Sequence record: OR062524
Strand: one strand, 5' to 3'
Length of the DNA stretch: 64,000 bases
Origin: Escherichia phage vB_EcoM_3A1_SA_NWU
Shown: positions 1-64,000 of the stretch, one piece after another
Numbering within the stretch: position 1 is the stretch's first letter
How the letters are laid out: the number at the start of each line of letters is the position of its first letter
Notes under the pieces: generated by a model
Databases searched by the model: none
Seen by the model: the letters and a program-made list of their open reading frames with translations, nothing else
Told to the model about the DNA's origin: nothing
Made by a program: the position numbers and the translations under genes

Positions 1-397
1 TGCATTTGTATTCGAAGATAGCATCCATACTCAACACTATAAAACCATGTGCCAAACCAGGTGGAAGCCAGAACTGTGTATGGTGTCGTGCACGAAGAAC
101 AACACCGTCCCAAGCACCGTAAGTAGGACTATCTTTACGTAGGTCTACAGCGAAATCCAATACTTCCCCACTTACACAACGAACAAGCTTACCTTGCGGA
201 TTATTTGTTTGAAAGTGCATTCCTCGCAAAACACCGAAGTTTGATTTAGACATGTTATCTTGAACGAAAGTTTGTCTACCAATGATATCTTCGTATTTTT
301 GTTCATTATATGTTTCTAAAAAGAAACCACGGTCATCTTTATAAACGTCTGGTTTGATAATTACCGCACCTTCAATTTTTGTTTTTTCTACTTTCAT
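1..397 (-). CDS. rmlC: dTDP-4-dehydrorhamnose 3,5-epimerase (RmlC-like); C-terminus cut by window edge
   Basis: Own reverse-strand translation from ATG at 397..395: [32 protein letters not shown]...GMHFQ...[33 protein letters not shown]...[10 protein letters not shown] (cupin RmlC signature). ATG overlaps rmlA stop (ATGA). Confidence 0.75.
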
Positions 398-1272
398 TTT
401 CCCTCCGCTAATTTGAGTAGGTATTGCCCGTACTCTGTTTTCTTCAGTGAGTTTCCATGGTAGACCAAAGTCTCTAAAGAAATCCACCCTTTTTTGAAAG
501 CAATTTCTTCCAGGCACGCAATCTTCAATCCTTGACAGTTCTCAATAGTCTGCACGAATTGACCAGCTTCCATCAGACTGGCGTGTGTTCCTGTGTCAAG
601 CCAAGTAAATCCTCGTCCGAGAACTTCTACTTGTAACTTCCTGTCTTCGAGGTAGCTGCGATTGATATCGGTGATCTCCAGTTCTCCACGCGCGGAAGGG
701 GTTACTTCTAATGCACGTTGAATAACAGAGTTATCATAGAAATACAAACCTGTGACAGCATAATCTGATTTAGGATTTTCAGGTTTCTCTTCAATAGAAA
801 TAACTTGACGATTACTCCCAAATTCAACCACACCGAATCGTTCAGGATCTTTCACCAAACACCCGAAGATACAAGCTCCGCCCCAAACATCTACCATCTC
901 ACTAGCGTTAATCAGTAGTTTACCAAAGCTTTGTCCGAAGAATAGGTTGTCACCTAAAATAAGAGCAACAGAGTCTTCTCCGATAAAATCTTTACCGATG
1001 ATGAAAGCGTCCGCAAGACCTCGTGGCTCGGATTGGATTGCGTAAGTGAGTTTTATCCCAAACATAGACCCATCTCCAAGAAGATGCTCAAAGTCTTCCT
1101 GATCGCCTGGTGTGGTGATGATTAAGATATCCTTAATGTCAGCCAACATCAATACCGATAAGGGGTAGTAGATCATGGGTTTGTCATACACAGGGAGCAA
1201 TTGCTTGCTCACACTGCGTGTTACCGGATGAAGGCGGGTTCCACTTCCTCCCGCCAAAATAATACCTTTCAT
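394..1272 (-). CDS. rmlA: glucose-1-phosphate thymidylyltransferase (RmlA)
   Basis: 292 aa; N-terminal [18 protein letters not shown]...[18 protein letters not shown] is the classic RmlA nucleotidyltransferase signature. Confidence 0.9.
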
Positions 1273-1280
1273 AACCCTCC

Positions 1281-2273
1281 TTAAATCTTCTTACTCCACC
1301 ATTGAGGGTTGTTTAAGTACCATTCAATCGTTGAGTAGAGATCTTGTTCAAATGTAGAGTTTGCACTCCAACCCAGTTCAGACTCTATTTTAGAAGGATT
1401 GATTTCATAACGCAAGTCATGTCCTTTACGATCTTCAACAAAAGTTATCAAGTTGGAAGAAGGGTAGGTTCCTGCTTCTGGATGTACAGCATCCATGTAG
1501 TCACAAACCATATAGATGATCTCCATATTGGTTTTGGGATTACGTGTTCCAACATTATACGTTTGACCTGGTTCTCCACCTGTTGCCACTTGAAGAATAG
1601 CTCGCGCATGATCCTCAACAAAAAGCCAGTCTCGCACCTGATCGCCTTTACCATACACCGGAATCTCTTTATTCGTCAAGATACTTGTGATGATTTTTGG
1701 GATCAGCTTTTCTGGATGTTGATAAGGTCCAAAGTTATTGGAGCAGTTGGTTATCACAACAGGTAAACCGTAGGTACGGTACCAAGCTTTCACAAGATGG
1801 TCAGATGCTGCCTTAGACGCACTGTACGGGCTTGAAGGGGCATAAGCTGTCTCTTCGGTAAAGGGAACGCCAGAGTCTGCCATATCGCCGTACACTTCGT
1901 CTGTGGAGACATGTACGAACATCTTAAGTTTATTTTTTGGGAGGAGCCTTGCAGCTTCCAATAAATTGTATGTACCAATAATATTGGAGTCGATGAAAAC
2001 TCGTGGATTCTTGATAGAATTATCCACATGACTCTCTGCCGCTAAGTGAATGATGAAATCGGGATTGCACTCTACTACTAAACTTTTGACCTGGGTTTCG
2101 TTTGCCAAATCTGTTATGCTTAGTTTAACGTGAGTGATATCGCCTACATTCTCAATATCTGCTGCATAGCCCATCTTATCAACGACAAAAACTTCGTTAT
2201 TGGGATCTTGACAAAGAGAGCGCACCACGGCACTCCCAATAAAACCAAGACCACCTGTTACCAGATAGCGCAT
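1281..2273 (-). CDS. rmlB: dTDP-glucose 4,6-dehydratase (RmlB)
   Basis: 330 aa; Rossmann GGLGFIGS, catalytic YSASK motif, short-chain dehydratase length. Confidence 0.9.
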
Positions 2274-2282
2274 CAGTTCTCC

Positions 2283-2609
2283 TTACCAGACATGTTGAGA
2301 AATAATAGTTTCCGTTTTAATGTTATATTTTTCAAGTAGCTTTGCATAGGCTTCTTTTGCATTCTCATTCAATTGCTCAAGATCTACAGCTATGCTTCCT
2401 TCTCCGCCTTCTAAATCAAGGCCATATATGCAATAAGACTCATCCGCATCGTAGAAAGGAGAGATGCGGCTTAAGTCAAGACCTTCTTGTAAGAACCAGT
2501 TAAAATCTCCGTCAAATTCTTCTTCAATTCTAGGATCTTCTCCTACAGCCTCTTCCCACTTATTAAAAGGTGCACCCTGTAACATACGCCATTCGATATC
2601 AATACCCAT
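2283..2609 (-). CDS. hypothetical protein (108 aa)
   Basis: ORF track; same strand as neighbours, tight spacing. Confidence 0.5.
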   Translation of the reverse strand: MGIDIEWRMLQGAPFNKWEEAVGEDPRIEEEFDGDFNWFLQEGLDLSRISPFYDADESYCIYGLDLEGGEGSIAVDLEQLNENAKEAYAKLLEKYNIKTETIISQHVW

Positions 2610-2763
2610 TTTTCATCTCCTCCTCTTCTTGCGCAGCTTTAATAATTGCTTCATAAATATCGTAAGCAATGCCTCCACAACATCTAGCTTCGAAAGCTAT
2701 TGCTTCTGCAATGTGATCTGTTAATTCTCGTGGAATGCGAACATACTCTTTTTCACTCTCCAT
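2599..2763 (-). CDS. small hypothetical protein (54 aa, below ORF-track cutoff)
   Basis: Own translation MESEKEYVRIPRELTDHIAEAIAFEARCCGGIAYDIYEAIIKAAQEEEEMKNGY; start overlaps stop of upstream small ORF. Confidence 0.3.
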   Translation of the reverse strand: MESEKEYVRIPRELTDHIAEAIAFEARCCGGIAYDIYEAIIKAAQEEEEMKNGY

Positions 2764-2905
2764 CTTCTACCTCCAACCCTTCTTTTTCAAAGACTACTAC
2801 TCGTCCCTCACCATGACAATTCAGGCAAGGAAATGTTACCATAATTTCCACTTCCATCTGTCCCGTCCCACCGCACACAGGACAAAAAATAAGTTTTTCA
2901 GCCAC
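2753..2905 (-). CDS. small zinc-ribbon protein (50 aa), GTG start
   Basis: Own translation VAEKLIFCPVCGGTGQMEVEIMVTFPCLNCHGEGRVVVFEKEGLEVEDGE; two CxxC pairs; AAGGAGG just upstream; TAGTG stop/start overlap with upstream gene. Confidence 0.35.
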   Translation of the reverse strand: MAEKLIFCPVCGGTGQMEVEIMVTFPCLNCHGEGRVVVFEKEGLEVEDGE

Positions 2906-3114
2906 TATTCCTCCTTAATTATTTCAAATTTGGCAACACCATTTACAATAATATGACCACAAGACATAACTCCTAGCCAAGGATCGCCGTTTTTCTTCAG
3001 GCGTTTACCGAATACATCACAAAAACCATTCTTCATTTCAGAGGCTTCATAAGAAGCCCCTTTATCAAAAACGTCTTTGAATGTGTCGATTATACCAACA
3101 CATTTCAAAATCAT
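2905..3114 (-). CDS. hypothetical protein (69 aa)
   Basis: ORF track; overlaps nrdB stop by 4 nt. Confidence 0.45.
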   Translation of the reverse strand: MILKCVGIIDTFKDVFDKGASYEASEMKNGFCDVFGKRLKKNGDPWLGVMSCGHIIVNGVAKFEIIKEE

Positions 3115-4199
3115 TCGAAGTCAAGCTCCTCATCATCAGAGAGATCTTTGTTAGCTGAATTCAATTTGTAGTTAGTTAACTGAATCTCTTGGGCTGCTGA
3201 CTGAATCAAATCAGGATTCAACCATTTTTCCATCCAAGCTAAAGGGCTATGTTTAGGTGCTTTAAACTTGGCTTTCATTTTCAATCGACGATAAATAGGA
3301 GCAGCATTGAAATAAACCCACTGTTTAGACAATTCGGCGTTAAGACCTACAATAAAACGACCTTCACTAAACAGGTAGTCACACCACTGTTCCTCTTGTT
3401 CAACAACAGTGTCGAGGATCAAAGTCAACTCTTCAATATTGTCTTCGTAAATTTTACGCCAAATTGGGTCATGCATCAATGCATCAATTACAGCATAATC
3501 CATCTTAACATGCAAGATTTCATCTAGCATAATTTTCTGGATCAGTTTACAAGCCCCAACAAACAGTTGTTGTTCTGCCATAGCAAAAGTAGCAGAGAAG
3601 GAAGATATAAACTGAATACCTTCTAATCCAATCAGGGCTACCATCCCTTTAAGAATCAGCAGTCGAAGTTCATCGTTAGCTTCAATCAATCCTAGAGCAT
3701 ACTTATGACCAGCTTCTTCCAACTGACCCATGATATCAGCAATGATACCCATACGATTGAAAATTTTATCATTAATCATAATCTGATTGATGACTTCGAT
3801 TGGATCTGGAGTACATTGACGGATTATTTCAGAATACGTTAACGCATGGAGAACTTCCATTTCACTCTGCTTCATCATCATAGCACAGGCTTCATTGTTA
3901 CTCAAGAATGGAGAGAACAAAGTGATGATTGATTTTGCAAGAGAATCATTTTCCCATTGGAACGATAAGTTTTTAATCATAACATCATAATTGTTTTTAG
4001 AACAAGCTACGAAATCTTTACGTGTCTGATCCAGATTGACTTCATTCTCATCCCAATCTTGTGCTTTTTGAAGTTTGTAGAGTTTGTGCATCTCTGGATA
4101 AGTTACGTTAACAGAATCAAAAATCCCTAATTGTTCCCCTAAAAATACTGGATATTTTCCTGTTTTGTAAACTTCATTGTGTAAATTAATTGCTGCCAT
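3111..4199 (-). CDS. nrdB: ribonucleotide reductase class Ia small (beta) subunit
   Basis: 362 aa; ferritin-like R2 length and acidic C-terminal tail (DDEELDFE); immediately follows nrdA. Confidence 0.85.
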   Translation of the reverse strand: MAAINLHNEVYKTGKYPVFLGEQLGIFDSVNVTYPEMHKLYKLQKAQDWDENEVNLDQTRKDFVACSKNNYDVMIKNLSFQWENDSLAKSIITLFSPFLSNNEACAMMMKQSEMEVLHALTYSEIIRQCTPDPIEVINQIMINDKIFNRMGIIADIMGQLEEAGHKYALGLIEANDELRLLILKGMVALIGLEGIQFISSFSATFAMAEQQLFVGACKLIQKIMLDEILHVKMDYAVIDALMHDPIWRKIYEDNIEELTLILDTVVEQEEQWCDYLFSEGRFIVGLNAELSKQWVYFNAAPIYRRLKMKAKFKAPKHSPLAWMEKWLNPDLIQSAAQEIQLTNYKLNSANKDLSDDEELDFE

Positions 4200-4213
4200 T
4201 TAAAATTCTCCTC

Positions 4214-4235
4214 AATAAAAAGGGGCCGAAGCCCC
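4214..4235 (-). terminator. hairpin GGGGCUUCGGCCCC plus U5 between nrdA stop and nrdB RBS
   Basis: Plus-strand text aataaaaaggggccgaagcccc; on minus strand a GC stem with UUCG loop followed by TTTTT, then GAGGAG RBS and nrdB ATG. Confidence 0.55.
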
Positions 4236-4243
4236 TAGTTTCA

Positions 4244-6484
4244 TCACATCTTGCAAGCTTCACAACCACCATCAGAATCTTCTTGTGCTAAAGAATCTGC
4301 TGATTTTGTTCTACTATTAAGGTAATACAATGACTTGCCACCCAATCTAGCAAAATTCAGAATAAACTGCATCTCGGCTTTCACTGATAAACGTCCACCT
4401 ACCAATTTAGAATAATCTAGCCAAGAATCACAAGAAATTCCTTGGTCCGTAAACTTGGTAAAGATACCATACATTTCTGCAAGATCTTTAGCCGGAGTAT
4501 CCCAGGCGGATTGGTAGAACATTTTCAGTTTTTCGTAGTCTGGAACAATAAATAATACACTACCTTTCTGACTTTGTTTATACATAATAGTATCACGAAC
4601 AGGGTACAGAGAGTTAGTAGTATTGCTTACCAAACTGCTGGACTCATTAGGTGCAATAGCAGCCAAGACACTATTACGGATACCACCTTGTTCAATGATT
4701 TCAGCACGTAAACCTTCCCAGTCCATTTTAAGATCAAAGTTACCGACACTATCTACTGCTTTAGCATAGGTGTCAATTGGTAGCCAACCTTGAGGCCATT
4801 TGGTCTTATCGATCCATTCTGCATTACCTTTTTCCTTAGCCAGACGCAAAGAGGCTTTTGCCAACCAAAAGTAATGACGTTCTGCAAGTTCATGCATTAA
4901 TTTTTTAGCATAATCATCTGAATAATTTACAAAATTACTTGCCAAGTAATGTGCTAAGTTTGTAATGCCTACACCAATAGATCTACGTGCTTTAGCAGTT
5001 ATTTCGTTATGTTTAAATGGATAATCCATTGTTTCAATAACGTTGTCAATTGTCAATACAGTGTAGTATGCAACATCCTCATATTCTTCAGGTAATACAC
5101 GACCAGCAACAATAGAAGATAAGAAACATAAAGCCAATTCTTGATCTTCTGTATTTTCACCAGTAAAGAGATCCGGCATACTGTGGAAAGCTTTAGTTGG
5201 TAAGAAGATCTCTTGACACAGGTTTGATTGATACACCGTATCCAAGAAAGGTGTATGGTTGTTAACGTTGTCAGCAAAGAACATGTAAATACGTCCTGTT
5301 TCTGCACGTTGAACAATAATCTCTGTAAGAAGATCACGAGCCTTGACGAATTTTTTCTTAATGCGACGTCGGCTTACTTTGTCATAAACTGCATCAAACT
5401 CTTCTTCACTTTTATACAAAGCTTCATAAAGTTCAGGAGCATCATCACAACTAACTAACATCCAGTCTTCGTTTTTAGCTGCTCGACGCAAGAACGAACG
5501 GTTAACAACAATAGAATAATCCAGTTTGTCTACTCGTTTATCTATAGGTGTTGTTGGATTCTTCAGTCGAATCAGATCGTCGAAGTCTGGTTCAAGTATG
5601 GTAAAGGTAACTGTAGCACTACCTCCACGACTTGCTTGCTTTGAAGCTCCAACACTATCTTCCATCCATTTCAGATACGGAAGAAGACCACCATGAATAA
5701 TACGATTATTCTTAACACCTTGACCTGTGGCACGAGTTTGAAGATTAACACCAATACCTGCGTTATTCAACGTATACTCATGAGCTAAGTAATTAGCAAT
5801 GGCTAAAGACTCTGCCGTATCGTCTGCACGGAATAAACAACAAGACGCACTTCCTTTGATTGGAGTTCGTAGAGTTGTCAGATACGGCGATGGCAGATTA
5901 ATCTTAAGATCGCTAACATAAGTATAAAGTTTTTTAATATCTTCTATACGGCGTTCTTTTGGTTGGATCTCCATAACCTTCATTGCGATACCAATGAAAA
6001 GAAACTGTGGAGACTCATGCACCACATCGTTTACTGCATCTCGAATAAGATATTTATCTACCATCTGACGTAAAACAGAATAACCATAAGTTAGATTTTT
6101 ATTATGCTTTACAATCTTACCGATTTCTTTGATCTCTTCATCGGTATAATCCATTTTAGCCCAATGTCCACGTTCTACCATATCATGATAAAAGGTATTC
6201 AGTGAAGGGATACTGTGGTATCCCCCATGAGCCTGTTTGTAAATCATACCCAGAAGAAGTCTTCCTGCCATATCACTGTAAGCTTGTGTTTTCTTGTCAA
6301 TACACGCTGCAATCATTGCTTTATGCAGATCACGTGTAGACACACCGTCATAACACCGCTTCACAGCTTCTAATTCAATTTCAGACCAGTTTAGTTTACC
6401 TGCTGCAAATTCAGACCACTTACGAAGTTTTTCTGGATTAAACTCCTCTGTCTTACCATTAGATTTAGTTACAAAACGAATCAA
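4244..6484 (-). CDS. nrdA: ribonucleotide reductase class Ia large (alpha) subunit
   Basis: 746 aa; N-terminal ATP-cone-like region, C-terminal redox Cys pair (GGCEACKM). Confidence 0.9.
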   Translation of the reverse strand: MIRFVTKSNGKTEEFNPEKLRKWSEFAAGKLNWSEIELEAVKRCYDGVSTRDLHKAMIAACIDKKTQAYSDMAGRLLLGMIYKQAHGGYHSIPSLNTFYHDMVERGHWAKMDYTDEEIKEIGKIVKHNKNLTYGYSVLRQMVDKYLIRDAVNDVVHESPQFLFIGIAMKVMEIQPKERRIEDIKKLYTYVSDLKINLPSPYLTTLRTPIKGSASCCLFRADDTAESLAIANYLAHEYTLNNAGIGVNLQTRATGQGVKNNRIIHGGLLPYLKWMEDSVGASKQASRGGSATVTFTILEPDFDDLIRLKNPTTPIDKRVDKLDYSIVVNRSFLRRAAKNEDWMLVSCDDAPELYEALYKSEEEFDAVYDKVSRRRIKKKFVKARDLLTEIIVQRAETGRIYMFFADNVNNHTPFLDTVYQSNLCQEIFLPTKAFHSMPDLFTGENTEDQELALCFLSSIVAGRVLPEEYEDVAYYTVLTIDNVIETMDYPFKHNEITAKARRSIGVGITNLAHYLASNFVNYSDDYAKKLMHELAERHYFWLAKASLRLAKEKGNAEWIDKTKWPQGWLPIDTYAKAVDSVGNFDLKMDWEGLRAEIIEQGGIRNSVLAAIAPNESSSLVSNTTNSLYPVRDTIMYKQSQKGSVLFIVPDYEKLKMFYQSAWDTPAKDLAEMYGIFTKFTDQGISCDSWLDYSKLVGGRLSVKAEMQFILNFARLGGKSLYYLNSRTKSADSLAQEDSDGGCEACKM

Positions 6485-6500
6485 CTTCTCCTCCCTATTA

Positions 6501-6755
6501 TTAATGCATATTCAAAACATCTACATCATAACCGAACTTCATTTCATTAAAAAGTCCATTAGCATATAGAAAACCTTCAAAATGAGTTATGTCATCAAAC
6601 CCTTTTGCTTTTGCTCGACGGTCTGCTTCTTGTCTTTTAGGAGATAAACGTTTTGAAGTGTCTAGAATTACAGTTACATTACAACCAACAGTTTCATCAA
6701 AATAGACTTCGATTTCACAGCCTTCATATTTATTATCAGTCATTGTCCCTCTCAT
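6501..6755 (-). CDS. hypothetical protein (start more likely second ATG at 6743)
   Basis: ORF track; GAGGG RBS precedes the internal ATG. Confidence 0.45.
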   Translation of the reverse strand: MRGTMTDNKYEGCEIEVYFDETVGCNVTVILDTSKRLSPKRQEADRRAKAKGFDDITHFEGFLYANGLFNEMKFGYDVDVLNMH

Positions 6756-7195
6756 TGATTAGTATCATCTGCTTTCGCAGGATCATAAGAGTTACCGAAA
6801 TCATCCATCTTAATATGTGACGCACCCCAACCTGTAAATTCTTCATCACCAAAATGAAAAATATCATTTTCTTGATAGATTCGTTTAAAACCACAATTAG
6901 GTGAAACAGGGAAAGTGAAAAGCGTTGTATTTGCAAACACTACTCGCTTATCGTTATTGCTTCGGATATTCACATTACGCTCAACAGAATAGTGTGAATC
7001 TTCAGCCATACCCAGCATTACAAGCGACGCTCTAATAACAGCATTTTGTTTCTCGTGTGGGATATTGCCATTGTGTTTATTTGATTCTAGTTTCCAGATA
7101 GGGGTAGACATTACAGTAGACATGCTTACGGTAGCCCAAGTTGTAGTATTTACTAATGACATATTTTCTCCTTCATTTTGAATGGGAGGACTCAC
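6752..7195 (-). CDS. hypothetical protein (likely start ATG at 7162; track start is GTG)
   Basis: ORF track; GAAGGAG RBS 5 nt before internal ATG; promoter at 7217..7244 upstream. Confidence 0.5.
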   Translation of the reverse strand: MSPPIQNEGENMSLVNTTTWATVSMSTVMSTPIWKLESNKHNGNIPHEKQNAVIRASLVMLGMAEDSHYSVERNVNIRSNNDKRVVFANTTLFTFPVSPNCGFKRIYQENDIFHFGDEEFTGWGASHIKMDDFGNSYDPAKADDTNQ

Positions 7196-7216
7196 CTCCT
7201 CCCAGTATTGTGCTAT

Positions 7217-7244
7217 ATTATACTAAAACTAATACTAAAGTCAA
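7217..7244 (-). promoter_or_regulatory. sigma70-like promoter TTGACT-N16-TATAAT
   Basis: Reverse complement reads TTGACTttagtattagttttagTATAAT. Confidence 0.55.
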
Positions 7245-7260
7245 TAACTATTTAAACAGA

Positions 7261-8259
7261 TCACCATTTAGTATGATTTGTTAAAAGTTGACGATGTTGA
7301 ATCCAGCCTTTGAAATTGCCAGACCAAAACTTACCATTACGATCTACATGGGTAATACCTGGTTCCCAAGAGTTAAAATCCCAAGGAGCATTGATAAACA
7401 AATCTTCAAAACAGTTCTCTCCATATTGTTCGCATGTTTCTTGCATTGGAGTGGCTTGATGTTCAAACGGAGAAGCATGAACCTTGCGCCCAGTCAGCAA
7501 GCGACCATAGATATCTAAAGCTTTATCTTTAGTTGCATTTAAACGACGATAGCTAACCTGTGCACAACACGAAGCTGAAATAGCTTTGGCTTCTTCCAAA
7601 GTAAGCACAACGACTTCTCCAGATTCATTTTGAACGTAGTATCCACCAAAAACAAAATGATCGTCACCTTCTGTGCCAATAGTATCATAGAAATGGTCTA
7701 CATAAGGTGTGTGCCATTGCCCTGGTTTCAGCACTTCTGGTGTAGATCCTTCATACTCTTTGTGCATCTCTTTAGCCAAAGCTTCGATAGTAGGATCGGC
7801 TTCTTTGTCATCACGTAGCCACCAGAAATTTTCATATTCTGTTGCTGTCAGAACTGTTTTAATTCGTTGGAAAGGTTCCAGAAGACGGTTTGCAACTTGT
7901 TTGTGGTACCCTGCCAAAGAAAATTCTTCTGCAAAACGTGCTGCACTAAGCGCGGCAAGATCCCACCACTCTTGAGCAGTATAACCTGCATCAATAAGAG
8001 CGTCATGATCAACACCTTTATCCTGCATACCAGGTTGGTTAGCCCCAAAACGATAAGGACGAGCAGGTTGATTTCGCACCATTTCAATCAGTGTTTTAAC
8101 AGGTATAGCACGGCTAGAAGCAGCATTACGACTGAACAGGCGGTGAGTCATCAATTCTGAATGAATAATACGTGGATATTCTAGTTCAAAAGTTACAATC
8201 TCTTTTCCGTCTTCAGTGATGGAATGCGCAATAATACTAGCCGAAATCTGTTTTGTCAT
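7261..8259 (-). CDS. ThyX-like protein (flavin-dependent thymidylate synthase family, variant motif)
   Basis: 332 aa; THRLFSRNAASSR matches ThyX RHRxxSxxxxSxR spacing with R->T at first position; HASPFEH element. Confidence 0.5.
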   Translation of the reverse strand: MTKQISASIIAHSITEDGKEIVTFELEYPRIIHSELMTHRLFSRNAASSRAIPVKTLIEMVRNQPARPYRFGANQPGMQDKGVDHDALIDAGYTAQEWWDLAALSAARFAEEFSLAGYHKQVANRLLEPFQRIKTVLTATEYENFWWLRDDKEADPTIEALAKEMHKEYEGSTPEVLKPGQWHTPYVDHFYDTIGTEGDDHFVFGGYYVQNESGEVVVLTLEEAKAISASCCAQVSYRRLNATKDKALDIYGRLLTGRKVHASPFEHQATPMQETCEQYGENCFEDLFINAPWDFNSWEPGITHVDRNGKFWSGNFKGWIQHRQLLTNHTKW

Positions 8260-8268
8260 TTTTTCTCC

Positions 8269-8877
8269 TTAGTTTTTAAAATTGTTCAAAGTGTTAAAAA
8301 CATCCAAACATGTTAGCCACTGATCTTCTAAACCTGTGATCACAACATTTGGTTTTTTCTTTAGTTCTTCTAGATGGTTATCTTTATAAGGCGTATTAAA
8401 ATATATTTTAACCACTTCATCTGGAAAATATAGTAGGTTATCAGCCCTGTCATCTATTGCTATATCACAAGGCAATAAGTATTTTTCTTTCGTAGCAAAA
8501 AAGCCGTTGCCAGATCCTTTGCTAAAATCAATCGTATCTAATGTTCTTAAAACATGCTTATGTTTAGAACTTAAGTGACCACCTTTTGTCACACTCGCGA
8601 TCAAAAGATTGCTACCTTTCCTTGAAACATACTTTAAGAAATCTGGCATACCTGGAACAAAACCCATTGTATCGTAGAGATGAGGATTATCCAGAAATCC
8701 GTAAGGATCTATGTTGAACTCTTCCCTGAAACCAGGAAAATAGTTGGTAAGATCATAATCTGCATTTTTTGTGAATGTGTCGATTTTAACACCAAGGCCA
8801 CTAATCTTATTCAACCATTCTAACCAAGCAACATCTAACGGAGCCACAACTAAATCCCAATCACATACTATCTGCAT
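8269..8877 (-). CDS. HAD-superfamily hydrolase, putative 5'-deoxyribonucleotidase
   Basis: 202 aa; N-terminal VCDWDLVV resembles HAD motif I DxDxV. Confidence 0.45.
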   Translation of the reverse strand: MQIVCDWDLVVAPLDVAWLEWLNKISGLGVKIDTFTKNADYDLTNYFPGFREEFNIDPYGFLDNPHLYDTMGFVPGMPDFLKYVSRKGSNLLIASVTKGGHLSSKHKHVLRTLDTIDFSKGSGNGFFATKEKYLLPCDIAIDDRADNLLYFPDEVVKIYFNTPYKDNHLEELKKKPNVVITGLEDQWLTCLDVFNTLNNFKN

Positions 8878-8896
8878 AAAACCTCCTCTCTCTTTT

Positions 8897-8924
8897 AGTA
8901 TAGTTATCTTATACTAACTTTCAA
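8897..8924 (-). promoter_or_regulatory. sigma70-like promoter TTGAAA-N16-TATACT
   Basis: Reverse complement TTGAAAgttagtataagataacTATACT, followed by GAGAGGAGG RBS and the ATG of the 8269..8877 gene. Confidence 0.45.
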
Positions 8925-9489
8925 TTTCCTGCAATAGGATTTTGACTATTTGTTTACGGCGTTTTGCTACTGTGCTTTCAGGTTCTATTTTACGCTTCTT
9001 CAGCCATGCTTTATCTTTCTTAGCTCTACACAAAGCTATCGCTTCTTTTTCAGCTTTTGCTTCTTCAAAAGATATGCCTTGCTTGTCTGCATAAGCAAGA
9101 ATAGAGTTGCACAATTTACAAACCATTCGCAAATCTTCTTCTTTCACATAGATCAAACGGAAAACAAAAAGAGGAATATCATCAAAACATTGAAGTTGTT
9201 TTGCTGCGTGAATATGATCCACTTGGAAGTCTTTCATTCCTCCTCTATGTCCACATATTTCGCACTCACAATTCCAAACTTGTTTTGGTTTTCCAGTTTT
9301 CTTATCTAGTATTACATTGCCGTCTTTATCTACGCGATCAACTTTAAAACGCCTTGCATTGATAACCTTAATTTTATTAGGGTGTCTCATCCATGCTTTT
9401 CTAAAACATCCCCTAAGATAAGTATAAAATTCCGCTTGTGTTTTCCAGGGTGTTCCTTCACCCCACATTATTTTTGGTTCACCTGCCAA
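8914..9489 (-). CDS. HNH endonuclease-like protein (TTG start in track)
   Basis: 191 aa; CECEICGH...VDHIH...CKLCN fits a zinc-bound HNH core. Confidence 0.45.
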   Translation of the reverse strand: MAGEPKIMWGEGTPWKTQAEFYTYLRGCFRKAWMRHPNKIKVINARRFKVDRVDKDGNVILDKKTGKPKQVWNCECEICGHRGGMKDFQVDHIHAAKQLQCFDDIPLFVFRLIYVKEEDLRMVCKLCNSILAYADKQGISFEEAKAEKEAIALCRAKKDKAWLKKRKIEPESTVAKRRKQIVKILLQEIES

Positions 9490-9537
9490 TATTGCTCACC
9501 TTTTTAGCTGTATATTCCCCTGGTGGGATATTGTGTT

Positions 9538-9567
9538 TAAAAAACAAAAGGCGGTCTAACCCCGCCT
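9538..9567 (-). terminator. intrinsic terminator (hairpin AAGGCGG..CCGCCTT plus T-run)
   Basis: Reverse complement aaggcggggttagaccgccttttgtttttt between the 9657 and 9489 genes. Confidence 0.6.
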
Positions 9568-9656
9568 TGCACATTGTTTCTGGAATAGTCAAAGTTAGTA
9601 AAAGTTTATCACCTTTTCGGTTGAATATTTTATAAACTTCTCCTGCTCCATATTGT

Positions 9657-10058
9657 TTAGTATTGCTCGCCACTAATACGTTCCTTAAGTTGTTTAATAG
9701 CTTCGATTGCATCTACATAAGAAGAGTTATACATGTGTTTCAGTGCCACTCGGATTAAAGGATCTTTTGTGAAGAAATCAATAAGAAGCATAGCTTGATC
9801 ATGTTTAGCTGCATTTGTCATAGATGGATAATTTTCACGAACCATATACGTGTTATTTTGCATAAGGGTTCTTTCTAGTTCGATACAATGAATAGCTTTA
9901 TCTAGGTTAATCTGACGTTCACCTTTAATACGTGTTGCGTATTTTGCCAATTTGCAAAAACAAGGTGTGCCACCAACCAAATAAGCTAGTTCAATAGGTT
10001 GCATTGCCATTTTTGTGTAGTGATCACCGTCAACCTGATTATCAAAAGCATTAGACAT
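9657..10058 (-). CDS. hypothetical protein (133 aa)
   Basis: ORF track. Confidence 0.5.
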   Translation of the reverse strand: MSNAFDNQVDGDHYTKMAMQPIELAYLVGGTPCFCKLAKYATRIKGERQINLDKAIHCIELERTLMQNNTYMVRENYPSMTNAAKHDQAMLLIDFFTKDPLIRVALKHMYNSSYVDAIEAIKQLKERISGEQY

Positions 10059-10314
10059 AATTTTCCTCCTGAATTCCTACTGCGCCTTCTTCTGGGTAAT
10101 CTGTGTAATAAGCTACCCTACCTTGATAGATAACATCACCATCATCATTGTAGATTGCTGTATCTTCTTGAATTGTTATTTTAACGTCAAGTAAATCTGG
10201 GTCTTTCTCGATGGTATAGTTTAAACCTAACATTTCAAACAGTTCGAAAATTTCGTTACCTGTTAATGTAATGCTCATATTTCCTCCTTTTATTGTGGTT
10301 AGCAGAGTATACAC
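10051..10314 (-). CDS. hypothetical protein (true start probably ATG at 10278)
   Basis: Track start at 10314 lies upstream of the -10 element; internal ATG at 10278 has AAGGAGG RBS. Confidence 0.5.
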   Translation of the reverse strand: MYTLLTTIKGGNMSITLTGNEIFELFEMLGLNYTIEKDPDLLDVKITIQEDTAIYNDDGDVIYQGRVAYYTDYPEEGAVGIQEENYV

Positions 10315-10334
10315 TAATATAAAATTTTTGTCAA
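10306..10334 (-). promoter_or_regulatory. sigma70-like promoter TTGACA-N17-TATACT
   Basis: Reverse complement ATTGACAaaaattttatattagtgTATACT directly after a terminator hairpin. Confidence 0.6.
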
Positions 10335-10358
10335 TAAAAAAGGGAGCAATAAGCTCCC
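10333..10358 (-). terminator. intrinsic terminator (GGGAGC-loop-GCTCCC plus T6)
   Basis: Reverse complement cagggagcttattgctcccttttttattg just after the stop of the 10365..11324 gene. Confidence 0.65.
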
Positions 10359-10364
10359 TGATTA

Positions 10365-11324
10365 TTAGATTCCAATAATAGTTGCTGCTCGTTTATCTTT
10401 GGATCTGGTGTTTGCTCTACTACGTGACAAACCTCCACAAGATTCACAACGAATGATATCGAAAGAACTTACCGCAGTGTGGTATTGCTTACCAGTAACA
10501 ACGTGAACATGATCACTGCCGCAACGAGAACAACGGACTTTCTCATCTGGGTAATAAGCGGATAAGTTAGGATGCTGTGGAATCCACGGAAGGATTTTCA
10601 TATACAAATCACGGAGTGAAACAACATCACCGTCATTGTAAATCTGCATACGTTCAAAAGCATCACGATCACCTTCACAACATGCTTTCCATAAAGGGAA
10701 CCCCTCGTTATCCAGTTTTTCACTTTCTGTTTCGAAATATGCTCCCATTTCTTTAAGGGAGTTGGAAGGAAGTGCAAATTGTTTCTTAGCTGCCTTCAAT
10801 GTATCAACAACTACATAATTAGAAGGAGGAGCCATATCGTGATATGCAAATCGTTGGTTAATGTATGCACGGTCAAACTTATATCCGTTGTGTGCCACAA
10901 CTACATCTGCCTCATTCAGAAGGTTCCAAAGATCTTGGCAAAGCTCCCAATCATCTGTATGATCAATATCAAAAAGAGGATAAGAAGACAAGTTCTTACC
11001 TTCCACTTCACCAGTATACAGGTCGGCAGAAGAGTAAGATAACAAATAACCCCTACGAATTACTTGATCTGGAGAAATGAAGGCTTTGAATCGACGGAAA
11101 GTATATGCAATCTCTGGTGCAGTTTCAACATCAATAATTTTAATAACTGGTTGTTTCTTTTTAACTGGCTCTTGTTTACTTGCTCCGAATCGTGCAAGGA
11201 AATCGTTCACTGTGCTTTTTCTTGTTGGACTACCTAAAACAATTGCTGCAATATTGCGAGAAGACATACCCTCTGCACTCATACTAAGGATATCTGCTTT
11301 CTGCTCTTCTGTTAATCTGCTCAC
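10365..11324 (-). CDS. DEDD-type 3'-5' exonuclease with N-terminal HTH and C-terminal zinc finger
   Basis: 319 aa; IDVETAP...HNGYKFD exonuclease motifs; N-terminal helix-turn-helix-like segment; C-terminal CSRCG...CESCGG. Confidence 0.5.
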   Translation of the reverse strand: MSRLTEEQKADILSMSAEGMSSRNIAAIVLGSPTRKSTVNDFLARFGASKQEPVKKKQPVIKIIDVETAPEIAYTFRRFKAFISPDQVIRRGYLLSYSSADLYTGEVEGKNLSSYPLFDIDHTDDWELCQDLWNLLNEADVVVAHNGYKFDRAYINQRFAYHDMAPPSNYVVVDTLKAAKKQFALPSNSLKEMGAYFETESEKLDNEGFPLWKACCEGDRDAFERMQIYNDGDVVSLRDLYMKILPWIPQHPNLSAYYPDEKVRCSRCGSDHVHVVTGKQYHTAVSSFDIIRCESCGGLSRSRANTRSKDKRAATIIGI

Positions 11325-12010
11325 TCTGCCTCCTGTTGCGAGATGTATGACTGAAGCATACTCTCAAATGTTGTATCGTCATTATCCCAGCGTTTCATGT
11401 ATACCAACTGGAAAATTGTTTCTATCCATTCATCTGTTGTCATATGGACTTCTTCTCCATCCCAAGAAGTAAAATTAACACCATCTGGGAACCATGAGTA
11501 GTAAGTATCTTTAACTGTTTGGAAAAGTTCTGCTTGAGTTTTACAAGCTGAAAGAAGATTAAAACAAGTAATATCTCCGAACTTAATATCAAAATCTTGA
11601 TAAGGTCGGATACTATCTGTTTTATCTCCCATTAGCATCTGATATGCTAACCAGTAACTGCCCCAACCTTTAACTTCTTTCTTTTTACCTTTATCTACGA
11701 TCCATATGTCGCCAATAGACTCGTCAATAAGAATTATATCTGGATTTTTAAATACTCCATCCTCTTTGTAGAAATTAAAAAGGATACTAGGAGTATGTAA
11801 ACTATCTTTATCTATAGATACAACGATATAAGAAAATTTACCCGTCCTTTTATAATCTTTATAACCTTGGAAACCATACTTCTCTAACTCATCATCAGCT
11901 TCTATTACAGTAACAACATCACCATTGTGGAACTCCACAAGATAATCTTTGGTTTCTGAAAGCTGGAGTGGTTTGATATCTAATCGTTCAGATTTATATT
12001 CTACAGGCAT
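11321..12010 (-). CDS. hypothetical protein (229 aa from first ATG; frame stays open 147 codons further upstream)
   Basis: ORF track; own translation of upstream in-frame region shows protein-like sequence including GVIGVGKT (P-loop-like) and no ATG/GTG/TTG. Confidence 0.5.
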   Translation of the reverse strand: MPVEYKSERLDIKPLQLSETKDYLVEFHNGDVVTVIEADDELEKYGFQGYKDYKRTGKFSYIVVSIDKDSLHTPSILFNFYKEDGVFKNPDIILIDESIGDIWIVDKGKKKEVKGWGSYWLAYQMLMGDKTDSIRPYQDFDIKFGDITCFNLLSACKTQAELFQTVKDTYYSWFPDGVNFTSWDGEEVHMTTDEWIETIFQLVYMKRWDNDDTTFESMLQSYISQQEAE

Positions 12011-12451
12011 TTTGAAGGCGTGTCTGAAAGTTTTTCCTACGCCAATAACTCCGCAATATTTTTCTAAACGTAGATGTTTTAGAATACCTAAGACTTTTGT
12101 TTTAGCTGCTTGGAAGGTGTGTCCGATATCTTCTGGCGGATATTGCTTATCAATGATTTCGAACTCTTCCTTTGTGAAGGGACGTTTGTTTTTGGAGGCT
12201 CTTTCTGCATTTGTATCTCCTAGCCAACCTCCAATTTTAGTCTTGCTTTTACCCCAAAACTCTGTCTTATTTTTAAATTCCTTTTGAGCACCTGAAGGGA
12301 TGTGCTTCGCAATGATTGTTCTTTTCTCTAATGCAGACGCTGCTTGGAAAGCGATCTGATCATAATCAATTGCAGCTATTGTTTCTTCGTTGACATATAA
12401 ATGAAGATCTTCAGGTTTAATTAAAATATAACCGCTAATATTTCCCCCTAA

Positions 12452-12661
12452 TTATTCATCGTCATCCTCTGTTGAGAATGTTTTAGTATACGGACATTGA
12501 CGACTTTTCGGGATTGCTATAACTTCATCTTGGTTAGCGTTAGAATAGTAGCAATATTTTGTGTTGCCATTAACTTCAGAATCAGACAAGATTAAAGTAA
12601 TTTGACCTGCTGCTACTGTGAAACTAAAAGCTAAAAGAACGACTGTCAGAATCTTTTTCAT
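12452..12661 (-). CDS. small secreted or lipoprotein-like protein (69 aa)
   Basis: N-terminal MKKILTVVLLAFSFTVAAGQ signal-peptide-like; AGGAGG RBS. Confidence 0.5.
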   Translation of the reverse strand: MKKILTVVLLAFSFTVAAGQITLILSDSEVNGNTKYCYYSNANQDEVIAIPKSRQCPYTKTFSTEDDDE

Positions 12662-12670
12662 AACGCCTCC

Positions 12671-12700
12671 TAAAAAGCCTACCTCATTAAGTAGGTAGGC
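12671..12700 (-). terminator. hairpin (GCCTACCTAC..GGTAGGC) plus U5 in leader, overlapping the promoter start region
   Basis: Reverse complement gcctacctacttaatgaggtaggcttttt followed by AGGAGG RBS. Confidence 0.45.
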
Positions 12701-12729
12701 ATAATATCATAACTAATCCCGCAAGTCAA
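12701..12729 (-). promoter_or_regulatory. sigma70-like promoter TTGACT-N17-TATTAT
   Basis: Reverse complement TTGACTtgcgggattagttatgaTATTAT. Confidence 0.5.
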
Positions 12730-12733
12730 GAAC

Positions 12734-13612
12734 TTATTTAAGGATTGTTGCTTTGGTTAAATCTTCCATCAGACCTCGAATCTCATTGAAGCACAGAAGG
12801 ACTGAAGCTTCAATACTACCTTCTTCGTCTGCAAAATATTTCGGAAAACGTAGTTTAGAAAGTTTAAACTCTTTATCCACTACAAAATCTACAACACCGT
12901 CATATTCAAGACCGATTGCAACAACATCTTTACCATCTTCTTTTAGTTCGACAGCTTTAGACTCGTATAGAGATTCTTTACTCCAAACAACAACGCCCTC
13001 GCTATCCTCCATTTTGATATAATTTCCGAGAGTAATACGATCTGCTTCGTGATTCTCCAGCAATTCACCAAAACCTTTTACAATAGCTTCTTCGTGCACA
13101 CTAAAACCTACCGAAGGGAAAGTCCCCAGGACGGAACGGAGGAAAGAAGTAATCTCTTCTGCAACCTTTTTACTTCCATTAAGAACATAAAGAAGATTCG
13201 TAGTTTTATCCAAGACAACATAGTTAAAGAAATCTTCAGGTTCTGTTTCAGGCAATAGTGCAAATTCAATATCTTCTTTCATTGCTTTGACTACTTCTTT
13301 ATCGACATAAAACTCTTTACCTTCGCTCTCCATGTCCTGACGCATTTCTTCTAGACGTTCATTCAGAATACGTTTAACTTTCTTTTTATCTACCTTCTTC
13401 ACAGATTGACCTACATTAAGCAGTTCAAGATCTGAAAACTCTTTTACAAATTTAGAGTCATCTTCGAAACGAACAAGACCGATAGTGTGTGACTGGGAGC
13501 CTTCTGCTGTTACAAATTCCAGAGGAATATCTGTAATGCTGTTAAGGGATGCTACAGAAGCATTGTCACCAACAACCATAGGCAGAGCGGATTTAAAAGA
13601 TTTTACAAACAT
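12734..13612 (-). CDS. RdgC-like recombination-associated protein
   Basis: 292 aa; segment LLPETEPEDFFNYVVLDKTTNLLYVLNGSKKVAEEITSFLRSVLGTFPSV parallels the E. coli RdgC core as recalled from memory. Confidence 0.5.
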   Translation of the reverse strand: MFVKSFKSALPMVVGDNASVASLNSITDIPLEFVTAEGSQSHTIGLVRFEDDSKFVKEFSDLELLNVGQSVKKVDKKKVKRILNERLEEMRQDMESEGKEFYVDKEVVKAMKEDIEFALLPETEPEDFFNYVVLDKTTNLLYVLNGSKKVAEEITSFLRSVLGTFPSVGFSVHEEAIVKGFGELLENHEADRITLGNYIKMEDSEGVVVWSKESLYESKAVELKEDGKDVVAIGLEYDGVVDFVVDKEFKLSKLRFPKYFADEEGSIEASVLLCFNEIRGLMEDLTKATILK

Positions 13613-13668
13613 GTTTCCTCCTATTTAATACATCTCACATTACCGCCCATAAAGGGCGGCTTACAACA

Positions 13669-14394
13669 TTACTTATTAATAATACCTGCAATATTAGGTT
13701 TGACAAAGGTCGATGGTTTCATGATCTTACCTTTATCATCAAAGAACACATACACTTTCTGTTTTTCATTATAAACAGCATGAACACCAGTGTATGCCCC
13801 TTCTGGACGATTGGCATTTCGTTCTTCAATTGCAGCGCATTCTTGTGCAATGGCTGAATCGATATCCGAAGTTTTCCAAGTTTTCAGCAACTGTTGTTTA
13901 GTTGGATACTTGGAATCATTACTTTTCAATACCTCTTTAATAACTTTCTTTTCTGGATATTTTGAACGGATTAGAGTGTCACGAGACATACGCATAATAC
14001 CAGCAGCCATTAGTGCCATTTGAACTGGCTCTGTAAATGTTTGTTCCAAAGCATCAAAATCAGTATACACAGTTGGAGTAAAAACATCGCCTACAGCATA
14101 GTCCAAGAAATTCATCGTATGTTCTTCACCAAAGAACATGTAGGTCAGATAACTGGATACTACAAAAATATCCGCTGCTGCATCCAAGAGTTCTACATGA
14201 TCGTTTACTTTCGCGGCTGTTTCATACTCTTTAAGCTCTTCACGAACGAATCCGATTTGGGACATAAATAGCTCTTGAGTGAATTCAGGTTGTTCACCAC
14301 CTCGTGCTTTAGCATTCCAATCAATCACGTGCTTCGCTGCATTTTTGAAAAATTCAGTATCGAACTTAATATCTTTAAAAAAATTCTCGATCAT
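13669..14394 (-). CDS. putative MazG-like nucleoside triphosphate pyrophosphohydrolase
   Basis: 241 aa; REELKEYETAAKVNDHVELLDAAADI resembles the EExxE...D metal-binding helix of all-alpha NTP pyrophosphatases. Confidence 0.35.
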   Translation of the reverse strand: MIENFFKDIKFDTEFFKNAAKHVIDWNAKARGGEQPEFTQELFMSQIGFVREELKEYETAAKVNDHVELLDAAADIFVVSSYLTYMFFGEEHTMNFLDYAVGDVFTPTVYTDFDALEQTFTEPVQMALMAAGIMRMSRDTLIRSKYPEKKVIKEVLKSNDSKYPTKQQLLKTWKTSDIDSAIAQECAAIEERNANRPEGAYTGVHAVYNEKQKVYVFFDDKGKIMKPSTFVKPNIAGIINK

Positions 14395-14403
14395 TATAAC
14401 TCC

Positions 14404-14586
14404 TTATTTAAAATAGCTTTCTAGAAAGTTGCTAATATTTACTACAGTCTCACCCATGTAAATTCCTGCGAAACCGAAAACAAGCATACGTGGAATATTG
14501 AAATACCATTTATCCGCTGGAAAAGATGCCAGAATTACAATAGCAATTGCTATCAGCATCATAAGAATTGTTGCTAAAATTATCAT
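14404..14586 (-). CDS. small membrane protein (60 aa from internal ATG; track gives 14404..14664)
   Basis: Hydrophobic MIILATILMMLIAIAIVILASF; GGAGG RBS; ATG overlaps stop of upstream ORF (ATGA). Confidence 0.45.
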   Translation of the reverse strand: MIILATILMMLIAIAIVILASFPADKWYFNIPRMLVFGFAGIYMGETVVNISNFLESYFK

Positions 14587-14777
14587 AAAAATGCCTCCAA
14601 GTATTTTGAACAATGATAAGCTAAGAAACAAGAAACTACCGCATACCCAACTCCAGACATACATGAATCAATCACAACACATACGGTTCTTTTCTTTGAA
14701 TTCTTAGGAAAGTTTTCCGAAGCATTCATACAATAAAAAGAAAGTACACTGAAAACGATTAAAATGGCTAAGAACAT
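14583..14777 (-). CDS. small membrane protein (64 aa)
   Basis: Hydrophobic N-terminus MFLAILIVFSVLSF; AAGGAGG RBS directly after ligase stop. Confidence 0.45.
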   Translation of the reverse strand: MFLAILIVFSVLSFYCMNASENFPKNSKKRTVCVVIDSCMSGVGYAVVSCFLAYHCSKYLEAFL

Positions 14778-14786
14778 TTTTCCTCC

Positions 14787-15914
14787 TTACTCTGCTGGTT
14801 CCCAAGTGCCTGGGATCATTTCTCGAATACGAACACCAACAGGTTTTGTTGGAATACCTTCATCTGAAAATTCTTCATACTCTATTTCAACGAACTGATT
14901 AATCAAGGTAGAAGCATTCTCTGCTTTACGATAATTGATAGTCTCATGAGCATCTTTACGCATTAAGAATTCGACTACTTTACCATTTTCCATCTCACCT
15001 GTCAACACTCCATCGCCATTTTTATCGCTTTTTGAATTTGTTACTTTAACTTCAAGGGTGTGGCGAGGCTTACGTTTAATAACGTCATAAGAACGTTTAT
15101 CAAATTCGTAAACTCCGTGAGCATTACGATATACTACACCTTCAGCTTTCTCAAGTAAAGCTTTTTCATAGAAAGCGTCAAACTGCTCTTGGTTTTCAAT
15201 ATACTCTGTATGAACTACACAAATAAGCTCGTCAAGACCATAATCTTCAACTACTGCCTTAAGAGCAGCAAGAGCATCAACACGTTTTTCAAACGGTAGA
15301 CCTGGAACTGGAATATCGTATACGTAATAATTCAGCAAAGGTGTATTTGCATTATGCTTCTTCCAGGCACTGTTAATTTGTTGCAGACTAAGGACACCTA
15401 ACCCAGCAAACACTTCACCATCAAGAGGATGACCAACAACTTCACTAATAAAGTTTGGAATACCTTTCCAATGAGGTGGCAGGTTATACACTTCCCCAGC
15501 TTTTGATAAACACTCCCCTTTCATGTTAATCATAGAACGTAACCCGTTCAATTTGTATTGTGCATAACCAGGGAACACAACCCTTTCAGGATAATCTTTA
15601 TAATCCTGGCATTTCATTGGTGTAGAAGGAACATGGTTTTCAGCTTCTTCTTTTGTTTTATAATAGCCATTCTTTAACTGTTTTGTCCATTTGGCAAAAG
15701 CTTCAAGTTCAGCTTGTTCTTCCGGTGTTGTTTCATTGGAACGACCAATGTTTTTTGCTTCTGCTGTATAAGATTTTTCTGTGATTTTTCCACCTACCCT
15801 TCCATGAGCTACAGTAACAACTGCACCATCTGTATACACTGTCCACTGTTTAAGTTTTCCTTTTGAATCTTTACCATACAGCGTTTGATTTGTTTGTTGC
15901 ATTAGTCCTCCCAT
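14787..15914 (-). CDS. ATP-dependent polynucleotide ligase (probable DNA ligase) with KxNGxR motif I
   Basis: 375 aa; motif I KLNGLR, III LDGEVF, IV EGVVYR, V VIKRK; C-terminal OB-like region. Confidence 0.6.
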   Translation of the reverse strand: MGGLMQQTNQTLYGKDSKGKLKQWTVYTDGAVVTVAHGRVGGKITEKSYTAEAKNIGRSNETTPEEQAELEAFAKWTKQLKNGYYKTKEEAENHVPSTPMKCQDYKDYPERVVFPGYAQYKLNGLRSMINMKGECLSKAGEVYNLPPHWKGIPNFISEVVGHPLDGEVFAGLGVLSLQQINSAWKKHNANTPLLNYYVYDIPVPGLPFEKRVDALAALKAVVEDYGLDELICVVHTEYIENQEQFDAFYEKALLEKAEGVVYRNAHGVYEFDKRSYDVIKRKPRHTLEVKVTNSKSDKNGDGVLTGEMENGKVVEFLMRKDAHETINYRKAENASTLINQFVEIEYEEFSDEGIPTKPVGVRIREMIPGTWEPAE

Positions 15915-16123
15915 TTAAAAACTGAAATTTTCAATCTGTTACACACTTCATCCAAATCTGCGTCGAGTAACGTTGTAGATGTTGCCAACATGTAATCAAT
16001 GCTTGTGAAACCTTGCCCTTTGGCATAGTCAAGCATATCGTCATACATATCTTCAATATCACTGTCATCAAAAGTAGCTATAAAATCCTCATCTCCGCTA
16101 CGAACATAAAATGCAGTACTCAT
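15902..16123 (-). CDS. small acidic protein (73 aa)
   Basis: ORF track; D/E-rich sequence. Confidence 0.45.
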   Translation of the reverse strand: MSTAFYVRSGDEDFIATFDDSDIEDMYDDMLDYAKGQGFTSIDYMLATSTTLLDADLDEVCNRLKISVFKWED

Positions 16124-16311
16124 TCTTCTTCATCCCAAGATTCAAAAGCACAACAATCATCGGTTTCTATAATACCAACACGTCCGCAGGTATTGCAAGT
16201 GATTTTATCTCCGTAGAATAAATAATTTTTATCACCCTCTGTGTTTACAGTTATGTCATTACTACCACAAGGGCAAGTCAGCCAACCAACAACAACGATA
16301 TCTTTTTTCAT
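16120..16311 (-). CDS. small zinc-ribbon protein (63 aa)
   Basis: CPCG...CNTCG motifs. Confidence 0.45.
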   Translation of the reverse strand: MKKDIVVVGWLTCPCGSNDITVNTEGDKNYLFYGDKITCNTCGRVGIIETDDCCAFESWDEEE

Positions 16312-16320
16312 AATCCCTCC

Positions 16321-16647
16321 TTAAGCGTTCAGTTCGTTGTTGAGTTCGTAAATCTCTTCTTGAAGAGCATCAATCTCTTCCTCCAAACGGGAGATCTCTT
16401 CTTTTAGATATACCATTTCGGATTCTTTCTCTTCTAATTCATTTTCAAATTTTACTTTATTAGCCTCATTTTCATAATGCAGTTCAGCGTAATCATCACG
16501 CATTTGTTCAATAAGATGAATCAGAGACAAGATATAATTGTCTCCCGTTTCATCACGCCACTCTTCACCGTGACGGAGAACGGTAATTCGTCCAGTATCT
16601 TCATCTAAAATTGTCTCATATTTACGATCATCTGTATAAATCTGCAT
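16321..16647 (-). CDS. coiled-coil protein (108 aa)
   Basis: Heptad-rich C-terminal half (EISRLEEEIDALQEEIYELNNEL). Confidence 0.45.
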   Translation of the reverse strand: MQIYTDDRKYETILDEDTGRITVLRHGEEWRDETGDNYILSLIHLIEQMRDDYAELHYENEANKVKFENELEEKESEMVYLKEEISRLEEEIDALQEEIYELNNELNA

Positions 16648-16656
16648 TATTTCTCC

Positions 16657-17061
16657 TTATTGAAGTTTAAGTGAACCACGAAGACGTTTCTCTTGCTGAT
16701 CACGGATATATTGTGGAACCTCGTGAATTGAATCATTACCGTGCCTATTTTCAACAATTAAAGAGATAACTTGATAACCAAACTCTTCAGCAAGAGCTAG
16801 ATAAGGTTTAAGTTCTTTCTCTGTGGTTGAAGTATTAGAAACAATAATCTTGTTAAGATTAGATGCCATAGCATCACGAACAATACCCTGACACCATGCG
16901 TGTGCTTTACCTACATTTTCTGGCTTCCAATCGTAAACACCACTCTCTGTGTAATGATATTGATCTGCCTCACAGATAGGCCAATAACCTTCAGAAATAA
17001 TTTCTGCTACTGTAGATTTACCAGCACCTGAAACGCCACGTAAAATGATAAGTTGTTTCAT
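16657..17061 (-). CDS. polynucleotide 5'-kinase (T4 Pnk kinase-domain-like P-loop protein)
   Basis: 134 aa; ILRGVSGAGKST P-loop, EADQYH and SNTS segments align with T4 Pnk kinase motifs as recalled. Confidence 0.6.
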   Translation of the reverse strand: MKQLIILRGVSGAGKSTVAEIISEGYWPICEADQYHYTESGVYDWKPENVGKAHAWCQGIVRDAMASNLNKIIVSNTSTTEKELKPYLALAEEFGYQVISLIVENRHGNDSIHEVPQYIRDQQEKRLRGSLKLQ

Positions 17062-17994
17062 TTATCCTCCAAAAAAGTTTTCGATTTTTTCACGTCGCTC
17101 TTGCTGATTTAAAGCAGCCCATTGAGTCTTCGTAAAATTATTTCGAATCCATTCTAATAAAGCGTAATATTCTTCGTCAACAATTTGTTTGGCATTTTTC
17201 GGATTATCCCAAATCAGATCCCACTTTTTATCTCCACCGCGCATAAGAAACTTCTTAGTAAGATAGTGTGGTGATTTAATTTTTAAAAGTAAGTTGAACG
17301 GATAGTTTGTTTCACGAACTACAAACCCTTCGTGTTTACAATGTTTAGACATTTCAACAACATCTGAAAACTTAACCATTGGATAAACTTCAGGACGCTT
17401 AAATTTGGTGACAGAAGCAATTCCATCAAGAGCACCTTCAGGTAACATAAAACTTGTCCCATCAGGGTTTTGAATTCTGGCACCAATTAAGTATGCACCT
17501 GGTTCTTCTTCGACAATATGCGGATCAGAAGGATCACAGATTTCAAAAAGGAAAGTTGCTTTTGCACTCTCTGTCCATTTGATGAAATGTTCTATGTCAT
17601 CACACTCTGAAACAATATGATTCTTTGCAATACTTGCAAAATCTGATTCAAGGCTTCCTGTTGTCGATACAATAAGTTGACCTTTATATACACCTACAGA
17701 GGCCATAAAACCATTTACTTTACGAACCACATCTACAAGTTCATCCGCTGGTAGATCTGTGCCATTCTCAAAATGATTAAAAATCTTAGTGAAAGGCCAA
17801 ATAACAACATTGTCATCAGCGTCAACAACGATTCCGCGACATTCCAGAAGACGAGAATCAATGCCCCATAAGTTATCCCAGAAAACTTTGTTCTTATACT
17901 TAAGAACAGATAGACCAGAATACTCTCCTTCTTTATATGTTTTCTTATGAACTAAACCTTTTTCAACCAAATCGTCGCAGTTAAATTTAGCCAC
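17062..17994 (-). CDS. RNA ligase-like nucleotidyltransferase
   Basis: 310 aa; motif I KVNGF, IV EGFVVR, V LLKIK; sits between kinase and phosphoesterase with 1-nt gaps. Confidence 0.6.
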   Translation of the reverse strand: MAKFNCDDLVEKGLVHKKTYKEGEYSGLSVLKYKNKVFWDNLWGIDSRLLECRGIVVDADDNVVIWPFTKIFNHFENGTDLPADELVDVVRKVNGFMASVGVYKGQLIVSTTGSLESDFASIAKNHIVSECDDIEHFIKWTESAKATFLFEICDPSDPHIVEEEPGAYLIGARIQNPDGTSFMLPEGALDGIASVTKFKRPEVYPMVKFSDVVEMSKHCKHEGFVVRETNYPFNLLLKIKSPHYLTKKFLMRGGDKKWDLIWDNPKNAKQIVDEEYYALLEWIRNNFTKTQWAALNQQERREKIENFFGG

Positions 17995-17995
17995 A

Positions 17996-18547
17996 TTACT
18001 CTCCTTTGATTATTTTGTGATGGTCTACAGTCACGATATCTCGTTTACTCATCATAGAAATTATCTCATCAAAATGCAAGATTTTTCCATGTGCATCCCA
18101 ACCCACATCTAACATTTTACCATAAGCTTCATCAGGGAAAGATCCGTGGGAATGCCCGTGTAGCATGATTGATCCACGACCTTGTTTATTCCAGGAGGCC
18201 ATAGGGTAATGGCTTAAGACGAAGAACAGCTTCTGATATTTCACTTCGTCATAATACACCACTTCTCCATACTCTGCAAGCACTTCTCGGTGTTTGCTGT
18301 AATCATGGTTCCCAACACAGTAGGTGATATCTCCTTGAAGACGAGAAGCAATTTTACGGGTATCTTCTTCAGTTCCGAAACAGAAGTCGCCCAAATGCCA
18401 CATCTTAACACCAGGAGTAGTAGCACATTTGTTCCATGCTTCGATCAAGGCTTCTGTCATGTGGTCCATATCTTCCCACGGACGATATTCAGGAGCAAAC
18501 TCTCGAATACGTTTATGCATAAAATGCAAATCGCTTGTAATAAACAT
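17996..18547 (-). CDS. calcineurin-like metallophosphoesterase
   Basis: 183 aa; DLHF, GDFCFG, GNHD, HGHSH motifs. Confidence 0.8.
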   Translation of the reverse strand: MFITSDLHFMHKRIREFAPEYRPWEDMDHMTEALIEAWNKCATTPGVKMWHLGDFCFGTEEDTRKIASRLQGDITYCVGNHDYSKHREVLAEYGEVVYYDEVKYQKLFFVLSHYPMASWNKQGRGSIMLHGHSHGSFPDEAYGKMLDVGWDAHGKILHFDEIISMMSKRDIVTVDHHKIIKGE

Positions 18548-18903
18548 TAGTATAATCCCTCGCTAAATAATTCATGGTCGTGACCATTACGCTCATGGTC
18601 GATCTGGTCAGCATTTTCCGCGATGATGTAAGCATCCGCACGACTCCACCAATTGTAATACTGATCGATAAAGCCTTGATTATCTGGTGTGCACAAAGTT
18701 TTGTTGATTACACCTGCTTCTTTCAACACGTTTAACTGTGCATATAGTACAGGATTTGCATGTCGAACACAAGGAATAATTAACTCTTCACCATTATTCA
18801 AAATATACTTATTTGCAGCACAGACGATAACACGTTGCGCATAATGACCCTCACCCATCCAGGTAAGAGGTTGGTAACAAATATTGTTTTCAATACCACT
18901 CAT
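18547..18903 (-). CDS. hypothetical protein, first gene of the RNA-repair operon
   Basis: 118 aa; stop overlaps phosphoesterase start (TAATG). Confidence 0.5.
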   Translation of the reverse strand: MSGIENNICYQPLTWMGEGHYAQRVIVCAANKYILNNGEELIIPCVRHANPVLYAQLNVLKEAGVINKTLCTPDNQGFIDQYYNWWSRADAYIIAENADQIDHERNGHDHELFSEGLY

Positions 18904-18909
18904 TGTTTC

Positions 18910-19053
18910 CTAATCCTCCTCTCTTAAGTTATCCTCGAAAAAACTAGTGTCTGGAAGTAAAAGATCATTACTTGTGTCGGGCCAATCCTCTTCTTCTCGG
19001 TAGATAAAGTAACCTTCGTCCTCTTCTTGTTCCGACCAAACCGAATGATGCAT
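18910..19053 (-). CDS. small highly acidic protein (47 aa, unannotated)
   Basis: Own translation MHHSVWSEQEEDEGYFIYREEEDWPDTSNDLLLPDTSFFEDNLREED; AAGGAG RBS. Confidence 0.35.
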   Translation of the reverse strand: MHHSVWSEQEEDEGYFIYREEEDWPDTSNDLLLPDTSFFEDNLREED

Positions 19054-19062
19054 GTTCTCTCC

Positions 19063-19407
19063 TTAGTAGTGCACACGAATCATTTTAATACCATAACGCA
19101 GCATGGATTCTTTTGCAAGCATGAATTTATCCCCAGCGGCGGGATTAGAAGTATGCACGAAAATGGTAGGTGAACCAAAGCAAGGTTTACCAAACGCCAG
19201 AAGTTCTTCCAGGTACAGGAAAACATCATACCCATCTTGGTCTGACTCCATACCTAAATCATTGTCAAAAGACCACTCGGTTACTCTTCGATACAGTTTA
19301 GCAGGATCGTTGAGAAAGGCCATAGCTTCTTGTGACGTTTTAAACCAAATTGCATCCTCCTGTCCATAGTCGGCTGGGTTCCGCATATCATCTATCCAAA
19401 CTTTCAT
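19063..19407 (-). CDS. hypothetical protein (114 aa)
   Basis: ORF track. Confidence 0.45.
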   Translation of the reverse strand: MKVWIDDMRNPADYGQEDAIWFKTSQEAMAFLNDPAKLYRRVTEWSFDNDLGMESDQDGYDVFLYLEELLAFGKPCFGSPTIFVHTSNPAAGDKFMLAKESMLRYGIKMIRVHY

Positions 19408-19417
19408 ATAACCTCCT

Positions 19418-19888
19418 TTAAGCTGGCATGATTAAAAAAGAACTTTCCACTTCAAAATGCCAATCATCAACAAGCCCTGGTTCCCAATCCTTCTCTTCAT
19501 GGAAAGAGCAAATCCAACGGTACATACCTGGCGGTGTATTCTCAACATCTTCTGGCAACCCATAATCCAAAGCTGTCTTACCGTTCTCTGTAAAACTAGG
19601 ATGGAGATTAGGAGCCTTCAGTACAGAAACCATACCTCCAACATCCACAGCTACGATCCACTCTGTCATGTATGGGCTGTCATATTGAGGCTCATCAGAA
19701 CCTACCTCAACAGCCTCTGTGCGTAAGATGATAATAGCCTGCTCTGTGATTGGGGCTTTGACAATATAACCGTGGTCCTCAAAAAGATCGATAACCTCGA
19801 ACTCATCGCCGTTTTCGACACCATAACTCTTATTCAAAGAGATAAACTTCGGGTTATCATCGTAAGCTTTAGTTACTTTAATTCTCAT
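19418..19888 (-). CDS. hypothetical protein (156 aa)
   Basis: ORF track. Confidence 0.5.
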   Translation of the reverse strand: MRIKVTKAYDDNPKFISLNKSYGVENGDEFEVIDLFEDHGYIVKAPITEQAIIILRTEAVEVGSDEPQYDSPYMTEWIVAVDVGGMVSVLKAPNLHPSFTENGKTALDYGLPEDVENTPPGMYRWICSFHEEKDWEPGLVDDWHFEVESSFLIMPA

Positions 19889-20109
19889 TTTTCCTCCTTC
19901 ACTTTAACCTCAAATTCTACAGGATTACCCTCAATGTAAAAACACTGATACTCTGCCTTATCATCATCATCACGAGGCCAAGTTACCAAGGAGTTATAGC
20001 AATCTTCTGGTGCTTTGAAGATGGTTTTAGTCTCCACAGTAACATTCCCATTAAGTGTTGCCAATACCACCCACCCAGCTACAGGGATCATAGTGCCTCC
20101 ACTTTCCAC
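19885..20109 (-). CDS. hypothetical protein (74 aa)
   Basis: ORF track; 4-nt overlap with neighbour. Confidence 0.45.
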   Translation of the reverse strand: MESGGTMIPVAGWVVLATLNGNVTVETKTIFKAPEDCYNSLVTWPRDDDDKAEYQCFYIEGNPVEFEVKVKEEK

Positions 20110-20270
20110 GTTTTACCATTATCAACCAAGGTTTTTGCTACAGCATACTCCTTCCCATTAATAATGAAATAATAAACTATAAAAGATTTTCCGATTGTTA
20201 CTGTCTTAGTAACCTCTACACGTTTAACACCTTGCATGTATTTCGCCTTACCGGAATAAAGTAAAATCAT
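20088..20270 (-). CDS. hypothetical protein (60 aa)
   Basis: ORF track. Confidence 0.4.
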   Translation of the reverse strand: MILLYSGKAKYMQGVKRVEVTKTVTIGKSFIVYYFIINGKEYAVAKTLVDNGKTWKVEAL

Positions 20271-20548
20271 TTTGCATTCCTCTTATTGTTGATAACATCC
20301 ATAGTAGTATATGGTTTATTAGTGCCATGATATTCCAGAATCATTGGAGAGCCTTCTTGCACTACTTCAAAAATACCATAAACAGAACTTTCAGCAAATA
20401 CCATTTGCTTCGTGCCTTCATCGTTTACAACGAGAGAAAACTTCTTGCCTGTCCCGTTGAGGATCTCGTATTTCTTGCCAGCAGTGAATAATCCAGAGTA
20501 CCACTCGTTATCTGTTGCTTTTACACACTTCAGGAAAGTCTTGATCAT
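20267..20548 (-). CDS. hypothetical protein (93 aa)
   Basis: ORF track. Confidence 0.45.
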   Translation of the reverse strand: MIKTFLKCVKATDNEWYSGLFTAGKKYEILNGTGKKFSLVVNDEGTKQMVFAESSVYGIFEVVQEGSPMILEYHGTNKPYTTMDVINNKRNAK

Positions 20549-20898
20549 TTCTTTTTGCTCCTCTTTTTAGATTTCTCATACAAACCTAACACAGCCGCTT
20601 CTTTTGCACAAGTAGGAACCGAAGTCATTCCCCTTCTTTTTGCTTCTGGTAGTTGCAAAGTCCATATTCCCCACCAATAAATTTGGTCTGCCGTGAGTGG
20701 TTCAGCCATTGGATCTGCCTCCTGCTCCTCAAGACGTTGCAACGCTTCTTCAATCTTCTCGATTGGTGTGTCAAAGACGAATGCCTCCGTATCAAATTTA
20801 TCTTTCTTAGGAACTGATTTGGCTACTTTGAGAACCTCGTTTTTCGGTTTCTTAGTAACGTTCTTTGGCTTTGATAACTTCTTCGGTGTTTTCGCCAC
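20545..20898 (-). CDS. lysine-rich putative DNA-binding protein (117 aa)
   Basis: K-rich N- and C-termini. Confidence 0.45.
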   Translation of the reverse strand: MAKTPKKLSKPKNVTKKPKNEVLKVAKSVPKKDKFDTEAFVFDTPIEKIEEALQRLEEQEADPMAEPLTADQIYWWGIWTLQLPEAKRRGMTSVPTCAKEAAVLGLYEKSKKRSKKK

Positions 20899-21091
20899 TT
20901 ACTACCTCCATACGATCTAAAAAGTCATTCACAAATCTCCAGTAACGTTGACCTGTTCTAAGATCTTCATAGATAACCACAGGATCAAACACTTTAGATA
21001 TTCCGGCAGGTTTTGGAAATTCCACTACCGTATATAAACCACCTTTTGCTACACAAGAATAGGTTACGCCTGTAATTGGATAGTTGCTCAT
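20852..21091 (-). CDS. hypothetical protein (79 aa)
   Basis: ORF track. Confidence 0.4.
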   Translation of the reverse strand: MSNYPITGVTYSCVAKGGLYTVVEFPKPAGISKVFDPVVIYEDLRTGQRYWRFVNDFLDRMEVVSGENTEEVIKAKERY

Positions 21092-21282
21092 TTCTTTACG
21101 TACTCCATGATTGGGGTATGGTCGCCAGTAAGCGTAACACGGCTGTAGGACACATCTTGTGTCTTCAGTGTATCAATCCACTCTAAGAAGTGTTCTTTCG
21201 CTTCTGTGTAGTTCTGTGTGCCTTTAACAACGTGTATACCATCTAGAGTTACACGGAATACCATTTGAATAACGTCTTTCAT
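21088..21282 (-). CDS. hypothetical protein (64 aa)
   Basis: ORF track. Confidence 0.4.
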   Translation of the reverse strand: MKDVIQMVFRVTLDGIHVVKGTQNYTEAKEHFLEWIDTLKTQDVSYSRVTLTGDHTPIMEYVKK

Positions 21283-21395
21283 TTCTTACCTCCTTTGTTG
21301 TCAAAATAACTTACCAGAACATCGTGAACCACACACATGGCAAAAATCAGAACAATTGTTGTCAGGACTGGATTCTCACTAATTAGTGCTATCAT
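21279..21395 (-). CDS. tiny membrane protein (38 aa from internal ATG; track gives 21279..21476)
   Basis: GGAGGTGG RBS before internal ATG; hydrophobic core LTTIVLIFAMCVV. Confidence 0.35.
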   Translation of the reverse strand: MIALISENPVLTTIVLIFAMCVVHDVLVSYFDNKGGKK

Positions 21396-21702
21396 CTTTA
21401 ACCACCTCCAATTGCCTTTCGAGTTTGACTTTGTTTGAGAACTGATAATGACACAACTTACATTGCATGTCAACAATCTGATCGTGATTTAACCCTACAA
21501 TTTTAACTTCCTTTGCACCATCCCATTCCAAATACTCAAAGCCATCCAAATGAGTACTCTTGTCCAACAAAAATGCTATCTGCTGCCATTCGATCTGAAT
21601 GTCATTTAAATGATATGCTGCACAGAAGATATCCTCGTAGTAAAAGACGATCATTGTCATTGCTTCGTCCAGCACAACTACCTCTTGTCTTGTAAATCTC
21701 AT
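21379..21702 (-). CDS. hypothetical protein (107 aa), first gene of the leftward unit
   Basis: ORF track. Confidence 0.5.
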   Translation of the reverse strand: MRFTRQEVVVLDEAMTMIVFYYEDIFCAAYHLNDIQIEWQQIAFLLDKSTHLDGFEYLEWDGAKEVKIVGLNHDQIVDMQCKLCHYQFSNKVKLERQLEVVKDDSTN

Positions 21703-21956
21703 TCTAGCCTCCTAAACGCGTCTCTGACGCACTTTTTATATATAAGATGATAAATCACCTTACCTAGTAAGTGAACTTGCTCTACGAGCCTCTTATGAAG
21801 CTTATGTTATAGGCTATACTATTGCTACCTGTTTAAGCAAGGTTTTTGCACACAGAAAATAATTTTAATAAAACTTTTGACTTTTGTGTTCGAAGTATGC
21901 TACCCTAGAAATCTATTAACGAGCGCAGCGAGTTAAGGTTTTAGGTTGTTGATGTA

Positions 21957-21988
21957 GTACTCTGTACTCAAGTACTGTACTCCGTACT
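21957..21988. repeat. five GTACT repeats within 32 bp
   Basis: gtactctgtactcaagtactgtactccgtact. Confidence 0.8.
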
Positions 21989-21994
21989 AGATTA

Positions 21995-22028
21995 ATAATT
22001 ATTAAATATTAATAATAAATAATTATTA
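21995..22028. repeat. AT-rich block with two copies of the 10-bp palindrome AATAATTATT
   Basis: aataattattaaatattaataataaataattatt. Confidence 0.8.
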
Positions 22029-22122
22029 GATCTAACAAACAGGTACAGTGTATCAGAACTGGTACGTACAGATCAACTTCTATCAATTAAAAATAAAATA
22101 ATAAATTATTATAAATAATACT

Positions 22123-22136
22123 TGATCTATAGATCA
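22123..22136. repeat. perfect 14-bp palindrome TGATCTATAGATCA
   Basis: Directly visible, 45 bp upstream of the first rightward gene. Confidence 0.85.
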
Positions 22137-22182
22137 GTATGAAGTACAGTACGGAACATCTTAACAAGAATGGAGGTGTGCA

Positions 22183-22368
22183 ATGATTAGCGAGAATCCG
22201 TGCAAATGGCATCATGTACCTATTAAAGATTGTATGTCTTGTAATCCACGTTCTATTTATAACATTGCATCTTATGACGATGACAATGTGTTAGACGATG
22301 ATGAAGGCTGGGAGGATTTAGATTGGACTGGTTATGAAACCAAAAAGGATAAAATTATTCCTAGTTGA
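22183..22368 (+). CDS. hypothetical protein (61 aa)
   Basis: GGAGGTG RBS. Confidence 0.5.
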   Translation: MISENPCKWHHVPIKDCMSCNPRSIYNIASYDDDNVLDDDEGWEDLDWTGYETKKDKIIPS

Positions 22369-22405
22369 CTTAAGATATCCTTCGTGCTAAACTAGAAGTG
22401 AGGAG

Positions 22406-22657
22406 ATGCCGATCACTCCCCATTTGGGGTTCGAAGGATATATGCAAAATAGTTTTTATTTTAGGTGCCGTGCTTGTAATAGGCATTTGACAAACCACTC
22501 CAGACGTGATAAAAATGGAGTCATCAAGGAATCAGACCTCTGTTCTATTTGCACAGGTTTGGCTTTTGATGATAGTCCCGAAAGGGTTTATCAGCATCAA
22601 TGTATAACAGACGTTCTCGTGTCAAACTTGGTAGAGGACGAACAACTAACAGATTAG
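22406..22657 (+). CDS. small zinc-finger protein (83 aa)
   Basis: GAGGAG RBS; CRACNRH...CSICTG. Confidence 0.5.
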   Translation: MPITPHLGFEGYMQNSFYFRCRACNRHLTNHSRRDKNGVIKESDLCSICTGLAFDDSPERVYQHQCITDVLVSNLVEDEQLTD

Positions 22658-22665
22658 GAGGAACA

Positions 22666-22914
22666 ATGTCTCTATTAGAAAAACACGTGTTTGAAGATGG
22701 TAACGGCAATGCAGTTTTTCTTTTCCATCCAGAAAAATACACATCTGAAAACAATGGTACAACTTCTATTGTAATCACTAAAGATGTTAAAGTTATTGAT
22801 TTCTTGGCTCTGATGCGAGGGATGGATCTTGAAATTAACACTTTTAACGCAGAAGCTTTGGTTGTTGCTCTTCTGGAAAAGAAAGATAGTGAAGAAGTAG
22901 CAGAATATGCTTAA
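22666..22914 (+). CDS. hypothetical protein (82 aa from ATG with AGGAGG RBS; track gives 22600..22914)
   Basis: Internal start MSLLEKHVFEDGNGN preceded by ttAGGAGGaacaATG. Confidence 0.45.
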   Translation: MSLLEKHVFEDGNGNAVFLFHPEKYTSENNGTTSIVITKDVKVIDFLALMRGMDLEINTFNAEALVVALLEKKDSEEVAEYA

Positions 22915-22921
22915 ATAACTA

Positions 22922-22951
22922 TTGACAAACGTATCCTTCATATGTTAGGAT
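22922..22951 (+). promoter_or_regulatory. possible sigma70-like promoter TTGACA-N18-TAGGAT ahead of tRNA cluster
   Basis: attgacaaacgtatccttcatatgttaggat; weak -10. Confidence 0.3.
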
Positions 22952-22964
22952 ACGTTCATCAAGT

Positions 22965-23154
22965 GTGGTAACAGGGTCGTTGACTTTTGTTAAGAGGGGC
23001 TTGCACTGCGGTAGTGTTAGAGACTACTTCTTCAGAGGTTAGCTACCAAAGAGGAAAAGGAATAGTCTCGGCTCAAGAACTTTTACGCTGAAAGTTGGGC
23101 TTGGTCTTAGAGAATGTAGCGGTTCTCTACAATCGTCAGCGTCTCTGTTACCAC
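22965..23154 (+). ncRNA. candidate structured RNA or processing leader immediately 5' of first tRNA
   Basis: 10-nt terminal pairing gtggtaacag (22965..22974) with ctgttaccac (23145..23154) encloses about 170 nt with internal hairpins; no ORF. Confidence 0.3.
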
Positions 23155-23160
23155 ATTTAT

Positions 23161-23235
23161 GGCCCTGTAGCTCAATGGGAGAGCTGTCGGCTCATAACCG
23201 ATAGGTAGCTGGATCGAAACCAGCCAGGGCCACCA
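23161..23235 (+). tRNA. tRNA-Met (anticodon CAU), CCA encoded
   Basis: Manual fold: acceptor GGCCCTG/CAGGGCC, anticodon loop CTCATAA, T-arm GCTGG-ATCGAAA-CCAGC. Confidence 0.8.
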
Positions 23236-23237
23236 AA

Positions 23238-23312
23238 GTCTTTATGGTGTAATGGATAGCACAGGAGTCTTCTAAACTCTTAGTCAAGGTTCGATTCCTT
23301 GTAAAGACACCA
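23238..23312 (+). tRNA. tRNA-Arg (anticodon UCU), CCA encoded
   Basis: Manual fold: acceptor GTCTTTA/TAAAGAC, anticodon loop CTTCTAA, T-loop TTCGATT. Confidence 0.75.
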
Positions 23313-23508
23313 GAACATTTTAACATGAATTAGCTCAAGTGATTTGAACCCACTACTGATCATGGTGGCAGAGAATGAGGCAAGTATGTCAGACATTATA
23401 AACAAAGGCCACGGTTATATTAGAAGACATAAATGCTCGAAGAGCACCGTTCGTGGAGAACGGGGGTTGGTGGAGTCACCATTCATGGTAAAATGTTTTA
23501 AAAAACTA

Positions 23509-23538
23509 TTGACAACAAACATTATTTTATGTTAGATT
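23509..23538 (+). promoter_or_regulatory. possible internal promoter TTGACA-N18-TAGATT before tRNA-Ser
   Basis: ttgacaacaaacattattttatgttagatt, about 10 nt before tRNA start. Confidence 0.35.
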
Positions 23539-23546
23539 ATAAGTAT

Positions 23547-23637
23547 GGAAGGGCAAATCGATGTGGCGACGAAAACGGTCTTGAAAACCGCCGAGCTTGA
23601 AAGAGCCTTGGGAGTTCGACTCTCCCTCCTTCCGCCA
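23547..23637 (+). tRNA. tRNA-Ser (anticodon UGA), long variable arm, CCA encoded
   Basis: Manual fold: acceptor GGAAGGG/TCCTTCC, anticodon loop CTTGAAA, T-arm GGGAG-TTCGACT-CTCCC. Confidence 0.75.
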
Positions 23638-23642
23638 GATTA

Positions 23643-23728
23643 GGTAGATTGGTGAAATGGTAGCCACGACAGTTTGCTAAACTGTAGTCGGAAACGGCGT
23701 GTAGGTTCGAGTCCTACATCTACCGCCA
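23643..23728 (+). tRNA. tRNA-Ser (anticodon GCU), long variable arm, CCA encoded
   Basis: Manual fold: acceptor GGTAGAT/ATCTACC, anticodon loop TTGCTAA, variable-arm hairpin with GAAA loop. Confidence 0.75.
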
Positions 23729-23858
23729 AGTTCTTTTTAATGTAGCTTACTTTAGCAGAGTAAATCTTCGGCAAGTGGCGGTAACCACTTTACCGATACC
23801 TCATAGTTAGTGGTGTGAACACTGGCTATTTTAAAAAGAATTTAAATATTAGTATTTA

Positions 23859-23946
23859 GGTGAGTTAATTCCGTAGGGGTAGCGGGGCAGACTGTAAATC
23901 TGTTATCATTGCGATTCGGGTGGTTCGACTCCATCACTCACCACCA
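23859..23946 (+). tRNA. tRNA-Tyr (anticodon GUA), class II, atypical 5-nt connector before D-stem
   Basis: Acceptor GGTGAGT/ACTCACC 7/7, anticodon loop CTGTAAA, T-loop TTCGACT, CCA encoded. Confidence 0.6.
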
Positions 23947-23952
23947 AATTAA

Positions 23953-24038
23953 GATGAGTTGGCTGAATGGTTTAAGCGGCGGACTGTTAATCCGTGTTCG
24001 AAAGAACAATATAGGTTCGAATCCTATACTCATCGCCA
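23953..24038 (+). tRNA. class II tRNA (long variable arm) with anticodon GUU (nominally Asn); identity uncertain
   Basis: Acceptor GATGAGT/ACTCATC, 3-bp D-stem, anticodon loop CTGTTAA, variable hairpin GTTC-GAAA-GAAC, T-arm ATAGG-TTCGAAT-CCTAT, CCA encoded. Confidence 0.55.
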
Positions 24039-24045
24039 GAATTAT

Positions 24046-24122
24046 GGACTTGTAGAGTTAAGGTAAACCCCCAGTCGCCAATAGGCTTCTGGAATTGCAG
24101 GTATCGAATCCTGCCGAGTCCC
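24046..24122 (+). ncRNA. tRNA-like element with intact acceptor pairing but no canonical anticodon arm
   Basis: GGACTTG...CGAGTCC acceptor pairing and T-arm-like GCAGG-tatcgaat-CCTGC (8-nt loop); no 5-bp/7-nt anticodon hairpin found by hand. Confidence 0.3.
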
Positions 24123-24128
24123 AGCATT

Positions 24129-24203
24129 GCTCCTATAGTATAATGGCTATTACAACGGTTTTGTAATCCGTGGATCTCTGTTCGATTCAGTGTGGGAGCA
24201 CCA
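24129..24203 (+). tRNA. tRNA-Thr (anticodon UGU), CCA encoded
   Basis: Acceptor GCTCCTA/TGGGAGC, anticodon loop TTTGTAA, T-loop TTCGATT. Confidence 0.65.
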
Positions 24204-24519
24204 ACACAACATTAAGAGCACTGTGATTGATCGTCGTATCCTGTGCACAAGGTCTGCTCGAAAGACAGTGTTCTTAGTATTGTGTTGATCACAAAAAGAG
24301 TCACCCGAAACTTGACCGGAGTAGGGTTGGATGGGGCAAAATGAGAAGCGGCTCTCCCATCGACAGCAACGAAGAATAATATTTGACTTTGGTTTTGTAT
24401 TATTTTAAGTTAGCTTACCGAACGTAGGGCTAGTCACCCAACGGGATACTCGTCACTGTCCCAATCAATAAAAGTCTTGACAACAAATAGTAAAATGTAG
24501 TATAGTAAATATATATGGC
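24204..24519 (+). ncRNA. 315-nt non-coding spacer with long-range pairing; candidate stable RNA
   Basis: aagagcactgtg ... acagtgttctt pairing, repeated agtcaccc(g/a)aac motif; no ORF or tRNA fold. Confidence 0.25.
24477..24506 (+). promoter_or_regulatory. sigma70-like promoter TTGACA-N18-TATAGT before tRNA-Gly
   Basis: cttgacaacaaatagtaaaatgtagtatagt. Confidence 0.4.
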
Positions 24520-24593
24520 GTTCTTGGTGTAGCGGTAGCATTCCGTCCTTCCAAGTCGGCGGCACGAGTTCGATCCTCGTAGAACGCTCCAAA
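24520..24593 (+). tRNA. tRNA-Gly (anticodon UCC), CCA encoded
   Basis: Acceptor GCGTTCT/AGAACGC, anticodon loop CTTCCAA, T-arm ACGAG-TTCGATC-CTCGT, discriminator U. Confidence 0.75.
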
Positions 24594-24689
24594 TTATTTA
24601 ATAAAGGGTTGCCAGAAAACTTTCTCTTTTACTCATGGTTTTCTCCTTCTCTCACACTTCTTCTGGTTGCCCTTCATTAAATGATTTAT

Positions 24690-24765
24690 TGGTTTGTAGT
24701 GTAGTCCGGTAGCACACGACACTTTGACTGTCGTAGGTTTGGTTCAAATCCAGACAGACCAGCCA
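24690..24765 (+). tRNA. tRNA-Gln (anticodon UUG), U1-A72, CCA encoded
   Basis: Acceptor TGGTTTG/CAGACCA, anticodon stem CGACA/TGTCG with loop CTTTGAC. Confidence 0.75.
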
Positions 24766-24858
24766 TATAACAAAGGTGAGTCACTACCTTAAGTGTGAAG
24801 TTAAAAACGAGGAGCCGCCGAACACTTTCTTTTGCGGTGTACCTTTAGAATGTTATCA

Positions 24859-24935
24859 CGGGACGTAGCACAGCTTGGTAGTGCGCTCGCTTTGGGAGCG
24901 AGAGGTCGAGTGTTCGAATCACTCCGTCCCGACCA
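24859..24935 (+). tRNA. tRNA-Pro (anticodon UGG), CCA encoded
   Basis: Acceptor CGGGACG/CGTCCCG, anticodon stem CTCGC/GCGAG loop TTTGGGA. Confidence 0.8.
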
Positions 24936-24941
24936 ATTAAA

Positions 24942-25015
24942 TGTTTCGTAGTTCAATGGTAGAACCCACGACTGATAATCGTGAGACACAAGTTCGATTC
25001 TTGTCGAAACAACCA
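24942..25015 (+). tRNA. tRNA-Ile (anticodon GAU), CCA encoded
   Basis: Acceptor TGTTTCG/CGAAACA, anticodon stem CACGA/TCGTG loop CTGATAA. Confidence 0.75.
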
Positions 25016-25017
25016 GT

Positions 25018-25077
25018 TTCCCGTTAGACTTACAGGATAAGAGTTCCACAGCTTATTGTGATGCTGGTTCGAATCCA
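25018..25077 (+). ncRNA. tRNA-like element (good acceptor and T-arm, degenerate anticodon arm)
   Basis: TTCCCGT...ACGGGAT pairing, T-arm GCTGG-TTCGAAT-CCAGC, no canonical anticodon hairpin. Confidence 0.3.
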
Positions 25078-25094
25078 GCACGGGATACATAATA

Positions 25095-25173
25095 GCGGGA
25101 TAGAGGAGTCTGGTCGTCCTCGCCAGTTTCATATGCTGGAGATCATCGGTTCAAATCCGATTCCCGCCTCCAA
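25095..25173 (+). tRNA. tRNA with CAU anticodon (second Met-type or lysidine-Ile), A1/C72 mismatch, CCA encoded
   Basis: Acceptor AGCGGGA/TCCCGCC, anticodon stem CCAGT/GCTGG loop TTCATAT. Confidence 0.65.
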
Positions 25174-25287
25174 ATATCGCTTGCCAGCGGTATCTTTGAA
25201 GACCTTGCCTGGTTCCTTCTAAGATGGAGGGGTGCGACTCCTTAACGCACAATTATAATAAAGCATTTCAACTTAACAGTATTTACT

Positions 25288-25312
25288 AGCCTCCTTATTG
25301 GAGGCTTTTTGC
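25288..25312 (+). terminator. intrinsic terminator closing the tRNA cluster
   Basis: agcctccttattggaggcttttt. Confidence 0.7.
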
Positions 25313-25329
25313 TATCTATTGAATAAAAC

Positions 25330-25358
25330 TTGACTTATTATTTTTTATATGTTAAGAT
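25330..25358 (+). promoter_or_regulatory. sigma70-like promoter TTGACT-N17-TAAGAT
   Basis: cttgacttattattttttatatgttaagat, followed by AGGAGG RBS. Confidence 0.5.
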
Positions 25359-25379
25359 AAAGTTTAGGAGGATTTTATT

Positions 25380-25676
25380 ATGCCTAAACTAAAACGTGGT
25401 CGTGGAAGACCAACAGCCGAAATGCAACAGATCTACGCAATGGATGCGGCGCAAGCAAGTGTAAAAGAATTATTTGCAGAGCATTATTTAGAAGCTATGC
25501 GATATATTGTTGAACTTGTTAATGATAAGGATGCAGCAAAACCTCTCCGCTTCCAAGCAGCTAAAGCTATTAAAGAGCAAGTAGAAGAATGGTTAGAAGA
25601 ACATTATGAAGCTATGGAAGAAGAAACTCCTGCCGTGCAGAATACAGATGACGTTCCTAAAAAGATCGTAATCTAA
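25380..25676 (+). CDS. small DNA-binding-like protein (98 aa), possible small terminase or regulator
   Basis: N-terminal KRGRGRP AT-hook-like motif; two hairpins downstream. Confidence 0.5.
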   Translation: MPKLKRGRGRPTAEMQQIYAMDAAQASVKELFAEHYLEAMRYIVELVNDKDAAKPLRFQAAKAIKEQVEEWLEEHYEAMEEETPAVQNTDDVPKKIVI

Positions 25677-25726
25677 TCCCTCTCCTCTCTTGGGGCTTTG
25701 CCCCCTCCTCCTTGTTATTTTTAACA

Positions 25727-25760
25727 CCCCTCTCCGAAAGGTTAGGGGCTTTTTTATTTT
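25727..25760 (+). terminator. terminator-like hairpin plus T-run after the 25380 gene
   Basis: cccctctccgaaaggttaggggcttttttatttt; preceded by a second hairpin ggggctttgcccc at 25692..25704. Confidence 0.45.
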
Positions 25761-25766
25761 TAATGC

Positions 25767-25796
25767 TTGCAATTGTATATACTTTTGTGATAAGAT
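25767..25796 (+). promoter_or_regulatory. possible promoter TTGCAA-N18-TAAGAT
   Basis: cttgcaattgtatatacttttgtgataagat. Confidence 0.35.
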
Positions 25797-25817
25797 CAGA
25801 TATGAGGAGGATAAAAT

Positions 25818-25988
25818 ATGCGCAATTTTGTAGTTAAAAATGATTTTAACCGTTCTTCTTATCATAAAGATAAAAAGAATGATTACACACGGGCTTGGAA
25901 CTTGGAGGAAGAACTTTATGATGACAGAGAAGACGTGGGAAGAGATCCTAGCGGAGGCTCAACCGATGGAAGTGAAGAAGATAGTTAA
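25818..25988 (+). CDS. small charged protein (56 aa, below ORF-track cutoff)
   Basis: GAGGAGG RBS 7 nt upstream; own translation MRNFVVKNDFNRSSYHKDKKNDYTRAWNLEEELYDDRED... Confidence 0.3.
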   Translation: MRNFVVKNDFNRSSYHKDKKNDYTRAWNLEEELYDDREDVGRDPSGGSTDGSEEDS

Positions 25989-26055
25989 CAACGCCCCTTC
26001 TCTTCCTAAAATAAAATTTTATGAGGAAGTAGAAGATAATGAATCTAAAGACTAA
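25918..26055 (+). CDS. alternative small ORF (45 aa) overlapping the previous in another frame
   Basis: GGAGGAAG RBS then ATGATG; translation MMTEKTWEEILAEAQPMEVKK... Only one of the two overlapping frames is likely real. Confidence 0.25.
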   Translation: MMTEKTWEEILAEAQPMEVKKIVNNAPSLPKIKFYEEVEDNESKD

Positions 26056-26431
26056 AACTGTATTAGGTTTTGTTTTAATTGTTGTTCTTATTCTTGCCGG
26101 AATGTTTGCTTATAACAAGATACATGAGTCTGGCTACAAAGATGGTGTTGCCTATCAAGCGCAATTATATCAAGCAGCCCAAGCAAAAGCAAAACAGGAT
26201 TTTGATGTTCTTCAAAAAAGAGCAGATGAAGAAAGAGCATTATTAAATACCCAAATAAACAACTTGTCTAAAAACAATGCACAATTAAAAGCAGATTTAG
26301 AGAAGAAGAAACAAACGATCAATGAGGATACAACGAATTATGCAAAAACTAATTCTGGCAGTATGTCTTGCTTTGCCCCTAATGATGACGGGTTGTTCAT
26401 CATCAACAAAAGTTTCCCCAGTTCTTATTGA
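26039..26431 (+). CDS. i-spanin (Rz-like inner-membrane spanin)
   Basis: 130 aa; N-terminal TM helix VLGFVLIVVLILAGMF then long coiled-coil periplasmic domain. Confidence 0.6.
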   Translation: MNLKTKTVLGFVLIVVLILAGMFAYNKIHESGYKDGVAYQAQLYQAAQAKAKQDFDVLQKRADEERALLNTQINNLSKNNAQLKADLEKKKQTINEDTTNYAKTNSGSMSCFAPNDDGLFIINKSFPSSY

Positions 26432-26666
26432 TGAGTGTAAGGCTGTAGCCATAGAAAAGGTTAAAGGTCCAGATTCGGATTTGATGGATAAAGTATCGAC
26501 ACCTGTGCCATACACTAAAAATCAAATTGCAAAAGGGGTTAGTAGATCTGAAGTTGTTAACAACCAAACTCAAAACAACGCTCTTTGGGAGCAAGATAGA
26601 CGAAAGGTTTTAGGTTTACAAACATATATTAAAACACTGCAAGAAAAAGGTATTATTGCTGAATAA
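26322..26666 (+). CDS. o-spanin (Rz1-like outer-membrane lipoprotein), overlaps i-spanin in another frame
   Basis: Lipobox LMMTGC after hydrophobic signal; probable start at ATG 26340. Confidence 0.55.
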   Translation: MRIQRIMQKLILAVCLALPLMMTGCSSSTKVSPVLIDECKAVAIEKVKGPDSDLMDKVSTPVPYTKNQIAKGVSRSEVVNNQTQNNALWEQDRRKVLGLQTYIKTLQEKGIIAE

Positions 26667-26675
26667 GGAGGGAAT

Positions 26676-28751
26676 GTGGCAAAGAAAAAGGCAGCAGGTA
26701 GTTTAGCTGGAGTAGATATTGAAGTAAAGGCTCAACCAGGTAAACAGACTCTTGCAATGGATTTAATGCCAGAAGTTATGATTTATGGTGGTGCCGCTGG
26801 ATGTGTTTCTGCTGAAACGGAATATCTTACAAAAGATGGTTGGAAACAGATTAGTGAATATTCGGGAGAGGATATTTACCAATACAACCCTAAGAATAAG
26901 CGTTTAGAATTGGTAACACCTTACTTTGTAGAATACGATTTAAATGGAGATAATCTATACAGAATAACAAATGGTGTAGGATTGTTCCAAGAACTTAGTA
27001 TGGAACACCGTTTTGTATTCTATAAGAAAAAGAAATCAAAGAAACATTTCGAGATTCTTGTAGGAGATCTTATTGCATTACAGCAAATAGGAAAACCCCT
27101 GCAAGGTTATGTAGAAAATCCATTCGGTAAACGTGTTCCTTTTAACATACCTGGTAAAAAGAGCACTTACTTAAAAATACACGAGGTTATTTCAACAGAT
27201 GATAAGAAATATTGTTTTGAGACTCCAAGCAGCTATATTGTCTTTAGACGTGGCGATCACTGCTTCGTTACTGGGAATAGCGGCAAGTCTCGTCTGCTAT
27301 TGCTGAAAGCTTTAAAATACGCCTACAAAGACCCTTTGTTTGGTGGAATACTTTTCCGTAAGAACACCACTGCTCACCGTAAACCAGGTGGTCTGTTTAC
27401 AGAAGCAAAACGTTTGTATCTTCCTTTACAACCGCACGTAAAAGAAAGTACAATGGATATCATTTTTGAAGCCACTGGCGGCGGAACCCTCAAATTTGAC
27501 CATTTGGAAAACGATAACGTAACCGCAGAAACAAACCATCAGGGTACACAGTATTCAATGGTAGGTTTTGACGAGTTAACCCACTTCACACAGTATGAAA
27601 TGCTCTATCTTCTGGGACGTATGCGTTCAGAATCAGAAACAAGCTTCATGTTGTGCACATGTAACCCCGATGCAGATAGTTGGGTTTTGAATTGGGTACT
27701 ACCTTATCTCGATGAGGGCGGTTATCCTAGAGAAGATATGTGTGGTAAACAAAAATATTTCATCATTGTTAACGATGAACCTGTTTTTGCTGACACACCT
27801 GAAGAACTGAAAGAAAAATATCCAGAAAACTGTTTCATGGAAAACCCTAATACAGGGGAGACAGTTGTTATTGAACCACAAACTTTCGTATTTATCGGTG
27901 GGACAATATTTGATAACCCAGAATTGATTAGGCTTAACCCTAATTATTTAGCACAGCTTAAATCACAAACAGCAATCAAAAGAGCACAACTCTTGGACGG
28001 CTGTTGGTTTGCACGTATACAGAAAGAGTCTTTCTTCCAACGTGAATGGTTGCATAAGATATCTTATAAAGATGTTCCTAATAATCTTAAACTAATGCGA
28101 GCATGGGATAAAGCTGTTTCAGTTCCTACAGAAACTTATCGTTATCCAGACTATACAACATCTGTCAAAATGGGTAAAGACCAAGATGGTAATATCTACA
28201 TCTTTGGTGACTATGATTATGATGCTGTGGATGAGAAAAGTAAAATTTTCGGAAGGTTTCGAAGATTACCTGGGGAAAGGGATAACCTGATTCTAAATCA
28301 ATGTAAGATTGATGGACCAGAAGTTACAGTAGTTCTTCCTAAAGACCCATCTGGTGCTGGGACAATAGAATATACAGAGTCTGCAAAGAAACTTATTCTA
28401 GAGGGTTTTGTTGTTAAACCAGATGCTATGCCAGGCAACAAGAAAAAGCTTCAGCGTTTTATGCCTTTTAGTAGTGCGTGTCAAAACGGTTTTGTTTATA
28501 TTGTTGAAGATTCTTTCCCTAATGTGGAAACTTTAACCCACTTTTATAAAGAATTGGAATCTTTCAATGGTGAAAGATCTACAGCCACTATTAAAGATGA
28601 CATTCCCGATGCTGCTGCTTCTTGTTTCAATACTCTGTCAAAAGAGAATACTTTCAAAGCAGTAGCTATCCCTGCAACAACAAATGCTCCTACAGGATAC
28701 AGTAGAATGAACAGCGGATTTCACCAACCGTATAGTGTCCGTAAAAGATAA
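26676..28751 (+). CDS. terminase large subunit containing a mini-intein in the Walker A loop
   Basis: 691 aa; GTG start with AAGGAGGG RBS; YGGAAG | C...(159 aa)...TGN | SGKS; removing the insert gives GAAGSGKS (GxxxxGKS). Confidence 0.6.
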   Translation: MAKKKAAGSLAGVDIEVKAQPGKQTLAMDLMPEVMIYGGAAGCVSAETEYLTKDGWKQISEYSGEDIYQYNPKNKRLELVTPYFVEYDLNGDNLYRITNGVGLFQELSMEHRFVFYKKKKSKKHFEILVGDLIALQQIGKPLQGYVENPFGKRVPFNIPGKKSTYLKIHEVISTDDKKYCFETPSSYIVFRRGDHCFVTGNSGKSRLLLLKALKYAYKDPLFGGILFRKNTTAHRKPGGLFTEAKRLYLPLQPHVKESTMDIIFEATGGGTLKFDHLENDNVTAETNHQGTQYSMVGFDELTHFTQYEMLYLLGRMRSESETSFMLCTCNPDADSWVLNWVLPYLDEGGYPREDMCGKQKYFIIVNDEPVFADTPEELKEKYPENCFMENPNTGETVVIEPQTFVFIGGTIFDNPELIRLNPNYLAQLKSQTAIKRAQLLDGCWFARIQKESFFQREWLHKISYKDVPNNLKLMRAWDKAVSVPTETYRYPDYTTSVKMGKDQDGNIYIFGDYDYDAVDEKSKIFGRFRRLPGERDNLILNQCKIDGPEVTVVLPKDPSGAGTIEYTESAKKLILEGFVVKPDAMPGNKKKLQRFMPFSSACQNGFVYIVEDSFPNVETLTHFYKELESFNGERSTATIKDDIPDAAASCFNTLSKENTFKAVAIPATTNAPTGYSRMNSGFHQPYSVRKR
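26802..27278 (+). other. putative mini-intein (159 aa, Cys1 ... Asn159, +1 Ser)
   Basis: Starts CVSAETEYLT, internal SMEH (block-B-like), ends ...GDHCFVTGN followed by SGKS. Confidence 0.5.
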
Positions 28752-28753
28752 TT

Positions 28754-28782
28754 GTTGACAAAAGTCACTTTAAAGTGTATTA
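28754..28782 (+). promoter_or_regulatory. sigma70-like promoter TTGACA-N17-TATTAT
   Basis: ttgacaaaagtcactttaaagtgtattat, 70 nt before portal GTG start. Confidence 0.55.
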
Positions 28783-28852
28783 TAACTAGATAGGTGAGGT
28801 TGTATATAATACAGCCTTGCCTTAACGATTTTATACCTGACTGGAGGAACAA

Positions 28853-30418
28853 GTGTCAACAGGAAAAAGAACGTACACTAAAAAGTCAGAATACTGGGAC
28901 AAAGGTGCTGCAAATAAAGCTGCTCTCTCTCCAACAAAAGAGGCAGAGAAAGAGAAAACGTTACTCCTGTCACCTGAAATAGGAACGATCGGATTAAACT
29001 CAATCAAAGCATTTACGAATTTCATGCAACCTTATGAGACTCGTTTCCCAGAATGTATTCGAACTTTTAAAGAGATGGGTGAAGACCCTGATGTAGCTAC
29101 TGCTCTTGATGCTACGTATATCTTTGTAGATAGAGCATTCTTTGATTTTAAGATAAAATACAATGTAAGCTCGGCAAAGTCAAGAAAAGCTGCTAAGTTT
29201 ATCGATTATATGTTACGTAATATGCAAGCACCTCTACGTCAATATGTTAGATCACTTTTGACATATAAGCAATACGGGTTTGCATTCGCAGAAAAAGTTT
29301 ATGAGTTGGATGAAGATCCTAAGAGTCCTTACTTTGGGTATTGGCGATTAACTAAGCTGGCTTTTAGACCACAAGATACTCTTCACATGGCTCAACCTTT
29401 TACATATTCGGCAGACGGACGTTCTATCTTGTCTGTTAACCAGAATATCACCAATACAATGTTAGCCCCAGGTAATACAACTTTAGAAACTGGTATTAAA
29501 GAAATTCCTTTCAGTAAAGTTTTATTTGTTGGTAGCAACATTACAGAGAATAACCCACTAGGAGTTAGTCCGCTTTTAGCTGTATATCGTAGCTGGCGTG
29601 AAAAATCTCTTATTCAGGAATTTGAGGTTATTGGGGTATCTAAAGATTTAGGCGGTATGCCAGTTCTTAAGGTTCCAAGTGACATTCTAAACAGGGCATC
29701 TTTAGATCCTGCTGGGGATGAAGCACAATCTCTTCGAGTTCTCCAAGCCAACATCGCTAACCTGCACTCTGGTGAGCAAGCCTACATGGTATTGCCTTCA
29801 GACGTTTATGAAGGTACAGTGATGCGTCAATACGATCTTGTATTCCAAGGTGTTGATGGCACGGGTAAACAGTTTGACACTCAAGCACTAATCAAACAAC
29901 GCAAACTGGATATTTATAACCGCTTTGGTGCGGGTGTGTTGATTATGGGTGATGGTGATGCAGGAAGTTTTGCGCTTTCTGACAACAAACAAACACTATT
30001 GTCTCATTTTATTGAGCGAGATGTAGATATTGTTGTAGAAGCTATAAACTCTCAACTGATCCCTCAAACACTACGACTAAACAATATCTTCCTTTCTGAT
30101 GAAGATATGCCTAAGTTTGTCAGTGGTGAAATGGGTGATCCTGATATTGAAGTAAATGCTAAAGCTATTCAGCAGTTGGTAGCCTCTGGTGCAATACCTT
30201 TAACCCCAGAAGTTATTAACGAGTTCCTTGAAAAAATTGGTTTTGAATATCGCATCCCTGACGATATTGTTGCCAATAAAGAGAAATTCTTTGAATTCAT
30301 GGATAACTATATGCCTGACAAAACTTCACGATCAGGAGATGGTTTAGCTACAGCAGGGACTGGAACATCTGATACTGTTTCTGCTTTAGATCCTTCAGCA
30401 CAAAACCTGTCGAATTAA
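28853..30418 (+). CDS. portal protein (putative)
   Basis: 521 aa; GTG start with GGAGG RBS; position directly after terminase; size typical. Confidence 0.55.
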   Translation: MSTGKRTYTKKSEYWDKGAANKAALSPTKEAEKEKTLLLSPEIGTIGLNSIKAFTNFMQPYETRFPECIRTFKEMGEDPDVATALDATYIFVDRAFFDFKIKYNVSSAKSRKAAKFIDYMLRNMQAPLRQYVRSLLTYKQYGFAFAEKVYELDEDPKSPYFGYWRLTKLAFRPQDTLHMAQPFTYSADGRSILSVNQNITNTMLAPGNTTLETGIKEIPFSKVLFVGSNITENNPLGVSPLLAVYRSWREKSLIQEFEVIGVSKDLGGMPVLKVPSDILNRASLDPAGDEAQSLRVLQANIANLHSGEQAYMVLPSDVYEGTVMRQYDLVFQGVDGTGKQFDTQALIKQRKLDIYNRFGAGVLIMGDGDAGSFALSDNKQTLLSHFIERDVDIVVEAINSQLIPQTLRLNNIFLSDEDMPKFVSGEMGDPDIEVNAKAIQQLVASGAIPLTPEVINEFLEKIGFEYRIPDDIVANKEKFFEFMDNYMPDKTSRSGDGLATAGTGTSDTVSALDPSAQNLSN

Positions 30419-30446
30419 AAATATTTAATATTTTTTAATTTTTCTA

Positions 30447-30475
30447 TTGACAAAACAACAAATATCCTGTAGACT
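30447..30475 (+). promoter_or_regulatory. sigma70-like promoter TTGACA-N17-TAGACT
   Basis: attgacaaaacaacaaatatcctgtagact. Confidence 0.5.
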
Positions 30476-30511
30476 AAGATTTATGGGATATCTGTTTTTA
30501 AGAGGTTTCAA

Positions 30512-30991
30512 ATGGAACTCAATAAAGATACACTGTGGGAACTCTTCAAAACCTTCGCTGGTTTTAAAGAGAATTCTGAATCCCAACAAGATTCTATACC
30601 ATCTCAAAAACCTGAAACTTTAGTCAAACAAAATAAATTTGATGAAGAAAAGATGCAGGTTATTGAGGTCTTGTATTGTCCACCTGAAGAAGACGATCTC
30701 CACGGAGAGCGCATGTCTGATTTGGAAATCAGGAAGATGGTTGACAACTTCAATGAGAATATTACCAACATTAGTGGTAATCTTGGTCACATGAAGAACA
30801 CCGATAAATTTTCTCCAATTAAAGCTTGGGTAAATGAAGTCGATTGTTACATTGGTGACGAACTCGTTGTGGAAGGAACTCCCCTCGTTAAAATCCAATT
30901 CAACGACCCTGAATTATATCAAGCTCGTAAAGACGGCGTTCTTAAAGGTTTGAGTATAGGCGCAATGGGCGTTAAAGTCAAGAAGGACTAA
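30512..30991 (+). CDS. putative prohead protease
   Basis: 159 aa; C-terminal LKGLSIGAMG resembles the GxSIGF segment of HK97-family prohead proteases as recalled; sits between portal and scaffold. Confidence 0.4.
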   Translation: MELNKDTLWELFKTFAGFKENSESQQDSIPSQKPETLVKQNKFDEEKMQVIEVLYCPPEEDDLHGERMSDLEIRKMVDNFNENITNISGNLGHMKNTDKFSPIKAWVNEVDCYIGDELVVEGTPLVKIQFNDPELYQARKDGVLKGLSIGAMGVKVKKD

Positions 30992-30993
30992 TC

Positions 30994-32109
30994 GTGGCAA
31001 ATACATATTTAACTAACGTAGACTTTTCAGGAAAAGCTACGGAAGAGTCACTAGGTGCTCATATTGCTTACACTTTTGATTTTCAAGGTGGAGCGGCATC
31101 TGGTTATAATACCCCCCTTTTATTTAAGTCAGACGGATCTCCAGACATAACTTTTGAAAAGTTAGAAGCTCTCACTAAAATGGGAGAAGATGTTACAGAG
31201 TTACGTAAAAGCTATATTCAACAAGTGATGGATCGCATCTCTGAAAAAGTGCGTGAAAAATTTGAAGCTGGTTGGGATTGGGTTTACGTTATTGATGCTG
31301 ACTTCGATGCGAACGTTGCAATTTTCTGTTCAGATAACGGTATGTTCTCTGTTGGCTTTAAAGTTGACGGACTGAATGTTGAAGTTGAAGAGGTTGCTAA
31401 ACCTGTTGTTCGTGTTACTGATTATCAAGTTGTTGATGGTGATGTAATGATCTCCATTGATTTCTTTGAGGACGTTTTAGACGATGCTTTGAGTAATCTC
31501 GTTAAGAGTTCCTTGAAACAAAGTCAAGTTAAAGATTATTTAGTGAAAGCTCACGCTAAAGCTAATACAAACTCTGTGGATGCAGAGGCTAACCCCGCAG
31601 GTGATAAATCTGCAAACACAACTGGAATCAATAAAGGAGAAACCCCTTTGGAAAATATCAACAAAGAAGAATTCCTGAAATCTGCTGAATTCCAAGAACT
31701 GATGAAAGCACAGATCGCTGAAGCTGTAGAAAAAGCAGCCGCAGATGCACGTGCAGCCGCAGAACTTGAAGCACAGGAAAAAATTGCTAAGGCAGAACAG
31801 GAAGCAGAAGAACTTCGTAAAGCTGAACAAGCTCGTATCGAAGAAGAATATACAACTGTTGTTAAATCCTATTCTTTCGTAGAAGAAGACAAAGTTGAAG
31901 CTCTCGTTAAATATCTGGTAGACAATAAAGATATCGCTGAAACTATCGTCAAAGCATTCGAAAAAGCACGTGCAGAAGTGGACGCAGTTAAGAAAGAATT
32001 TGGAACAGAACGTGGTGTTGATGTGATCAATACTCAACCTGTAGCTAAATCTTCTTCTGAACTGATTAGTCAGAAAGCTGCTGAACTTAAAAAAGCCCAG
32101 AAACAATAA
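30994..32109 (+). CDS. scaffolding protein (putative)
   Basis: 371 aa; GTG start; C-terminal Ala/Glu/Lys-rich coiled coil. Confidence 0.55.
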   Translation: MANTYLTNVDFSGKATEESLGAHIAYTFDFQGGAASGYNTPLLFKSDGSPDITFEKLEALTKMGEDVTELRKSYIQQVMDRISEKVREKFEAGWDWVYVIDADFDANVAIFCSDNGMFSVGFKVDGLNVEVEEVAKPVVRVTDYQVVDGDVMISIDFFEDVLDDALSNLVKSSLKQSQVKDYLVKAHAKANTNSVDAEANPAGDKSANTTGINKGETPLENINKEEFLKSAEFQELMKAQIAEAVEKAAADARAAAELEAQEKIAKAEQEAEELRKAEQARIEEEYTTVVKSYSFVEEDKVEALVKYLVDNKDIAETIVKAFEKARAEVDAVKKEFGTERGVDVINTQPVAKSSSELISQKAAELKKAQKQ

Positions 32110-32128
32110 TCTTAGGAGATTAAATTAA

Positions 32129-32527
32129 ATGGCTAAAGGAATTACTTTATCTAACTCTCGCCAGGAATTCGGACACCTGGTTCTGGGTGGAGTGTTTAGC
32201 TCTGACCTTGGACACTGTGTACGTGAAGTTAACCTGGTTAAAACAGCAACCATGAAAATTGGTTCTATCCTGAAAGCTGACAACACTGAAGCTGCTAAAG
32301 CTGAAGCTGCCGATGCTGCTAAAGTTCTGATTTGGACTGATGCTCTGTTCGGTATTGATGATGTAGCAGTAGGTGACACTTTCACCGCAGTTGTTGGCGT
32401 ACGTGATCTTACTCTGAACCGCTTTGCAGTATACTACAAAGATGGCTCCCTGGTAGATGACGCTGGCGTAGCAGCACTGGAAACACATGATCTGAAACTG
32501 ACCGAAAAAGTCGTTTTCACTTCTTAA
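32129..32527 (+). CDS. head decoration protein (putative, lambda gpD-like position)
   Basis: 132 aa; immediately upstream of capsid gene; shares its distinct codon usage. Confidence 0.45.
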   Translation: MAKGITLSNSRQEFGHLVLGGVFSSDLGHCVREVNLVKTATMKIGSILKADNTEAAKAEAADAAKVLIWTDALFGIDDVAVGDTFTAVVGVRDLTLNRFAVYYKDGSLVDDAGVAALETHDLKLTEKVVFTS

Positions 32528-32548
32528 TTTTAATAGGAGATTAATATA

Positions 32549-33550
32549 ATGCCAGCAGTAATTTTAGATCAGGTTGTAGATTTCAGCCCTATGATCGAAC
32601 TTCAGGATTCCCCTGATACACTGATTGCCAGCCTGAATCTGTTCAGTGTTGACTATCATTCAACTACCGCTATTGAAATCGGTAAAGAAAAAGCTGAAGA
32701 TGCTCTGATCTCCGCTCGTGAGCGTGGTGGTGAGCGTAACTTCCTGACCATGAAAAATCCAGAACTGAAAGCGTTCCGCATTCCGTTCTTCCCTCTGGAT
32801 AAAAACATCAAAGCTCAAGATATTCAATCTTTCCGTAGTTTTGCAATGGCAGGAATCAATGACTCTCTGCGCACAGACGCTGAAGTTGTTAACCGCTATA
32901 TGTCCCAGATTCTGCGTGACGTAGCAAAAACCAAAGAAAAAATCTTTGCAGAAGCAGTTATGGGTCGTGCCTATAACGGCGTAGGTGGTGCAGCTAACTC
33001 TGCATACAACTGGTATACCGAATGGGGTGCTACCCAGAAATCTGTTGCTGTAGACTTTGCTTCTACCACTGTTTCTCCAGCAGCCACTATCGAACAAGAA
33101 GCTCGTGCTTACATCATCGATACTAAACAAGATGGCTCTACCGCTACCCGTATCGTAGCTCTGTGTTCTCGTGAGTTTTTCGCATCTCTGGTTAACTCTC
33201 CATTTGTTCGCCAGGCATATCAGTATTTCCAGGGAACTCCTAACCTTCTGCGTGACCGCCTTAGCGGTAACATGGATGTTCAGGTGTTCGAATGGAACGG
33301 TGTAACTTACATTGAAGATATCCACGGTAACATCCCTGCTGGTGAAGCATATGTTCTGCCTATGGGTATCGAAGGTATGTTCCAGGCGCACTACGCTCCT
33401 GCGGATACTCCAGAACTGGCTAACACCCAGGCTCGTGAACTGTATACCTTCATGATCAGCCAGCACCGCACTATTCAGCTTCAGTCTGAATTCTCGCTGC
33501 TCGCAGTTAACACCCGTCCAGAACTGGTAGTTAAACTGACTACGGCTTAA
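32549..33550 (+). CDS. major capsid protein
   Basis: 333 aa; highly expressed-type codon usage; C-terminal region (..NTQAR..) recalls lambda gpE-type capsid proteins; followed by terminator. Confidence 0.65.
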   Translation: MPAVILDQVVDFSPMIELQDSPDTLIASLNLFSVDYHSTTAIEIGKEKAEDALISARERGGERNFLTMKNPELKAFRIPFFPLDKNIKAQDIQSFRSFAMAGINDSLRTDAEVVNRYMSQILRDVAKTKEKIFAEAVMGRAYNGVGGAANSAYNWYTEWGATQKSVAVDFASTTVSPAATIEQEARAYIIDTKQDGSTATRIVALCSREFFASLVNSPFVRQAYQYFQGTPNLLRDRLSGNMDVQVFEWNGVTYIEDIHGNIPAGEAYVLPMGIEGMFQAHYAPADTPELANTQARELYTFMISQHRTIQLQSEFSLLAVNTRPELVVKLTTA

Positions 33551-33570
33551 TAGAACTCTGTTAATATTAG

Positions 33571-33604
33571 AGGCTCGTCCGTGATGGGCGAGCCTTTTCT
33601 GTTT
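33571..33604 (+). terminator. terminator-like hairpin plus T-rich tract after capsid gene
   Basis: aggctcgtccgtgatgggcgagccttttctgttt. Confidence 0.5.
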
Positions 33605-33634
33605 ACAATAAGAGTTTACAACGAGGAGATTGAT

Positions 33635-33979
33635 ATGTCAAACCCAGAATTGAAACGTTACTTTAGTTATCACGAAATGATTCGTGATTTCGAATCGCTT
33701 TCACCACTGATCGATGCTGATAAAACATTAGTATCTGCGCCACCAATGTCTTTCTATCTGAAAGATGGTCGTATTGCATTAGGTGGAAACTTCATTCACT
33801 TCCTCACGCGTTTGAGAGAAGAAACAGGTATTCTTGTGCATCCTTTTGCAAGTGAAGAACACATGGGTTACTATCTTGTAAGTTACGAAGACTATGCACC
33901 TGTAAAAATCAAAGAAGAAGTTTTAAAAGTAGAAGCGGTAGACACTCCAGCTAAAAAACGTTCCCTTCGTAAAAAATAA
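33635..33979 (+). CDS. hypothetical head/neck protein (start at third Met of track ORF 33581..33979)
   Basis: GGAG RBS before ATG 33635; track start lies inside the terminator. Confidence 0.45.
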   Translation: MSNPELKRYFSYHEMIRDFESLSPLIDADKTLVSAPPMSFYLKDGRIALGGNFIHFLTRLREETGILVHPFASEEHMGYYLVSYEDYAPVKIKEEVLKVEAVDTPAKKRSLRKK

Positions 33980-33988
33980 GGTGGGCTT

Positions 33989-34537
33989 ATGCTGAATGCG
34001 GTAGAGTTGGCACCACTGATCCGAATTCTTGTTTATAACCCTTCTCAAGAAGTATTGCCAGATGCAATGCTGATTCAGATCGTCCAAACTTGGATTGATA
34101 TTATAGGGAATGAAGATAAGGATAAGTGTGCAGTATTGTGGAACAGCTTGATTTCTGTTTTAGAGTATTTATGGAACAACGATGTTCTTAACAACAGTAC
34201 TCAAACAGGAGGAGCTATGTCCCGCAGAGAAAAGATGGGTGAAGTCGAAGTTGAAGTTAAATTTAACAACGGTCAAGTCACTTATAAATCTCCGTGGGAA
34301 GATATTTATCATAACTATTTAAATGGTCTTATGGTGATCCCTGGGTGCACGGCAGGACGAGGAGCAACCAGCAAAGTTCTTATTGGCGGTGTGGATGCTC
34401 GTGAGATTGATCGAGTAAACAGCGATCCTAACTCTGTAAATGGTCTTGGTAATGTTGCAAGTGTTGATCGTAATACACGCAACGTTAATTATTTGCGAAA
34501 TTACGGACCTGTTTCTTTTTATCGTAGGGACAAATAA
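33989..34537 (+). CDS. putative head-tail connector protein
   Basis: 182 aa; position between capsid and sheath. Confidence 0.4.
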   Translation: MLNAVELAPLIRILVYNPSQEVLPDAMLIQIVQTWIDIIGNEDKDKCAVLWNSLISVLEYLWNNDVLNNSTQTGGAMSRREKMGEVEVEVKFNNGQVTYKSPWEDIYHNYLNGLMVIPGCTAGRGATSKVLIGGVDAREIDRVNSDPNSVNGLGNVASVDRNTRNVNYLRNYGPVSFYRRDK

Positions 34538-35025
34538 TGGAAAGTGAGATCTTACCAGGTGACGATACAGATTGGGAAACCATTATCAAAAAGATGATGG
34601 ACCTTGAACAAGTTCAAATCGAAGCTGGTTTTTTAACAAACAAAAGGCATCCTGAATCAGATCTCACTATTCCTGCAATAGCAGCTATTCAACAATATGG
34701 TAATGAAACAAATAACATACCTGCTCGCCCTTTTATAACAGATGGTGCTGTTATCTCACAGAACGATATCGCTAAAAAGATGAAGCAGGTGTTTGCAAAT
34801 TACTTAATGAATAATGTCGGGTTAGCTGTTTTTGAGCCTATAGCGAGAGCCTCTAGAGAAGGAATAGCTCAAGCGATTGCAATGCAACGTTATCGTCCTT
34901 TATCTCCTGTGACAATTAAGATACGACAAGATAAAGGCAACTATTCTAATCATATCTTAATAGATACGGCACACATGATAAATGCAATCGAAACAAAAAT
35001 CACAAAAAGCAAGTCTAAAAAATAA
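34537..35025 (+). CDS. putative head-tail joining protein
   Basis: 162 aa; TAATG coupling with upstream gene. Confidence 0.4.
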   Translation: MESEILPGDDTDWETIIKKMMDLEQVQIEAGFLTNKRHPESDLTIPAIAAIQQYGNETNNIPARPFITDGAVISQNDIAKKMKQVFANYLMNNVGLAVFEPIARASREGIAQAIAMQRYRPLSPVTIKIRQDKGNYSNHILIDTAHMINAIETKITKSKSKK

Positions 35026-35037
35026 CTTGCATAAACT

Positions 35038-35487
35038 TTGTTTTTGATGTATACTAAAAAGGAGATACAAGTGTTACTAGATCAATTTACTCTCCTTGAT
35101 CTAACTGAATATCAAGGTCGTAGACGAGTCTACAAAGAGGCTGTTGGTTCAGTTATTGCTAACTTAGAAAGTAGTGTAGAATATGAACCATTTACTATTG
35201 AAGCTGCAAGCTTACAACCGATATCTGGTAAAACACTGAATGCACTACCTGAAGGTTACAGATCTAAGGCTCAATATAGTTTCTGGACTAAAACAGAAAT
35301 GAGGGGGTTACAACAAGGAACAGAACAGTTATCAGATCAGATATTGATAGATGGTAAATGGTATTCTGTTTATTCCCTTAAAGATTGGACCAGAACATCT
35401 TTCTTAGTCCATCATCACTGTGTTGCAATATTAGACGATCAAAACAACTCCTGGTCTTATGGAACAGAAGGAGGAAACTTTGGCTAA
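35038..35487 (+). CDS. putative neck/tail completion protein (alternative GTG start at 35071)
   Basis: AAGGAGA RBS before in-frame GTG. Confidence 0.4.
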   Translation: MFLMYTKKEIQVLLDQFTLLDLTEYQGRRRVYKEAVGSVIANLESSVEYEPFTIEAASLQPISGKTLNALPEGYRSKAQYSFWTKTEMRGLQQGTEQLSDQILIDGKWYSVYSLKDWTRTSFLVHHHCVAILDDQNNSWSYGTEGGNFG

Positions 35488-36118
35488 TATTTACCAACAA
35501 ATAGAAGCATACGAAAATGCCATCTACTTAAATATAGGTGGCTTCCTTCAAGAATTAGTGGGGTTGCCAGTCTATGTTATGGATAAGCCATTCATTAAAC
35601 CGGATACTCCTTACCTAGCACTACGTATTATCACTTCCAGCGATTCTGGAGGTTGGTCTTACCGAAGTTCTATTCAAAATGATATGTATTCCTACGAGAT
35701 GGATAATACCTACGAGATTGAACTTGTAGCCTATCGTGGAAGACCTACCACTTTGATGAGCTATGTTCTGGCTGCTCTCCGTGGTGCAGAGGAATTAAAA
35801 TACAAACATCTCTATTCTAAAGGTCTTGGTTTTTTAGGAGCCTCTAATATAGCTCAAGCCAATACAATTGTAGACGGAGATAAGACTGAATTAAGAGCGC
35901 GTATGGTTATGACGTTCAACACTCGTATGAGTATTGAAGATATTGCTACTACACCAATAGAAGCAATCAACATGCACATCCGTTCATTCAGAGATAGTTA
36001 CAATGATCCTATCCCTTTAGATTTAATTCTAAACAGGGTTTATGCAATTACTTTGGTTCCAGGCGAATACTCGTCAGTCAATCAAAATGGATCATTATTT
36101 AACAACCCTACCGAATAA
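35459..36118 (+). CDS. putative neck/tail terminator protein
   Basis: 219 aa; overlaps upstream gene by 29 nt. Confidence 0.4.
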   Translation: MEQKEETLANIYQQIEAYENAIYLNIGGFLQELVGLPVYVMDKPFIKPDTPYLALRIITSSDSGGWSYRSSIQNDMYSYEMDNTYEIELVAYRGRPTTLMSYVLAALRGAEELKYKHLYSKGLGFLGASNIAQANTIVDGDKTELRARMVMTFNTRMSIEDIATTPIEAINMHIRSFRDSYNDPIPLDLILNRVYAITLVPGEYSSVNQNGSLFNNPTE

Positions 36119-36152
36119 ACTCATTGGAATTAAGTTTCTAACAGGAGCATAA

Positions 36153-37526
36153 ATGGCAACTTTTCGTGAAAAGGTAGCAACCGTAACTTTACTGTATGGT
36201 GCTACATCAATTCGTGAAACCCAGTTCGATATTCCCCTGATCCTTACAGGTCAGAACGTAACTGGCGAAGCGATTCAATATTACTCTTCTTCCGATGCAC
36301 TTTTGGAAGCAGGTTATGGATTAAATGATCCAGCGTATATTATGGCAGTCAAACTGTTTAATGGTTTGTTCCCACCAGATCAAGTCATGGTTGGTAAGCG
36401 TGAAGTTACAAACTTTACTCTAACTCCAATCGTAGAAGATAGTGCAACTTACACAATTACCATCAAAAATGGTACCAAGAAAAAAGAATTTAAATTCATT
36501 GCTGATGACACTGCAACTGCACAAGAGATTGTAGTTGGTCTGACTGAAATGATCAATGCAGATCTTGTTTATGGCCCACTGTTTACAGTGGCTAACAACG
36601 GCGCTGCAATGACTTTCACTCCAGTAGAAGGTAAGTTTGGTTCTATTGACAGCACAGGTTTCACTCAAGAAACTGTCTATGCTAATGCTATTACGGAAGA
36701 TATTGCTGCTCTGCATGATATTGATAGTAGCTGGTTCTGGACCCTTTCAGATTCCCATGAAACAGAAGATGTTCTAGCTTTGGCTGCATGGGTAGAAGAG
36801 AATGATAAAGTTTACTTCTTCTCTAGCTCTGAACCTGGAATTAAAACGAAAGCAGAAGACAACGTTCTGGAACGACTGAATGACCTCGGTTATAATAACA
36901 CTTGCTTTGCTTTGTGGATGACAGATGCAGATTCTGTATTCCCAGAAGCAGCAGTTGTTGGTGCAATCTGTTCTCGTCAACCTGGTTTGACTACTCTTCA
37001 CGGTAAAACACTGGTAGGTGTAGAGATCGAGAAACTGGATCAGACTTCGGAAAACAATATTGTTCAACAGAACGGTAACATCTATCGTAAAGAGCATGGA
37101 ACTCTGTTCTATCGTGACGGATTGATGGTTAGCGGTTTCTTTGTTGACTATGTTGTTCATGCTTTGTGGTTTAAAGCTCGCACAGAAGAATCACTGTTTA
37201 CACTGTTTAAACAACAGTCTATGCTGGGTGGTGGTGTTCGTGCTACTTCAAACGGTCTGGCTTTGATTCGACAAGCTGTTCTGGCTAACCCGATCCAAGT
37301 AGGTATCCTCAACGGTTCCATCGCTAATGAAGTTGTTACTTCTGAAGAGACTGGTTTGCGTGTCGATCTGAAACCTATAGTTTATATTCCTTCTCGTGCT
37401 GATATGACCGATGCGCAAATCAATGCTCGTCTGGTTGATGGGATGAAGATTGAATATGTTTACGCTGGCTTCTTCCATTACGTTAAAGTTCAGGTCAACG
37501 TCCTGACTAACCGTACTGCAAACTAA
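36153..37526 (+). CDS. tail sheath protein (putative)
   Basis: 457 aa; position before tube gene; followed by hairpin. Confidence 0.55.
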   Translation: MATFREKVATVTLLYGATSIRETQFDIPLILTGQNVTGEAIQYYSSSDALLEAGYGLNDPAYIMAVKLFNGLFPPDQVMVGKREVTNFTLTPIVEDSATYTITIKNGTKKKEFKFIADDTATAQEIVVGLTEMINADLVYGPLFTVANNGAAMTFTPVEGKFGSIDSTGFTQETVYANAITEDIAALHDIDSSWFWTLSDSHETEDVLALAAWVEENDKVYFFSSSEPGIKTKAEDNVLERLNDLGYNNTCFALWMTDADSVFPEAAVVGAICSRQPGLTTLHGKTLVGVEIEKLDQTSENNIVQQNGNIYRKEHGTLFYRDGLMVSGFFVDYVVHALWFKARTEESLFTLFKQQSMLGGGVRATSNGLALIRQAVLANPIQVGILNGSIANEVVTSEETGLRVDLKPIVYIPSRADMTDAQINARLVDGMKIEYVYAGFFHYVKVQVNVLTNRTAN

Positions 37527-37531
37527 TACGG

Positions 37532-37555
37532 CGGGGGGTTAAGCCCCCGTTATCA
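37532..37555 (+). terminator. GC hairpin (CGGGGG-loop-CCCCCG) with weak U tract after sheath gene
   Basis: cggggggttaagcccccgttatc. Confidence 0.4.
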
Positions 37556-37573
37556 AAATAAAGAGGATCTATA

Positions 37574-38053
37574 ATGGATAAAATGCTTACTGGCGTAATG
37601 GCCTACGACCCATCTCAAGTTATCCTTTCATTAGGTGGTTGGGAACCGTGGGGTTTTGCGGCTGATACTAAAATCGTTATTGCTAAATCTAACGATATTA
37701 TCAACCCTTACTCAGGGACTGATGGGGACGTTTCATTAGCTTTGAGTCGTAACCGTTTGGGAACACTCACAATGTCTTTGCAACGCACATCTCCAGCTAA
37801 CGAAGTACTTGCAACATATGCACAAACAATGTATTCTACTCGTCAAGTAGCATTCAGTGTTTACTTGGAAGACCCACGTGGCTATTACATTAGCACGATT
37901 GGATGGATTCAAAGTCAGCCTGAAGATACTATTGGCGAAATGATTACAGAGAACCAATGGGTTATTGGTCTTAAAGATGCAAGCCTTCTGCGTAATGAAG
38001 TTGGTGTAGGTTTGAGCACCCTTAACTCAATCTCTGCTCTGACAATTCAATAA
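37574..38053 (+). CDS. tail tube protein (putative)
   Basis: 159 aa; between sheath and chaperone; followed by terminator. Confidence 0.55.
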   Translation: MDKMLTGVMAYDPSQVILSLGGWEPWGFAADTKIVIAKSNDIINPYSGTDGDVSLALSRNRLGTLTMSLQRTSPANEVLATYAQTMYSTRQVAFSVYLEDPRGYYISTIGWIQSQPEDTIGEMITENQWVIGLKDASLLRNEVGVGLSTLNSISALTIQ

Positions 38054-38061
38054 TAAATAAA

Positions 38062-38082
38062 GGGCAGAAATGCCCTTTTTAT
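38062..38082 (+). terminator. intrinsic terminator after tube gene
   Basis: gggcagaaatgcccttttt. Confidence 0.65.
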
Positions 38083-38098
38083 CATTAGAGAGGAAAAT

Positions 38099-38581
38099 AT
38101 GTCACAAGAACAAGATAACACAATTCAAAAATATGCTCGACCAGAAGAAGTAGTTGAGATTCCGTTAGATGGAAACAGATCTGTTACTTTCCGTATTATG
38201 AAGTGGAGTCCATCTAAAGTGTTTGACAGGATTCCAGAATTAGGTAGTGTTCTGGTTGTTCCTATGACTATGTATAGCACAGCAACAATGTCCGCAGACG
38301 AAGACCTTGAGTCACGTATTGCTATGGCACTGATCCAACTTTTTGCAGGTTTGGAAGAAAAGAATTTAACTGTCTTTTTGCGTAAAATTTTAGATGAGGT
38401 TTATACTCAAGACGGTTATAACGTTGCAGAAAATTTTGATGAATTATTTATGGCTCACCCAGAACTAGTGTTAGATCTTACGGCTAAAGTTCTGGAGGTA
38501 AACTACGGCCCTTTTTTCAAACGAGGTTTCGGAAAACTGTTCACACAGCTTCAGGCGATGACGAGTTTAGCAGCAAATTAA
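38099..38581 (+). CDS. tail assembly chaperone (short, in-frame product)
   Basis: 160 aa; between tube and tape measure; contains slippery heptamer near 3' end. Confidence 0.55.
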   Translation: MSQEQDNTIQKYARPEEVVEIPLDGNRSVTFRIMKWSPSKVFDRIPELGSVLVVPMTMYSTATMSADEDLESRIAMALIQLFAGLEEKNLTVFLRKILDEVYTQDGYNVAENFDELFMAHPELVLDLTAKVLEVNYGPFFKRGFGKLFTQLQAMTSLAAN

Positions 38582-38847
38582 CACCTGCGATTGAACATGC
38601 TATCGACACAGCAACGAAAACCCTTACTTTGAAGTGGTATGAGGTTATTCTTTGCAAAGTCGTTAAAGATACCTCGGAAACACTGAAAACATTGGATAAC
38701 TACGGTGTAGATTATCTTTTAAAACTATATGAGTATTTAACATACGAAGAGTATGTTGAAGCCATGTATGTTAAAGACACTTCAATAAAGAGAAAACATC
38801 AAAACCAGACAAATAAAATGTCAGATTTGTTTAAGAAACTTGTTTAA
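38099..38847 (+). CDS. tail assembly chaperone, predicted -1 frameshift fusion product
   Basis: Zero frame 38099..38517 joined to -1 frame 38518..38847; the track ORF 38629..38847 would otherwise need a TTG start with no RBS. Confidence 0.5.
38512..38518 (+). other. -1 programmed ribosomal frameshift slippery site T_TTT_TTC
   Basis: Heptamer in correct register with the zero frame; the -1 frame is open from 38518 to 38847. Confidence 0.55.
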
Positions 38848-38867
38848 TCCAACACGAGGAACATACT

Positions 38868-40856
38868 TTGTTAGAAATTAACGCCTCCAAAATTAGTAAC
38901 GTGGTTACGTTTAAGGTGGACAAGAACAGTCTCAAGGAAGCAAAAGATGCCGTGTTGAGTGTTCAGAAGTTTGCAAATAAAATGCAACCCACTATGAACA
39001 TGACCAAGTTTAGACAACAAATGAAAGAGATTGAGCGTGAACTTAAGAAAGCTCAAACTCAAAGTCAAAAACCTATGCGAGCACCTACTCCCGCTGGAGC
39101 GGGTGCTCCTGTAGGAGGATCTGGTAGACCTAGAACTCCTAAAACCCCGCAAGGAAGAGAAGAAGAAAAAGCTCGTAAAGCTGCTGAACGCGAAGCTAAA
39201 GCAGCAGCACGTAGGGAAGATTTAGGTAATCTTCGTTTGCAGAACTTTAACTACAGAGCAAGAGCATTTAGTAAAGCCAGTCCTGGCGCTATGCAAGAAG
39301 CTAGAGATGTTATGGGTAAAGCTGTAGAGCAATACAAAAAGGGTGAAATAACTCTTCAACGTATGAACCAAGCTCTTGCTCACCAGTTGGATGCTTTACG
39401 CAGATCGCATCGTGAAAAGAATGCTGAAATAGAAGACGAGGTTCGCGGTCGTCGCCGTATTCGTAGAGAGTTAGAAGCAGAAGCTAAAATGCGTATACGT
39501 ATGCGAAATCGTGAACTTAGAGATATAGAACGCAACCGTAAGCGTGAATTAGCTCAACAAAAACGTGATCGTGATCGTAGATATGGACAATTAAAAGAAG
39601 GTGCAGCAGGTCTTAATCCACGTATGATTGCATCCTCTTTGATAGGTGCTGGGCTGTTTGCAGGTGGTTCTGTAGTTGGTAACACGTTGATGAATACTAA
39701 CGAAAGAATTAAACTTGTAAGCCGTGGTGCTGAAAACGTTCAGACAAACGCCAACGCTATTTTGGCAATGACAGCTTGGGGTGAACAGAACGGTGTAGAC
39801 TCTGCAAATATTATTAAATCAATAGATAATATTAAAGACGTTCGTGAACGTCTTGGTAATACAGTTTTAGCTGCAAAGTGGAATGAGAAAGAAGGGAAGT
39901 GGAAAGGCGGTGATAATGGCATAACTGACATTATGAACTTGTTTGGATGGAATCCAGAACAGCTTAAACCTTTACAGAACGATCCTTTAGCTTTTATTCA
40001 GGCTACTGTTAATGAAGGTGAGCGTCGAGGTATGAACTCTGCTCAAATCGGGCGACTTCTTGAAAACCTTGGTGATGACCTTATGCACTACCAACGTATG
40101 TTTAGTAAAAACGGCGAAGGGTATAATGAAGTATTGAAAATGCTTCAAAGAACAGGTGCAACATTAACTCAAGAACAAATAGATGCTTCTAAAGAGTTTA
40201 CTCGTTTTGCTGCAACAGTTCAGCTTGTAGGTCAAGGTATGCAGAACCATTTCTTAGAAGGTTTTGTAAAAGCATTACCTAAAGATGATTCTTGGTTGGA
40301 TAACGTTAAAGTGCTAGATCAGTTCGCCAAAGATTTAGGTGAAGAACTCGGTAAGACAACAGTTCAATTAGGAGGTTTTGCTAAAGAATTGGGAGATGGT
40401 TTCGGATCTTTTACCAATTGGCTTAAAGAAACATTCCCAGATACATTCGGAGACAACACAGATCCTAATAAATCTATGGCACAAAAAGCATACGAGGCAA
40501 CGCAAAGTGGAGACAGCAATCCTGTAGCAGATTGGTTGTACAATTTAACAGGTATTGATACACAAGATATTGGTCGTATGTGGAGAGGAGAACAAACAAG
40601 GACACGTGCTTTTGGATTTGGTAATCCTCTTGAAGATTTACGTGAATCAGCCTATACACCTAACGTAAGTTTGGCTCGTAATCAACCTGTTGTTGAGAAT
40701 ACGGTAGCAATACCAAGTGATCTTATCAAAGTTACGATCAGCCCTTCTTCAGAGTTTGGAAATATTCTTGATGCAAGAATTCAAAATAGCGGAAATAGCA
40801 TTTTCCAACGTTTGTCTCTTTCAACTCTAAGTGGACAATCTAACACTGGTGGTTAA
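38868..40856 (+). CDS. tape measure protein (putative), TTG start
   Basis: 662 aa; N-terminal charged coiled coil, Gly-rich hydrophobic segment; position after chaperone. Confidence 0.55.
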   Translation: MLEINASKISNVVTFKVDKNSLKEAKDAVLSVQKFANKMQPTMNMTKFRQQMKEIERELKKAQTQSQKPMRAPTPAGAGAPVGGSGRPRTPKTPQGREEEKARKAAEREAKAAARREDLGNLRLQNFNYRARAFSKASPGAMQEARDVMGKAVEQYKKGEITLQRMNQALAHQLDALRRSHREKNAEIEDEVRGRRRIRRELEAEAKMRIRMRNRELRDIERNRKRELAQQKRDRDRRYGQLKEGAAGLNPRMIASSLIGAGLFAGGSVVGNTLMNTNERIKLVSRGAENVQTNANAILAMTAWGEQNGVDSANIIKSIDNIKDVRERLGNTVLAAKWNEKEGKWKGGDNGITDIMNLFGWNPEQLKPLQNDPLAFIQATVNEGERRGMNSAQIGRLLENLGDDLMHYQRMFSKNGEGYNEVLKMLQRTGATLTQEQIDASKEFTRFAATVQLVGQGMQNHFLEGFVKALPKDDSWLDNVKVLDQFAKDLGEELGKTTVQLGGFAKELGDGFGSFTNWLKETFPDTFGDNTDPNKSMAQKAYEATQSGDSNPVADWLYNLTGIDTQDIGRMWRGEQTRTRAFGFGNPLEDLRESAYTPNVSLARNQPVVENTVAIPSDLIKVTISPSSEFGNILDARIQNSGNSIFQRLSLSTLSGQSNTGG

Positions 40857-40863
40857 TAAAATA

Positions 40864-40886
40864 CCTCGCTTCGGCGGGGTTTTTTC
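40864..40886 (+). terminator. intrinsic terminator (UUCG-loop hairpin plus T6)
   Basis: cctcgcttcggcggggtttttt. Confidence 0.65.
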
Positions 40887-40893
40887 GTTTCCC

Positions 40894-40923
40894 TTGACAC
40901 GAAGTTTCTATATGTGTTACAAT
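40894..40923 (+). promoter_or_regulatory. sigma70-like promoter TTGACA-N18-TACAAT
   Basis: cttgacacgaagtttctatatgtgttacaat. Confidence 0.5.
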
Positions 40924-40982
40924 AATCAATATGGGAAGATCTTGCATCTTCCTTTTGGCATTATCATTACTACGAGGTTATC

Positions 40983-41684
40983 ATGGCAGCAATGACTCCA
41001 CAACAGTCGGTGAGAGCCGTCTATAAGGCAGAACAGGAAATCAACTCTACCGAGAATAAAAATACCTCGGCATCTACTGTAAAGGGTGATAATGGTTTCT
41101 GCATTTTAGCAAGTGTTTATAATAGTTCAAGTGATCAATACATTCAAAACTTTAAAGCAATTACTTTCGATTCGGTCCCTGAAGTAGGTGTAACTCGTGA
41201 GGCAGATGTTACAAGTTTTCCAGTAGAATCAGGATCGGATGTAAGTGACCACGTTCAAATAAAAAACAACAGATTTAAACTTTCAGGTATAATTACCGAA
41301 ACACCAATTCGGCTTATGCGAGATCAATTATACAGTGCAGGTGTAAATGGGGCAAGGATTTCTCAAGCAATAGAATATCTAGATCAAATATTTGAGTCAA
41401 GACAACCAATAGTTCTTTTGACAGAACATAGGACTTTTGAAAATGTTATTCTCAAAGGCTACTCTTATGATTATAAATCTGAATTTGCTATGCAATTTGA
41501 TTTAGAGTTCGAACAAATCCGTCTAGTCTCTAAAGCCACTACTAACGCTATTGCTGTAAAAACAGCACCAAATAAATCGACGGGTGGTGATGTGAAAGGT
41601 CAAGTTGCTTCGAATGGTCCTAAGTCAGATATTACAGTAAGAACTGCTGAAGCTACTAATACCCCAACAAACAACGGAGGTTAA
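40983..41684 (+). CDS. baseplate/tail protein (putative)
   Basis: 233 aa. Confidence 0.4.
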   Translation: MAAMTPQQSVRAVYKAEQEINSTENKNTSASTVKGDNGFCILASVYNSSSDQYIQNFKAITFDSVPEVGVTREADVTSFPVESGSDVSDHVQIKNNRFKLSGIITETPIRLMRDQLYSAGVNGARISQAIEYLDQIFESRQPIVLLTEHRTFENVILKGYSYDYKSEFAMQFDLEFEQIRLVSKATTNAIAVKTAPNKSTGGDVKGQVASNGPKSDITVRTAEATNTPTNNGG

Positions 41685-41686
41685 TA

Positions 41687-42100
41687 GTGACAACTTATTC
41701 TAAAACAACAAGATCTACAAGTAATACAGGCTACAGTGCAGTTTATCTAGAGGACCATTCTACTTATTTTGCATGGTATCTGAAAACTGAAGAGTATCCT
41801 GATCAAACATATACAGTTACATTGGATGGAGTTGATTATGACATTCGTTTAAGGTGGAACACTAGGGACGAGTCTTGGCAATGTCAGATTGGATTATCTG
41901 GAGATGATCCAAGTATAAGTTTCAAAGTTACAAATGGTTTAGATCTTCTTAAACCTTATAAATATCTTGAAAGTGTGCCAGATGGTCAATTGTATATAGT
42001 AGATACAGTTAAGATTAATGGTCGTCCTGGGTATACAACTACAGGTCGAGATAAACGTTTTGTATTGGTTTATATTGATAACAAACCTAATCAGGCGTAA
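41687..42100 (+). CDS. baseplate/tail protein (putative), GTG start
   Basis: 137 aa; GGAGG RBS. Confidence 0.4.
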   Translation: MTTYSKTTRSTSNTGYSAVYLEDHSTYFAWYLKTEEYPDQTYTVTLDGVDYDIRLRWNTRDESWQCQIGLSGDDPSISFKVTNGLDLLKPYKYLESVPDGQLYIVDTVKINGRPGYTTTGRDKRFVLVYIDNKPNQA

Positions 42101-42109
42101 GGAGATAAT

Positions 42110-43120
42110 ATGGCAGAAAGAGAGTATACAAAAGCTCCTGCCCCTAATTTAAACAGGGCATACAAATTATTAATTGGTTCTGCCACAAACACAATACAGA
42201 AGAGAACTAAGAACTCGGCATTTAAATCTACAGTAGATTTGGATACCAAGTTAGGAACAACAGAAAAATCCTCTTCTAATTTGTATTTGTTGCAAGACCA
42301 TCAAATAACCTTCAGTATTAAGAAAGATAATAACAAAGATCCTAACCAAGCAGAGATTGTAGTTTATAACCTTTCGGATGATACTGTTAACTATATAAAC
42401 CGTGGTATCCGAAATAACTTGGCTGTTGCTTTAGCGGTAGGATACGAAGGTGAAGAGTTGGTTATGGTCTTCAAAGGAACTATCCAGTGGGTTAGTGATA
42501 CTTTTGACTCGGTAGACAGGAAAACCACTTTACACTGTTTGGATGGCGGTATTAACATTGCAGAAGCAAGAACAAGCCGCAGTTATCCAAAAGGAACTAA
42601 AATCAAACGTGTTGTGACAGATTTGGTAAAGGATTTAGGAACTACAGAAGGTAATATACACGTAGATAATGATCAAACCTTATCCTCAGCAACAGCTATG
42701 TGTGGAAACACTTCACATTACCTAGAACATATTTGTAAAAGTATTGATCACAATGTGTCAATACAAGATGGATCTGTTTATGTCACTCCTCGTTCACAAA
42801 TGTCTAGTGCACGTAGCGCCTACATTAGCCCTGAAACTGGTCTGATAGGAAGTCCAGAACCATTCCACAACGATATAAAACCTACTAAAAAAGTTACCAA
42901 GTCATCTAAGAAGGCAAAGAAACCTACAGATGGTGTTAAATTCAAATGCCAAATGAATGGTGCAATATTACCAGAAAAAACAATCTGGTTAAAAAGCCGA
43001 GATTATGATGGTCCATTTAAAGTTGTTTCTGTTTCTCACAATGGTGATAAAGAGGGTAAAGAGTGGGTTACTGAAGTGGAGTGTGTATCCGTGTCTGAAA
43101 TAATGACTAAGGAGAAATAA
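42110..43120 (+). CDS. baseplate hub-type protein (putative)
   Basis: 336 aa; precedes spike gene. Confidence 0.4.
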   Translation: MAEREYTKAPAPNLNRAYKLLIGSATNTIQKRTKNSAFKSTVDLDTKLGTTEKSSSNLYLLQDHQITFSIKKDNNKDPNQAEIVVYNLSDDTVNYINRGIRNNLAVALAVGYEGEELVMVFKGTIQWVSDTFDSVDRKTTLHCLDGGINIAEARTSRSYPKGTKIKRVVTDLVKDLGTTEGNIHVDNDQTLSSATAMCGNTSHYLEHICKSIDHNVSIQDGSVYVTPRSQMSSARSAYISPETGLIGSPEPFHNDIKPTKKVTKSSKKAKKPTDGVKFKCQMNGAILPEKTIWLKSRDYDGPFKVVSVSHNGDKEGKEWVTEVECVSVSEIMTKEK

Positions 43121-43854
43121 TGGATGCATTAAATTTTGTCACAGCAATGCGTGGCTTAATGACAGAACAATTAGCAGAAGTCCATACAGCCCTGCCAGTC
43201 CGTGTGACTGGCGTTAATTATGGTGCTAAAACTGTCACTTTAGAATCTATTGTTAAAAACACACGATCTAGTGAAGATGAAATAGATTACCCTACTTTTG
43301 AAGATGTTCCTTTTATGGTTAATGGGGGTGGGACAGGAAGAATCTCATTCCCTATTAAAGCTGGCGATTTAGGAACTGTTATATTTTCTGAAAGAGATCC
43401 TTCTAATGCACTGCAAACTAGTGGAGAAACCTCTTCATCATCCACTTTTATGCAGCCTTGTGGATTATACCCTATTTGTTTTATTCCCAAAATAGCTACA
43501 GGAACAGATTCAACAGAAGCTGTAGATTCTGAAAAGGTAGTTATTTCTAATAACAAAAACACGTACGCTTCTTTCGACCCTACAGGTAATATTTCAATAT
43601 GGAATAGTCAAGGGATGAAAATAGATATTACTACCTCTGGTATTACTATTACAGATGGCACAGGGACTTTGGATCTAAAAGGTGGTAATTTAACTTTCAA
43701 AGGCGGCGTGGCAGATATCAATGGTCTTAAAATAGATCAGAACGGTTTGATGACAGATGGTAATGGCATCGGATTCCATACTCACACGCACACGGTTCGT
43801 AACATTCAGAGCGGTAGCTCAAGTGCCGAGTCCTTAAAACCAACAGGAGCCTAA
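43120..43854 (+). CDS. baseplate central spike protein with His-rich tip (HTHTH)
   Basis: 244 aa; C-terminal GIGFHTHTHTVRNI resembles metal-binding HxH apex motifs. Confidence 0.45.
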   Translation: MDALNFVTAMRGLMTEQLAEVHTALPVRVTGVNYGAKTVTLESIVKNTRSSEDEIDYPTFEDVPFMVNGGGTGRISFPIKAGDLGTVIFSERDPSNALQTSGETSSSSTFMQPCGLYPICFIPKIATGTDSTEAVDSEKVVISNNKNTYASFDPTGNISIWNSQGMKIDITTSGITITDGTGTLDLKGGNLTFKGGVADINGLKIDQNGLMTDGNGIGFHTHTHTVRNIQSGSSSAESLKPTGA

Positions 43855-43855
43855 C

Positions 43856-44482
43856 ATGGGAATCCCTTTTGACTTAAAACTTGGACCAAACAACGACCTC
43901 ATCATGGATGATGGGGATTTGGTCCTCACTACAACCAGAACAGAAATTGCAGCACAAACTCTTGGGATAACTCTGAACACGTATCGTGGGGAGTGGTTTT
44001 TAAATACTAACTTCGGTGTTCCTTACTTACAAGAGATTATTGGTGTTGCTAGAAAGAAAGATATTGTAGACAGAATATTTTTAGCAGAGATTGCCAAAAA
44101 CGTTTACATAGATACAATAAACAGTTATAAATCTGCTTATGACATGGATCAACGTTATTACTCAATGACAGTTATGGTCACAGTTGGAGCAGATACAGTA
44201 ACATCTATATTCAATACTCAACCTTCTGAAGAGTTTATTTACCCTGAAGCTGGTGAAGACAATGCAGCGATCATTTGTGAAGCTTACAGTATTGTTGAGA
44301 ATTCGAATAGACTTTATCGCTTTATCAACTTTGTTGGTTTGCCACGTGATACCTACTCTACTTGGTGGAATGAATGGTCTACAGAGTCAGCAGTGGAAAG
44401 AATCATGGTTAACGAAAAAGGTGATGCATTAGCTACAAACAATAATTTCGGTATAACAGCTATGACAGGAGTAGAAGAGTAA
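43856..44482 (+). CDS. baseplate protein (putative)
   Basis: 208 aa; position. Confidence 0.4.
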   Translation: MGIPFDLKLGPNNDLIMDDGDLVLTTTRTEIAAQTLGITLNTYRGEWFLNTNFGVPYLQEIIGVARKKDIVDRIFLAEIAKNVYIDTINSYKSAYDMDQRYYSMTVMVTVGADTVTSIFNTQPSEEFIYPEAGEDNAAIICEAYSIVENSNRLYRFINFVGLPRDTYSTWWNEWSTESAVERIMVNEKGDALATNNNFGITAMTGVEE

Positions 44483-44955
44483 TGGCAGATTTAACTACGA
44501 TCAAAATTTCTGATCTTACACAAACAACCTCTGTGTCTGATACAGATTTCTTTGTAACAGATCAGGCTGGAATAACAAAGAAAACTTCTTTGAAAGTGCT
44601 GTTGAGTGGTGCAGGGGTAACTAGAAACCGTCTGAATGCACGGGGAACAGTAACTAGCACCTTGGCATTAGATATTAGTTCGGCAGAATATTTTTCAGCA
44701 ACTTTATCTTCTGCAACGTGCACAATTAGTTTTACTAATATTCCAGTAGCAACAAATGCAGTTTTAAACTTTACTTTAGCTTTGCGTCAAGGAAGTGGTG
44801 CAAATAAAGTCGTATGGCCTTCTTCTGTAAAATGGAGTTTTGGTCGTTCCCCAGTTTTGAGTTATCGTCAAGGTGCAACAGACACTTTTGAGTTTATCAG
44901 TTATGATAATGGAGCAACTTGGACAGGTAGCTTAGTTTTAGCAGGAGTTATTTAA
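44482..44955 (+). CDS. small tail-fibre-like protein with conserved N-terminal anchor motif
   Basis: 157 aa; N-terminus ISDLTQTTSVSDTDFFVTDQ resembles that of the 50002 gene. Confidence 0.4.
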   Translation: MADLTTIKISDLTQTTSVSDTDFFVTDQAGITKKTSLKVLLSGAGVTRNRLNARGTVTSTLALDISSAEYFSATLSSATCTISFTNIPVATNAVLNFTLALRQGSGANKVVWPSSVKWSFGRSPVLSYRQGATDTFEFISYDNGATWTGSLVLAGVI

Positions 44956-47831
44956 TGTCAAGAGTTAAGCACAATATTGACAACACGTTTCAGTTGATTG
45001 AAGGGTTGGTTCAGTTTTTGGAAAGAAATACTGGGCTTACCATAGATCCTACGGTTCAGCATTACATTATCAACCCACAAAACGTATTGGCGAACAACAG
45101 ACACTTTATTAACTGGACAGCGCAGGAAGGGCAACCAAACGGTGACGCTACTACCGAAGGTCAATCTGTGCTTATCACTGGTTTTGCTTATGCATATTTG
45201 GCTACAGGGGATAAAAAATATCTTGAATCTGCCGAGAAGTATTGGCAAGCCTATATAGATCACTTCTTCGGGGGCCAACCTATTCCTGATCCTCCGGCTA
45301 AATATCGTCCCAACTGGATCATCAATGGTAAAGAACCACGTTTAGCACATTACCCTCTCACAGATGATGGGTATCCTACGCACGGTGGGTTCAAAGGTAG
45401 CATGATGACTTGGATTAACGGAAGGACTGTTATTCCTAAAGGTGCGCCACACTGGGGAGAATACTTAGATAAAGCTTGGTTTGCTTTCAATGGTAATCTT
45501 GGTTGGAACTCTGTTAACGCAACAGTGTATGCAACTAACCCAGATGGTTCAACCAACTGGAAAGAATATGGAGATCAGTGGGACGTTGAATGGATTATAG
45601 ACCGTCTAGGACGTAAAGTTGATTGGGATGGTAACATTTTATCTACTGGTCATAGCTTTGCAGAATATGGAACAGTGCAACTTAAAAACGCTTCTGTGAA
45701 CGGTGACTATAAATTCAACTACGCTACATGCAACCCTGTAGAACACGGTGGGTATCTACTTAAACGTAATGAGATGTGGCATAACCGTCCTGTAAACGTT
45801 CCGGTAGAGTTAGGTTATCAAGATAATGCTTCCGATGCTGAAACGTGGTGGTGTGATGCAAACTACTTGATGTATCAGATCACAGGAGAGAGAAAATACT
45901 GGCTTTGCTGGCAATCTTCTTTATTGTTGTGTCAAGACTACTCAAACATCGATATGTTTGATAAATTCTTCCGTAGATCTACGACAGCAATAATTCCTTT
46001 TACAGATGGTATCTCGTATGATTACTCATACCCATCTACAGCAATACCTAAATATTCTCGTGACGAATTAGGATACACAGTAATTCGCCAAGATGTTTCA
46101 GCACAAACAACTCTAGAACAACAGGCAGTTTGGTTCAGAGTAGATCAGAATTCAAAACTGTGTATTGAGTTTCAAGGTGTAGATGATGCAGGGGAAGGTG
46201 TTCTTTTCCGTCCAGAGCTAGAATTAAGCAAAACTAAGAGTGAAACAGACACAGTGACATATCGTTGTGGCTTACCTCTTGGTGCAGCTAATATGACTAA
46301 GATGGATATACCTTTATCTAGTTTTATGCGCACCGAACCTCCTGGAGGTGGTGTATATATTATTGCTGAACCCAGAATTATTGTTGACTGGGGAAGCAAT
46401 ACTGTGATACAATATAAATATGCAACTGGTATTGCTGGGACAAATAGTGATCAGATAGTTTCTGCTAATATGGATTCAGATGGTGGTTTTACTGTTGGGT
46501 TTTGGTTAACACCAACTAAAACAGCCAATTTAAAATCTATTACGTATCGTTCATACACAGATGATTTTAACATCACTATTACGGATTCCGCAGGTTGGAG
46601 ATGGTGGGCCATGTTAGAAAAAACAAATTCTGCATGGGTTACTAAAGCTTTAAGTCCTGCCGATTTCAAATTAAGTACTTGGCAACCTAATCACGAAGAC
46701 ACAGAGGCAAAACCTTCGTCAATAAACCTGACTGCTGTTGATCAGATCAATATTGCATTGGATTCTGAACCTGCAAATGGCTTAACAGGGGCAATCGATT
46801 TTTATTGCGTTAACGATATCCCATCTTTGTATTCTTCAGCCACTGGTGATGATTACACAATGTATTTCAGGGTTACAGTTTCATCTGAAAATCCTTATAC
46901 AGCAAAACTTGGAGATTGTACAATACTGGACTACAAACTTAACAGTTTGAATTATACTCCAGGAATCATTCCATTTTCCAATATCAGTGATCCTAACACA
47001 GCCTTATATGACGGTTGGCGTGGTATTCCTTACCCAGGTTATCAATACCCATCCTTATATTGTTTTAAAGGGAGAGATATTGATTGGGTTCGTATGAACA
47101 ACAGTATAGACTTTTTATATGATTCACAAATGTGGTTTTATAATAAGTTTGCTCCTGTGATGCCTGGACCAATGGCACAAGCTTATGTTTGGGATCGTTG
47201 GGATGCTCATAAATATGGAAACAAAAATGAGTTCACAATGTATCATTGGAACGATAAAGCTTGGGATGGTTATGAAGCACGAGCATTCTTCTGTGCGTGT
47301 CATACGGTATACGAACTAAAGCGACGAGGAGCCGAAGTTCCTGAAAAACTTTTAACAGTTTGTAAAAACTGGATCAACTACCTGAAGTGGTTCCAAGATA
47401 ACAACGAAGGAAGAACACCAACAATATTTTATCCCAACGGAGAAGTGGCTGCGCCTGTAGATGACTTTACAAGTCACATGTCTGCGCTCTTTATGGCGGG
47501 ATGTGCTATAATGGGGATGGCTGGATATGATTCAGAAATCCCTAACATTAAAATAGTAGCAGACCGCTGTTTTGAACTTATTCAGGAAAACTATATTGTT
47601 CTTGGTCCTAATCACGTTATGAATGGTTGTTGGAGTGCTGCTCCTAGACCAGACAGTGATAACGGAGTCTTCTTTGGCTTCCACGCTGGAGAGTTGTTAC
47701 GTGGTTTTGGGTTGTATGCTTTATACAAAAAACTTAATCCCCAAAATGCATTACCTGTTTTGGATTCGAGCAATATTCCTGCACTTACTGTTTTGACAAT
47801 GGCAAACATTAGTGTGGACGTTACCGAGTAA
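44955..47831 (+). CDS. large tail-associated protein with glycosidase-like region
   Basis: 958 aa; segment GFAYAYLATGDKKYLESAEKYWQAY has the flavour of alpha/alpha-toroid glycosidases or epimerases. Confidence 0.35.
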   Translation: MSRVKHNIDNTFQLIEGLVQFLERNTGLTIDPTVQHYIINPQNVLANNRHFINWTAQEGQPNGDATTEGQSVLITGFAYAYLATGDKKYLESAEKYWQAYIDHFFGGQPIPDPPAKYRPNWIINGKEPRLAHYPLTDDGYPTHGGFKGSMMTWINGRTVIPKGAPHWGEYLDKAWFAFNGNLGWNSVNATVYATNPDGSTNWKEYGDQWDVEWIIDRLGRKVDWDGNILSTGHSFAEYGTVQLKNASVNGDYKFNYATCNPVEHGGYLLKRNEMWHNRPVNVPVELGYQDNASDAETWWCDANYLMYQITGERKYWLCWQSSLLLCQDYSNIDMFDKFFRRSTTAIIPFTDGISYDYSYPSTAIPKYSRDELGYTVIRQDVSAQTTLEQQAVWFRVDQNSKLCIEFQGVDDAGEGVLFRPELELSKTKSETDTVTYRCGLPLGAANMTKMDIPLSSFMRTEPPGGGVYIIAEPRIIVDWGSNTVIQYKYATGIAGTNSDQIVSANMDSDGGFTVGFWLTPTKTANLKSITYRSYTDDFNITITDSAGWRWWAMLEKTNSAWVTKALSPADFKLSTWQPNHEDTEAKPSSINLTAVDQINIALDSEPANGLTGAIDFYCVNDIPSLYSSATGDDYTMYFRVTVSSENPYTAKLGDCTILDYKLNSLNYTPGIIPFSNISDPNTALYDGWRGIPYPGYQYPSLYCFKGRDIDWVRMNNSIDFLYDSQMWFYNKFAPVMPGPMAQAYVWDRWDAHKYGNKNEFTMYHWNDKAWDGYEARAFFCACHTVYELKRRGAEVPEKLLTVCKNWINYLKWFQDNNEGRTPTIFYPNGEVAAPVDDFTSHMSALFMAGCAIMGMAGYDSEIPNIKIVADRCFELIQENYIVLGPNHVMNGCWSAAPRPDSDNGVFFGFHAGELLRGFGLYALYKKLNPQNALPVLDSSNIPALTVLTMANISVDVTE

Positions 47832-47839
47832 GGGGTAAA

Positions 47840-49993
47840 ATGAAACAAGCTATATTTACTGTCACGCGAGACAAGAGAGTAAATGCGAGTTCATTTAACT
47901 ACACGACTGTTGACGGAACAGCAGTCGCTGGTAGAGATTATATTGCAAAATCGGGAACACTTGTGTTCCCTGATGATGCTGATTCTGCTACTATTGTGGT
48001 TGAAGTATTTGAACGACCAAAGAACTCAATAGATCTTAACTTCTCCCTCCAAGTTTCAGGGATTAGTCAAAATAACATGATGGTTGAAACAACCATCAAT
48101 TGTATTATAACTACTATCCAAGAAAATACTACTCCAATAACTTGGACTACAAAAGACGTTAAAATGTTCTCTCCTATGTATTGGACAATAGATTCTCAAG
48201 CAACGGAAAGTTGTTCTATTGTATCTCATGGAGACTCTTTTACTGCAAGATTTGTAAACAGAACAACAGCAGGTTTGGCAGGGGTTATCTGGAGTACAGT
48301 TGACAAATATGACCATAAAGGTGTTGGGTATTTGCCTCACACAGATTTAAGTTCAGAGAAACTTTGGTTTAAAATGGAAATTAGTCAAAACATGCCAGGT
48401 TTTAAAGAAGAACCTTTGGTGCCGACTTTGACTGTAACTCTCCTGGATAAAAGTGTTCATTATGTCAGTTTAGGATTCTACGCTTCAGATATTTCAGAAG
48501 ATGGTAAAACAGCCACAATAAAGTTAGATTTTGGTAATATCTTTTCTGGCCCTAATAATGATATTCCTTTGGATATGAGTGCTGTAGATAATATTTTCTT
48601 CTCTTTGATTACAGCAAGGTATGAAGAAATAGAAGAGGTTGTACCTATTGGCAGTCAAGAGGCTTGGTTTACTTTCACTCTTCTTGAACCTACCTCTGGT
48701 TATAGTATGATGAAAGTCAGCAACCTTGTCCAGCCTGAACATGATATTCGCATGTGCACATCTTATGATGATATGTATAACCTGACTCCAGAGAGAGTTA
48801 TTTATAATACATATGCACTAGGTTATCGTGGAATGATTAACCATTACAACGGAATGTCTCACTATTATGAGTTCTCATGGAACGGAACATCTTGGGCTTT
48901 AAATAGATCTGTCTTCCTGAATCCAGCTACAGAAGCTTGGCTAAATAGTTTCCATTCTATAGCGAACGAGAAGGGTTACACAATAATGAACTCTTTAAGT
49001 TTTGAGTTGATGAGCACAGTTTGTCCTGTTGAATGGGTCCAGCATGATTGGAACGATGCTCTTGCAGCAACAGGGTATAAGCCTCCTAGTTACGTGTTGT
49101 CTCCAACTATTGACGAAGGCATGGAATATTTGCAAAATGTTATTAACAAAATAGCATCTATTTCTCAAGCTAACAATATTCCAGTCGTCATTCAAATTGG
49201 TGAACCTTGGTGGTGGTATAATACAGCAAGTAAAATGCCTTGTATATATGATTACACTACCAAACTAGCATTCAATACAGAAACAGGCTTATTTGCACAA
49301 GATGCAGGAACAATAGATAATTATAAAACAGGAACACCGTTTGACGAATACTATGCATTTTTGTCTCGTAAACTAGGATTAAGAGTTACAAAGTTTGCAA
49401 TAGACACTAGAGCAACTTATCCAGGAGCTAAAGTAACATTGCTTCCGTTCTTACCGTCAATTATTGGCAACGGTTTGATGGAGAAAGTTAACTTTCCGTC
49501 TGATTACTACATTCCTGAAACTTTTGATTTTTACTGTTCAGAGTGTTACGACTGGCTTCTGGAAGGTAAAATGATGAAAGCATTCGATGCAATTACCATA
49601 CCACATGAAAAATTAGGTTTTGAGTATTCTGATATTCACTATCTTTCGGGTTTTGTTCCAGATGCTACTCTTGCACCTTTGTATGGCTTCGATCCTGAAT
49701 CAAACTACCGTACGTATCTTTGGAAAATGATTATAGGTAATATAGTGTTGAACGCCAATAAGTTCAATGGGCTTACACAATATATATGGGCCTATCCTCA
49801 AATAATGCATGATTCCATCACGGTAGTTAATTCTCAATCCCAAGTTTTCTATATGGGTAATGTGCCTTTGAATTGTTATTTGCAAGATATCACTCTTAAA
49901 CAAGCAAATGTTGAGATTGCTACCATAAGTGGAATTACATTAGCTACTAAATCTGGAGAAGATTTAGTAACAACACAAAAATTTTATATATAG
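47840..49993 (+). CDS. tail-associated protein with N-terminal Calx-beta-like domain
   Basis: 717 aa; N-terminal FTVTRDKRVNASSFNYTTVDGTAVAGRDYIAKSGTLVFPDDADSATIVVEVFE fits the Calx-beta pattern. Confidence 0.4.
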   Translation: MKQAIFTVTRDKRVNASSFNYTTVDGTAVAGRDYIAKSGTLVFPDDADSATIVVEVFERPKNSIDLNFSLQVSGISQNNMMVETTINCIITTIQENTTPITWTTKDVKMFSPMYWTIDSQATESCSIVSHGDSFTARFVNRTTAGLAGVIWSTVDKYDHKGVGYLPHTDLSSEKLWFKMEISQNMPGFKEEPLVPTLTVTLLDKSVHYVSLGFYASDISEDGKTATIKLDFGNIFSGPNNDIPLDMSAVDNIFFSLITARYEEIEEVVPIGSQEAWFTFTLLEPTSGYSMMKVSNLVQPEHDIRMCTSYDDMYNLTPERVIYNTYALGYRGMINHYNGMSHYYEFSWNGTSWALNRSVFLNPATEAWLNSFHSIANEKGYTIMNSLSFELMSTVCPVEWVQHDWNDALAATGYKPPSYVLSPTIDEGMEYLQNVINKIASISQANNIPVVIQIGEPWWWYNTASKMPCIYDYTTKLAFNTETGLFAQDAGTIDNYKTGTPFDEYYAFLSRKLGLRVTKFAIDTRATYPGAKVTLLPFLPSIIGNGLMEKVNFPSDYYIPETFDFYCSECYDWLLEGKMMKAFDAITIPHEKLGFEYSDIHYLSGFVPDATLAPLYGFDPESNYRTYLWKMIIGNIVLNANKFNGLTQYIWAYPQIMHDSITVVNSQSQVFYMGNVPLNCYLQDITLKQANVEIATISGITLATKSGEDLVTTQKFYI

Positions 49994-50001
49994 GAGTAAA
50001 A

Positions 50002-51858
50002 ATGTCAACTACAATTACTAATTTACCCGAAACATCAAAAGTTAATGATTCTGATTACCTGGTTTTAGACCAACCTGATAAGACTGTTAAAAGCACAGTT
50101 TCCAACTTTCTTACTGACACTGGGGTGGTTTTAGCCACCCAGTTGAAAGATACAGATGGAGCAGATTTAATAGGACATAGAAACGCTACGGTTGGCACTA
50201 CTCTGGATTCAATTGCAGTCCACTCAGATCAATTTTCTACTATTCAGGAATGGGCATCATACCCAGCAAAGCACAAAACTTTAGCAGGCGGAACATATAC
50301 TCTGGACTCTACTCTTAGTGTGGAATGTGAATCACTGACCACTGAGGGTGTAGTCACTATAAATGCTTCTGGTTCATTCATCGCTATGTACTTTGGTACA
50401 AATCAGCGAGATTTACTAACCACTATTAGCTCTAATATTTCAAAAGGAATAACCAGTCTCTCTGTTGATGGTGTTCAGGAAGGAGATACTCTATGCTTTT
50501 ATAATCCTTCGGATTTTTCATGGTCTGGATACCGTAATTATTATCGTAGTGGAGAGTTTGTTAAGGTTGTTAGGTATTCGAATGGGATTGCATACTTCAA
50601 TGGGGGAACTAAAGCCGAATACCCATCAGGAACTCAAGTTTATAAACTAAAAACAAAAAAAGTTTCTGTCAGTGGGACTTTTATATTTAATTTTCCTTCA
50701 TATGATAAAACCGCCATGGGCATGCAATTCGAGCAGATAGCTGATAGTAACTTTGACAATCTCGTTGTCACATCTCACACTGCACCTTATGCTGCTCAGT
50801 TTAAACGTTGTTTCAATCTTACTGGCAAGGGAATGCGTCTTACACAGGAGTCTCCTTCTGTAAGTTTTGGCTTAGAATATGGCTGCTATATCTGCAATAG
50901 CCAGAATATTGATTTTGAAGGTATATTCTGTGCGGAGCGACACGCAGTAACTGTGACTGGTAATAATGAAATTTGCGGTATTGTTAACCGATCTATTAGT
51001 GTTAACGCCAGTGGTGGAGGTGCAATCATGACTACTGGACAGGGTGGGGTAGCGGCAGCAGACTGGCACGGAAACACCGAGAAGTGTAGGTATGGTGGAT
51101 ATATTCAGGGTCTTGCTTGTGGGGGTTCTAAAAACAGTGCATCTGGTGCCCATATTGACCACATACCTAATACTCCGGCATGGCCTAACATACTTGCTAC
51201 GGAACTGAAATCAATAGAGTTTGATTTAAGTGATATCCATGTTACCGGGGTGGGTGATCCATCTTCAGTGAACAGAGGTTGTATTGACTTTGGTGGTAAC
51301 TCTACCGCATTCGGAACTAATACCGTAGATCCTGGAACGCTGAACCTTTCGGGGGCCGTTATTGATTCTCCTGCAAGCGTATTGATTGAGATAAGAAACA
51401 GGGGTTCAGTAGCTGCTCACACCATAAATCTTAATGGAGTTACCGCCAATGCAGAGAGCGGTAAGCACACAGTCAGGATTGCGCCGGTTGGGGATGGTAT
51501 TTCTCCTTCAGATGTTTACATGGCAGGGTTTAAGATGCCTGCTGGTAGTATCTCACAGATAAACAATTTAGCATCAGTAAACGTACATGGGGTGTCCAAA
51601 AAAGGTAGATCTTCTATAACCATACCAAGTGGGTCCAGTTCTGCGGAGTTAACTATTCCTCTCGATTCTACTGTACTTGGTGCACCGAAATCGGTTCAAT
51701 TCAACCAGTCTGGTCTTGTTCCAGCATCGCAAGCAAGGGTTGTATTCTCTGAACGGACTTCGTCATCAACCGAGTTACGGGTTATCGTGGCGACAGCTAA
51801 CGGCAATACACTCTCAGCGGACCTTACTATACCGTTCTCATGGCGTGCAGATTGGTAA
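50002..51858 (+). CDS. tailspike-like protein (beta-helix) with fibre anchor N-terminus
   Basis: 618 aa; N-terminal anchor motif, Gly/Asn-rich repetitive beta-strand segments. Confidence 0.45.
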   Translation: MSTTITNLPETSKVNDSDYLVLDQPDKTVKSTVSNFLTDTGVVLATQLKDTDGADLIGHRNATVGTTLDSIAVHSDQFSTIQEWASYPAKHKTLAGGTYTLDSTLSVECESLTTEGVVTINASGSFIAMYFGTNQRDLLTTISSNISKGITSLSVDGVQEGDTLCFYNPSDFSWSGYRNYYRSGEFVKVVRYSNGIAYFNGGTKAEYPSGTQVYKLKTKKVSVSGTFIFNFPSYDKTAMGMQFEQIADSNFDNLVVTSHTAPYAAQFKRCFNLTGKGMRLTQESPSVSFGLEYGCYICNSQNIDFEGIFCAERHAVTVTGNNEICGIVNRSISVNASGGGAIMTTGQGGVAAADWHGNTEKCRYGGYIQGLACGGSKNSASGAHIDHIPNTPAWPNILATELKSIEFDLSDIHVTGVGDPSSVNRGCIDFGGNSTAFGTNTVDPGTLNLSGAVIDSPASVLIEIRNRGSVAAHTINLNGVTANAESGKHTVRIAPVGDGISPSDVYMAGFKMPAGSISQINNLASVNVHGVSKKGRSSITIPSGSSSAELTIPLDSTVLGAPKSVQFNQSGLVPASQARVVFSERTSSSTELRVIVATANGNTLSADLTIPFSWRADW

Positions 51859-51877
51859 ATATTTATACTAAAAACTA

Positions 51878-51900
51878 AGGCCTCAAACTGGGCCTTTATT
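51878..51900 (+). terminator. terminator-like hairpin (AGGCC-loop-GGCCT) plus T-rich tract
   Basis: aggcctcaaactgggcctttatt. Confidence 0.4.
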
Positions 51901-51927
51901 TATACATATAAGTAAGGAGAACGCACC

Positions 51928-52170
51928 ATGAGAAAGTTTTTAATCGGAATGTTTTGTACTTATCCAAACAACAAAATCAGTTCTACTAAAGTGTGGAACG
52001 CACTGGGAATGCTAACCATGACAGGCATGTTTATCTTTTTAGGAATAGAAAAAGAAATTCCTGAATGGATGGGTTGGGCTTTTGTTTTCATGATAACCCC
52101 TTCTCGCCTCATGAAAAATCTTATTGATTTACGTTGGGGCAGATCACAATCTACCAAAGAGGATGACTAA
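51928..52170 (+). CDS. small two-TM membrane protein (holin-like topology)
   Basis: 80 aa; two hydrophobic helices, charged C-terminus RSQSTKEDD; AAGGAG RBS. Confidence 0.45.
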   Translation: MRKFLIGMFCTYPNNKISSTKVWNALGMLTMTGMFIFLGIEKEIPEWMGWAFVFMITPSRLMKNLIDLRWGRSQSTKEDD

Positions 52171-53657
52171 TGGACGAATATGGTTTGACAGATGCGGGAT
52201 TTGTAATCCCGACTTTTGACGATGTTCTAAACAATTATATGACAGCAGTAAAAAACACATTTGGTGCAGATGCAGCCACTTCGGAAGATACTGTGATCGG
52301 ACAACTGTTTAGAATAATTGCATACACAGATTATACATTGTGGGAAGGTATGCAAGGTGTTTATAATACTCAAACACTGGATGGTGCAGAAGGTATTTAT
52401 CTTGACGAAATCTTTTCTAAACGCGGTTTCTATCGAGCAGGGGCAGCAGCAAGTACAGGTTATGCCTATGTTAAGAGTAATAACAAAGCAGCTTGGACTT
52501 ATGAGTTAGGCACGGATATTTACTTCAACTCTGATAGTGATATGAACTACTATGTTAGCACACCAACTATGTTGAATGCTAAGATTGCAGCTTATCAAAT
52601 CTCTCGTGCTAATGCAACTGCTACAGGTGTTCCAAATATTACTTTTTATGCACAAAGTGCGGTAGACGGAGGACTAAACAGTAAAACACTTGCACCTGGT
52701 TCTTCTACATTTATAACAGATCTTGAAACTTTTATCAAGGCGAATTTAACAGAAGCTGATCGTAGTCTTGTATTTTCTGATTCGGGTAACTTATCAGTTG
52801 GTTTTACTTCTTTAACCAGTGATACGCCAGTGGGACTGGTAACTCCCATTAAATTTTATGCTAGTGTTCCGGTTGGAACCAAGTGGAGTGAGATTCCGGT
52901 AGTTGCAGCAGAGAAAGGATACAATCCTGTTGGTGTGGAGTCTATTACAGGGATATCTTCTACCTTTACAGGTTATCTTGACAGTGGTAACTTCTATTCA
53001 TTTTCTCCTGGTCGAGATGTTGAGACAGACGCAGAATTCCGCTCTCGTTTCAATGACAACGTTGATGAAGCTAACGCAGGGACACGAGCAGCTATTGTGA
53101 AAGCTCTGCTACTTACAGATGGTGTTACTAAGGTGAAGATTTATGATAACCCTACGTTACATGATCAAGAACATGCTCCAGCTATGACTTTCCAGACTAT
53201 AGTTTATGGAGGGAGTGCTGAAGAAGTTGCTGAAGTTATTTACAAAACTAAACCAATCAACAGTTTGACACATGGAACAACCAACATAACTGTTACAACA
53301 GAAGACGGAGGACAAGAAATTATTCGTTTTTCTCCTGGTGCTTCTGCTACGTATTCCGTAAAACTTGTTTATCAAACTGTCAACGGAACAACTTTAAGTG
53401 GAACAGAAAAACAAAACATCGTAGAAGCTTTACAAAACCTGCAAGCTTACTTTGAGTTAGGTTCTTCAGTAACGAACGATCAAATCAAAGGTGTTATTTA
53501 TGCAGCACTTGCTTTTGGACGCTTGACTTCTCTTCGTGTTTATGTTAAACTTAATACTGAGGATGACAGTAAATATACAGAGAATAATATAGTTCCTGCT
53601 TATAATGTTGTCCCTTCTTTTGACCTTGATAACATTTCTTACGAGTATGGAGTGTAA
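52170..53657 (+). CDS. baseplate J-like protein
   Basis: 495 aa; N-terminal DEYGLTDAGFVIPTFDDVL pattern typical of baseplate J family. Confidence 0.5.
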   Translation: MDEYGLTDAGFVIPTFDDVLNNYMTAVKNTFGADAATSEDTVIGQLFRIIAYTDYTLWEGMQGVYNTQTLDGAEGIYLDEIFSKRGFYRAGAAASTGYAYVKSNNKAAWTYELGTDIYFNSDSDMNYYVSTPTMLNAKIAAYQISRANATATGVPNITFYAQSAVDGGLNSKTLAPGSSTFITDLETFIKANLTEADRSLVFSDSGNLSVGFTSLTSDTPVGLVTPIKFYASVPVGTKWSEIPVVAAEKGYNPVGVESITGISSTFTGYLDSGNFYSFSPGRDVETDAEFRSRFNDNVDEANAGTRAAIVKALLLTDGVTKVKIYDNPTLHDQEHAPAMTFQTIVYGGSAEEVAEVIYKTKPINSLTHGTTNITVTTEDGGQEIIRFSPGASATYSVKLVYQTVNGTTLSGTEKQNIVEALQNLQAYFELGSSVTNDQIKGVIYAALAFGRLTSLRVYVKLNTEDDSKYTENNIVPAYNVVPSFDLDNISYEYGV

Positions 53658-53659
53658 AA

Positions 53660-54289
53660 ATGGCAGTGAGTGTTGACCATGTAACAACTTGGGCCAGTAT
53701 CAATGAAGATGTTAAAAACCTTCTGATTGAAGATTTTAAATCTTCTCCTAACATTGTCAAGCTCCTCTACATCGTATCCAGTGAAAAGCAAAAGATAGAT
53801 CAGGCAATGATCTATCTTGCTAAACACCGCTTGATCTCTACAGCCACAGGCAAATACTTAGATATTCTAGGGGAAGAAATGGGGATCGAACGTAATGGCT
53901 CTGATGATGAAGAGTATAGAACAATATTAAAAATCAGGGCTTACCGCGTAGCCTCATCGGGGACTCGTGGTGACATAATTGATATCTTCGCCCGTTTCAC
54001 AGGAACAGAACGTGAAACGCTTAATACTTACGTAGGTTTGAATAAAACCTTCGATGTGTTTTTCTACAACCTGTGTCTTCAATCTGATCAAGCTTTAGAG
54101 CAGTTGCTAAGTGTTTTCCCTATTATTAGTAGCTACCGTCTTGGAGCAAAAGCAGGATCAGCTTTTGGTTTTAGTTCTTATTATGCTACCAAACCGCCTC
54201 ATGGTATTGGTGGTTTAGGTTCCCTGTACATGGAATCTACTGGGGATGAAACAGGACGCATGTGTACGCTTCTCAAGCAAATAGATTAA
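53660..54289 (+). CDS. baseplate/tail protein (putative)
   Basis: 209 aa. Confidence 0.4.
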   Translation: MAVSVDHVTTWASINEDVKNLLIEDFKSSPNIVKLLYIVSSEKQKIDQAMIYLAKHRLISTATGKYLDILGEEMGIERNGSDDEEYRTILKIRAYRVASSGTRGDIIDIFARFTGTERETLNTYVGLNKTFDVFFYNLCLQSDQALEQLLSVFPIISSYRLGAKAGSAFGFSSYYATKPPHGIGGLGSLYMESTGDETGRMCTLLKQID

Positions 54290-54298
54290 GGAGTTTAA

Positions 54299-55360
54299 AT
54301 GGCGAAGCCAATATATTATCCTGACTGGGCTACACAAACTGTAACGCTCCCAGGAACTTTAAACACAAACAAAATTAGACCTAAAGAAACCATCCGCACA
54401 GTTGGTATGGATTATGGTCAAATCATGACTTGCGAAGAAATGAACTGGATTCTTAATAATATCGGTTTATGGATTCGCTATTTGGTGGATGACTTTCTTC
54501 CAACTTTACCTGATACTTACTTGCCTTTAGTTGGAACTAAGATTACAATGGCAGGTGATGCTACTGGTGAGGCTACTTGGAATGGTAATAAAGAAGTTAC
54601 TTTATCTATCCAAGTTCAAGATAACAGTCATAATCACTTGTCGGCAAACATTACAGATGCCACTAGTTCAACAGTAACACCAAACGTGTTGGTAAAACGT
54701 GATGCGGGTGGTGCTATTTATGGTGGTGATGTTTATGTTAACGGTACTTCCACAACAGATCCTGCGACACTGTTTTTCAAAAACTTTGCAGGACAAACTA
54801 ATGGTGAGATTTCTGCCGAATACCAAAGTGGAGGTCAGCTTTATATTTATCGTAGAAATCCTAGCACAGGTAGTGTATCAGCAGGTGTTCGTTTATATGA
54901 TGCAGGTTATGTTCTAATAGACAGTCCAAGATCAAACAGTGGACAAGATACTTCTAACGGAAATGCTTTAGTTCGCTTAGATTATCTGAATTCTCGTTTG
55001 ACTTCTCTTCAGAACACATTGCAGACGAATATTAATACTGTTCAAAACAACCTGAATAGTGTTAACAGCAACCTCTCTTCCCGTATAAACAATGTAGAAA
55101 GTAATCATCAAAGTCAGATTACAAACAACTACAATTATGCTAACGGAACCTTTGTAAGAGATATTCGTTACACTAGCCAAGGTGTGTATTATCCACCAGG
55201 GAACGAAGTTTCTTGGACTTATATCTGTTCTTCTGGTTATGTTCTTTCTGGTATTATTGTCCAGGAAACAGGGCGTAGTTCTGCGGATAACATCGGTGGG
55301 GTTTATTTCAAACGCCTCCAGCGCAACGTTAACGGAAACTGGTACGATATCGGAGGCTAA
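54299..55360 (+). CDS. tail fibre protein (putative)
   Basis: 353 aa; Asn/Ser-rich coiled-coil segment. Confidence 0.45.
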   Translation: MAKPIYYPDWATQTVTLPGTLNTNKIRPKETIRTVGMDYGQIMTCEEMNWILNNIGLWIRYLVDDFLPTLPDTYLPLVGTKITMAGDATGEATWNGNKEVTLSIQVQDNSHNHLSANITDATSSTVTPNVLVKRDAGGAIYGGDVYVNGTSTTDPATLFFKNFAGQTNGEISAEYQSGGQLYIYRRNPSTGSVSAGVRLYDAGYVLIDSPRSNSGQDTSNGNALVRLDYLNSRLTSLQNTLQTNINTVQNNLNSVNSNLSSRINNVESNHQSQITNNYNYANGTFVRDIRYTSQGVYYPPGNEVSWTYICSSGYVLSGIIVQETGRSSADNIGGVYFKRLQRNVNGNWYDIGG

Positions 55361-55906
55361 ATGATATTTACAAATTTTAAAAGATATATTCCCGAAGATC
55401 CCGAACTAAAAGAATTGGTAGAAGTAGAGAACATTCTTTTTCTTCGTTGCGATCAAGGTTACGATTGGTATGATTTACGTAGCACAGGATTCAATAACGA
55501 TAAAATGAAAGTCGTTTTTGACGATCAAAATCGTATTGTGTTTTGGAACACTGATCCTACATTACTTTGCCCTGAAGATCTTTCTATAGCACAAGTGGAC
55601 TTTAATATAGACACTTTTGAGGATATTAGAAACAAGGTTCTGGATTTAGAAACTTTGACTCTTAAGGATAAAGAGTATTCCCGTGAAGAGTTGATGACAC
55701 AAGCTAGTGCAAAAATTCGCTCTTTACAAGAAACAGCGGTAGCACTTATAACACCTTTACAGTATGCTAAAGATTTAGAAATGGCTACTGAAGATGAATT
55801 AGCTTATCTTAAAAATCTTCAAGTTTATGTGGTTAAACTAAACCGTGTTCCGCTTCAAAAAGACTATCCTTACACTATAGATTGGCCTACATTACCAACG
55901 GAATAA
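55361..55906 (+). CDS. tail fibre assembly/chaperone-like protein (putative)
   Basis: 181 aa; follows fibre gene with 0-nt gap. Confidence 0.35.
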   Translation: MIFTNFKRYIPEDPELKELVEVENILFLRCDQGYDWYDLRSTGFNNDKMKVVFDDQNRIVFWNTDPTLLCPEDLSIAQVDFNIDTFEDIRNKVLDLETLTLKDKEYSREELMTQASAKIRSLQETAVALITPLQYAKDLEMATEDELAYLKNLQVYVVKLNRVPLQKDYPYTIDWPTLPTE

Positions 55907-55915
55907 GGGATCATT

Positions 55916-56251
55916 ATGGAATTTCAAGAAGCATGGGGACTTGCAAAGGATGCAATAATCCCTTTAATCGGAGTCATCTGGTTCTTTTTCAAACAAAAAA
56001 TGGATAAATTCGGCTCTGATCTTGAGGAAATGGAGGAGAAAAGTCGAGAGCTAGAGAAGAAGTTGGTCTTTGTTGAATCAACTTATGCAACTAAAGCCGA
56101 ACTTACCCAGATGCTAAATCAAATTAACTCTACATTAATGGCAAATAATAACACTCTTGAGCAAAAAATTGAAAAGATTATGGACCTCAAGAATGCGACT
56201 ATCCAAATGATGCTAGATGACATAGTTAAACGTACACAGAATAAGGGGTAA
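55916..56251 (+). CDS. hypothetical protein with N-terminal hydrophobic segment
   Basis: 111 aa; IIPLIGVIWFFF. Confidence 0.4.
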   Translation: MEFQEAWGLAKDAIIPLIGVIWFFFKQKMDKFGSDLEEMEEKSRELEKKLVFVESTYATKAELTQMLNQINSTLMANNNTLEQKIEKIMDLKNATIQMMLDDIVKRTQNKG

Positions 56252-56254
56252 TTA

Positions 56255-59200
56255 ATGGCAACATTCCCAACGTATCCAGCAACGTCTCTTGAACAGGGCG
56301 TAGATCTGGTTATTTTCTCGTCCAATCAACTTCATGATGTTATTAATGGAAGTGCGACAGAAAGTATTGAGACAGAATCAGGGTTGATACCAACCCTGAG
56401 AAAAGCCCTTGTTGATAACTTTTTCTTTAAAAGCCCATTGGATTGGGCGCAAGGCACAAATGAAACGGTTTTTAACCAACTACGTTATTTTCAGAATGGG
56501 GTATTGAGCGGTTATTATTATGCTCCTAATGCTACATTGGTAAACCCAATCCCTATGCAAGGTACTCCAGTAGGAGATAACAACTGGGTATTGTGGGGAT
56601 TGAAGACAGAACAATTGGCAACAGAAGTCACACCTTGGGTATATTCTGGTGCAACTGGTTATGAAACAGTAATCAGTCCTCCTTACATCTTTGATAGTGC
56701 TATTGTTACGATCAATGGTGTTATTCAGGTTCTGGGGGAAGCTTTCCGTATAGAAGATAGTAAGATCATCTTATCTGAACCTTTGGGACACGATCCTGCA
56801 ACAGGACTGCCAAACAAGCTTTTCGCTTATATTGGTAAAATCGTAGCTTCAGCAGATACAGATCCTAATCTAGAGAACCGTCTTGTTAGTTTAGAAACAA
56901 AAACGGAAGAACTAACAGAAAGCATGGATAAAGTCCCTCTGCAAACTATTGCTCGTAAATATGGTTTGTTAGATGATGAGGTGGCTTACGCAACAGCAGG
57001 TCAATCGTTAACAGGGATTAAAGCTCTGTATGATCCGGTAGCACAGTCTTCCTACACATTACCTCCTAACATCACAGGAACTTTAACATCTTTGTCTGTT
57101 TCTGGAGTAATGACTTATTCTGGAGGGTCTGTAGATCTTTCTGCACTAGCTGTTGAACGTGGACAGTTTGTCCATTTGCCTACAAGCTTTGGTAATAACG
57201 TAACTCTGACAGCTAAAAATCAGACGATTGGACGTGGTGCTGGTCGTTATCGTTGGGCTGGAAGTTTACCAAAAAGTATTTTGGCCTCCGATACATTGGA
57301 GACAAGCGGTGGATTAGGTCCAAATGCATGGGTTCTGACCAATACAGAAGGACTGTTAACCCCTCGTGGTGGAACATACAACGATTTATTCGATGTTGTC
57401 TACTTATCAGAATTTGCTAACAACACAACAACATATACCACACCAGAAGCAGCTTTCCAGGCGGCACTGTTAGCAGCAAAAGCTTCGAAAAGCAAGATTC
57501 TCGATGCTTACGGTTGCGATATGACTTTCACGACAAGCTCTTTTGATATTCAAGGTATCACTTTGCGTGGGGGTGTGTTCCGTGGTCAACGCGACTATCG
57601 TGTGCAAAATGCTACAGTAGAAGGCACAACTTTCCGTAACTCTCGTGTTATGTATTGGGGTGGTGCTGTGCGCATGTTCGATTGTTTGTGGGACGGTGCT
57701 CCTCGCGCAGGTCAAGTTGGTAGCTTGGTATTCCAAGGCAACCCAATATCAGGTACTTTTGAAATTGATAACTGTACTTTTAAAAATGGGTTGTATGGCA
57801 TCCTTCAACAAGGAACAGGGGAACCAGTAACACGTGGTGTCTTCCGTAACCTTACCTTCATGGACATGCAAGGTGATGCAATAGAACTGAACGTCATCAA
57901 TAAACATTATGACGATGGTTGTGTGATTGAGAATATTTACCTGTCTAATATCGATGGGACTAACGCTCCTATTCCTCTGTCCAACTGGGGTATCGGTATC
58001 GGTGTAGCTGGTAAAGGACCATATGGTTACGGAATCCCTGATGATCAATATTGCAAGAATATTACAATTCGTAACGTTTTTGCAAAACGTTGTCGTCAGA
58101 TTGTCCACGTAGAAGTTGGTCGTAATATCTCTATCGAAAACATTCATGGCGATCCAGACCAGACCGTATCTGTTGGGACAGGTTTGGCAACTGGCGCAGT
58201 TGTAATGTATGGAAGTAAAGATTTTACGATTGACGGTGTTTACGGAGAGCCTAAAACAGACGGTAGCACACTTGCAAGTAATATCCGTATGATTTATTTG
58301 GAGTGGGGAACTAATGCAGTTCTGGACGAAGAGGGTAATCCGGTAGTTCCGGCACAGGGTAGACCTTCAAACCCATGCTTTAACTATTCTGTTCGTAACA
58401 TTCACACCAAAACTGGGCGTGTTTTTGCGGGAGTTTCCGCTGGGCCAGGTTATGAAAACAGAGTTAGCTTTGAAAATATTCGTTGCGCTGCATTGCAGTT
58501 GTTCGGTATAGCTTCTTGGCTTTCAATGTCTAACATCACCTGTAATATCTTCGATTGTGTTGGTCAACCTGAATCTGGTCCAGGAACATTTTATGATGGA
58601 TTCTTCCGTAGAGAAAAATCTGTTCTTGAAATGGTTAACGTAAACTGTTACCCAGATGGCAAGACGATGGTTACTGGTCGTCCACAGTGGAGCCGTTGCC
58701 GTTACTCGGATATTCATCGTGTCAACTGTAATGTTGAAGCTAATATGTATACCAATATCGCAGGTGGTATTGGAGCTATTGTAGGGACAACGGGCAAAGT
58801 TTATTACTTAGAGCCTAATCCTAGTCGAAACATTGACGGAATGCATTTCCCAACAGGGAAAGAGTTTGACAAAGGTGATATGATAGTCAAGGCGGATAAT
58901 ACGTTCTTCCTTGTAACAACAAGTGGGGCATATATTCCAGATATCCCAGCTTTCGGTATTCGAGCTACACAGGCAGGAGATACCTTCCTGACACAGAACT
59001 TGACTCCTAACGGGACAGCAACAAATGCTTCTTGGTTGTATCATTACCCTCTGTCAGCAGGGACACGTATTCGTATTCCTGGTGCTGGCGTAGGTGGAGC
59101 AGATTTGGACACAGTTATTACTCGTGCACCTTATCAAGATAATGATACGTGGACTAACCCAGTTAAAATAGACATTGCAGATCCAATTGTAACGCCTACA

Positions 59201-59308
59201 AGTGCTGGAGTTAGAATTAAAACCATACCTAATGATTCCAGTAATGTTTCTGTAGGTAATACTGCGGTTATTCGCCCAACGCCAGTAGTAGATGTGCCAA
59301 CAACCTAA
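56255..59308 (+). CDS. large tailspike protein (right-handed beta-helix, probable depolymerase)
   Basis: 1017 aa; repeated Asn/Gly/Val-rich rungs (e.g. GTFEIDNCTFKNG, IRNVFAKRC, ISIENIHG). Confidence 0.5.
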   Translation: MATFPTYPATSLEQGVDLVIFSSNQLHDVINGSATESIETESGLIPTLRKALVDNFFFKSPLDWAQGTNETVFNQLRYFQNGVLSGYYYAPNATLVNPIPMQGTPVGDNNWVLWGLKTEQLATEVTPWVYSGATGYETVISPPYIFDSAIVTINGVIQVLGEAFRIEDSKIILSEPLGHDPATGLPNKLFAYIGKIVASADTDPNLENRLVSLETKTEELTESMDKVPLQTIARKYGLLDDEVAYATAGQSLTGIKALYDPVAQSSYTLPPNITGTLTSLSVSGVMTYSGGSVDLSALAVERGQFVHLPTSFGNNVTLTAKNQTIGRGAGRYRWAGSLPKSILASDTLETSGGLGPNAWVLTNTEGLLTPRGGTYNDLFDVVYLSEFANNTTTYTTPEAAFQAALLAAKASKSKILDAYGCDMTFTTSSFDIQGITLRGGVFRGQRDYRVQNATVEGTTFRNSRVMYWGGAVRMFDCLWDGAPRAGQVGSLVFQGNPISGTFEIDNCTFKNGLYGILQQGTGEPVTRGVFRNLTFMDMQGDAIELNVINKHYDDGCVIENIYLSNIDGTNAPIPLSNWGIGIGVAGKGPYGYGIPDDQYCKNITIRNVFAKRCRQIVHVEVGRNISIENIHGDPDQTVSVGTGLATGAVVMYGSKDFTIDGVYGEPKTDGSTLASNIRMIYLEWGTNAVLDEEGNPVVPAQGRPSNPCFNYSVRNIHTKTGRVFAGVSAGPGYENRVSFENIRCAALQLFGIASWLSMSNITCNIFDCVGQPESGPGTFYDGFFRREKSVLEMVNVNCYPDGKTMVTGRPQWSRCRYSDIHRVNCNVEANMYTNIAGGIGAIVGTTGKVYYLEPNPSRNIDGMHFPTGKEFDKGDMIVKADNTFFLVTTSGAYIPDIPAFGIRATQAGDTFLTQNLTPNGTATNASWLYHYPLSAGTRIRIPGAGVGGADLDTVITRAPYQDNDTWTNPVKIDIADPIVTPTSAGVRIKTIPNDSSNVSVGNTAVIRPTPVVDVPTT

Positions 59309-59314
59309 TGGAAT

Positions 59315-59345
59315 AGAGGGGGAATCCCCCCCCCTCTTCTTCCAA
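59315..59345 (+). terminator. GC-rich hairpin after tailspike gene
   Basis: agagggggaatcccccccctct. Confidence 0.35.
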
Positions 59346-59373
59346 TAGAATGGTCTAATGATAGGAGAGATAA

Positions 59374-61398
59374 ATGAATTTAACAAGACCTAATAGTGCG
59401 ATAGCCGATCTGGTAGAAGCTACTTATCGAAAACGTCGCAGCTTTGAGGCAGGTTTTACATTACGTAATTCCCGTGAAGTTTTGCTGTTAGCAGCAGAAG
59501 GGAATTATTACCAATGGAAAGGAACTTTTCCTAAAGTAGTTCCAGCAAACTCTACGCCAGCCACCACAGGTGGTATTTCTTCCCTTGCATGGCAAAGTGT
59601 TGGGACCGCTGATGATATAGCAATTATCAATGCCAAGTTTACGGCAATGCAGCAACAAATTGATGATCTGTCGGAAACAATACCTGAAGCTGGTAAATCG
59701 GCTTATCAGATCGCACTTGATAATGGTTTTGTTGGAACAGAAGCACAATGGCTTGCCTCTTTGAAAGGGGATACTGGTGCTCAACTCAATATTAAAGGAT
59801 CATTAGCAAGCACTAGTGAACTACCATCCACAGGTAACGTTGCAGGGGATGGTTATATCGTAGGCGATGTAATCTACGCTTGGGATGGTTCTGTTTGGAA
59901 ACTTATTTCTTCTCTTGGACCAGAAGGTAAATCAGCTTACGAGGTATGGTTGGCAGATGGTAATACAGGATCTGTTTATGATTTTCTTACCTCTATAAAA
60001 GGTGATAAAGGCGATGTTGGTCCTACAGGGCCACAGGGAGCACCTGGTGTTAACGCCAACGGTTTTGATTATCGTGGAGATTTGCCTTCTACAAGTAACT
60101 TACCACAACCTAACTCTGAAAACGTAAGCCAAGCTTATTCTATCAGTGGTAATCTTTATGTCTCTAATGGGACAGCTTGGGTCAACATGGGTAATATTGT
60201 TGGTCCTCAAGGTCCACAAGGTGAGGCAGGTAAAGACGGTCTAGATGGAACAGATGGAGATGAAGGGAAATCTGCATATCAAAGTTGGCTGGATGCTGGT
60301 AATGAAGGGACAGAAGTAGATTTTATTGCCTCGCTTAAAGGTCCAAAAGGAGACAAGGGTGATCAAGGAGAGCGAGGTCCACAAGGCGAATTAGGTCCAC
60401 AAGGACCAGTAGGCGCAACAGGATCAGGCTTAGAGATTATCGGGGTTCTGAACAGCGAAGCTGAACTTCCTCCGACTGGAGAAGTAGGTGATGCATATAA
60501 AATTAATAATGATTTGTATGTTTGGGTCCAAGATGCTACGGAATGGATGAATGTTGGCAGTCTCGGAGGAACATCAATTACAGCTAAAGGTCATGTTCCG
60601 AACAGTGAAGCTCTCCCTGTTTACAATAACTATGGTGATGCTTACTTAACTGAAGACACTAGTAATCTTTACATCTATACCTACGATCAAGACACCAATT
60701 CCGCATCTTTTGTTGACATGGGAAGTATTAAAGGCGACAAAGGTGAAAAAGGGGATAAAGGAGATAAGGGTGATCCTGGAACAAACGGAACCAACGGTAC
60801 TGATGGGACCAACGGTAAGGACGGCGCACAGTGGTTTGTAGCAACAACTAATCCAGTCGCAGGAGACGGTGTTATCAATGATTACGCCTTCAATACTACC
60901 ACTGGAGCAGTGTTTAAGAAAACAGATTCTTCTACGTGGACACTTATAGGAACTCTTCCTAGTATACCAGAAGCCCCTCAAGACGGCTTGACGTATGGTC
61001 GTTCTGATGGAAACTGGATCGAAATATCAGGATCAGATCCTACGGAAGCTATAACACCAACTAGAGTTACAGCAGGTTTCATGGAACTTGAAACAACTAC
61101 TGCCAACTCTGGAGCATCTTGGACTCCTTCTGGAACTTCCAATATGTATGTTGTTACAGTAACTGACGCTCTGACAGTTGGAGCATGGCCTGGTGTCACT
61201 GGCTCTACAAAACCTAAAGCGTTTTCAGCAATGATTTATTTGATTCAAGATACAACGGGACACACGGTTACACTAGATGCGTCTTATGGAGCACTAAATG
61301 ATACAGAAATAGCAACTACTGCTAACGCAGTAACAATTTTGCAATTAACGTATCCTGGTGTGGGTGATATCGTGGACATGGTTGTTGTAACACGGTAA
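59374..61398 (+). CDS. collagen-like repeat tail fibre protein
   Basis: 674 aa; multiple Gly-X-Y runs (GDKGDVGPTGPQGAPG; GPKGDKGDQGERGPQGELGPQGPVGATG; GDKGEKGDKGDKGDPGTNGTNGTDGTNGKDG). Confidence 0.6.
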   Translation: MNLTRPNSAIADLVEATYRKRRSFEAGFTLRNSREVLLLAAEGNYYQWKGTFPKVVPANSTPATTGGISSLAWQSVGTADDIAIINAKFTAMQQQIDDLSETIPEAGKSAYQIALDNGFVGTEAQWLASLKGDTGAQLNIKGSLASTSELPSTGNVAGDGYIVGDVIYAWDGSVWKLISSLGPEGKSAYEVWLADGNTGSVYDFLTSIKGDKGDVGPTGPQGAPGVNANGFDYRGDLPSTSNLPQPNSENVSQAYSISGNLYVSNGTAWVNMGNIVGPQGPQGEAGKDGLDGTDGDEGKSAYQSWLDAGNEGTEVDFIASLKGPKGDKGDQGERGPQGELGPQGPVGATGSGLEIIGVLNSEAELPPTGEVGDAYKINNDLYVWVQDATEWMNVGSLGGTSITAKGHVPNSEALPVYNNYGDAYLTEDTSNLYIYTYDQDTNSASFVDMGSIKGDKGEKGDKGDKGDPGTNGTNGTDGTNGKDGAQWFVATTNPVAGDGVINDYAFNTTTGAVFKKTDSSTWTLIGTLPSIPEAPQDGLTYGRSDGNWIEISGSDPTEAITPTRVTAGFMELETTTANSGASWTPSGTSNMYVVTVTDALTVGAWPGVTGSTKPKAFSAMIYLIQDTTGHTVTLDASYGALNDTEIATTANAVTILQLTYPGVGDIVDMVVVTR

Positions 61399-61402
61399 CA
61401 GA

Positions 61403-61428
61403 AGCCCCGAAAGGGGCTTTCTTTTTAT
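61403..61428 (+). terminator. intrinsic terminator
   Basis: agccccgaaaggggctttcttttt. Confidence 0.65.
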
Positions 61429-61439
61429 GGAGGGTTTAA

Positions 61440-64000
61440 ATGTTTCCAATTCCAATATTTACTATTATGACCAGCACTGGTGTCGTTCCTCTGCCAGCAG
61501 GTATTGTTAAAAAAGTAATCACTTTAGATTACCCAGATAATGCTGGTAATTCTAACAGCAGTTTAGCAATTTTGCTTAATGATGGTAGATTGTTTACTCA
61601 AGGCGCAAACCTTTTTGGTGAGATTGCAGATGGAACTCGTAGTGCACGATTCAATAATTTCCACTTAGCTTCTACTGTAGTAGCGGACGTGTTTACCGCA
61701 GATCGTTGTTTTGTTATTAAAACTAACAGTGGGGGATGGCAATATTCAGGATTGACAGCAGGATTGGTAGGATCTATAGCAGCAGGTGGTACGGACGCAT
61801 GTGTAACTACTTGGACCAGCTTTCCATCTGTAATAACAGGGACTATCTCTTTAGCTAATCTTAAAGAGGTTAAGGGAGGATATAACAACACTCTCTGGTT
61901 AATGAATAGTGGTGTTCTTTATGGATCAGGTCAAAACACAGTAGGTAGTTTAGGTGCAAGTACTACTAACGAAGTTTCTACTCCTCGTCAGATAACAAGT
62001 GCAGCAGTTGCTTTTGATGCAGGTTACAACCAATGCTCTTATGTCAACAATGTGGGAACCTTGCGTGTTTGTGGAGCTAGTAAAGGTTTAGCAGGTAATA
62101 ATAACACAACAACAGCTTTTGTCAATGCCAAGATATCCGCTACTGAAACAGTGTATGTCAAAGATTACATCAATACAGTTTCCCAGACAATAGTTGTAGG
62201 AGATACCTCCGGTGGCACGGGTGCAGTAAACTACTTATATGTTAGATCTAATACAGAAACAACCTACACTAAACTGGATACCTTTGCAGCAGGTTTCTCA
62301 ACATGGAAATTTCCACCAAGCCGCCACTCTTTTTTCGTTGGGATCAATAATTCCTTGTGGGCGATTGGTAAGAACTACACTGCAAACTTAGGTTTGGGGT
62401 ATGATTCTGCGAGCGGAGATCCACTTCAAGTGGGAAAACCAGTTAAACCTGAAGGAGTGGGTTCCTGGGATATAAACAAGCTCACAAGCGTTCATACGCT
62501 GAATATGGATGTTACTAACCAATTAGGTTATCAAGGAACCTTTTTCGTTTATAATGGAGATATGTATTATTCCGGTATTTGGAAAGATGGAAAAGCCTCG
62601 TATCTGTTCAATAGTGGTCTAAACTATAATAAATTCACACCAATAGCAAGCTCCGTGATTACGGGTGATATTCTGGCAACTGGCTTAACTACGGATTCTT
62701 TAGGAATTTGTATTGTAGGTGGAACTAAACAGTTGACACATTCTGTTAGCCCAGAAGGAGGTAAACTTTTCAATATTAAATATACTTCTTCTGCCCCTGC
62801 AAACATGACAATATCGTCTACTGGTTTAATGACTTTCCATGCAGAAGGTGGTTTTGATGCAGGTATGACAGCCTTAAACGCTGAAGGAACAACTTTATCA
62901 GATACCTCTGGAGGATATGCTTCAACATTGAGTGTTTACACCCCTAGCTTATCTGCGATGGATGTAGGAACAACACAAACAATGGTAGCAGAAATAACGC
63001 CAACAGGAGCAGCAAGCTTACCTGGCATGGTTGTTGAGTATTTCTCTAATGACCCTACGGTAGCAACAGTTGACCCCGTTACAGGCGTTATTACAGCGGT
63101 TGCTGATGGAGGTTGTCGTATCGGTTGTAGAGCAACTTATCAAGGTGTGGTAACTGCCGAAGATAGTTCTTATCTCACAGTGAATGCTGTGGTGATTGTG
63201 ATGGATTATGATTTGACGCAAGAAACTATTCCGGCGGATGTAAAGGTCAACAGGAGTAACCGTTATGCCAGGGCTTCTGGAGATATCCTTGTACCTACAG
63301 AGAGTTCTGCTCCCGTAGCACCTTTAGAATATGTTGGTACAACTCCACAAGGTAGACGTGTTGTAGCAGCCAACCGTACACATATCTTTATCAACAATAA
63401 CTTGACAACAGCTTCCCCGTGGTTGAAGACGAACTTGACAGTCACAGCATCAACAATCAACTCTCCGGTTGGAACTACGGCTAACACTTACAAGTTAACA
63501 CCTTCTACAACTTCAGGACAACATATTTTATCAGCAGTGAATACAGCTTCTGATATTACAGCAGGTAAGCACTGGGCGGCATCCGTATTCTTGAAGCCAG
63601 ATGGGATCACTAAAGTGAAACTCAAATTGACTTCAGGAGATGAGATTAACGAAGGGACTTATGATCTTGTAGCTGGAACATTTACAGGTGCAGATGCAAA
63701 CATAATCGATATGGGGAATGGTTGGTATCGTGTAATTCTACACAAAGTGACAGTTGCCAAACAAGCATCTATAACCTATGAGATTATAGCTTTGAATGCA
63801 AGTGGATCAGACACTTTCGCAGGAGATGGTACGGCAGGTCTTATTGCTTGGGTTCCACAGCTTGAGATGGGTGATATGACAAATCCAGTTTGGGCGGGGA
63901 CACCATTTGTTTGTTCTTATGCACGAGACACTACCAGTGCTGTTACCTTCACTATTCCTAAGAATGGACATACTGGCGTGGACATTTACCACACTGATGG
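61440..64000 (+). CDS. large fibre/adhesin-like protein with RCC1-like repeats and Ig-like (Big_2-type) segment; 3' end beyond window
   Basis: Not in ORF track (no stop within window); ATG 61440 with GGAGGG RBS; translation MFPIPIFTIMTSTGVVPLPAG...NDGRLFTQGANLFGEIADGTR...; later DPVTGVITAVADGGCRIGCRATYQG. Confidence 0.45.
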   Translation, partial: MFPIPIFTIMTSTGVVPLPAGIVKKVITLDYPDNAGNSNSSLAILLNDGRLFTQGANLFGEIADGTRSARFNNFHLASTVVADVFTADRCFVIKTNSGGWQYSGLTAGLVGSIAAGGTDACVTTWTSFPSVITGTISLANLKEVKGGYNNTLWLMNSGVLYGSGQNTVGSLGASTTNEVSTPRQITSAAVAFDAGYNQCSYVNNVGTLRVCGASKGLAGNNNTTTAFVNAKISATETVYVKDYINTVSQTIVVGDTSGGTGAVNYLYVRSNTETTYTKLDTFAAGFSTWKFPPSRHSFFVGINNSLWAIGKNYTANLGLGYDSASGDPLQVGKPVKPEGVGSWDINKLTSVHTLNMDVTNQLGYQGTFFVYNGDMYYSGIWKDGKASYLFNSGLNYNKFTPIASSVITGDILATGLTTDSLGICIVGGTKQLTHSVSPEGGKLFNIKYTSSAPANMTISSTGLMTFHAEGGFDAGMTALNAEGTTLSDTSGGYASTLSVYTPSLSAMDVGTTQTMVAEITPTGAASLPGMVVEYFSNDPTVATVDPVTGVITAVADGGCRIGCRATYQGVVTAEDSSYLTVNAVVIVMDYDLTQETIPADVKVNRSNRYARASGDILVPTESSAPVAPLEYVGTTPQGRRVVAANRTHIFINNNLTTASPWLKTNLTVTASTINSPVGTTANTYKLTPSTTSGQHILSAVNTASDITAGKHWAASVFLKPDGITKVKLKLTSGDEINEGTYDLVAGTFTGADANIIDMGNGWYRVILHKVTVAKQASITYEIIALNASGSDTFAGDGTAGLIAWVPQLEMGDMTNPVWAGTPFVCSYARDTTSAVTFTIPKNGHTGVDIYHTD

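What the first reader, a model, noticed from the sequence alone, without database searches (positions are those of the whole stretch)
16657..18903. Split Pnkp-like RNA healing-and-sealing operon (phosphoesterase, RNA ligase, polynucleotide kinase) with an unknown leader gene
Four translationally coupled genes on the minus strand: an unknown 118-aa protein (18547..18903), a calcineurin-type metallophosphoesterase (DLHF/GDxxxG/GNHD/HGHSH), a nucleotidyltransferase ligase with motif I KVNG, IV EGFVVR, V LKIK, and a P-loop kinase resembling the T4 Pnk kinase domain. Together these are the three activities needed to repair 2',3'-cyclic-phosphate/5'-OH RNA breaks, as in bacterial Pnkp, but here as separate genes. 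In a phage this suggests counter-defence against host anticodon nucleases or other RNA-cleaving toxins. The unknown first gene and the upstream 47-aa acidic ORF may be parts of the same system.
Basis: partly seen in the sequence, partly recalled or inferred. Interest (0 to 1): 0.8.

Follow-up and report, generated by a model that had tools for sequence, protein, structure and literature searches.

The report
Phage RNA break-repair gene cluster
An E. coli phage of the phAPEC8 group carries adjacent genes for an RNA ligase, an RNA 5'-kinase and a phosphate-removing enzyme that together should rejoin RNAs (probably tRNAs) cut by host defence nucleases; this type of cluster has already been predicted by others but never tested biochemically.

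Summary
The window is a Phapecoctavirus, 100% identical to Escherichia phage vB_EcoM_10C3_SA_NWU over the 5.5 kb compared.

- **Ligase:** Rnl1 family. Its profile matches T4 RNA ligase 1 at E=1e-25, not a DNA ligase.
- **Phosphoesterase:** a calcineurin-type enzyme of the uncharacterised aq_1665/COG4186 branch, not the lambda-phosphatase-like branch found in Pnkp.
- **Linkage:** ligase, kinase and phosphoesterase co-occur within 8 kb in 33 of 43 diverged phage lineages, in shuffled gene orders.
- **Missed gene:** a cREC (cyclic-phosphate-processing receiver) gene at 19063-19407.
- **"Unknown leader":** a homologue of T4 Arn.3. This is a very large family with no solved fold relative and is usually not linked to RNA repair.

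Iyer et al. 2022 described such neighbourhoods in rV5-like phages, and GenBank records already name the three enzymes. I rate it a new member of a known, predicted kind, of moderate interest.

The parts
16657..17061 (-). Stand-alone polynucleotide 5'-kinase (134 aa, P-loop; no fused 3'-phosphatase domain)
17062..17994 (-). Rnl1-family ATP-dependent RNA ligase (310 aa, GTG start)
   Evidence: Pfam RNA_lig_T4_1 scores 57.1 bits against a cut-off of 28.3, covering model positions 1-227 of 227. PHROG 562 E=8.5e-70. The profile hits T4 Rnl1 (2c5u) at E=1.3e-25. Invariant residues K92/G95 (motif I), F150-E151 (III), E222-G223 (IV) and K238/K240 (V) are shown.
17996..18547 (-). Calcineurin-type binuclear metallophosphoesterase (183 aa), the proposed 2',3'-cyclic phosphodiesterase and 2'/3'-phosphatase
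   Evidence: Pfam Metallophos scores 24.9 bits against a cut-off of 21.5, and PHROG 547 gives E=6.5e-56. The profile hits only Aquifex aq_1665 (1xm7) at E=4.9e-24. Invariant residues are D6, H8, D54, N80, H81, H113, H132 and H134. It lies within 8 kb of the ligase in 36 of 43 lineages.
18547..18903 (-). T4 Arn.3-like protein (118 aa), function unknown; overlaps the phosphoesterase start (TAATG) but is probably not a core part of the module
18910..19053 (-). Acidic 47-aa ORF, function unknown, restricted to the phAPEC8 lineage
   Evidence: PHROG 18323 E=9e-35. It has its own ribosome-binding site. It was found only in phAPEC8-type loci: 5 hits in the first locus set and 3 of 80 in the Arn.3-anchored set.
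   Evidence: Pfam PF20274 cREC_REC E=3.9e-17, 63.1 bits against a cut-off of 27. Invariant residues are D6, D7, D48, D50, N88, P89 and K94, with near-invariant T86 and S87. It sits next to the ligase in rV5-like phages. Predicted role taken from PMC7824862 and PMC9503650.
13669..14394 (-). MazG/PRA-PH-type nucleotide pyrophosphohydrolase (241 aa), a possible accessory gene in the published neighbourhood type
   Evidence: Pfam PRA-PH E=2.7e-6. Annotated 'nucleotide pyrophosphohydrolase' in ESCO5. MazG is listed as a component of the rV5-type neighbourhood in PMC9503650.
23161..25172 (+). Cluster of 10-11 phage tRNA genes at the start of the rightward arm (context: tRNA-centred counter-defence)
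   Evidence: ARAGORN tRNAs. Rfam, including an extra one at 23859-23943.

Best explanation
The cluster is a phage RNA end-healing and end-sealing module built from separate proteins. The proposed sequence is as follows.
1. A host metal-independent RNase, such as an anticodon nuclease or a HEPN-type or toxin RNase, cuts tRNA or another RNA. This leaves a 2',3'-cyclic phosphate and a 5'-OH.
2. The binuclear metallophosphoesterase, possibly helped or preceded by the cREC protein opening the cyclic phosphate, removes the 3'-terminal phosphate to give a 2',3'-diol.
3. The stand-alone Pnk-type kinase transfers a phosphate from an NTP to the 5'-OH, with Asp33 as general base.
4. The Rnl1-type ligase is adenylylated on Lys92, activates the 5'-phosphate and seals the break.

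Compared with T4 (Pnkp plus Rnl1), the HAD 3'-phosphatase domain of Pnkp is replaced by a separate metallophosphoesterase. This is the same chemical logic as bacterial Pnkp, but only the kinase is homologous to a Pnkp module.

Shown here: family and fold assignments, conservation of catalytic residues, and conserved linkage of the three genes.
Inferred: substrates, order of steps, the role of cREC, and the counter-defence purpose.

The Arn.3-like and 47-aa genes are most likely neighbours from the genome backbone rather than components of the module.
For: - **Ligase.** Pfam RNA_lig_T4_1 is above threshold. The profile hits T4 Rnl1 at E=1.3e-25. Nucleotidyltransferase motifs I, III, IV and V are invariant.
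- **Phosphoesterase.** All metal-binding motifs are invariant.
- **Linkage.** Kinase and phosphoesterase both lie within 8 kb of the ligase in 33 of 43 lineages below 60% identity. Four different gene orders occur, in Escherichia, Aeromonas, Vibrio, Pseudomonas and Acinetobacter phages. The kinase is nearly absent from control loci.
- **Complementary pattern.** In Streptomyces phage LukeCage the ligase is paired with a full kinase-HAD_PNKP protein (E=2.3e-51), and no metallophosphoesterase was detected within about 4 kb.
- **cREC.** Assigned by Pfam with its acidic active-site residues conserved.
- **Literature.** Published predictions describe the same kind of neighbourhood (PMC9503650 section 3.7.3; PMC7824862). 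The ligase-kinase pair in Pakpunavirus has been read the same way (PMC12846349).
- **Context.** A cluster of 10-11 tRNA genes lies 4 kb away.
Against: - No activity has been measured for any protein of this ligase, kinase or phosphoesterase subfamily; I found no such study.
- The phosphoesterase's only solved relative, aq_1665, has unknown function, and there is no significant sequence match to the Pnkp or lambda phosphatases.
- The ligase aligns with T4 Rnl1 only over the nucleotidyltransferase domain. About 57 aa remain beyond the aligned region, against about 107 in T4, so the T4 C-terminal domain appears to have no full counterpart and tRNA specificity cannot be inferred. That this T4 domain confers tRNA specificity is from my own knowledge.
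- The ligase scores far below the T4 RnlA equivalog cut-off, 23.9 against 242 bits.
- A natural phAPEC8-like variant (L094) lacks the ligase and kinase but keeps cREC, the Arn.3-like gene and the phosphoesterase. Those genes can therefore be retained without the ligase.
- The cluster sits among DNA replication and repair genes, next to a DNA ligase.
Confidence: 0.72

Rival explanations
1. The upstream half (cREC, Arn.3-like protein, phosphoesterase) mainly destroys nucleotide-derived immune signals or by-products, such as cyclic oligonucleotides, cyclic ADP-ribose derivatives or ADPr>P. On this view it does not heal RNA ends, and the ligase-kinase pair is a separate cassette that happens to lie beside it.
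For: The L094 variant keeps p156, cREC, the 47-aa ORF, the Arn.3-like gene and the phosphoesterase, but replaces the ligase and kinase with an unrelated 112-aa ORF carrying an HExxH motif. The authors who defined cREC predict that it may act on cyclic ADPr as well as on RNA ends. In Ackermannviridae, Arn.3-like genes lie near a gene annotated as an ADP-ribose-binding protein.
Against: The phosphoesterase family tracks the ligase and kinase in 33 of 43 diverged lineages, often directly adjacent to them, and most of those lineages lack both cREC and the Arn.3-like gene. The stand-alone kinase lacks a 3'-phosphatase, which the phosphoesterase would supply. A kinase with a fused HAD phosphatase occurs in a locus where no phosphoesterase was detected.
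Confidence: 0.12
2. The module processes DNA ends rather than RNA ends, carrying out 5'-phosphorylation and 3'-phosphate removal. It would work with the nearby ATP-dependent DNA ligase during phage replication or recombination.
For: An ATP-dependent DNA ligase lies 0.7 kb downstream and is within 8 kb in 16 of 43 lineages. The neighbours include an RdgC-like protein, exonucleases and DNA polymerase subunits. The phosphoesterase has a weak NCBIfam hit to the ligase-associated PdeM family (E=0.0034, far below cut-off). T4 Pnk-type kinases also accept DNA (my own knowledge).
Against: The ligase inside the cluster is of the Rnl1 RNA-ligase family, and the phage already has a dedicated DNA ligase. 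The ligase-kinase-phosphoesterase linkage holds in many lineages where no DNA ligase is nearby. cREC is known only from RNA-repair and ADPr contexts.
Confidence: 0.08
3. The ligase serves mainly as a tail-fibre attachment factor, like the second function of T4 gp63. On this view the adjacent kinase and phosphoesterase are unrelated nucleotide-metabolism enzymes.
For: PHROG 562 and many GenBank records carry the label 'RNA ligase and tail fiber protein attachment catalyst'. The leftward arm also encodes nucleotide-metabolism genes: ribonucleotide reductase, thymidylate synthase and MazG.
Against: That label is inherited from T4 gp63, and the protein scores far below the T4 RnlA equivalog threshold. 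All catalytic ligase residues are invariant across the family. The kinase is structurally a polynucleotide kinase, not an NMP kinase. The gene lies in the early/middle arm, far from the tail-fibre genes.
Confidence: 0.04

Closest known systems
Phage T4 tRNA repair pathway: Pnkp (PseT) plus RNA ligase 1 (RnlA/gp63), which counters the PrrC anticodon nuclease
   Different: The kinase is a 134-aa stand-alone protein without the HAD 3'-phosphatase domain. A separate metallophosphoesterase and a cREC protein take its place. The ligase is a distant subfamily: it scores below the T4 RnlA equivalog cut-off, a single-sequence search finds no T4 hit, and the region beyond the catalytic domain is much shorter than in T4. 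In this phage the genes are adjacent; in T4 they are not, which is my own knowledge.
Bacterial Pnkp of the Pnkp-Hen1 system (Clostridium thermocellum) and the Pnkp1-Rnl-Hen1 complex
   Different: Here there are three separate genes rather than one polypeptide. The phosphoesterase is of the aq_1665/COG4186 branch, with no significant match to the Pnkp or lambda-phosphatase branch. The ligase is Rnl1-type rather than the Pnkp ligase module. No Hen1 methyltransferase was found among the neighbours scanned.
Sirtuin-centred phage RNA-repair neighbourhood, configuration 2 of Iyer, Burroughs, Anantharaman and Aravind 2022 (PMC9503650), with phage rV5 and Proteus phage Mydo as prototypes
   Same: The gene set is the same: a T4-like ligase, cREC, a small kinase, MazG and a calcineurin-like phosphoesterase. 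The rV5-like phage nomo has orthologues of the ligase (48% identity), cREC, kinase and phosphoesterase.
   Different: No sirtuin lies in the cluster or anywhere in the window. In the near-identical phage ESCO5 the only annotated Sir2 gene is about 31 kb away. Between cREC and the phosphoesterase sit a 47-aa ORF and an Arn.3-like gene instead. The paper calls the kinase a 'nucleotide kinase', whereas the fold search here places it with the polynucleotide kinases.
T4 Arn.3 (for the 118-aa 'leader' gene)
   Same: It is 45% identical over residues 7-118 and shares the conserved C-terminal ...ELFSE(G/D)LY end.
   Different: T4 Arn.3 is 152 aa. It lies in the arn transcript between arn.4 and arn.2, not beside RNA-repair genes. 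Its function is unknown (bioRxiv 10.64898/2026.06.19.733364).

Membership tests
Rnl1-type ATP-dependent RNA ligase (Pfam PF09511 RNA_lig_T4_1) | Scores above the family's curated threshold over the whole catalytic domain | tested here: met
   57.1 bits against a cut-off of 28.3, covering model positions 1-227 of 227.
Rnl1-type ATP-dependent RNA ligase (Pfam PF09511 RNA_lig_T4_1) | Covalent nucleotidyltransferase motifs I (KxxG lysine), III, IV (EG) and V (KxK) | tested here: met
   K92/G95, F150-E151, E222-G223 and K238/K240 are invariant in 7 sequences down to 27% identity. They align with the corresponding T4 Rnl1 motifs.
Rnl1-type ATP-dependent RNA ligase (Pfam PF09511 RNA_lig_T4_1) | Closest solved relative is an RNA ligase, not a DNA ligase | tested here: met
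   T4 Rnl1 2c5u, 9do4 and 5tt6 hit at E=1e-25 to 3e-24; the next hits are 1.5e-5 or weaker.
T4 RnlA equivalog (NCBIfam TIGR02308) | Full-length score above the equivalog cut-off, including the C-terminal domain | tested here: not met
   23.9 bits against a cut-off of 242.25. The alignment to T4 Rnl1 ends at residue 253 of 310, with about 57 aa left over against about 107 in T4.
Rnl1-type ATP-dependent RNA ligase (Pfam PF09511 RNA_lig_T4_1) | Seals 5'-phosphate/3'-OH RNA ends through ligase-AMP and AppRNA intermediates | not testable with these tools
   Needs biochemistry.
Polynucleotide 5'-kinase clade (T4 Pnk / CthPnk) | P-loop plus the catalytic Asp general base that contacts the 5'-OH | tested here: met
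   G12, G14, K15 and D33 are invariant. D33 aligns with the Asp of the CthPnk 'SSD' motif in the profile alignment.
Polynucleotide 5'-kinase clade (T4 Pnk / CthPnk) | Fold closer to polynucleotide kinases than to nucleoside or nucleotide kinases | tested here: met
T4-type bifunctional Pnkp | C-terminal HAD (DxDxT) 3'-phosphatase domain fused to the kinase | tested here: not met
   The protein is 134 aa and consists of the kinase domain only. A fused HAD_PNKP domain is seen in Streptomyces phage LukeCage for comparison.
Bacterial Pnkp (Pnkp-Hen1) | Kinase, phosphatase and ligase in a single polypeptide | tested here: not met
   There are three separate ORFs, each with its own start codon and ribosome-binding site.
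Bacterial Pnkp (Pnkp-Hen1) | Lambda-phosphatase-like metallophosphoesterase module | tested here: not met
   The family profile finds only aq_1665 (E=4.9e-24). No Pnkp or lambda-phosphatase chain appears even at E<=10. This is a sequence test only; the fold was not compared.
Bacterial Pnkp (Pnkp-Hen1) | Hen1 2'-O-methyltransferase partner | tested here: not met
   No methyltransferase domain was found in the 20 neighbouring ORFs scanned between 10.3 and 21.7 kb.
Calcineurin-like metallophosphoesterase superfamily | Motifs DxH, GD, GNH(D/E), H and GHxH, and a score above the Pfam threshold | tested here: met
   Metallophos scores 24.9 bits against a cut-off of 21.5. D6, H8, D54, N80, H81, H113, H132 and H134 are invariant in 25 sequences.
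Calcineurin-like metallophosphoesterase superfamily | 2',3'-cyclic phosphodiesterase and 2'/3'-phosphomonoesterase activity on RNA ends | not testable with these tools
   Inferred only from gene linkage and from the precedent of CthPnkp and lambda phosphatase (abstract of PMC2190708).
cREC (Pfam PF20274) | Score above threshold and receiver-type acidic active site | tested here: met
   63.1 bits against a cut-off of 27. D6, D7, D48, D50 and K94 are invariant; T86 and S87 are nearly invariant.
Sirtuin-centred phage RNA-repair neighbourhood, configuration 2 (PMC9503650) | Sirtuin gene coupled to the ligase, cREC and kinase genes | tested here: not met
   My Sir2 HMMs found no Sir2 in the three phAPEC8-type reference loci or in the phAPEC8-type IMG/VR loci. 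ESCO5 carries a Sir2 gene (PF02146, E=1.7e-20) about 31 kb away, outside the window. rV5-like phages have two Sir2-like genes next to cREC.
Sirtuin-centred phage RNA-repair neighbourhood, configuration 2 (PMC9503650) | T4-like ligase, cREC, small kinase, MazG and a calcineurin-like phosphoesterase in one neighbourhood | tested here: met
   All five lie between 13669 and 19407.

The most novel reading that the evidence does not exclude
The Arn.3-like 118-aa protein may be an enzyme with a previously unseen fold. Its invariant residues R47-H48, Q76, D80, R88 and S114-E115 would act on phosphorylated RNA ends or on nucleotide or ADP-ribose-derived molecules. In phAPEC8-type phages it would take over the step that the adjacent sirtuins are proposed to perform in rV5-type clusters, namely removal or transfer of a 2'-phosphate. 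That would give a first function to a family present in T4 and in more than 6,500 sequence clusters.
Probability: 0.1. Interest if true: 0.75.

Novelty: new member of a known kind. Interest (0 to 1): 0.4.

Why it matters
tRNA- and RNA-cleaving nucleases are a major class of bacterial anti-phage defence. Besides encoding replacement tRNAs, the only experimentally established repair-based phage answer is T4 Pnkp plus Rnl1.

The ligase, kinase and phosphoesterase trio characterised here is widespread. The ligase occurs in 739 phage records, including therapy-relevant Escherichia, Klebsiella, Pseudomonas and Acinetobacter phages. The trio uses a different 3'-end-healing enzyme that nobody has tested.

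Showing that it works would do four things:
- extend the T4 paradigm to many phage families;
- assign a function to the aq_1665/COG4186 phosphoesterases and to cREC;
- help predict which phages escape RNase-based defences;
- supply new RNA-end-modifying enzymes for laboratory use.

For this particular window the result is mostly confirmation and refinement of existing predictions.

Tried and rejected
- **Single-sequence PDB searches.** They gave nothing for the ligase and only P-loop noise for the kinase. Family profiles were needed.
- **The 'anti-restriction nuclease' label on the 118-aa gene.** Rejected. The protein is homologous to T4 Arn.3, not Arn, so the label was most likely propagated from the gene name arn.3.
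- **The 118-aa gene as a regular partner of RNA repair.** Rejected: the ligase is nearby in only 3 of 80 family loci. In T4, Ackermannviridae and Henunavirus it sits in other contexts. In L102-type phages it belongs to a backbone block of p156, DNA ligase, MazG and the Arn.3-like gene, with no RNA ligase.
- **A sirtuin in the window.** None was found by my Sir2 HMMs in the phAPEC8-type loci or in the neighbours scanned.
- **Relating the phosphoesterase to the Pnkp or lambda phosphatases by sequence.** There is no hit even at E<=10.
- **Burroughs and Aravind 2016 (NAR 44:8525).** It could not be read because it is not held.
- **The first related-loci run, with 7 ligases.** It failed for lack of a conserved stretch; a 5-sequence alignment worked.
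- **Promoter and terminator scan.** It gave no more sites than shuffled sequence and no site specific to the cluster.
Full report
**What the window is.** Window 14500-20000 is 100% identical to Escherichia phage vB_EcoM_10C3_SA_NWU. It is 97-99% identical to many Phapecoctavirus genomes such as ESCO5, Schickermooser and phAPEC8_ev052. The finding lies in the leftward-transcribed arm, which runs from about 22.2 kb down to position 1. That arm also carries ribonucleotide reductase, thymidylate synthase, exonucleases, an RdgC-like protein, a MazG-type pyrophosphohydrolase and an ATP-dependent DNA ligase. The rightward arm begins with 10-11 tRNA genes at 23161-25172 and then encodes virion proteins.

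**Checking the observation.**
- The junctions are a TAATG overlap (118-aa ORF to phosphoesterase), TAA-N-GTG (phosphoesterase to ligase) and TAAATG (ligase to kinase). Each start has a GGAG-type ribosome-binding site.
- The quoted motifs are all present.
- Tight packing is a property of the whole arm, so 'operon' is not specific to these four genes.
- A consensus promoter and terminator scan found no more sites than shuffled sequence.

**The ligase (17062-17994).**
- It matches Pfam RNA_lig_T4_1 over the entire model, at 57.1 bits against a cut-off of 28.3. It matches PHROG 562 at E=8.5e-70.
- A profile of seven homologues down to 27% identity hits T4 RNA ligase 1 (2c5u, 9do4, 5tt6) at E=1e-25 over the nucleotidyltransferase domain. 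The next hits are 1.5e-5 or weaker: 8uce, labelled an ATP-dependent DNA ligase, and PAB1020.
- Motif residues K92/G95, F150-E151, E222-G223 and K238/K240 are invariant.
- It is a distant subfamily. A single-sequence search finds no PDB hit. The T4 RnlA equivalog model scores 23.9 bits against a cut-off of 242. Only about 57 residues follow the catalytic domain, against about 107 in T4.
- The subfamily occurs in 739 phage records, from rV5-like, Pakpunavirus, Vibrio, Aeromonas, Acinetobacter and Streptomyces phages.

**The kinase (16657-17061).**
- Pfam places it in AAA_33.
- A 26-sequence profile gives its best full-length PDB hits to the kinase domain of C. thermocellum Pnkp (4gp7, 4gp6, 4jst, 4mde; E=4e-7). 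T4 Pnk follows at about 1e-6 and Pnkp1 at 1.6e-6.
- The P-loop and Asp33, which aligns with the Pnk general base, are invariant.
- It is therefore a polynucleotide kinase by fold. At 134 aa it lacks the HAD phosphatase domain of T4 Pnkp.

**The phosphoesterase (17996-18547).**
- It passes the Metallophos threshold, and all metal-ligand motifs are invariant in 25 homologues.
- Its only significant solved relative is Aquifex aq_1665 (1xm7, E=4.9e-24), a structural-genomics protein of unknown function. No Pnkp or lambda-phosphatase chain appears even at E<=10.
- The resemblance to Pnkp is therefore one of chemistry, not of subfamily.

**Gene linkage.** I fetched 79 IMG/VR loci around ligase homologues and searched their six-frame ORFs with HMMs built from the window proteins.
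- Among 43 ligase lineages below 60% identity, the kinase is within 8 kb in 35, the phosphoesterase in 36 and both in 33.
- Four orders occur: phosphoesterase-ligase-kinase, kinase-ligase-phosphoesterase, ligase-kinase-phosphoesterase and ligase-phosphoesterase-kinase. In rV5-like phages the genes are arranged divergently.
- In 80 control loci anchored on the Arn.3-like family, the kinase appears only 3 times.
- In Streptomyces phage LukeCage the ligase is paired with a full kinase-HAD_PNKP protein (E=2.3e-51), and no metallophosphoesterase was detected within about 4 kb. This fits the idea that the metallophosphoesterase replaces the missing HAD phosphatase.

- The 114-aa ORF at 19063-19407 is a cREC domain protein (PF20274, E=3.9e-17). 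Its receiver-type acidic residues D6, D7, D48, D50, T86/S87 and K94 are conserved.
- cREC was defined and predicted to open cyclic phosphates by Iyer and colleagues (PMC7824862).
- The same group described a neighbourhood in phage rV5 and Proteus phage Mydo with a sirtuin, a T4-like tRNA ligase, cREC, a nucleotide kinase, MazG and sometimes a calcineurin-like phosphoesterase (PMC9503650 section 3.7.3).
- The window has all of these except the sirtuin. A MazG/PRA-PH protein is at 13669-14394.
- In the near-identical ESCO5 genome a Sir2 gene lies about 31 kb away, outside the window. The rV5-like phage nomo has two Sir2-like genes directly after ligase-cREC.
- cREC accompanies the ligase in only 5 of 43 lineages and Sir2 in 4 of 43. 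Both are accessories rather than core parts.

**The 'unknown leader' (18547-18903).**
- It is 45% identical to the C-terminal part of T4 Arn.3. The 'anti-restriction nuclease' label in some records most likely comes from that gene name.
- The function of arn.3 is still unknown (bioRxiv 10.64898/2026.06.19.733364).
- The family is very large: 1,525 phage records and 6,516 clusters at 50% identity. The domain always ends at the protein C-terminus and is sometimes tandemly duplicated.
- Invariant residues are R47, H48, Q76, G77, F78, R88, S114 and Y118; D80 and E115 are nearly invariant.
- Of 80 family loci, the ligase is nearby in only 3, two of them phAPEC8-type. T4, Ackermannviridae and Henunavirus carry the gene in other contexts.
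- In L102-type phages it belongs to a backbone block of p156, DNA ligase, MazG and the Arn.3-like gene, with no RNA ligase.
- I conclude that its position here reflects genome backbone rather than proven function, although translational coupling to the phosphoesterase leaves a small chance of a role.
- The 47-aa acidic ORF is confined to the phAPEC8 lineage.

**An informative variant.** In the IMG/VR phage of locus L094 (92% identity on the Arn.3-like gene), the ligase and kinase are replaced by a 112-aa ORF with an HExxH motif. The genes for p156, cREC, the 47-aa ORF, the Arn.3-like protein and the phosphoesterase remain. Ligase and kinase therefore behave as one dispensable cassette. This also keeps alive the rival view that the upstream genes have a job of their own.

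**Mechanism proposed.**
1. A host metal-independent RNase leaves a 2',3'-cyclic phosphate and a 5'-OH.
2. The metallophosphoesterase, perhaps after cREC opens the ring, yields a 2',3'-diol.
3. The kinase phosphorylates the 5'-OH.
4. The Rnl1-type ligase seals the break through Lys92-AMP.

The family assignments, catalytic-residue conservation and linkage are shown here. The substrates, the order of steps, the cREC role and the defence targets are inferred. The inference draws on T4 Pnkp/Rnl1 and on CthPnkp and lambda phosphatase, which hydrolyse 2',3'-cyclic phosphates (abstract of PMC2190708).

**Novelty.**
- GenBank already labels these genes 'putative polynucleotide kinase', 'putative RNA ligase' and 'putative phosphoesterase'.
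- The neighbourhood type is published.
- A 2025 Pakpunavirus paper reads the homologous ligase-kinase pair as tRNA repair and notes the missing phosphatase domain (PMC12846349).
- I found no biochemical study of this subfamily.
- It is therefore a new member of a known, predicted kind.
- What this analysis adds is the fold-level placement of the kinase, the quantified three-gene linkage, the complementary pattern with HAD-fused kinases, and the identification of the leader gene as a member of the orphan Arn.3 family.

Noticed in passing
window 18547-18903; T4 locus L004 3018-3476: The Arn.3 family (T4 Arn.3; precomputed Pfam tag PF26092) is very large, with 6,516 clusters at 50% identity and 1,525 phage records. 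It has a confident AlphaFold model with no PDB fold relative and a set of invariant polar residues. It is an uncharacterised and possibly enzymatic phage family, worth studying regardless of this cluster.
   Followed up: partly
L094 8914-9252 (IMGVR_UViG_3300014004_000001): In this phAPEC8-like environmental phage the RNA ligase and kinase genes are replaced by a 112-aa ORF carrying an HEAIH (HExxH) motif, while the flanking genes are kept. The ORF has no Pfam match.
   Followed up: partly
window 23859-23943 (+): Rfam calls an eleventh tRNA here (39 bits, cut-off 29) that ARAGORN did not report. It lies between tRNA-Ser and tRNA-Asn.
   Followed up: no
window 16321-16647, 18547-18903 and 19063-19407, as annotated in GenBank relatives: Several product names in public records look wrong or uninformative. 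The Arn.3-like gene is called 'anti-restriction nuclease'. The 108-aa coiled-coil protein is called 'DNA polymerase I' or 'hol-like chemotaxis'. cREC is called 'putative RNA ligase and tail attachment protein'. In phage nomo the kinase homologue is called 'putative phosphoesterase'.
   Followed up: partly
one search hit list (for example MG065650.1 and OP562383.1): Records named 'Campylobacter phage B15' and 'Acinetobacter phage vB_AbaM_ABPW7' are 97.6-99.1% identical to E. coli phapecoctaviruses over this 5.5 kb. This suggests contamination or a wrongly assigned host in those records.
   Followed up: no
window about 20545, compared with ESCO5 locus L003 20503-21108: ESCO5 and phage REC carry an extra ORF of about 600 bp here, annotated as an HNH endonuclease in ESCO5, that the window lacks. 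It is probably a homing-endonuclease insertion polymorphism.
   Followed up: no
L010 5346-8172 and L011 7325-8903: In Pakpunavirus and Thalassavirus phages the ligase-kinase(-phosphoesterase) cluster lies beside genes for ribose-phosphate pyrophosphokinase and nicotinamide phosphoribosyltransferase (NAD salvage). RNA-repair genes therefore sit in counter-defence islands in those lineages.
   Followed up: no
window 19418-19888; L102 2943-3329: The 156-aa protein upstream of cREC (PHROG 4953, no Pfam match) recurs immediately upstream of an ATP-dependent DNA ligase in another group of phages of about 140-150 kb. Its function is unknown.
   Followed up: partly
ESCO5 record positions 17518-18318 and 99449-100042 (outside the window): The phage lineage encodes a Sir2-family protein (PF02146, E=1.7e-20) about 31 kb from the cluster. 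It also encodes an annotated 'nucleotidyltransferase' (197 aa, no Pfam hit) about 3 kb beyond the window end. Either could be an unlinked partner of the RNA-repair genes.
   Followed up: partly

What the first reader, a model, noticed from the sequence alone, without database searches (positions are those of the whole stretch)
21950..22140. Divergent control region with GTACT repeats and perfect palindromes: candidate origin or operator cluster
Between the leftward and rightward gene blocks lie five GTACT copies in 32 bp, an AT-rich block with two copies of AATAATTATT, further GGTACAG/GGTACGT motifs and a perfect 14-bp palindrome TGATCTATAGATCA. Repeated short binding-site-like motifs next to an AT-rich unwinding-type element are typical of replication origins or repressor operators.
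Basis: seen in the sequence. Interest (0 to 1): 0.55.

Follow-up and report, generated by a model that had tools for sequence, protein, structure and literature searches.

The report
Phage divergent early-promoter control region
The flagged stretch is the main two-way "start" region of a large E. coli phage: a tight cluster of host-type promoters built around two pure A/T blocks, plus an unexplained cluster of GTAC repeats; it may also serve as a replication start, but nothing here shows that.

Summary
The window is a Phapecoctavirus (phAPEC8/ESCO13-like myovirus). The finding lies in the 480-bp gap (21703-22182) between a leftward and a rightward transcription unit. GTAC is the most avoided 4-bp palindrome in the genome (157 seen, 460 expected), yet 10 copies lie in 196 bp (P about 1e-11). 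The two A/T-only runs are the longest in the genome, and the interval is its least stable duplex.

Most motifs resolve into sigma-70-type promoters conserved in position across genera. P1 (21877-21906, rightward) is followed by a covariation-supported GCGNAGC mini-hairpin. PL (22076-22047, leftward) accounts for the GGTACAG/GGTACGT motifs. P2 (22122-22150, rightward) has a -35 box and spacer that contain the 14-bp palindrome. A/T block 2 lies between PL and P2 as a shared UP-type element.

The 5xGTACT array and A/T block 1 lie between convergent P1 and PL. Both are absent from the sister lineage, so they are accessory, and their role is unresolved (operator or roadblock is my best guess). GC skew turns at all four strand switches, so it says nothing about an origin. 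A promoter-plus-unwinding-element origin (T4/T7 style) is not excluded. Verdict: mostly ordinary, moderately interesting.

The parts
21747..21775 (-). PL0: candidate proximal leftward promoter (TTCACT, 17-nt spacer, TATCAT), about 45 nt before the first leftward gene
   Evidence: Consensus scans. A promoter-like site at the same relative place was found in phiWec188, L016 and 05F01. It is weak by consensus, so this is an inference.
21856..21906 (+). P1: strong rightward promoter. It has an 18-nt A/T run (21856-21873), -35 TTGACT (21877-21882), an 18-nt spacer ending in TG, and -10 TACCCT (21901-21906)
   Evidence: The hexamers are invariant in 12 close relatives. The promoter is conserved in phiWec, phi92, L016 and L069, with a different -10 in 05F01. 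There are three copies of this promoter class per genome.
21916..21936 (+). Hairpin just downstream of the P1 start: TTAAC / GAGCGCAGCGA / GTTAA. The 13-mer CGAGCGCAGCGAG (21920-21932) contains a GCGNAGC mini-hairpin core flanked by tandem G.A pairs
   Evidence: Single copy in the window. Covariation over 10 cassettes: 5 of 7 Watson-Crick pairs show compensatory changes, score 0.301 against 0.155 in shuffles (0/500), and all slid registers score lower. The core equals the two DNA mini-hairpin forms GCGNAGC and GCGNNAGC (PMC13037366).
21957..21988 (+). 5x GTACT array (unit spacing 7, 8, 5, 7), including two AGTACT palindromes. It lies between convergent P1 and PL
   Evidence: The array is absent in the phiWec179-190 type. 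phAPEC8 has 4 copies and dw-ec has 3. The 14-nt GTAGTACTCTGTAC is shared with Klebsiella phage 05F01. Function is not established.
21991..22028 (.). A/T block 1: 38-nt A/T-only run. It is itself an inverted repeat (18-nt arms, 89% complementary) and contains both AATAATTATT copies
   Evidence: It is the least stable 50-bp duplex of the genome. Its length varies among relatives and it is absent in the phiWec type.
22047..22076 (-). PL: leftward promoter. -35 TTGATC (22076-22071), an 18-nt spacer ending in TG, -10 TACACT (22052-22047). A weak rightward -10-like TACAGT (22044-22049) overlaps it
   Evidence: The same arrangement (a leftward promoter abutting the A/T block) occurs in phiWec188 (TTGATC-18-TG-TACTAT), phi92 (TTGTTA-17-TG-TAGTAT) and L016 (TTGATT-17-TATAGT). 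The -10 is invariant in 12 relatives.
22085..22120 (.). A/T block 2: 36-nt A/T-only run lying between the -35 boxes of PL and P2 (45 bp apart). Read as back-to-back UP-type upstream elements
   Evidence: The only other A/T run of 20 nt or more in the genome (30413-30443) also abuts a TTGACA-17-TAGACT site. Its length is polymorphic.
22122..22150 (+). P2: rightward promoter of the first rightward gene. -35 TTGATC (22122-22127), 17-nt spacer, -10 TACAGT (22145-22150). The 14-bp palindrome 22123-22136 is its -35 box and spacer, and GTACAGTAC (22144-22152) overlaps the -10 and start
   Evidence: TTGACT-17/18-TAGAGT sits at the same place in phiWec, phi92 and 05F01, and TTGATC-17-TACACT in L016. 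In each case it lies 30-39 nt before the start codon and directly after an A/T block. The hexamers are invariant except for a deletion in EP57.
22171..22185 (+). Ribosome-binding site GGAGG and ATG of the first rightward gene (61 aa, CxxH...CxxC, acidic tail)
   Evidence: The protein has no Pfam match.

Best explanation
The interval is the core of the phage's main bidirectional early-transcription control region. It is read by the host sigma-70 RNA polymerase.

Four promoter-like sites form two back-to-back pairs:
- PL0 (leftward) and P1 (rightward) on the left.
- PL (leftward) and P2 (rightward) on the right, with the PL/P2 pair sharing A/T block 2 as adjacent UP-type upstream elements.

P1 fires rightward through a short stable hairpin. 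P2 sits directly before the first rightward gene, which leads into the tRNA cluster. PL and PL0 serve the leftward DNA-metabolism block.

P1 and PL face each other about 127 bp apart. The GTACT array and A/T block 1 lie in that overlap. My best guess is that the array is a binding or roadblock site that tunes this convergent pair. It is an accessory add-on, not a core part.

What is shown: the motif positions, their statistics, and conservation of the promoter layout across genera. What is inferred: promoter activity, the UP-element function, and any role of the array.
For: 1. Promoter consensus and position. P1 is TTGACT-18-TG-TACCCT, PL is TTGATC-18-TG-TACACT and P2 is TTGATC-17-TACAGT, each preceded by 86-100% A/T.
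2. The same order (P1, spacer, PL, A/T block, P2, gene) is found in phiWec188, phi92 and L016, and partly in 05F01, although the spacer sequences cannot be aligned.
3. Promoter hexamers are invariant among 12 close relatives apart from one PL -35 change in phAPEC8 and the deletion of P2 in EP57. The palindrome, the array and the A/T lengths vary.
4. The P1 class recurs three times in this genome and twice in relatives. The other copies are in ordinary gaps about 95-150 nt before a gene, so it is a reusable promoter-plus-leader cassette.
5. The only other long A/T run in the genome also abuts a -35 box.
6. A family of TTGAC-N-TGnTA...T promoters follows at 22365, 22922, 23509 and 25330 in the tRNA region.
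7. Relatives are reported to use sigma-70-like early promoters with UP elements (PMC7344957; PMC3606486).
Against: - No transcript ends have been mapped for any member of this group.
- Promoter-like matches are common in A/T-rich DNA: the consensus scan found 7 against 6.3 expected in shuffles. P2 and PL0 are only 8-9 of 12 by consensus.
- 36-38 nt of pure A/T is longer than a standard UP element.
- A/T block 1 has no good promoter on either side.
- The GTAC cluster in a GTAC-depleted genome, and the 14-nt identity with 05F01, are not explained by promoters alone.
- A promoter region can also be an origin, so this reading does not exclude that one.
Confidence: 0.6

Rival explanations
1. Transcription-activated replication origin of the T4 oriF/oriG or T7 primary-origin type. 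P1 (and/or the divergent PL/P2 pair) drives transcription into, or negative supercoiling of, the genome's weakest duplex. An R-loop or opened A/T block then primes DNA synthesis. The mini-hairpin on the displaced strand could act as a priming signal. This is compatible with the promoter reading rather than exclusive of it.
For: - A strong promoter is followed within 80 bp by the least stable duplex in ~151 kb.
- A/T block 2 lies between divergent promoters.
- The region sits at a divergent junction that is a local cumulative-skew minimum.
- GCGNAGC/GCGNNAGC mini-hairpins are reported at phage and plasmid priming sites (G4, St-1, alpha3, RSF1010 ssiA) (PMC13037366).
- No origin is known for this phage group (PMC3606486).
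- No initiator protein is evident, as expected for this origin type.
Against: - Skew turns at all four strand switches, with the global minimum at the other junction, so it tracks transcription (PMC3606486).
- The array and A/T block 1 are missing in the sister lineage.
- A/T lengths are freely polymorphic.
- The P1 cassette also occurs at ordinary gene starts.
- There are no replication data of any kind.
Confidence: 0.2
2. Operator cluster. The GTAC-containing motifs (the 5xGTACT array, GGTACAG, GTACGTAC, GTACAGTAC) are sites for one phage or host DNA-binding protein. That protein would block P2 (-10 and start), PL (spacer and start) and elongation from P1 at the same time, giving an early shut-off or a switch between the two directions.
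For: - Ten GTACs lie in 196 bp of a genome that otherwise avoids GTAC.
- They overlap the -10 and start of P2 and the spacer and start of PL, and lie at about +45 to +75 of P1.
- Several are parts of short dyads (AGTACT twice, GTACGTAC).
- GTAGTACTCTGTAC is shared with 05F01 in an otherwise unalignable spacer, and L016 has GTAC at the -10 of both PL and P2.
Against: - No regulator was identified: the flanking small proteins have no Pfam match.
- The array is absent in phiWec-type phages, which keep 82-83% identical flanking genes.
- Copy number varies from 3 to 5, and the third copy is mutated in phAPEC8.
- Unit spacing is irregular (5-8 bp).
- phi92 has ATAC where this phage has GTAC.
- No match to Fis or IHF consensus sequences.
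Confidence: 0.25
3. The array and A/T block 1 are a functionally neutral, lineage-specific duplication or slippage product of the PL / A/T block / P2 module. They are tolerated because they sit in a non-coding leader.
For: - Both are absent in the sister lineage.
- Copy number and lengths are polymorphic.
- Block 1 and block 2 are 72% alike over 39 nt, each followed by GATC and a TACAGT.
- Block 1 is followed by a P2-like spacer and -10 without a -35 box.
- Extra GTAC sites clustered at one spot add little restriction risk (inference).
Against: - GTAC is strongly selected against elsewhere.
- The 14-nt identity with 05F01 spans genera.
- The array is intact in most of about 64 genomes at 95-100% identity, although that is too little divergence to show constraint.
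Confidence: 0.15
4. Packaging (pac) site or terminal-repeat boundary of the virion DNA.
For: Short repeats plus GATC sites resemble some pac sites. One record (nieznany) is broken inside this gap, and one Seunavirus record (KE22) ends about 520 nt before its homologue of the first rightward gene, although its divergent junction was not located.
Against: The relative BME3 has 342-bp direct terminal repeats (PMC12210895). The start of its record maps to a different non-coding region, about 149.3-151.1 kb of this genome. It shows no similarity to the phi92 junction locus.
Confidence: 0.03

Closest known systems
Sigma-70 promoters with UP elements (E. coli rrnB P1; early promoters of T4, T5 and the Certrevirus/rV5 group)
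   Same: A -35 and -10 box with 17-18 bp spacing, an extended -10 TG, and an A/T-rich tract directly upstream. Several promoters sit in tandem ahead of a tRNA/early gene block. CB7 and CR3 relatives are reported with AAAA-N-TGTTGAC-N-TATAAT early promoters (PMC7344957).
   Different: The A/T tracts are 36-38 nt of pure A/T, and one is shared by two back-to-back promoters. The -10 boxes are unusual (TACCCT, TACAGT, TACACT). Activity has not been measured.
Convergent (face-to-face) promoter switches of temperate coliphages 186 and P2 (pR/pL; Pe/Pc). From my own knowledge.
   Same: Two promoters fire towards each other across a short overlap (here about 127 bp), with candidate operator repeats between or over them.
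   Different: This is a virulent phage with no repressor or lysogeny genes in view. The interference and any regulator are inferred, not shown.
T4 oriF(uvsY)/oriG(34) and the T7 primary origin (a promoter plus a downstream A/T-rich unwinding element, primed by the transcript). From my own knowledge.
   Same: A strong promoter is followed within 100 bp by the most easily melted DNA of the genome. No initiator protein or iterons are needed. The site lies in an early or middle control region.
   Different: There is no evidence of R-loops or initiation here. The promoters are plain sigma-70 type. Part of the A/T-rich DNA is dispensable in a sister lineage.
DNA mini-hairpins GCGNAGC / GCGNNAGC (G4, St-1 and alpha3 complementary-strand origins; RSF1010 ssiA; N4 early promoters) (PMC13037366)
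   Same: The element after P1-class promoters has exactly these cores (GCGCAGC, GCGAAGC, GCGATAGC). It has a C-G closing pair and a sheared G.A pair, and its stem covaries.
   Different: Here it lies just downstream of a sigma-70 promoter in double-stranded DNA, on the non-template strand and in the RNA. It occurs three times per genome. Whether it acts as DNA or as RNA is unknown.
GATC cluster of E. coli oriC and P1 ori (Dam/SeqA control). From my own knowledge.
   Same: A short palindromic tetranucleotide is locally about 45-fold denser than the genome average, next to an easily melted A/T segment.
   Different: The motif is GTAC. No cognate methyltransferase was found in the phage (crude screen). 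Modification is suggested only indirectly, from a Nanopore-only assembly.

Membership tests
Sigma-70 promoter with UP element | -35 and -10 hexamers resembling TTGACA and TATAAT with 16-18 bp spacing, A at -11 and T at -7 | tested here: met
   P1 scores 9 (including TG), PL scores 9 (including TG), P2 scores 8 and PL0 scores 9 of 12.
Sigma-70 promoter with UP element | A/T-rich tract from about -40 to -60 | tested here: met
   The upstream 22 nt are 86-100% A/T for P1, PL and P2. A third long A/T run abuts another -35 box at 30447.
Sigma-70 promoter with UP element | Conserved position relative to genes in relatives | tested here: met
   The same order and orientation occur in phiWec188, phi92 and L016. 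05F01 lacks a clear PL. P2 is 30-39 nt before the start codon in all.
Sigma-70 promoter with UP element | Mapped transcription start or measured promoter activity | not testable with these tools
   No transcript data were found for this phage group.
Iteron-type origin (lambda, P1, theta plasmids) | Three or more direct repeats of about 17-22 bp, phased with the helix | tested here: not met
   The repeats are 5-nt cores spaced 5-8 bp apart. No longer direct-repeat family was found.
Iteron-type origin (lambda, P1, theta plasmids) | Adjacent gene for an origin-binding initiator | tested here: not met
   The four flanking small ORFs have no Pfam match. The winged-helix ORF next to iterons in the distant lineage L025 has no homologue in this genome.
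Iteron-type origin (lambda, P1, theta plasmids) | A/T-rich unwinding element beside the repeats | tested here: met
   Least stable 50-bp and 200-bp duplex of the genome.
Iteron-type origin (lambda, P1, theta plasmids) | DnaA boxes or IHF sites | tested here: inconclusive
   There is one match to the relaxed box TTWTNCACA, at 21844 upstream of P1. There is no exact IHF or Fis consensus match.
Promoter-plus-unwinding-element origin (T4 oriF/oriG, T7 primary origin) | Promoter directing transcription into an easily melted segment | tested here: met
   The P1 start is near 21913, and A/T block 1 is at 21991-22028.
Promoter-plus-unwinding-element origin (T4 oriF/oriG, T7 primary origin) | Persistent RNA-DNA hybrid and initiation of DNA synthesis at the site | not testable with these tools
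   Needs DRIP, marker-frequency or 2D-gel data.
Promoter-plus-unwinding-element origin (T4 oriF/oriG, T7 primary origin) | Strand-composition switch attributable to replication | tested here: inconclusive
   Skew turns here but also at the three other strand switches. All genes in each unit are co-oriented, so transcription and replication effects cannot be separated.
Repressor operator cluster | Repeated recognition motif overlapping promoter core elements | tested here: met
   GTAC motifs lie over the -10 and start of P2 and the spacer and start of PL, and downstream of P1.
Repressor operator cluster | Cognate DNA-binding regulator encoded nearby or identifiable | tested here: not met
   No DNA-binding domain was found in the flanking ORFs.
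Repressor operator cluster | Motif conserved where the promoters are conserved | tested here: not met
   The array is absent in the phiWec type. phi92 has ATAC variants. The palindrome is broken in 4 of 12 relatives.
pac site / terminal repeat | Coincides with the physical ends of virion DNA | tested here: not met
   The record of BME3, which has 342-bp terminal repeats, starts in a region that maps to about 149.3-151.1 kb of this genome, not to this gap. This assumes the record starts at the terminus.
Rfam RNA families | Match to a curated covariance model | tested here: not met
   Only the tRNA at 23161 matched in 21400-23200 at E <= 1.

The most novel reading that the evidence does not exclude
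The gap is the (or a) replication origin of Stephanstirmvirinae phages, of a transcription-activated kind. P1 fires across a GCGNAGC DNA mini-hairpin that forms on the displaced strand and marks a priming site. An R-loop, or supercoil-driven opening, then forms in the genome's weakest duplex. The GTAC cluster acts like the GATC cluster at oriC, as a set of modification-sensitive sites that time initiation. The two other P1-class cassettes would be secondary origins, as in T4.
Probability: 0.12. Interest if true: 0.75.

Novelty: new member of a known kind. Interest (0 to 1): 0.4.

Why it matters
rV5-, phi92- and phAPEC8-type myoviruses are among the E. coli phages most often isolated and are widely proposed for therapy. 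Their transcription programme and replication origin remain unmapped (PMC3606486; PMC8594841).

This analysis gives a concrete, testable map of the main divergent control region:
- Four promoters with coordinates.
- A conserved promoter-plus-hairpin cassette.
- One well-defined accessory element, the GTACT array with A/T block 1, whose removal should reveal whether it regulates transcription or replication.

If the origin reading proved true, it would be the first origin defined for this subfamily. It would also link DNA mini-hairpins to initiation on a double-stranded phage genome. If not, the region is still a useful source of strong, compact bidirectional promoters.

Tried and rejected
- Rfam scan of 21400-23200 found nothing but a tRNA.
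- No ORF of 20 aa or more lies on the plus strand between P1 and P2, so a leader peptide or small gene is unlikely.
- A scan of viral contigs for the 14-mer GTAGTACTCTGTAC returned 112 unrelated contigs, about the chance rate, so it was uninformative.
- A metagenome scan with the invariant hairpin segment gave only 3 loci and no intermediate junction types.
- I first read the BI-EHEC ATACT variants as natural operator variants. I rejected that because 30 of 51 GTAC sites genome-wide are altered in this Nanopore-only assembly.
- The terminal-repeat or pac idea was rejected through BME3.
- Fis and IHF consensus scans found no exact match, and there was one relaxed DnaA-box match.
- A crude motif screen for a phage DNA methyltransferase found none.
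- The winged-helix ORF plus GGTTTCCGTAC repeats in the distant loci L025 and L027 looked like an initiator with iterons, but it has no homologue in this genome.
- The leader RNA 21913-22182 folds better than shuffles (z = -3.95). The signal comes from palindromes that work equally at the DNA level, and the sequence cannot be aligned across genera, so I do not claim a structured RNA.
- Substitution density among 12 close relatives is too low (3-7% of sites in every segment) to show differential constraint.
- A resemblance of GTACTAG to a TrpR half-operator was considered from memory, but only a half-site is present. I did not pursue it.
Full report
**Identity and setting**

The window matches Phapecoctavirus genomes (Stephanstirmvirinae; ESCO13, phAPEC8 and vB_EcoM_10C3_SA_NWU) at 99-100% identity. 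The finding lies in a 480-bp non-coding gap, 21703-22182.
- To the left is a block of leftward genes, the first with its ATG at 21702.
- To the right is a block of rightward genes, the first with its ATG at 22183. Ten tRNA genes follow at 23161-25172.

I assembled a whole genome of this species from record pieces plus the window. It has four transcription units, two divergent junctions and two convergent points. The divergent junctions are this gap, which I call J1, and a 117-bp gap, J2.

**Observation check**

The GTAC clustering is far beyond chance.
- GTAC is the most depleted 4-bp palindrome in the genome: 157 observed against 460 expected, ratio 0.34.
- Ten copies lie in 21957-22152, with a corrected P of about 1e-11.
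- The only other cluster (6 copies) is inside coding sequence next to rml-type sugar genes.

The two A/T-only runs (38 and 36 nt) are the longest in ~151 kb. The interval is the least stable 50-bp and 200-bp duplex of the genome.

A perfect 14-bp palindrome is not rare on its own: 6 in the window against 4.7 expected.

**What the motifs are**

Reading the gap beside its counterparts in other lineages shows one conserved layout. I compared the phiWec179/188 type, phi92, UAB_1, Klebsiella phage 05F01 and the IMG/VR contigs L015-L019. Their spacer sequences cannot be aligned.

From left to right in the window:
1. **PL0**: a weak leftward promoter at 21775-21747.
2. **P1**: a strong rightward promoter at 21877-21906 (TTGACT, 18-nt spacer ending in TG, TACCCT) with an A/T run upstream.
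3. **Hairpin**: 21916-21936.
4. **GTACT array**: 21957-21988.
5. **A/T block 1**: 21991-22028.
6. **PL**: a leftward promoter. Its -35 is TTGATC (22076-22071), the spacer ends in TG, and its -10 is TACACT (22052-22047).
7. **A/T block 2**: 22085-22120.
8. **P2**: a rightward promoter. Its -35 is TTGATC (22122-22127) and its -10 is TACAGT (22145-22150). It lies 32 nt before the start codon.

- GGTACAG and GGTACGT fall in the start region and spacer of PL.
- The 14-bp palindrome is the -35 box and spacer of P2.
- GTACAGTAC overlaps the -10 box and start of P2.
- A/T block 2 fills the 45 bp between the -35 boxes of PL and P2. I read it as two adjacent UP-type elements.

Support for this reading:
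- A back-to-back PL / A/T block / P2 arrangement recurs in phiWec188 (TTGATC-18-TG-TACTAT; TTGACT-18-TG-TAGAGT). It also recurs in phi92 (TTGTTA-17-TG-TAGTAT; TTGACT-17-TAGAGT) and L016 (TTGATT-17-TATAGT; TTGATC-17-TACACT).
- The only other A/T run of 20 nt or more in the genome (30413-30443) directly precedes TTGACA-17-TAGACT in a gap before a gene.
- Among 12 window-type relatives the P1 and P2 hexamers are invariant except for a 30-nt deletion of P2 in EP57. The PL -10 is invariant, and the PL -35 has one change in phAPEC8.
- In the same 12 relatives the palindrome is broken in four (22135 C>T in three, 22132 G>A in phAPEC8). The A/T blocks vary in length, and the array has 5, 4 or 3 intact copies.

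**The P1 cassette and its hairpin**

P1 is one of three copies of a promoter class in this genome. Relatives carry two copies.
- The extra copies in relatives sit in ordinary gaps between co-oriented genes, about 95 nt before a start codon, without A/T blocks or repeats.
- In this genome one extra copy has a 150-nt leader before a gene.
- The other extra copy points against the surrounding genes inside a 360-nt unannotated gap.

All copies carry CGAGC-GNA-GCGAG or CGAGC-GATA-GCGAG 13-16 nt after the -10 box (29 nt in 05F01). Over ten cassettes the hairpin is supported by covariation.
- 5 of 7 Watson-Crick pairs show compensatory changes, including G-C to A-T inside the 13-mer in 05F01.
- The tandem G.A pairs are invariant.
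- The covariation score is 0.301 against 0.155 in shuffles (0 of 500), and all slid registers score lower.

The cores equal the two "mini-hairpin DNA" forms, GCGNAGC and GCGNNAGC. A recent review places these at G4, St-1 and alpha3 priming sites, at RSF1010 ssiA and at N4 early promoters. It notes that the RNA versions are much less stable (PMC13037366). Whether the element acts as RNA (a 5' stabiliser or regulator) or as DNA on the non-template strand is open. Either way, it marks P1 as a real, reusable unit and shows that 21950-22140 lies in the transcribed leader of P1.

**The GTACT array and A/T block 1**

These lie in the ~127-bp overlap between convergent P1 (start near 21913) and PL (start near 22040).
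- They are absent from the phiWec179-190 type. That type shares the P1 and hairpin segment exactly and has 82-83% identical flanking genes.
- No intermediates were found in public metagenomes.
- They are therefore accessory to the basic design.

Three things argue against dismissing them:
- The 14-nt GTAGTACTCTGTAC recurs between two A/T blocks in 05F01, a different lineage of the subfamily with no genus assigned.
- phi92 carries ATACTCTATACT at the matching place.
- GTAC is otherwise selected against.

I could not identify a binding protein. The flanking small ORFs have no Pfam match, and there are no Fis or IHF matches. I treat "operator or roadblock in a convergent promoter pair" as the leading guess and neutral duplication as the fallback.

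**Origin question**

Cumulative GC skew has a local minimum at 22,000. It also turns at all four strand switches, and its global minimum is at J2. The rV5 authors reached the same conclusion for their phage, and the origin is undefined in this group (PMC3606486).
- There are no iterons of origin type and no initiator gene.
- There is a single relaxed DnaA-box match.
- The physical genome ends are elsewhere. BME3's terminal-repeat end maps to a ~1.5-kb non-coding region near 149.3-151.1 kb.

What remains in favour is the layout: strong promoters firing into, and diverging around, the weakest duplex of the genome, with a DNA mini-hairpin of a kind seen at priming sites. That is the T4 oriF/oriG and T7 primary-origin design (from my own knowledge). 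I give it about 0.2. It would be an added function of the promoter region, not an alternative to it.

**Side observation on GTAC modification**

In the BI-EHEC record, 30 of 51 homologous GTAC sites are changed, mostly to ATAC and some with indels, including inside genes.
- GTAC is the outlier among all 4-mers: 59% differ against a median of 6.5%.
- The genome was assembled from Nanopore reads only (PMC8686590).
- This is the signature of a modified base at GTAC in that DNA preparation.
- A crude motif screen finds no methyltransferase candidate in the phage, so the modification is more likely host-derived.
- It means the BI-EHEC variants of the array cannot be used as evidence on function. 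The same probably holds for dw-ec, a record from the same country with the same fragmentary annotation, whose sequencing method I did not check.
- It also suggests that GTAC-specific restriction-modification shapes these genomes.

**Verdict**

The region is a compound, bidirectional early-promoter control region with UP-type A/T blocks. It is a known kind of element that has not been described for this phage group.

Two features are unexplained: the GTACT array, and the promoter-proximal mini-hairpin cassette. An origin role is possible but unsupported. Interest is moderate.

Noticed in passing
Outside the window: L108 ~14254-14316 (minus strand) and L109 ~34951-35013 (minus strand; OR062526 ~130,958-131,013): Two more copies of the P1-class promoter plus CGAGC-GATA-GCGAG hairpin. 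The copy at ~14.3 kb points against the surrounding rightward genes inside a 360-nt unannotated gap. It is followed by further C-GATA-G hairpins and one of the five least stable 200-bp stretches of the genome. It could be a non-coding or antisense RNA gene.
   Followed up: partly
L014 (BI-EHEC, OL505078 33000-82000) compared with the window: 59% of GTAC sites differ (mostly to ATAC, some with indels), against a median of 6.5% for all 4-mers, in a Nanopore-only assembly. This probably reflects base modification at GTAC in that virion DNA. No phage methyltransferase candidate was found by a crude motif screen.
   Followed up: partly
Whole genome; secondary cluster at window 1774-1973: GTAC is the most avoided 4-bp palindrome (obs/exp 0.34), followed by CCGG and GGCC (0.42) and CTAG (0.51). 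The only other GTAC cluster (6 in 200 bp) is in coding sequence next to rml-type dTDP-sugar genes, perhaps recently acquired.
   Followed up: partly
window 30413-30478: The third-longest A/T-only run (31 nt) is immediately followed by TTGACA-17-TAGACT in the gap before the gene starting at 30512. It has the same design as A/T block 2 plus P2.
   Followed up: partly
window 22365-22397, 22922, 23509, 25330 (plus strand): A series of strong extended -10 promoter-like sites (TTGAC-N-TGnTA...T) lies through the small-gene and tRNA region. The site at 22365 shares TGCTAnnCTAGA with P1.
   Followed up: partly
L030-L107 (many IMG/VR contigs, e.g. L030, L031, L047, L066, L079, L082): The 13-mer CGAGCG(A/C/G)AGCGAG, flanked by complementary arms, recurs in unrelated viral contigs. 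These include a family of ~40% GC contigs with two copies in inverted orientation about 100 nt apart after TATACCCTATCCCCCCC. It may be a widely used stable hairpin module.
   Followed up: no
L025 ~1164-1760 and L027 (distant relatives): A 145-aa ORF with weak MarR-type winged-helix matches is followed by three or four GGTTTCCGTAC repeats and further GTAC motifs in a ~1-kb non-coding stretch. It looks like an initiator or regulator with iterons. There is no homologue in this genome.
   Followed up: partly
Outside the window: OR062526 ~151,050-151,980 plus 1-613 (L110, L108): A ~1.5-kb non-coding region, the largest in the genome. It is homologous to the start of the BME3 record (a phage with 342-bp terminal repeats). 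It contains Fur-box-like AATGATAATTATTCTCAT sequences and the second least stable 100-bp stretch. It is the likely terminus region and a rival place to look for an origin.
   Followed up: partly
window 21718-21730: The hairpin GCGTCTCTGACGC lies immediately upstream of the ribosome-binding site of the first leftward gene, on its mRNA strand. It is conserved in the phiWec type.
   Followed up: no
window 200-21000 compared with OR062526: The window lacks about 591 nt that are present in OR062526 somewhere in this span. The coordinate offset is 32,000 at the window start and 32,591 at 21,000 and beyond.
   Followed up: no
L007 (anhysbys), L227 (UP17), L008 (EP57), L225: Small tandem duplications and deletions occur within the gap in relatives. 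AAGGTTTT is tripled after the hairpin in anhysbys. UP17 has a 7-nt duplication at the hairpin's 3' arm. EP57 has a 30-nt deletion that removes the P2 -10 box. L225 has a 10-nt duplication in A/T block 2.
   Followed up: partly

What the first reader, a model, noticed from the sequence alone, without database searches (positions are those of the whole stretch)
22965..23154. 190-nt structured non-coding element just upstream of the first tRNA
A 10-nt perfect terminal pairing (gtggtaacag / ctgttaccac) encloses a region with several internal hairpins, no ORF, and higher GC than its surroundings. Some phage tRNA clusters are known to encode stable small RNAs; this could be one, or a precursor-processing domain.
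Basis: partly seen in the sequence, partly recalled or inferred. Interest (0 to 1): 0.5.

Follow-up and report, generated by a model that had tools for sequence, protein, structure and literature searches.

The report
New structured RNA leading phage tRNAs
Between a strong promoter and the first tRNA of this phAPEC8-like coliphage lies a gene for a folded RNA of about 203 nt, found so far only in this phage genus, whose shape is kept by compensating mutations but which matches no known RNA family and has no known function.

Summary
The window is a Phapecoctavirus (phAPEC8-like) genome. A conserved sigma-70 promoter with an extended -10 (22922-22951) is followed by an RNA of about 203 nt (about 22958-23160). 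This RNA ends 2 nt before tRNA-Met.

P1 encloses a three-way and a four-way junction with four hairpins.

Across 19 distinct sequences, 99.1% of pair cells are standard pairs. Thirteen pairs show changes on both sides, against 2-5 in shifted controls. The element varies less (0.32 of columns) than third codon positions of the neighbouring ORF (0.77). P1 is almost invariant (0.04).

It matches no Rfam family. It is not a tRNA or tmRNA and shows no coding signature. It is single-copy and absent from E. coli genomes, from sister genera, and from T4's rnaC/rnaD region.

My best reading is a stand-alone stable small RNA. Its 5' end would be the transcription start and its 3' end would be cut by RNase P. 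It would then act in trans through invariant loops and P1. Expression and function are untested. I class it as a new RNA family of a known general kind.

The parts
22922..22951 (+). Sigma-70 promoter: -35 TTGACA (22922-22927), 18-nt spacer, extended -10 TGtTAGGAT (22943-22951)
   Evidence: Found by the promoter scan with 10 of 12 matches plus TG. The -35 is invariant and the TGnTA(A/G)GAT is kept in all seven lineages aligned. Perfect -35 plus extended -10 sites occur 5 times in the window against 0.41 expected. Activity is not shown.
22958..23160 (+). Predicted mature or precursor small RNA of about 203 nt. The 5' end is the inferred transcription start at A22958. The 3' end is the inferred RNase P cut before tRNA-Met.
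   Evidence: The covariance model R1 matches 22957-23160 at 216.7 bits. The start is inferred from its distance to the -10. The end is inferred from the tRNA-Met start at 23161.
22961..22990 (+). P1 5' arm (pairs with 23129-23158).
   Evidence: 26 pairs in the RNAalifold consensus. 22 of the 26 pairs never vary in 19 sequences. In the outer 22 pairs, 2 of 44 columns vary, against 34 of 88 in the inner helices (Fisher p = 1.8e-5).
22996..23000 (+). P2 5' strand (pairs with 23104-23108). P2 closes the four-way junction P2/P3/P4/P5.
   Evidence: 5 pairs, 100% paired. 2 pairs have double changes and 3 have one-sided changes.
23003..23017 (+). P3 hairpin with a variable loop
   Evidence: 5 pairs, 2 with double changes. 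The loop varies in both length and sequence.
23020..23069 (+). P4 long hairpin. Its apical UUAGCUACC (23039-23047) is invariant.
   Evidence: Helices 4-7, with 3 pairs carrying double changes. UUAGCUACC is identical in all 19 sequences.
23070..23101 (+). P5 hairpin (GGCUCAAGAAC..UUUACGCUGAA..GUUGGGCU), nearly invariant
   Evidence: 13 pairs, 2 with double changes. The variable-column fraction is 0.18, the same as tRNA-Met.
23104..23108 (+). P2 3' strand
23109..23128 (+). P6 hairpin. Its loop holds the invariant GUAGC (23116-23120), which is complementary to GCUAC in the P4 loop.
   Evidence: 4 of 5 pairs have double changes, with five different stem sequences across lineages. The loop-loop duplex of 5-9 bp scores -7 to -14 kcal/mol in every lineage. 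The tertiary contact itself is inferred.
23129..23158 (+). P1 3' arm.
   Evidence: The 2-nt spacing to tRNA-Met is kept with three different tRNA-Met alleles.
23161..23235 (+). tRNA-Met (CAU). Its 5' maturation by RNase P would create the 3' end of the element.
   Evidence: ARAGORN and Rfam tRNA at 64.5 bits. RNase P cleavage at tRNA position +1 is established knowledge and was not tested here.

Best explanation
This is a gene for a stand-alone structured small RNA of about 203 nt. So far it is found only in the genus Phapecoctavirus.

Host RNA polymerase would start at about A22958, from a conserved promoter with a perfect -35 and an extended -10. The first paired base is 3 nt downstream of that start.

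The RNA folds into a 26-bp closing helix, P1. P1 carries a three-way junction (P1/P2/P6) and a four-way junction (P2/P3/P4/P5).

The RNA is co-transcribed with the tRNA array, because no terminator lies between them. It would be released when RNase P cuts at the 5' end of tRNA-Met, 2 nt after P1, in the same way as the upstream member of a tRNA-tRNA dimer. P1 would then shield both ends from exonucleases and from 5'-end-dependent RNase E, so the RNA should accumulate.

I infer that it acts in trans. The candidates for contact with a partner are its invariant surfaces: the P4 loop UUAGCUACC, the P6 loop GUAGC (the two probably kiss), the P5 hairpin, and the sequence-invariant P1 duplex. The most likely action is to bind or sequester a protein or RNA early in infection.

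Shown here: the structure, covariation, purifying selection, promoter conservation, constant tRNA spacing and restricted distribution. Inferred: transcription, the two ends, stability and any trans action.
For: - **Fold.** The z-score is -4.5 on the + strand, and the - strand folds 20 kcal/mol weaker.
- **Covariation.** In 19 distinct sequences, 99.1% of pair cells are standard pairs. Thirteen pairs have double changes, against 2-5 in slid controls, and 0 of 500 shuffles reach the observed covariation score. Every inner helix except the two short invariant ones covaries. Conserved G-U pairs fix the strand.
- **Purifying selection.** The fraction of variable columns is 0.32 in the element, 0.77 at third codon positions of the adjacent ORF and 0.50 in the intergenic DNA. 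It is 0.04 in the P1 arms and 0.18 in P5, the same as in tRNA-Met.
- **Promoter.** It is conserved in all lineages. The cluster's other extended -10 promoter (23509-23538) is followed directly by a tRNA-Ser-like gene, so the element occupies a 'gene' slot.
- **Co-transcription.** No terminator-like site lies between the element and tRNA-Met.
- **Link to the tRNA.** The 2-nt spacing is kept with three different tRNA-Met alleles.
- **Not needed for tRNA processing.** Sister-genus phages (Justusliebigvirus, Citrobacter Tr1) have the homologous upstream ORF but go straight to tRNA-Met.
- **Independence from the tRNA.** The element is kept intact (234-236 bits) in contigs where an HNH homing-endonuclease gene separates it from tRNA-Met.
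- **Not coding.** No codon periodicity, and no ATG or Shine-Dalgarno sequence.
Against: - There is no transcript evidence of any kind. No paper in the library reports RNA data for this locus.
- No partner or target was found. The conserved P4 loop has no complement in the 64-kb window.
- In the variants carrying the endonuclease gene, RNase P cannot form the 3' end next to P1. Either another route exists or the element can also serve as a 5' UTR.
- Only about five lineages of one genus are available, so the invariance of loops and of P1 rests on shallow phylogeny.
- Two other spacers of the same tRNA cluster also fold with long closing helices. That fits a purely architectural role for such modules.
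Confidence: 0.55

Rival explanations
1. The element is a cis-acting leader of the tRNA operon. It is a self-contained 5' domain that protects the polycistronic precursor from 5'-end-dependent decay or Rho. It could also insulate tRNA folding, or give RNase III or RNase P a defined entry site. It would have no function once cut off.
For: It sits at the extreme 5' end of the transcript, and P1 starts 3 nt after the inferred start. P1 is a near-perfect duplex of about 23 bp, the size of an RNase III substrate (inference). Spacers 23313-23508 and 23729-23858 also fold with closing helices that covary, which suggests a general architecture of self-folding spacers.
Against: A structural insulator needs only pairing. 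Yet the loops, P5 and both P1 strands are invariant in sequence. The next promoter of the same cluster and the tRNA promoter of Citrobacter Tr1 drive tRNAs with no such leader, and Justusliebigvirus has none either. Variants tolerate a 736-nt endonuclease insertion between the element and the tRNA.
Confidence: 0.25
2. The element is a ligand- or factor-sensing RNA. It would be a riboswitch-like aptamer, or an RNA 'sponge' for a small molecule, in which the multi-helix junction forms a binding pocket.
For: It has junction-rich architecture with invariant joining strands (UUGUUAA.A and UGUUAGAG) and a P1 formed by the two ends.
Against: It has no expression platform. There is no terminator or sequestered ribosome-binding site downstream, and a tRNA follows directly. 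A 26-bp P1 is far too stable to switch. No riboswitch family matches at E <= 10.
Confidence: 0.06
3. The element works at the DNA level. It would be a miniature inverted-repeat insertion, or a homing-endonuclease target region whose inverted repeats are kept for DNA reasons, so that the RNA fold is incidental.
For: It is an insertion relative to sister genera. It has long terminal inverted repeats. Two alleles of an HNH endonuclease gene insert exactly at its 3' edge.
Against: It is single-copy in the window and in a 50-kb stretch of a relative. It is absent from 5,426 E. coli genomes and from 185,579 species genomes. Compensatory changes occur in all internal hairpins. Conserved G-U pairs would be mismatches on the other strand. 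The fold is asymmetric between strands. No target-site duplication is visible at the flanks.
Confidence: 0.05
4. The element encodes a small protein. Some GenBank records annotate a 34-aa ORF at 22987-23091 as a CDS.
For: The frame is open in all lineages. It is annotated as a hypothetical protein in PsgM04F and several other records.
Against: The ORF has a TTG start with no Shine-Dalgarno sequence and lies inside stable helices. Variable-column fractions at codon positions 1, 2 and 3 are 0.32, 0.38 and 0.26. The real ORF upstream gives 0.47, 0.29 and 0.77. The amino-acid sequence diverges as fast as the DNA.
Confidence: 0.02

Closest known systems
Phage T4 species 1 and species 2 RNAs (rnaC, rnaD)
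   Same: They are small structured RNAs of a coliphage encoded inside the tRNA gene cluster and adjacent to a tRNA. The T4 record annotates them as small, stable RNAs. That they are co-processed with the tRNAs, and that their function is still unknown, is from my own knowledge.
   Different: They lie at the 3' end of the cluster, after tRNA-Arg, not at the 5' end. rnaC carries a tRNA-like T arm (CCGGGUUCGAAUCCCGG), which this RNA lacks. There is no sequence or structure homology: model R1 finds nothing in the T4 region. They are also shorter, at 139 and 119 nt.
Functional by-products of tRNA precursors: the E. coli 3'ETS-leuZ sRNA sponge, and RNase P-defined 3' ends such as MALAT1/mascRNA (own knowledge)
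   Same: A non-tRNA segment of a tRNA-containing transcript is released by tRNA-processing enzymes and then acts on its own. RNase P cleavage at a downstream tRNA(-like) structure defines the 3' end of the upstream RNA.
   Different: 3'ETS-leuZ is short, poorly structured and Hfq-dependent. MALAT1 is eukaryotic and very long. Neither has a 26-bp closing helix or this junction architecture. The processing itself is inferred here, not shown.
Y RNA / YrlA, 6S RNA and adenovirus VA RNA: RNAs whose 5' and 3' ends form a long terminal stem that carries a functional module
   Same: A long terminal helix made of both ends, a size of 100-200 nt, and, in those cases, action as a protein-binding decoy or scaffold.
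   Different: No Rfam family, including Y RNA, YrlA and 6S, matches the element at E <= 10. 6S is an unbranched rod with a central bubble, whereas this RNA is multi-branched. YrlA has a tRNA-like T loop, which is absent here.
Phage-associated RNA motifs next to tRNAs (GOLLD, ROOL, freshwater-1)
   Same: They are structured RNAs of unknown function that sit among phage tRNA genes. A freshwater-1 RNA was seen between tRNAs in an unrelated IMG/VR contig.
   Different: There is no match to those families. GOLLD and ROOL are several times larger. The host range and phage lineage also differ.

Membership tests
Any Rfam 15 family (4227 models) | Covariance-model score at or near the family threshold | tested here: not met
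   No hit overlaps 22958-23160 on either strand, even at E <= 10. The same is true for three divergent lineages.
tRNA / tmRNA | Cloverleaf with T and D arms, or a tRNA-like domain plus tag reading frame | tested here: not met
   ARAGORN finds none in the element. Rfam tRNA, tRNA-Sec and tmRNA give no hit at E <= 10.
T4 rnaC / rnaD small stable RNAs | Homology in sequence and structure | tested here: not met
   Model R1 gives no hit in T4 69000-74000, which contains rnaC and rnaD. The folds differ.
T4 rnaC / rnaD small stable RNAs | Encoded within a phage tRNA cluster and contiguous with a tRNA | tested here: met
   The element ends 2 nt before tRNA-Met, the first of 12 tRNA genes.
T4 rnaC / rnaD small stable RNAs | Accumulates as a stable RNA in infected cells | not testable with these tools
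   No expression data. No literature on this locus.
Y RNA / YrlA | Match to the Y_RNA or YrlA model, with a tRNA-like module on a Ro-binding stem | tested here: not met
   The only YrlA hit in the region, at 21.7 bits, lies on tRNA-Pro and tRNA-Ile, not on the element.
6S RNA | Unbranched rod with a large central bubble, and a match to the 6S model | tested here: not met
   The consensus structure has a three-way and a four-way junction. No 6S hit.
HEARO / IscB omega RNA (an RNA upstream of an HNH nuclease ORF) | Match to the HEARO model and obligate linkage to an IscB-type RuvC+HNH protein | tested here: not met
   No Rfam hit. An HNH ORF follows the element in only 2 of the 19 distinct element sequences (5 of 31 sampled loci). 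It is a 235-aa HNH_3-like plus HTH homing endonuclease.
Riboswitch | Aptamer coupled to an expression platform (a terminator or a sequestered ribosome-binding site) | tested here: not met
   No terminator-like site lies between the element and the tRNA. A tRNA, not an ORF, follows.
MITE-like repeat element | Multiple dispersed copies and a target-site duplication | tested here: not met
   Single copy. No match in E. coli genomes. The flanks TTCATC and ATGGCC are not a duplication.
Protein-coding gene | Excess variation at the third codon position, and a start codon with a ribosome-binding site | tested here: not met
   compared with the real ORF.

The most novel reading that the evidence does not exclude
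The RNA is an early, abundant phage decoy or sponge. Its sequence-invariant 22-bp duplex and its conserved loops would trap a host factor such as a dsRNA-binding or tRNA-targeting defence or processing protein. Alternatively, it self-assembles through its palindromic P4 loop (UAGCUA) and the P4-P6 loop complementarity into a multimeric RNA particle. That would make it a small cousin of the phage-linked ROOL and GOLLD assemblies.
Probability: 0.1. Interest if true: 0.8.

Novelty: new variant of a known kind. Interest (0 to 1): 0.5.

Why it matters
- **Therapy phages.** Phapecoctaviruses are common E. coli phages, and many isolates were characterised as candidates for phage therapy. They would carry an unannotated, strongly selected RNA gene expressed from an early-type promoter. 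Several GenBank records annotate a short hypothetical-protein CDS over it, which the evidence here does not support.
- **New RNA family.** It has clear covariation and a compact fold with two junctions, so it is a tractable target for structure and function work.
- **Maturation route.** The RNA would run from the promoter start to an RNase P cut. This adds a bacterial-virus example of tRNA-processing enzymes releasing a non-tRNA RNA.
- **The invariant duplex.** A duplex that does not vary in sequence, with a homing endonuclease inserting at its edge, points to a functionally critical surface.
- **Possible role.** If the RNA proves to neutralise a host factor or defence system, that would matter for phage-host biology and for choosing therapeutic phages.

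Tried and rejected
1. **IMG/VR scan with GGTTAGCTACCAAAG.** All 53 loci are chance or coding matches. Two of them lie next to tRNAs (L053, L035) and looked promising by eye. Model R1 gives only 7-9 bits there, and the L053 spacer holds a freshwater-1 RNA instead.
2. **Looser two-block and P1-arm patterns.** In IMG/VR, metagenomes and species genomes these returned only Phapecoctavirus contigs or chance hits.
3. **R1 with filters off on a Seunavirus (L089).** It gave a 17.8-bit hit at 6795-6990. The hit aligns only a terminal inverted repeat, skips the whole interior, and lies in two well-formed ORFs. I rejected it.
4. **Homology to T4 rnaC/rnaD, to the Justusliebigvirus and Citrobacter Tr1 tRNA regions, and to the Mosigvirus tRNA-Met region.** None found.
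5. **Origin from a host RNA.** No blastn match in 5,426 complete E. coli genomes.
6. **An antisense target of the conserved P4 loop in the window.** None found. The weak site at 4776-4790 has the same sense as its mRNA.
7. **Coding potential of the three short ORFs.** Rejected.
8. **Literature on Phapecoctavirus or phAPEC8 non-coding RNA or transcriptomes.** Nothing relevant.
9. **CsrA, Hfq, boxA, T-loop and K-turn motifs.** I looked for these by eye and saw nothing convincing. They were not formally tested.

Full report
**What the window is.** The 1.1 kb around the finding is 99-100% identical to many Escherichia phages of the genus Phapecoctavirus (phAPEC8, ESCO13 and others; subfamily Stephanstirmvirinae). 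The finding lies at the head of a cluster of tRNA genes. ARAGORN. Rfam adds one at 23859-23943 and a tRNA-Ser(UGA)-like gene at 23547-23633. In a relative's annotation the cluster sits between leftward replication genes and rightward lysis, packaging and structural genes.

**Check of the observation.** The two 10-mers are at the stated coordinates. The 190 nt fold to -71.5 kcal/mol (z = -4.5; 0 of 200 shuffles fold as well) on the + strand, and to only -51.5 kcal/mol on the - strand. Only short ORFs with GTG or TTG starts (25-37 aa) are present. G+C is 45%, against 34-40% upstream. The element is a little larger than stated: the pairing extends to 22961/23158.

**Relatives and distribution.**
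- blastn finds the element in 70 phage records. All are Phapecoctavirus-type genomes of about 150 kb, and some carry odd host labels. They fall into a 98.6-100% group and an ~80% group (phiWec179-190, PsgM04F).
- Pattern scans and look-ups anchored on the upstream ORF added metagenomic lineages (L059, L061, L079, L080, L090-L108). This gave 19 distinct sequences in about five lineages.
- Nothing was found in 5,426 E. coli genomes or in one genome for each of 185,579 species.
- Justusliebigvirus and Citrobacter phage Tr1, in the same subfamily, have a 42-46% identical homologue of the upstream ORF. They have no room for the element, and model R1 finds none there. In Tr1 a promoter leads straight into tRNA-Met. 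In JohannJBalmer an unannotated tRNA-Met-like gene follows the ORF at once.
- The element is therefore an insertion between promoter and tRNA-Met that is specific to Phapecoctavirus.

**Structure and covariation.** RNAalifold gives the same fold from 5 and from 7 sequences.
- P1 has 26 pairs (22961-22990 with 23129-23158).
- A three-way junction joins P1, P2 and P6.
- P2 closes a four-way junction with P3, P4 (long) and P5.

On 19 distinct sequences, 99.1% of 1330 pair cells are standard pairs, against 40-47% when partners are slid by 1-3 columns. Thirteen pairs carry changes on both sides, against 2-5 when slid. None of 500 shuffles reaches the observed covariation score. P6 has five different stem sequences across lineages. 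P2, P3, P4 and P5 all covary. Conserved G-U pairs, together with the strand asymmetry of the fold, place the RNA on the + strand. SNPs among near-identical isolates mostly fall in loops or give G-U/A-U exchanges. I saw three disruptive ones: P6 in REC, P4 in L095 and P1 in PsgM04F.

**Selection.** Pairwise identity between lineages (79%) is no higher than in the neighbouring spacers. Per-column variability over seven sequences is more informative:

| Region | Fraction of variable columns |
|---|---|
| Third codon positions of the adjacent ORF | 0.77 |
| Intergenic DNA | 0.50 |
| Element (whole) | 0.32 |
| P5 | 0.18 |
| tRNA-Met | 0.18 |
| P1 arms | 0.04 |

In the outer 22 pairs of P1, 2 of 44 columns vary, against 34 of 88 in the inner helices (Fisher p = 1.8e-5). 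P1 has no compensatory double change at all. So P1 is constrained in sequence, not only in pairing. Also invariant are UUAGCUACC in the P4 loop, GUAGC in the otherwise variable P6 loop, most of P5, and the joining strands. GUAGC is complementary to GCUAC in the P4 loop, and the possible loop-loop duplex is 5-9 bp (-7 to -14 kcal/mol) in every lineage. This suggests a kissing contact, but it cannot be tested by covariation because both sides are fixed.

**Not coding.** The 34-aa frame that some records annotate is open in all lineages. However, it has a TTG start, no Shine-Dalgarno sequence and no codon periodicity (0.32, 0.38, 0.26, against 0.47, 0.29, 0.77 in the real ORF).

**Transcription and ends (inferred).**
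- A promoter with a perfect -35 and an extended -10 lies at 22922-22951. It is conserved in all lineages.
- Sites of this class occur 5 times in the window, against 0.41 expected. The other one in the cluster (23509-23538) is followed within about 8 nt by a tRNA-Ser-like gene. A third promoter-like site (24477-24506) lies about 11 nt before tRNA-Gly.
- At the first promoter, P1 takes the position that a tRNA takes at the others.
- The expected start is A22958, 3 nt before P1. No terminator-like site precedes tRNA-Met.
- P1 ends 2 nt before tRNA-Met +1. This equals the tRNA-Met/tRNA-Arg spacer, and it is kept with three different tRNA-Met alleles.
- RNase P cleavage at +1 (established knowledge) would therefore release an RNA of about 203 nt with both ends locked in P1.

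**An informative variant.** In four metagenomic contigs sampled here, carrying two distinct element sequences (loci L090/L099, L093, L097), a 235-aa ORF sits exactly between the element and tRNA-Met. It has its own Shine-Dalgarno sequence and a TTG start, with a weak HNH_3 match and a C-terminal HTH. Part of its DNA is about 71% identical to genes annotated as HNH endonuclease in Klebsiella phages RaK2 and K64-1. A fifth contig for which no DNA was returned shows the same gene layout. Two alleles of this ORF, 77% identical in protein, use the same site. The element stays intact in these contigs, at 234-236 bits. Three points follow.
- The element is a module independent of the tRNA.
- Adjacency to the tRNA is not indispensable.
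- The boundary next to the invariant P1 arm is a homing site. That fits the known habit of such endonucleases of targeting conserved, constrained sequence (established knowledge; the target itself was not tested).

**Comparison with what is known.**
- No Rfam 15 family matches at E <= 10 in any lineage. ARAGORN finds no tRNA or tmRNA.
- T4's rnaC and rnaD are the nearest known kind, being small stable RNAs in a coliphage tRNA cluster. They are not homologous. They lie at the other end of the cluster, and rnaC has a tRNA-like T arm.
- Conceptually the element resembles functional by-products of tRNA precursors and RNAs whose 3' end is made by RNase P (own knowledge).
- Its terminal-stem architecture recalls Y, 6S and VA RNAs, but it fails their membership tests.

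**Explanations.** I favour a stand-alone, stable, trans-acting small RNA (0.55).
- The main rival is a purely cis-acting leader for stability, insulation or processing (0.25). Closing helices in two other spacers of the cluster support it. Against it are the sequence-level constraint, the absence of the element from other tRNA promoters and from sister genera, and the tolerated endonuclease insertion.
- Riboswitch-like sensing, a DNA-level element and a small protein are each unlikely, for the reasons given under the rival explanations.
- That this is a genuine, selected RNA structure I put at about 0.9. What it does remains inference.

**Verdict.** The element is real, a new RNA family, and a new variant of a known kind: small structured RNAs embedded in phage tRNA operons. 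Interest is moderate, at 0.5. It is a well-supported and tractable candidate in medically used phages, but there is no expression or functional evidence yet.

Noticed in passing
L099:3126-3833 (also L090:1226-1649, L093:1225-1649, L097:577-1001): In some metagenomic Phapecoctavirus contigs, a 235-aa ORF is inserted exactly between the structured RNA and tRNA-Met. It has a weak HNH_3 match and a C-terminal HTH. Two alleles, 77% identical in protein, use the same site. No isolated phage in the phage collection carries it at this site.
   Followed up: partly
window 23547-23636: A tRNA-Ser(UGA)-like gene with a long variable arm and an encoded CCA. ARAGORN misses it, and in Rfam it scores only as tRNA-Sec (35.7 bits, below threshold). 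PsgM04F annotates it as tRNA-Ser. It starts about 8 nt after the promoter at 23509-23538.
   Followed up: partly
window 23859-23943: A tRNA (Tyr in relatives) found by Rfam at 39 bits but not by ARAGORN. In the phiWec lineage the tRNA-Tyr/tRNA-Asn region is rearranged.
   Followed up: no
window 23313-23508 and 23729-23858: Two other spacers of the tRNA cluster also fold with long terminal closing helices (z = -4.2 and -3.2). Each has a compensatory change in its closing helix relative to the phiWec lineage, so they may be further structured RNA modules. The first also holds a 49-63-aa ORF with a divergent centre.
   Followed up: partly
L058:3750-3800 versus window 23745-23800: The two-hairpin core of the second spacer (CTTACTT..AGAGTAAA and TCGG..CCGAT) recurs in Citrobacter phage Tr1 just upstream of its tRNA promoter. 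This module is therefore conserved beyond the genus.
   Followed up: no
window 23161-23235: This tRNA-Met is about 95% identical to the tRNA-Met of many T-even phages (Mosigvirus and relatives), which suggests exchange of tRNA genes between unrelated coliphages. Within Phapecoctavirus, three different tRNA-Met alleles follow the element, and tRNA-Arg is present or absent.
   Followed up: partly
L057:3749-3824: Escherichia phage JohannJBalmer has an unannotated tRNA-Met(CAU)-like gene with an unusual T loop directly after ORF bas62_0252.
   Followed up: no
L053:9983-10044 (- strand): An unrelated IMG/VR contig, picked up by a chance 15-mer match, carries a freshwater-1 RNA (RF02979, 74.5 bits) in a spacer between tRNA genes, downstream of an intron-like interrupted tRNA.
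   Followed up: no
window 22922, 23509, 40894 (+) and 14977, 62098 (-): Five promoters with a perfect TTGACA and an extended -10 (TGnTAnnnT), against 0.41 expected by chance. This is probably the phage's strong host-polymerase (early) promoter class.
   Followed up: partly
GenBank records OR584014 (PsgM04F), OR786310, PV682947, PV691511, PV763039, OR544956: These records annotate a hypothetical-protein CDS over the structured RNA. In PsgM04F it is 34 aa. The evidence here indicates that the annotation is spurious.
   Followed up: partly
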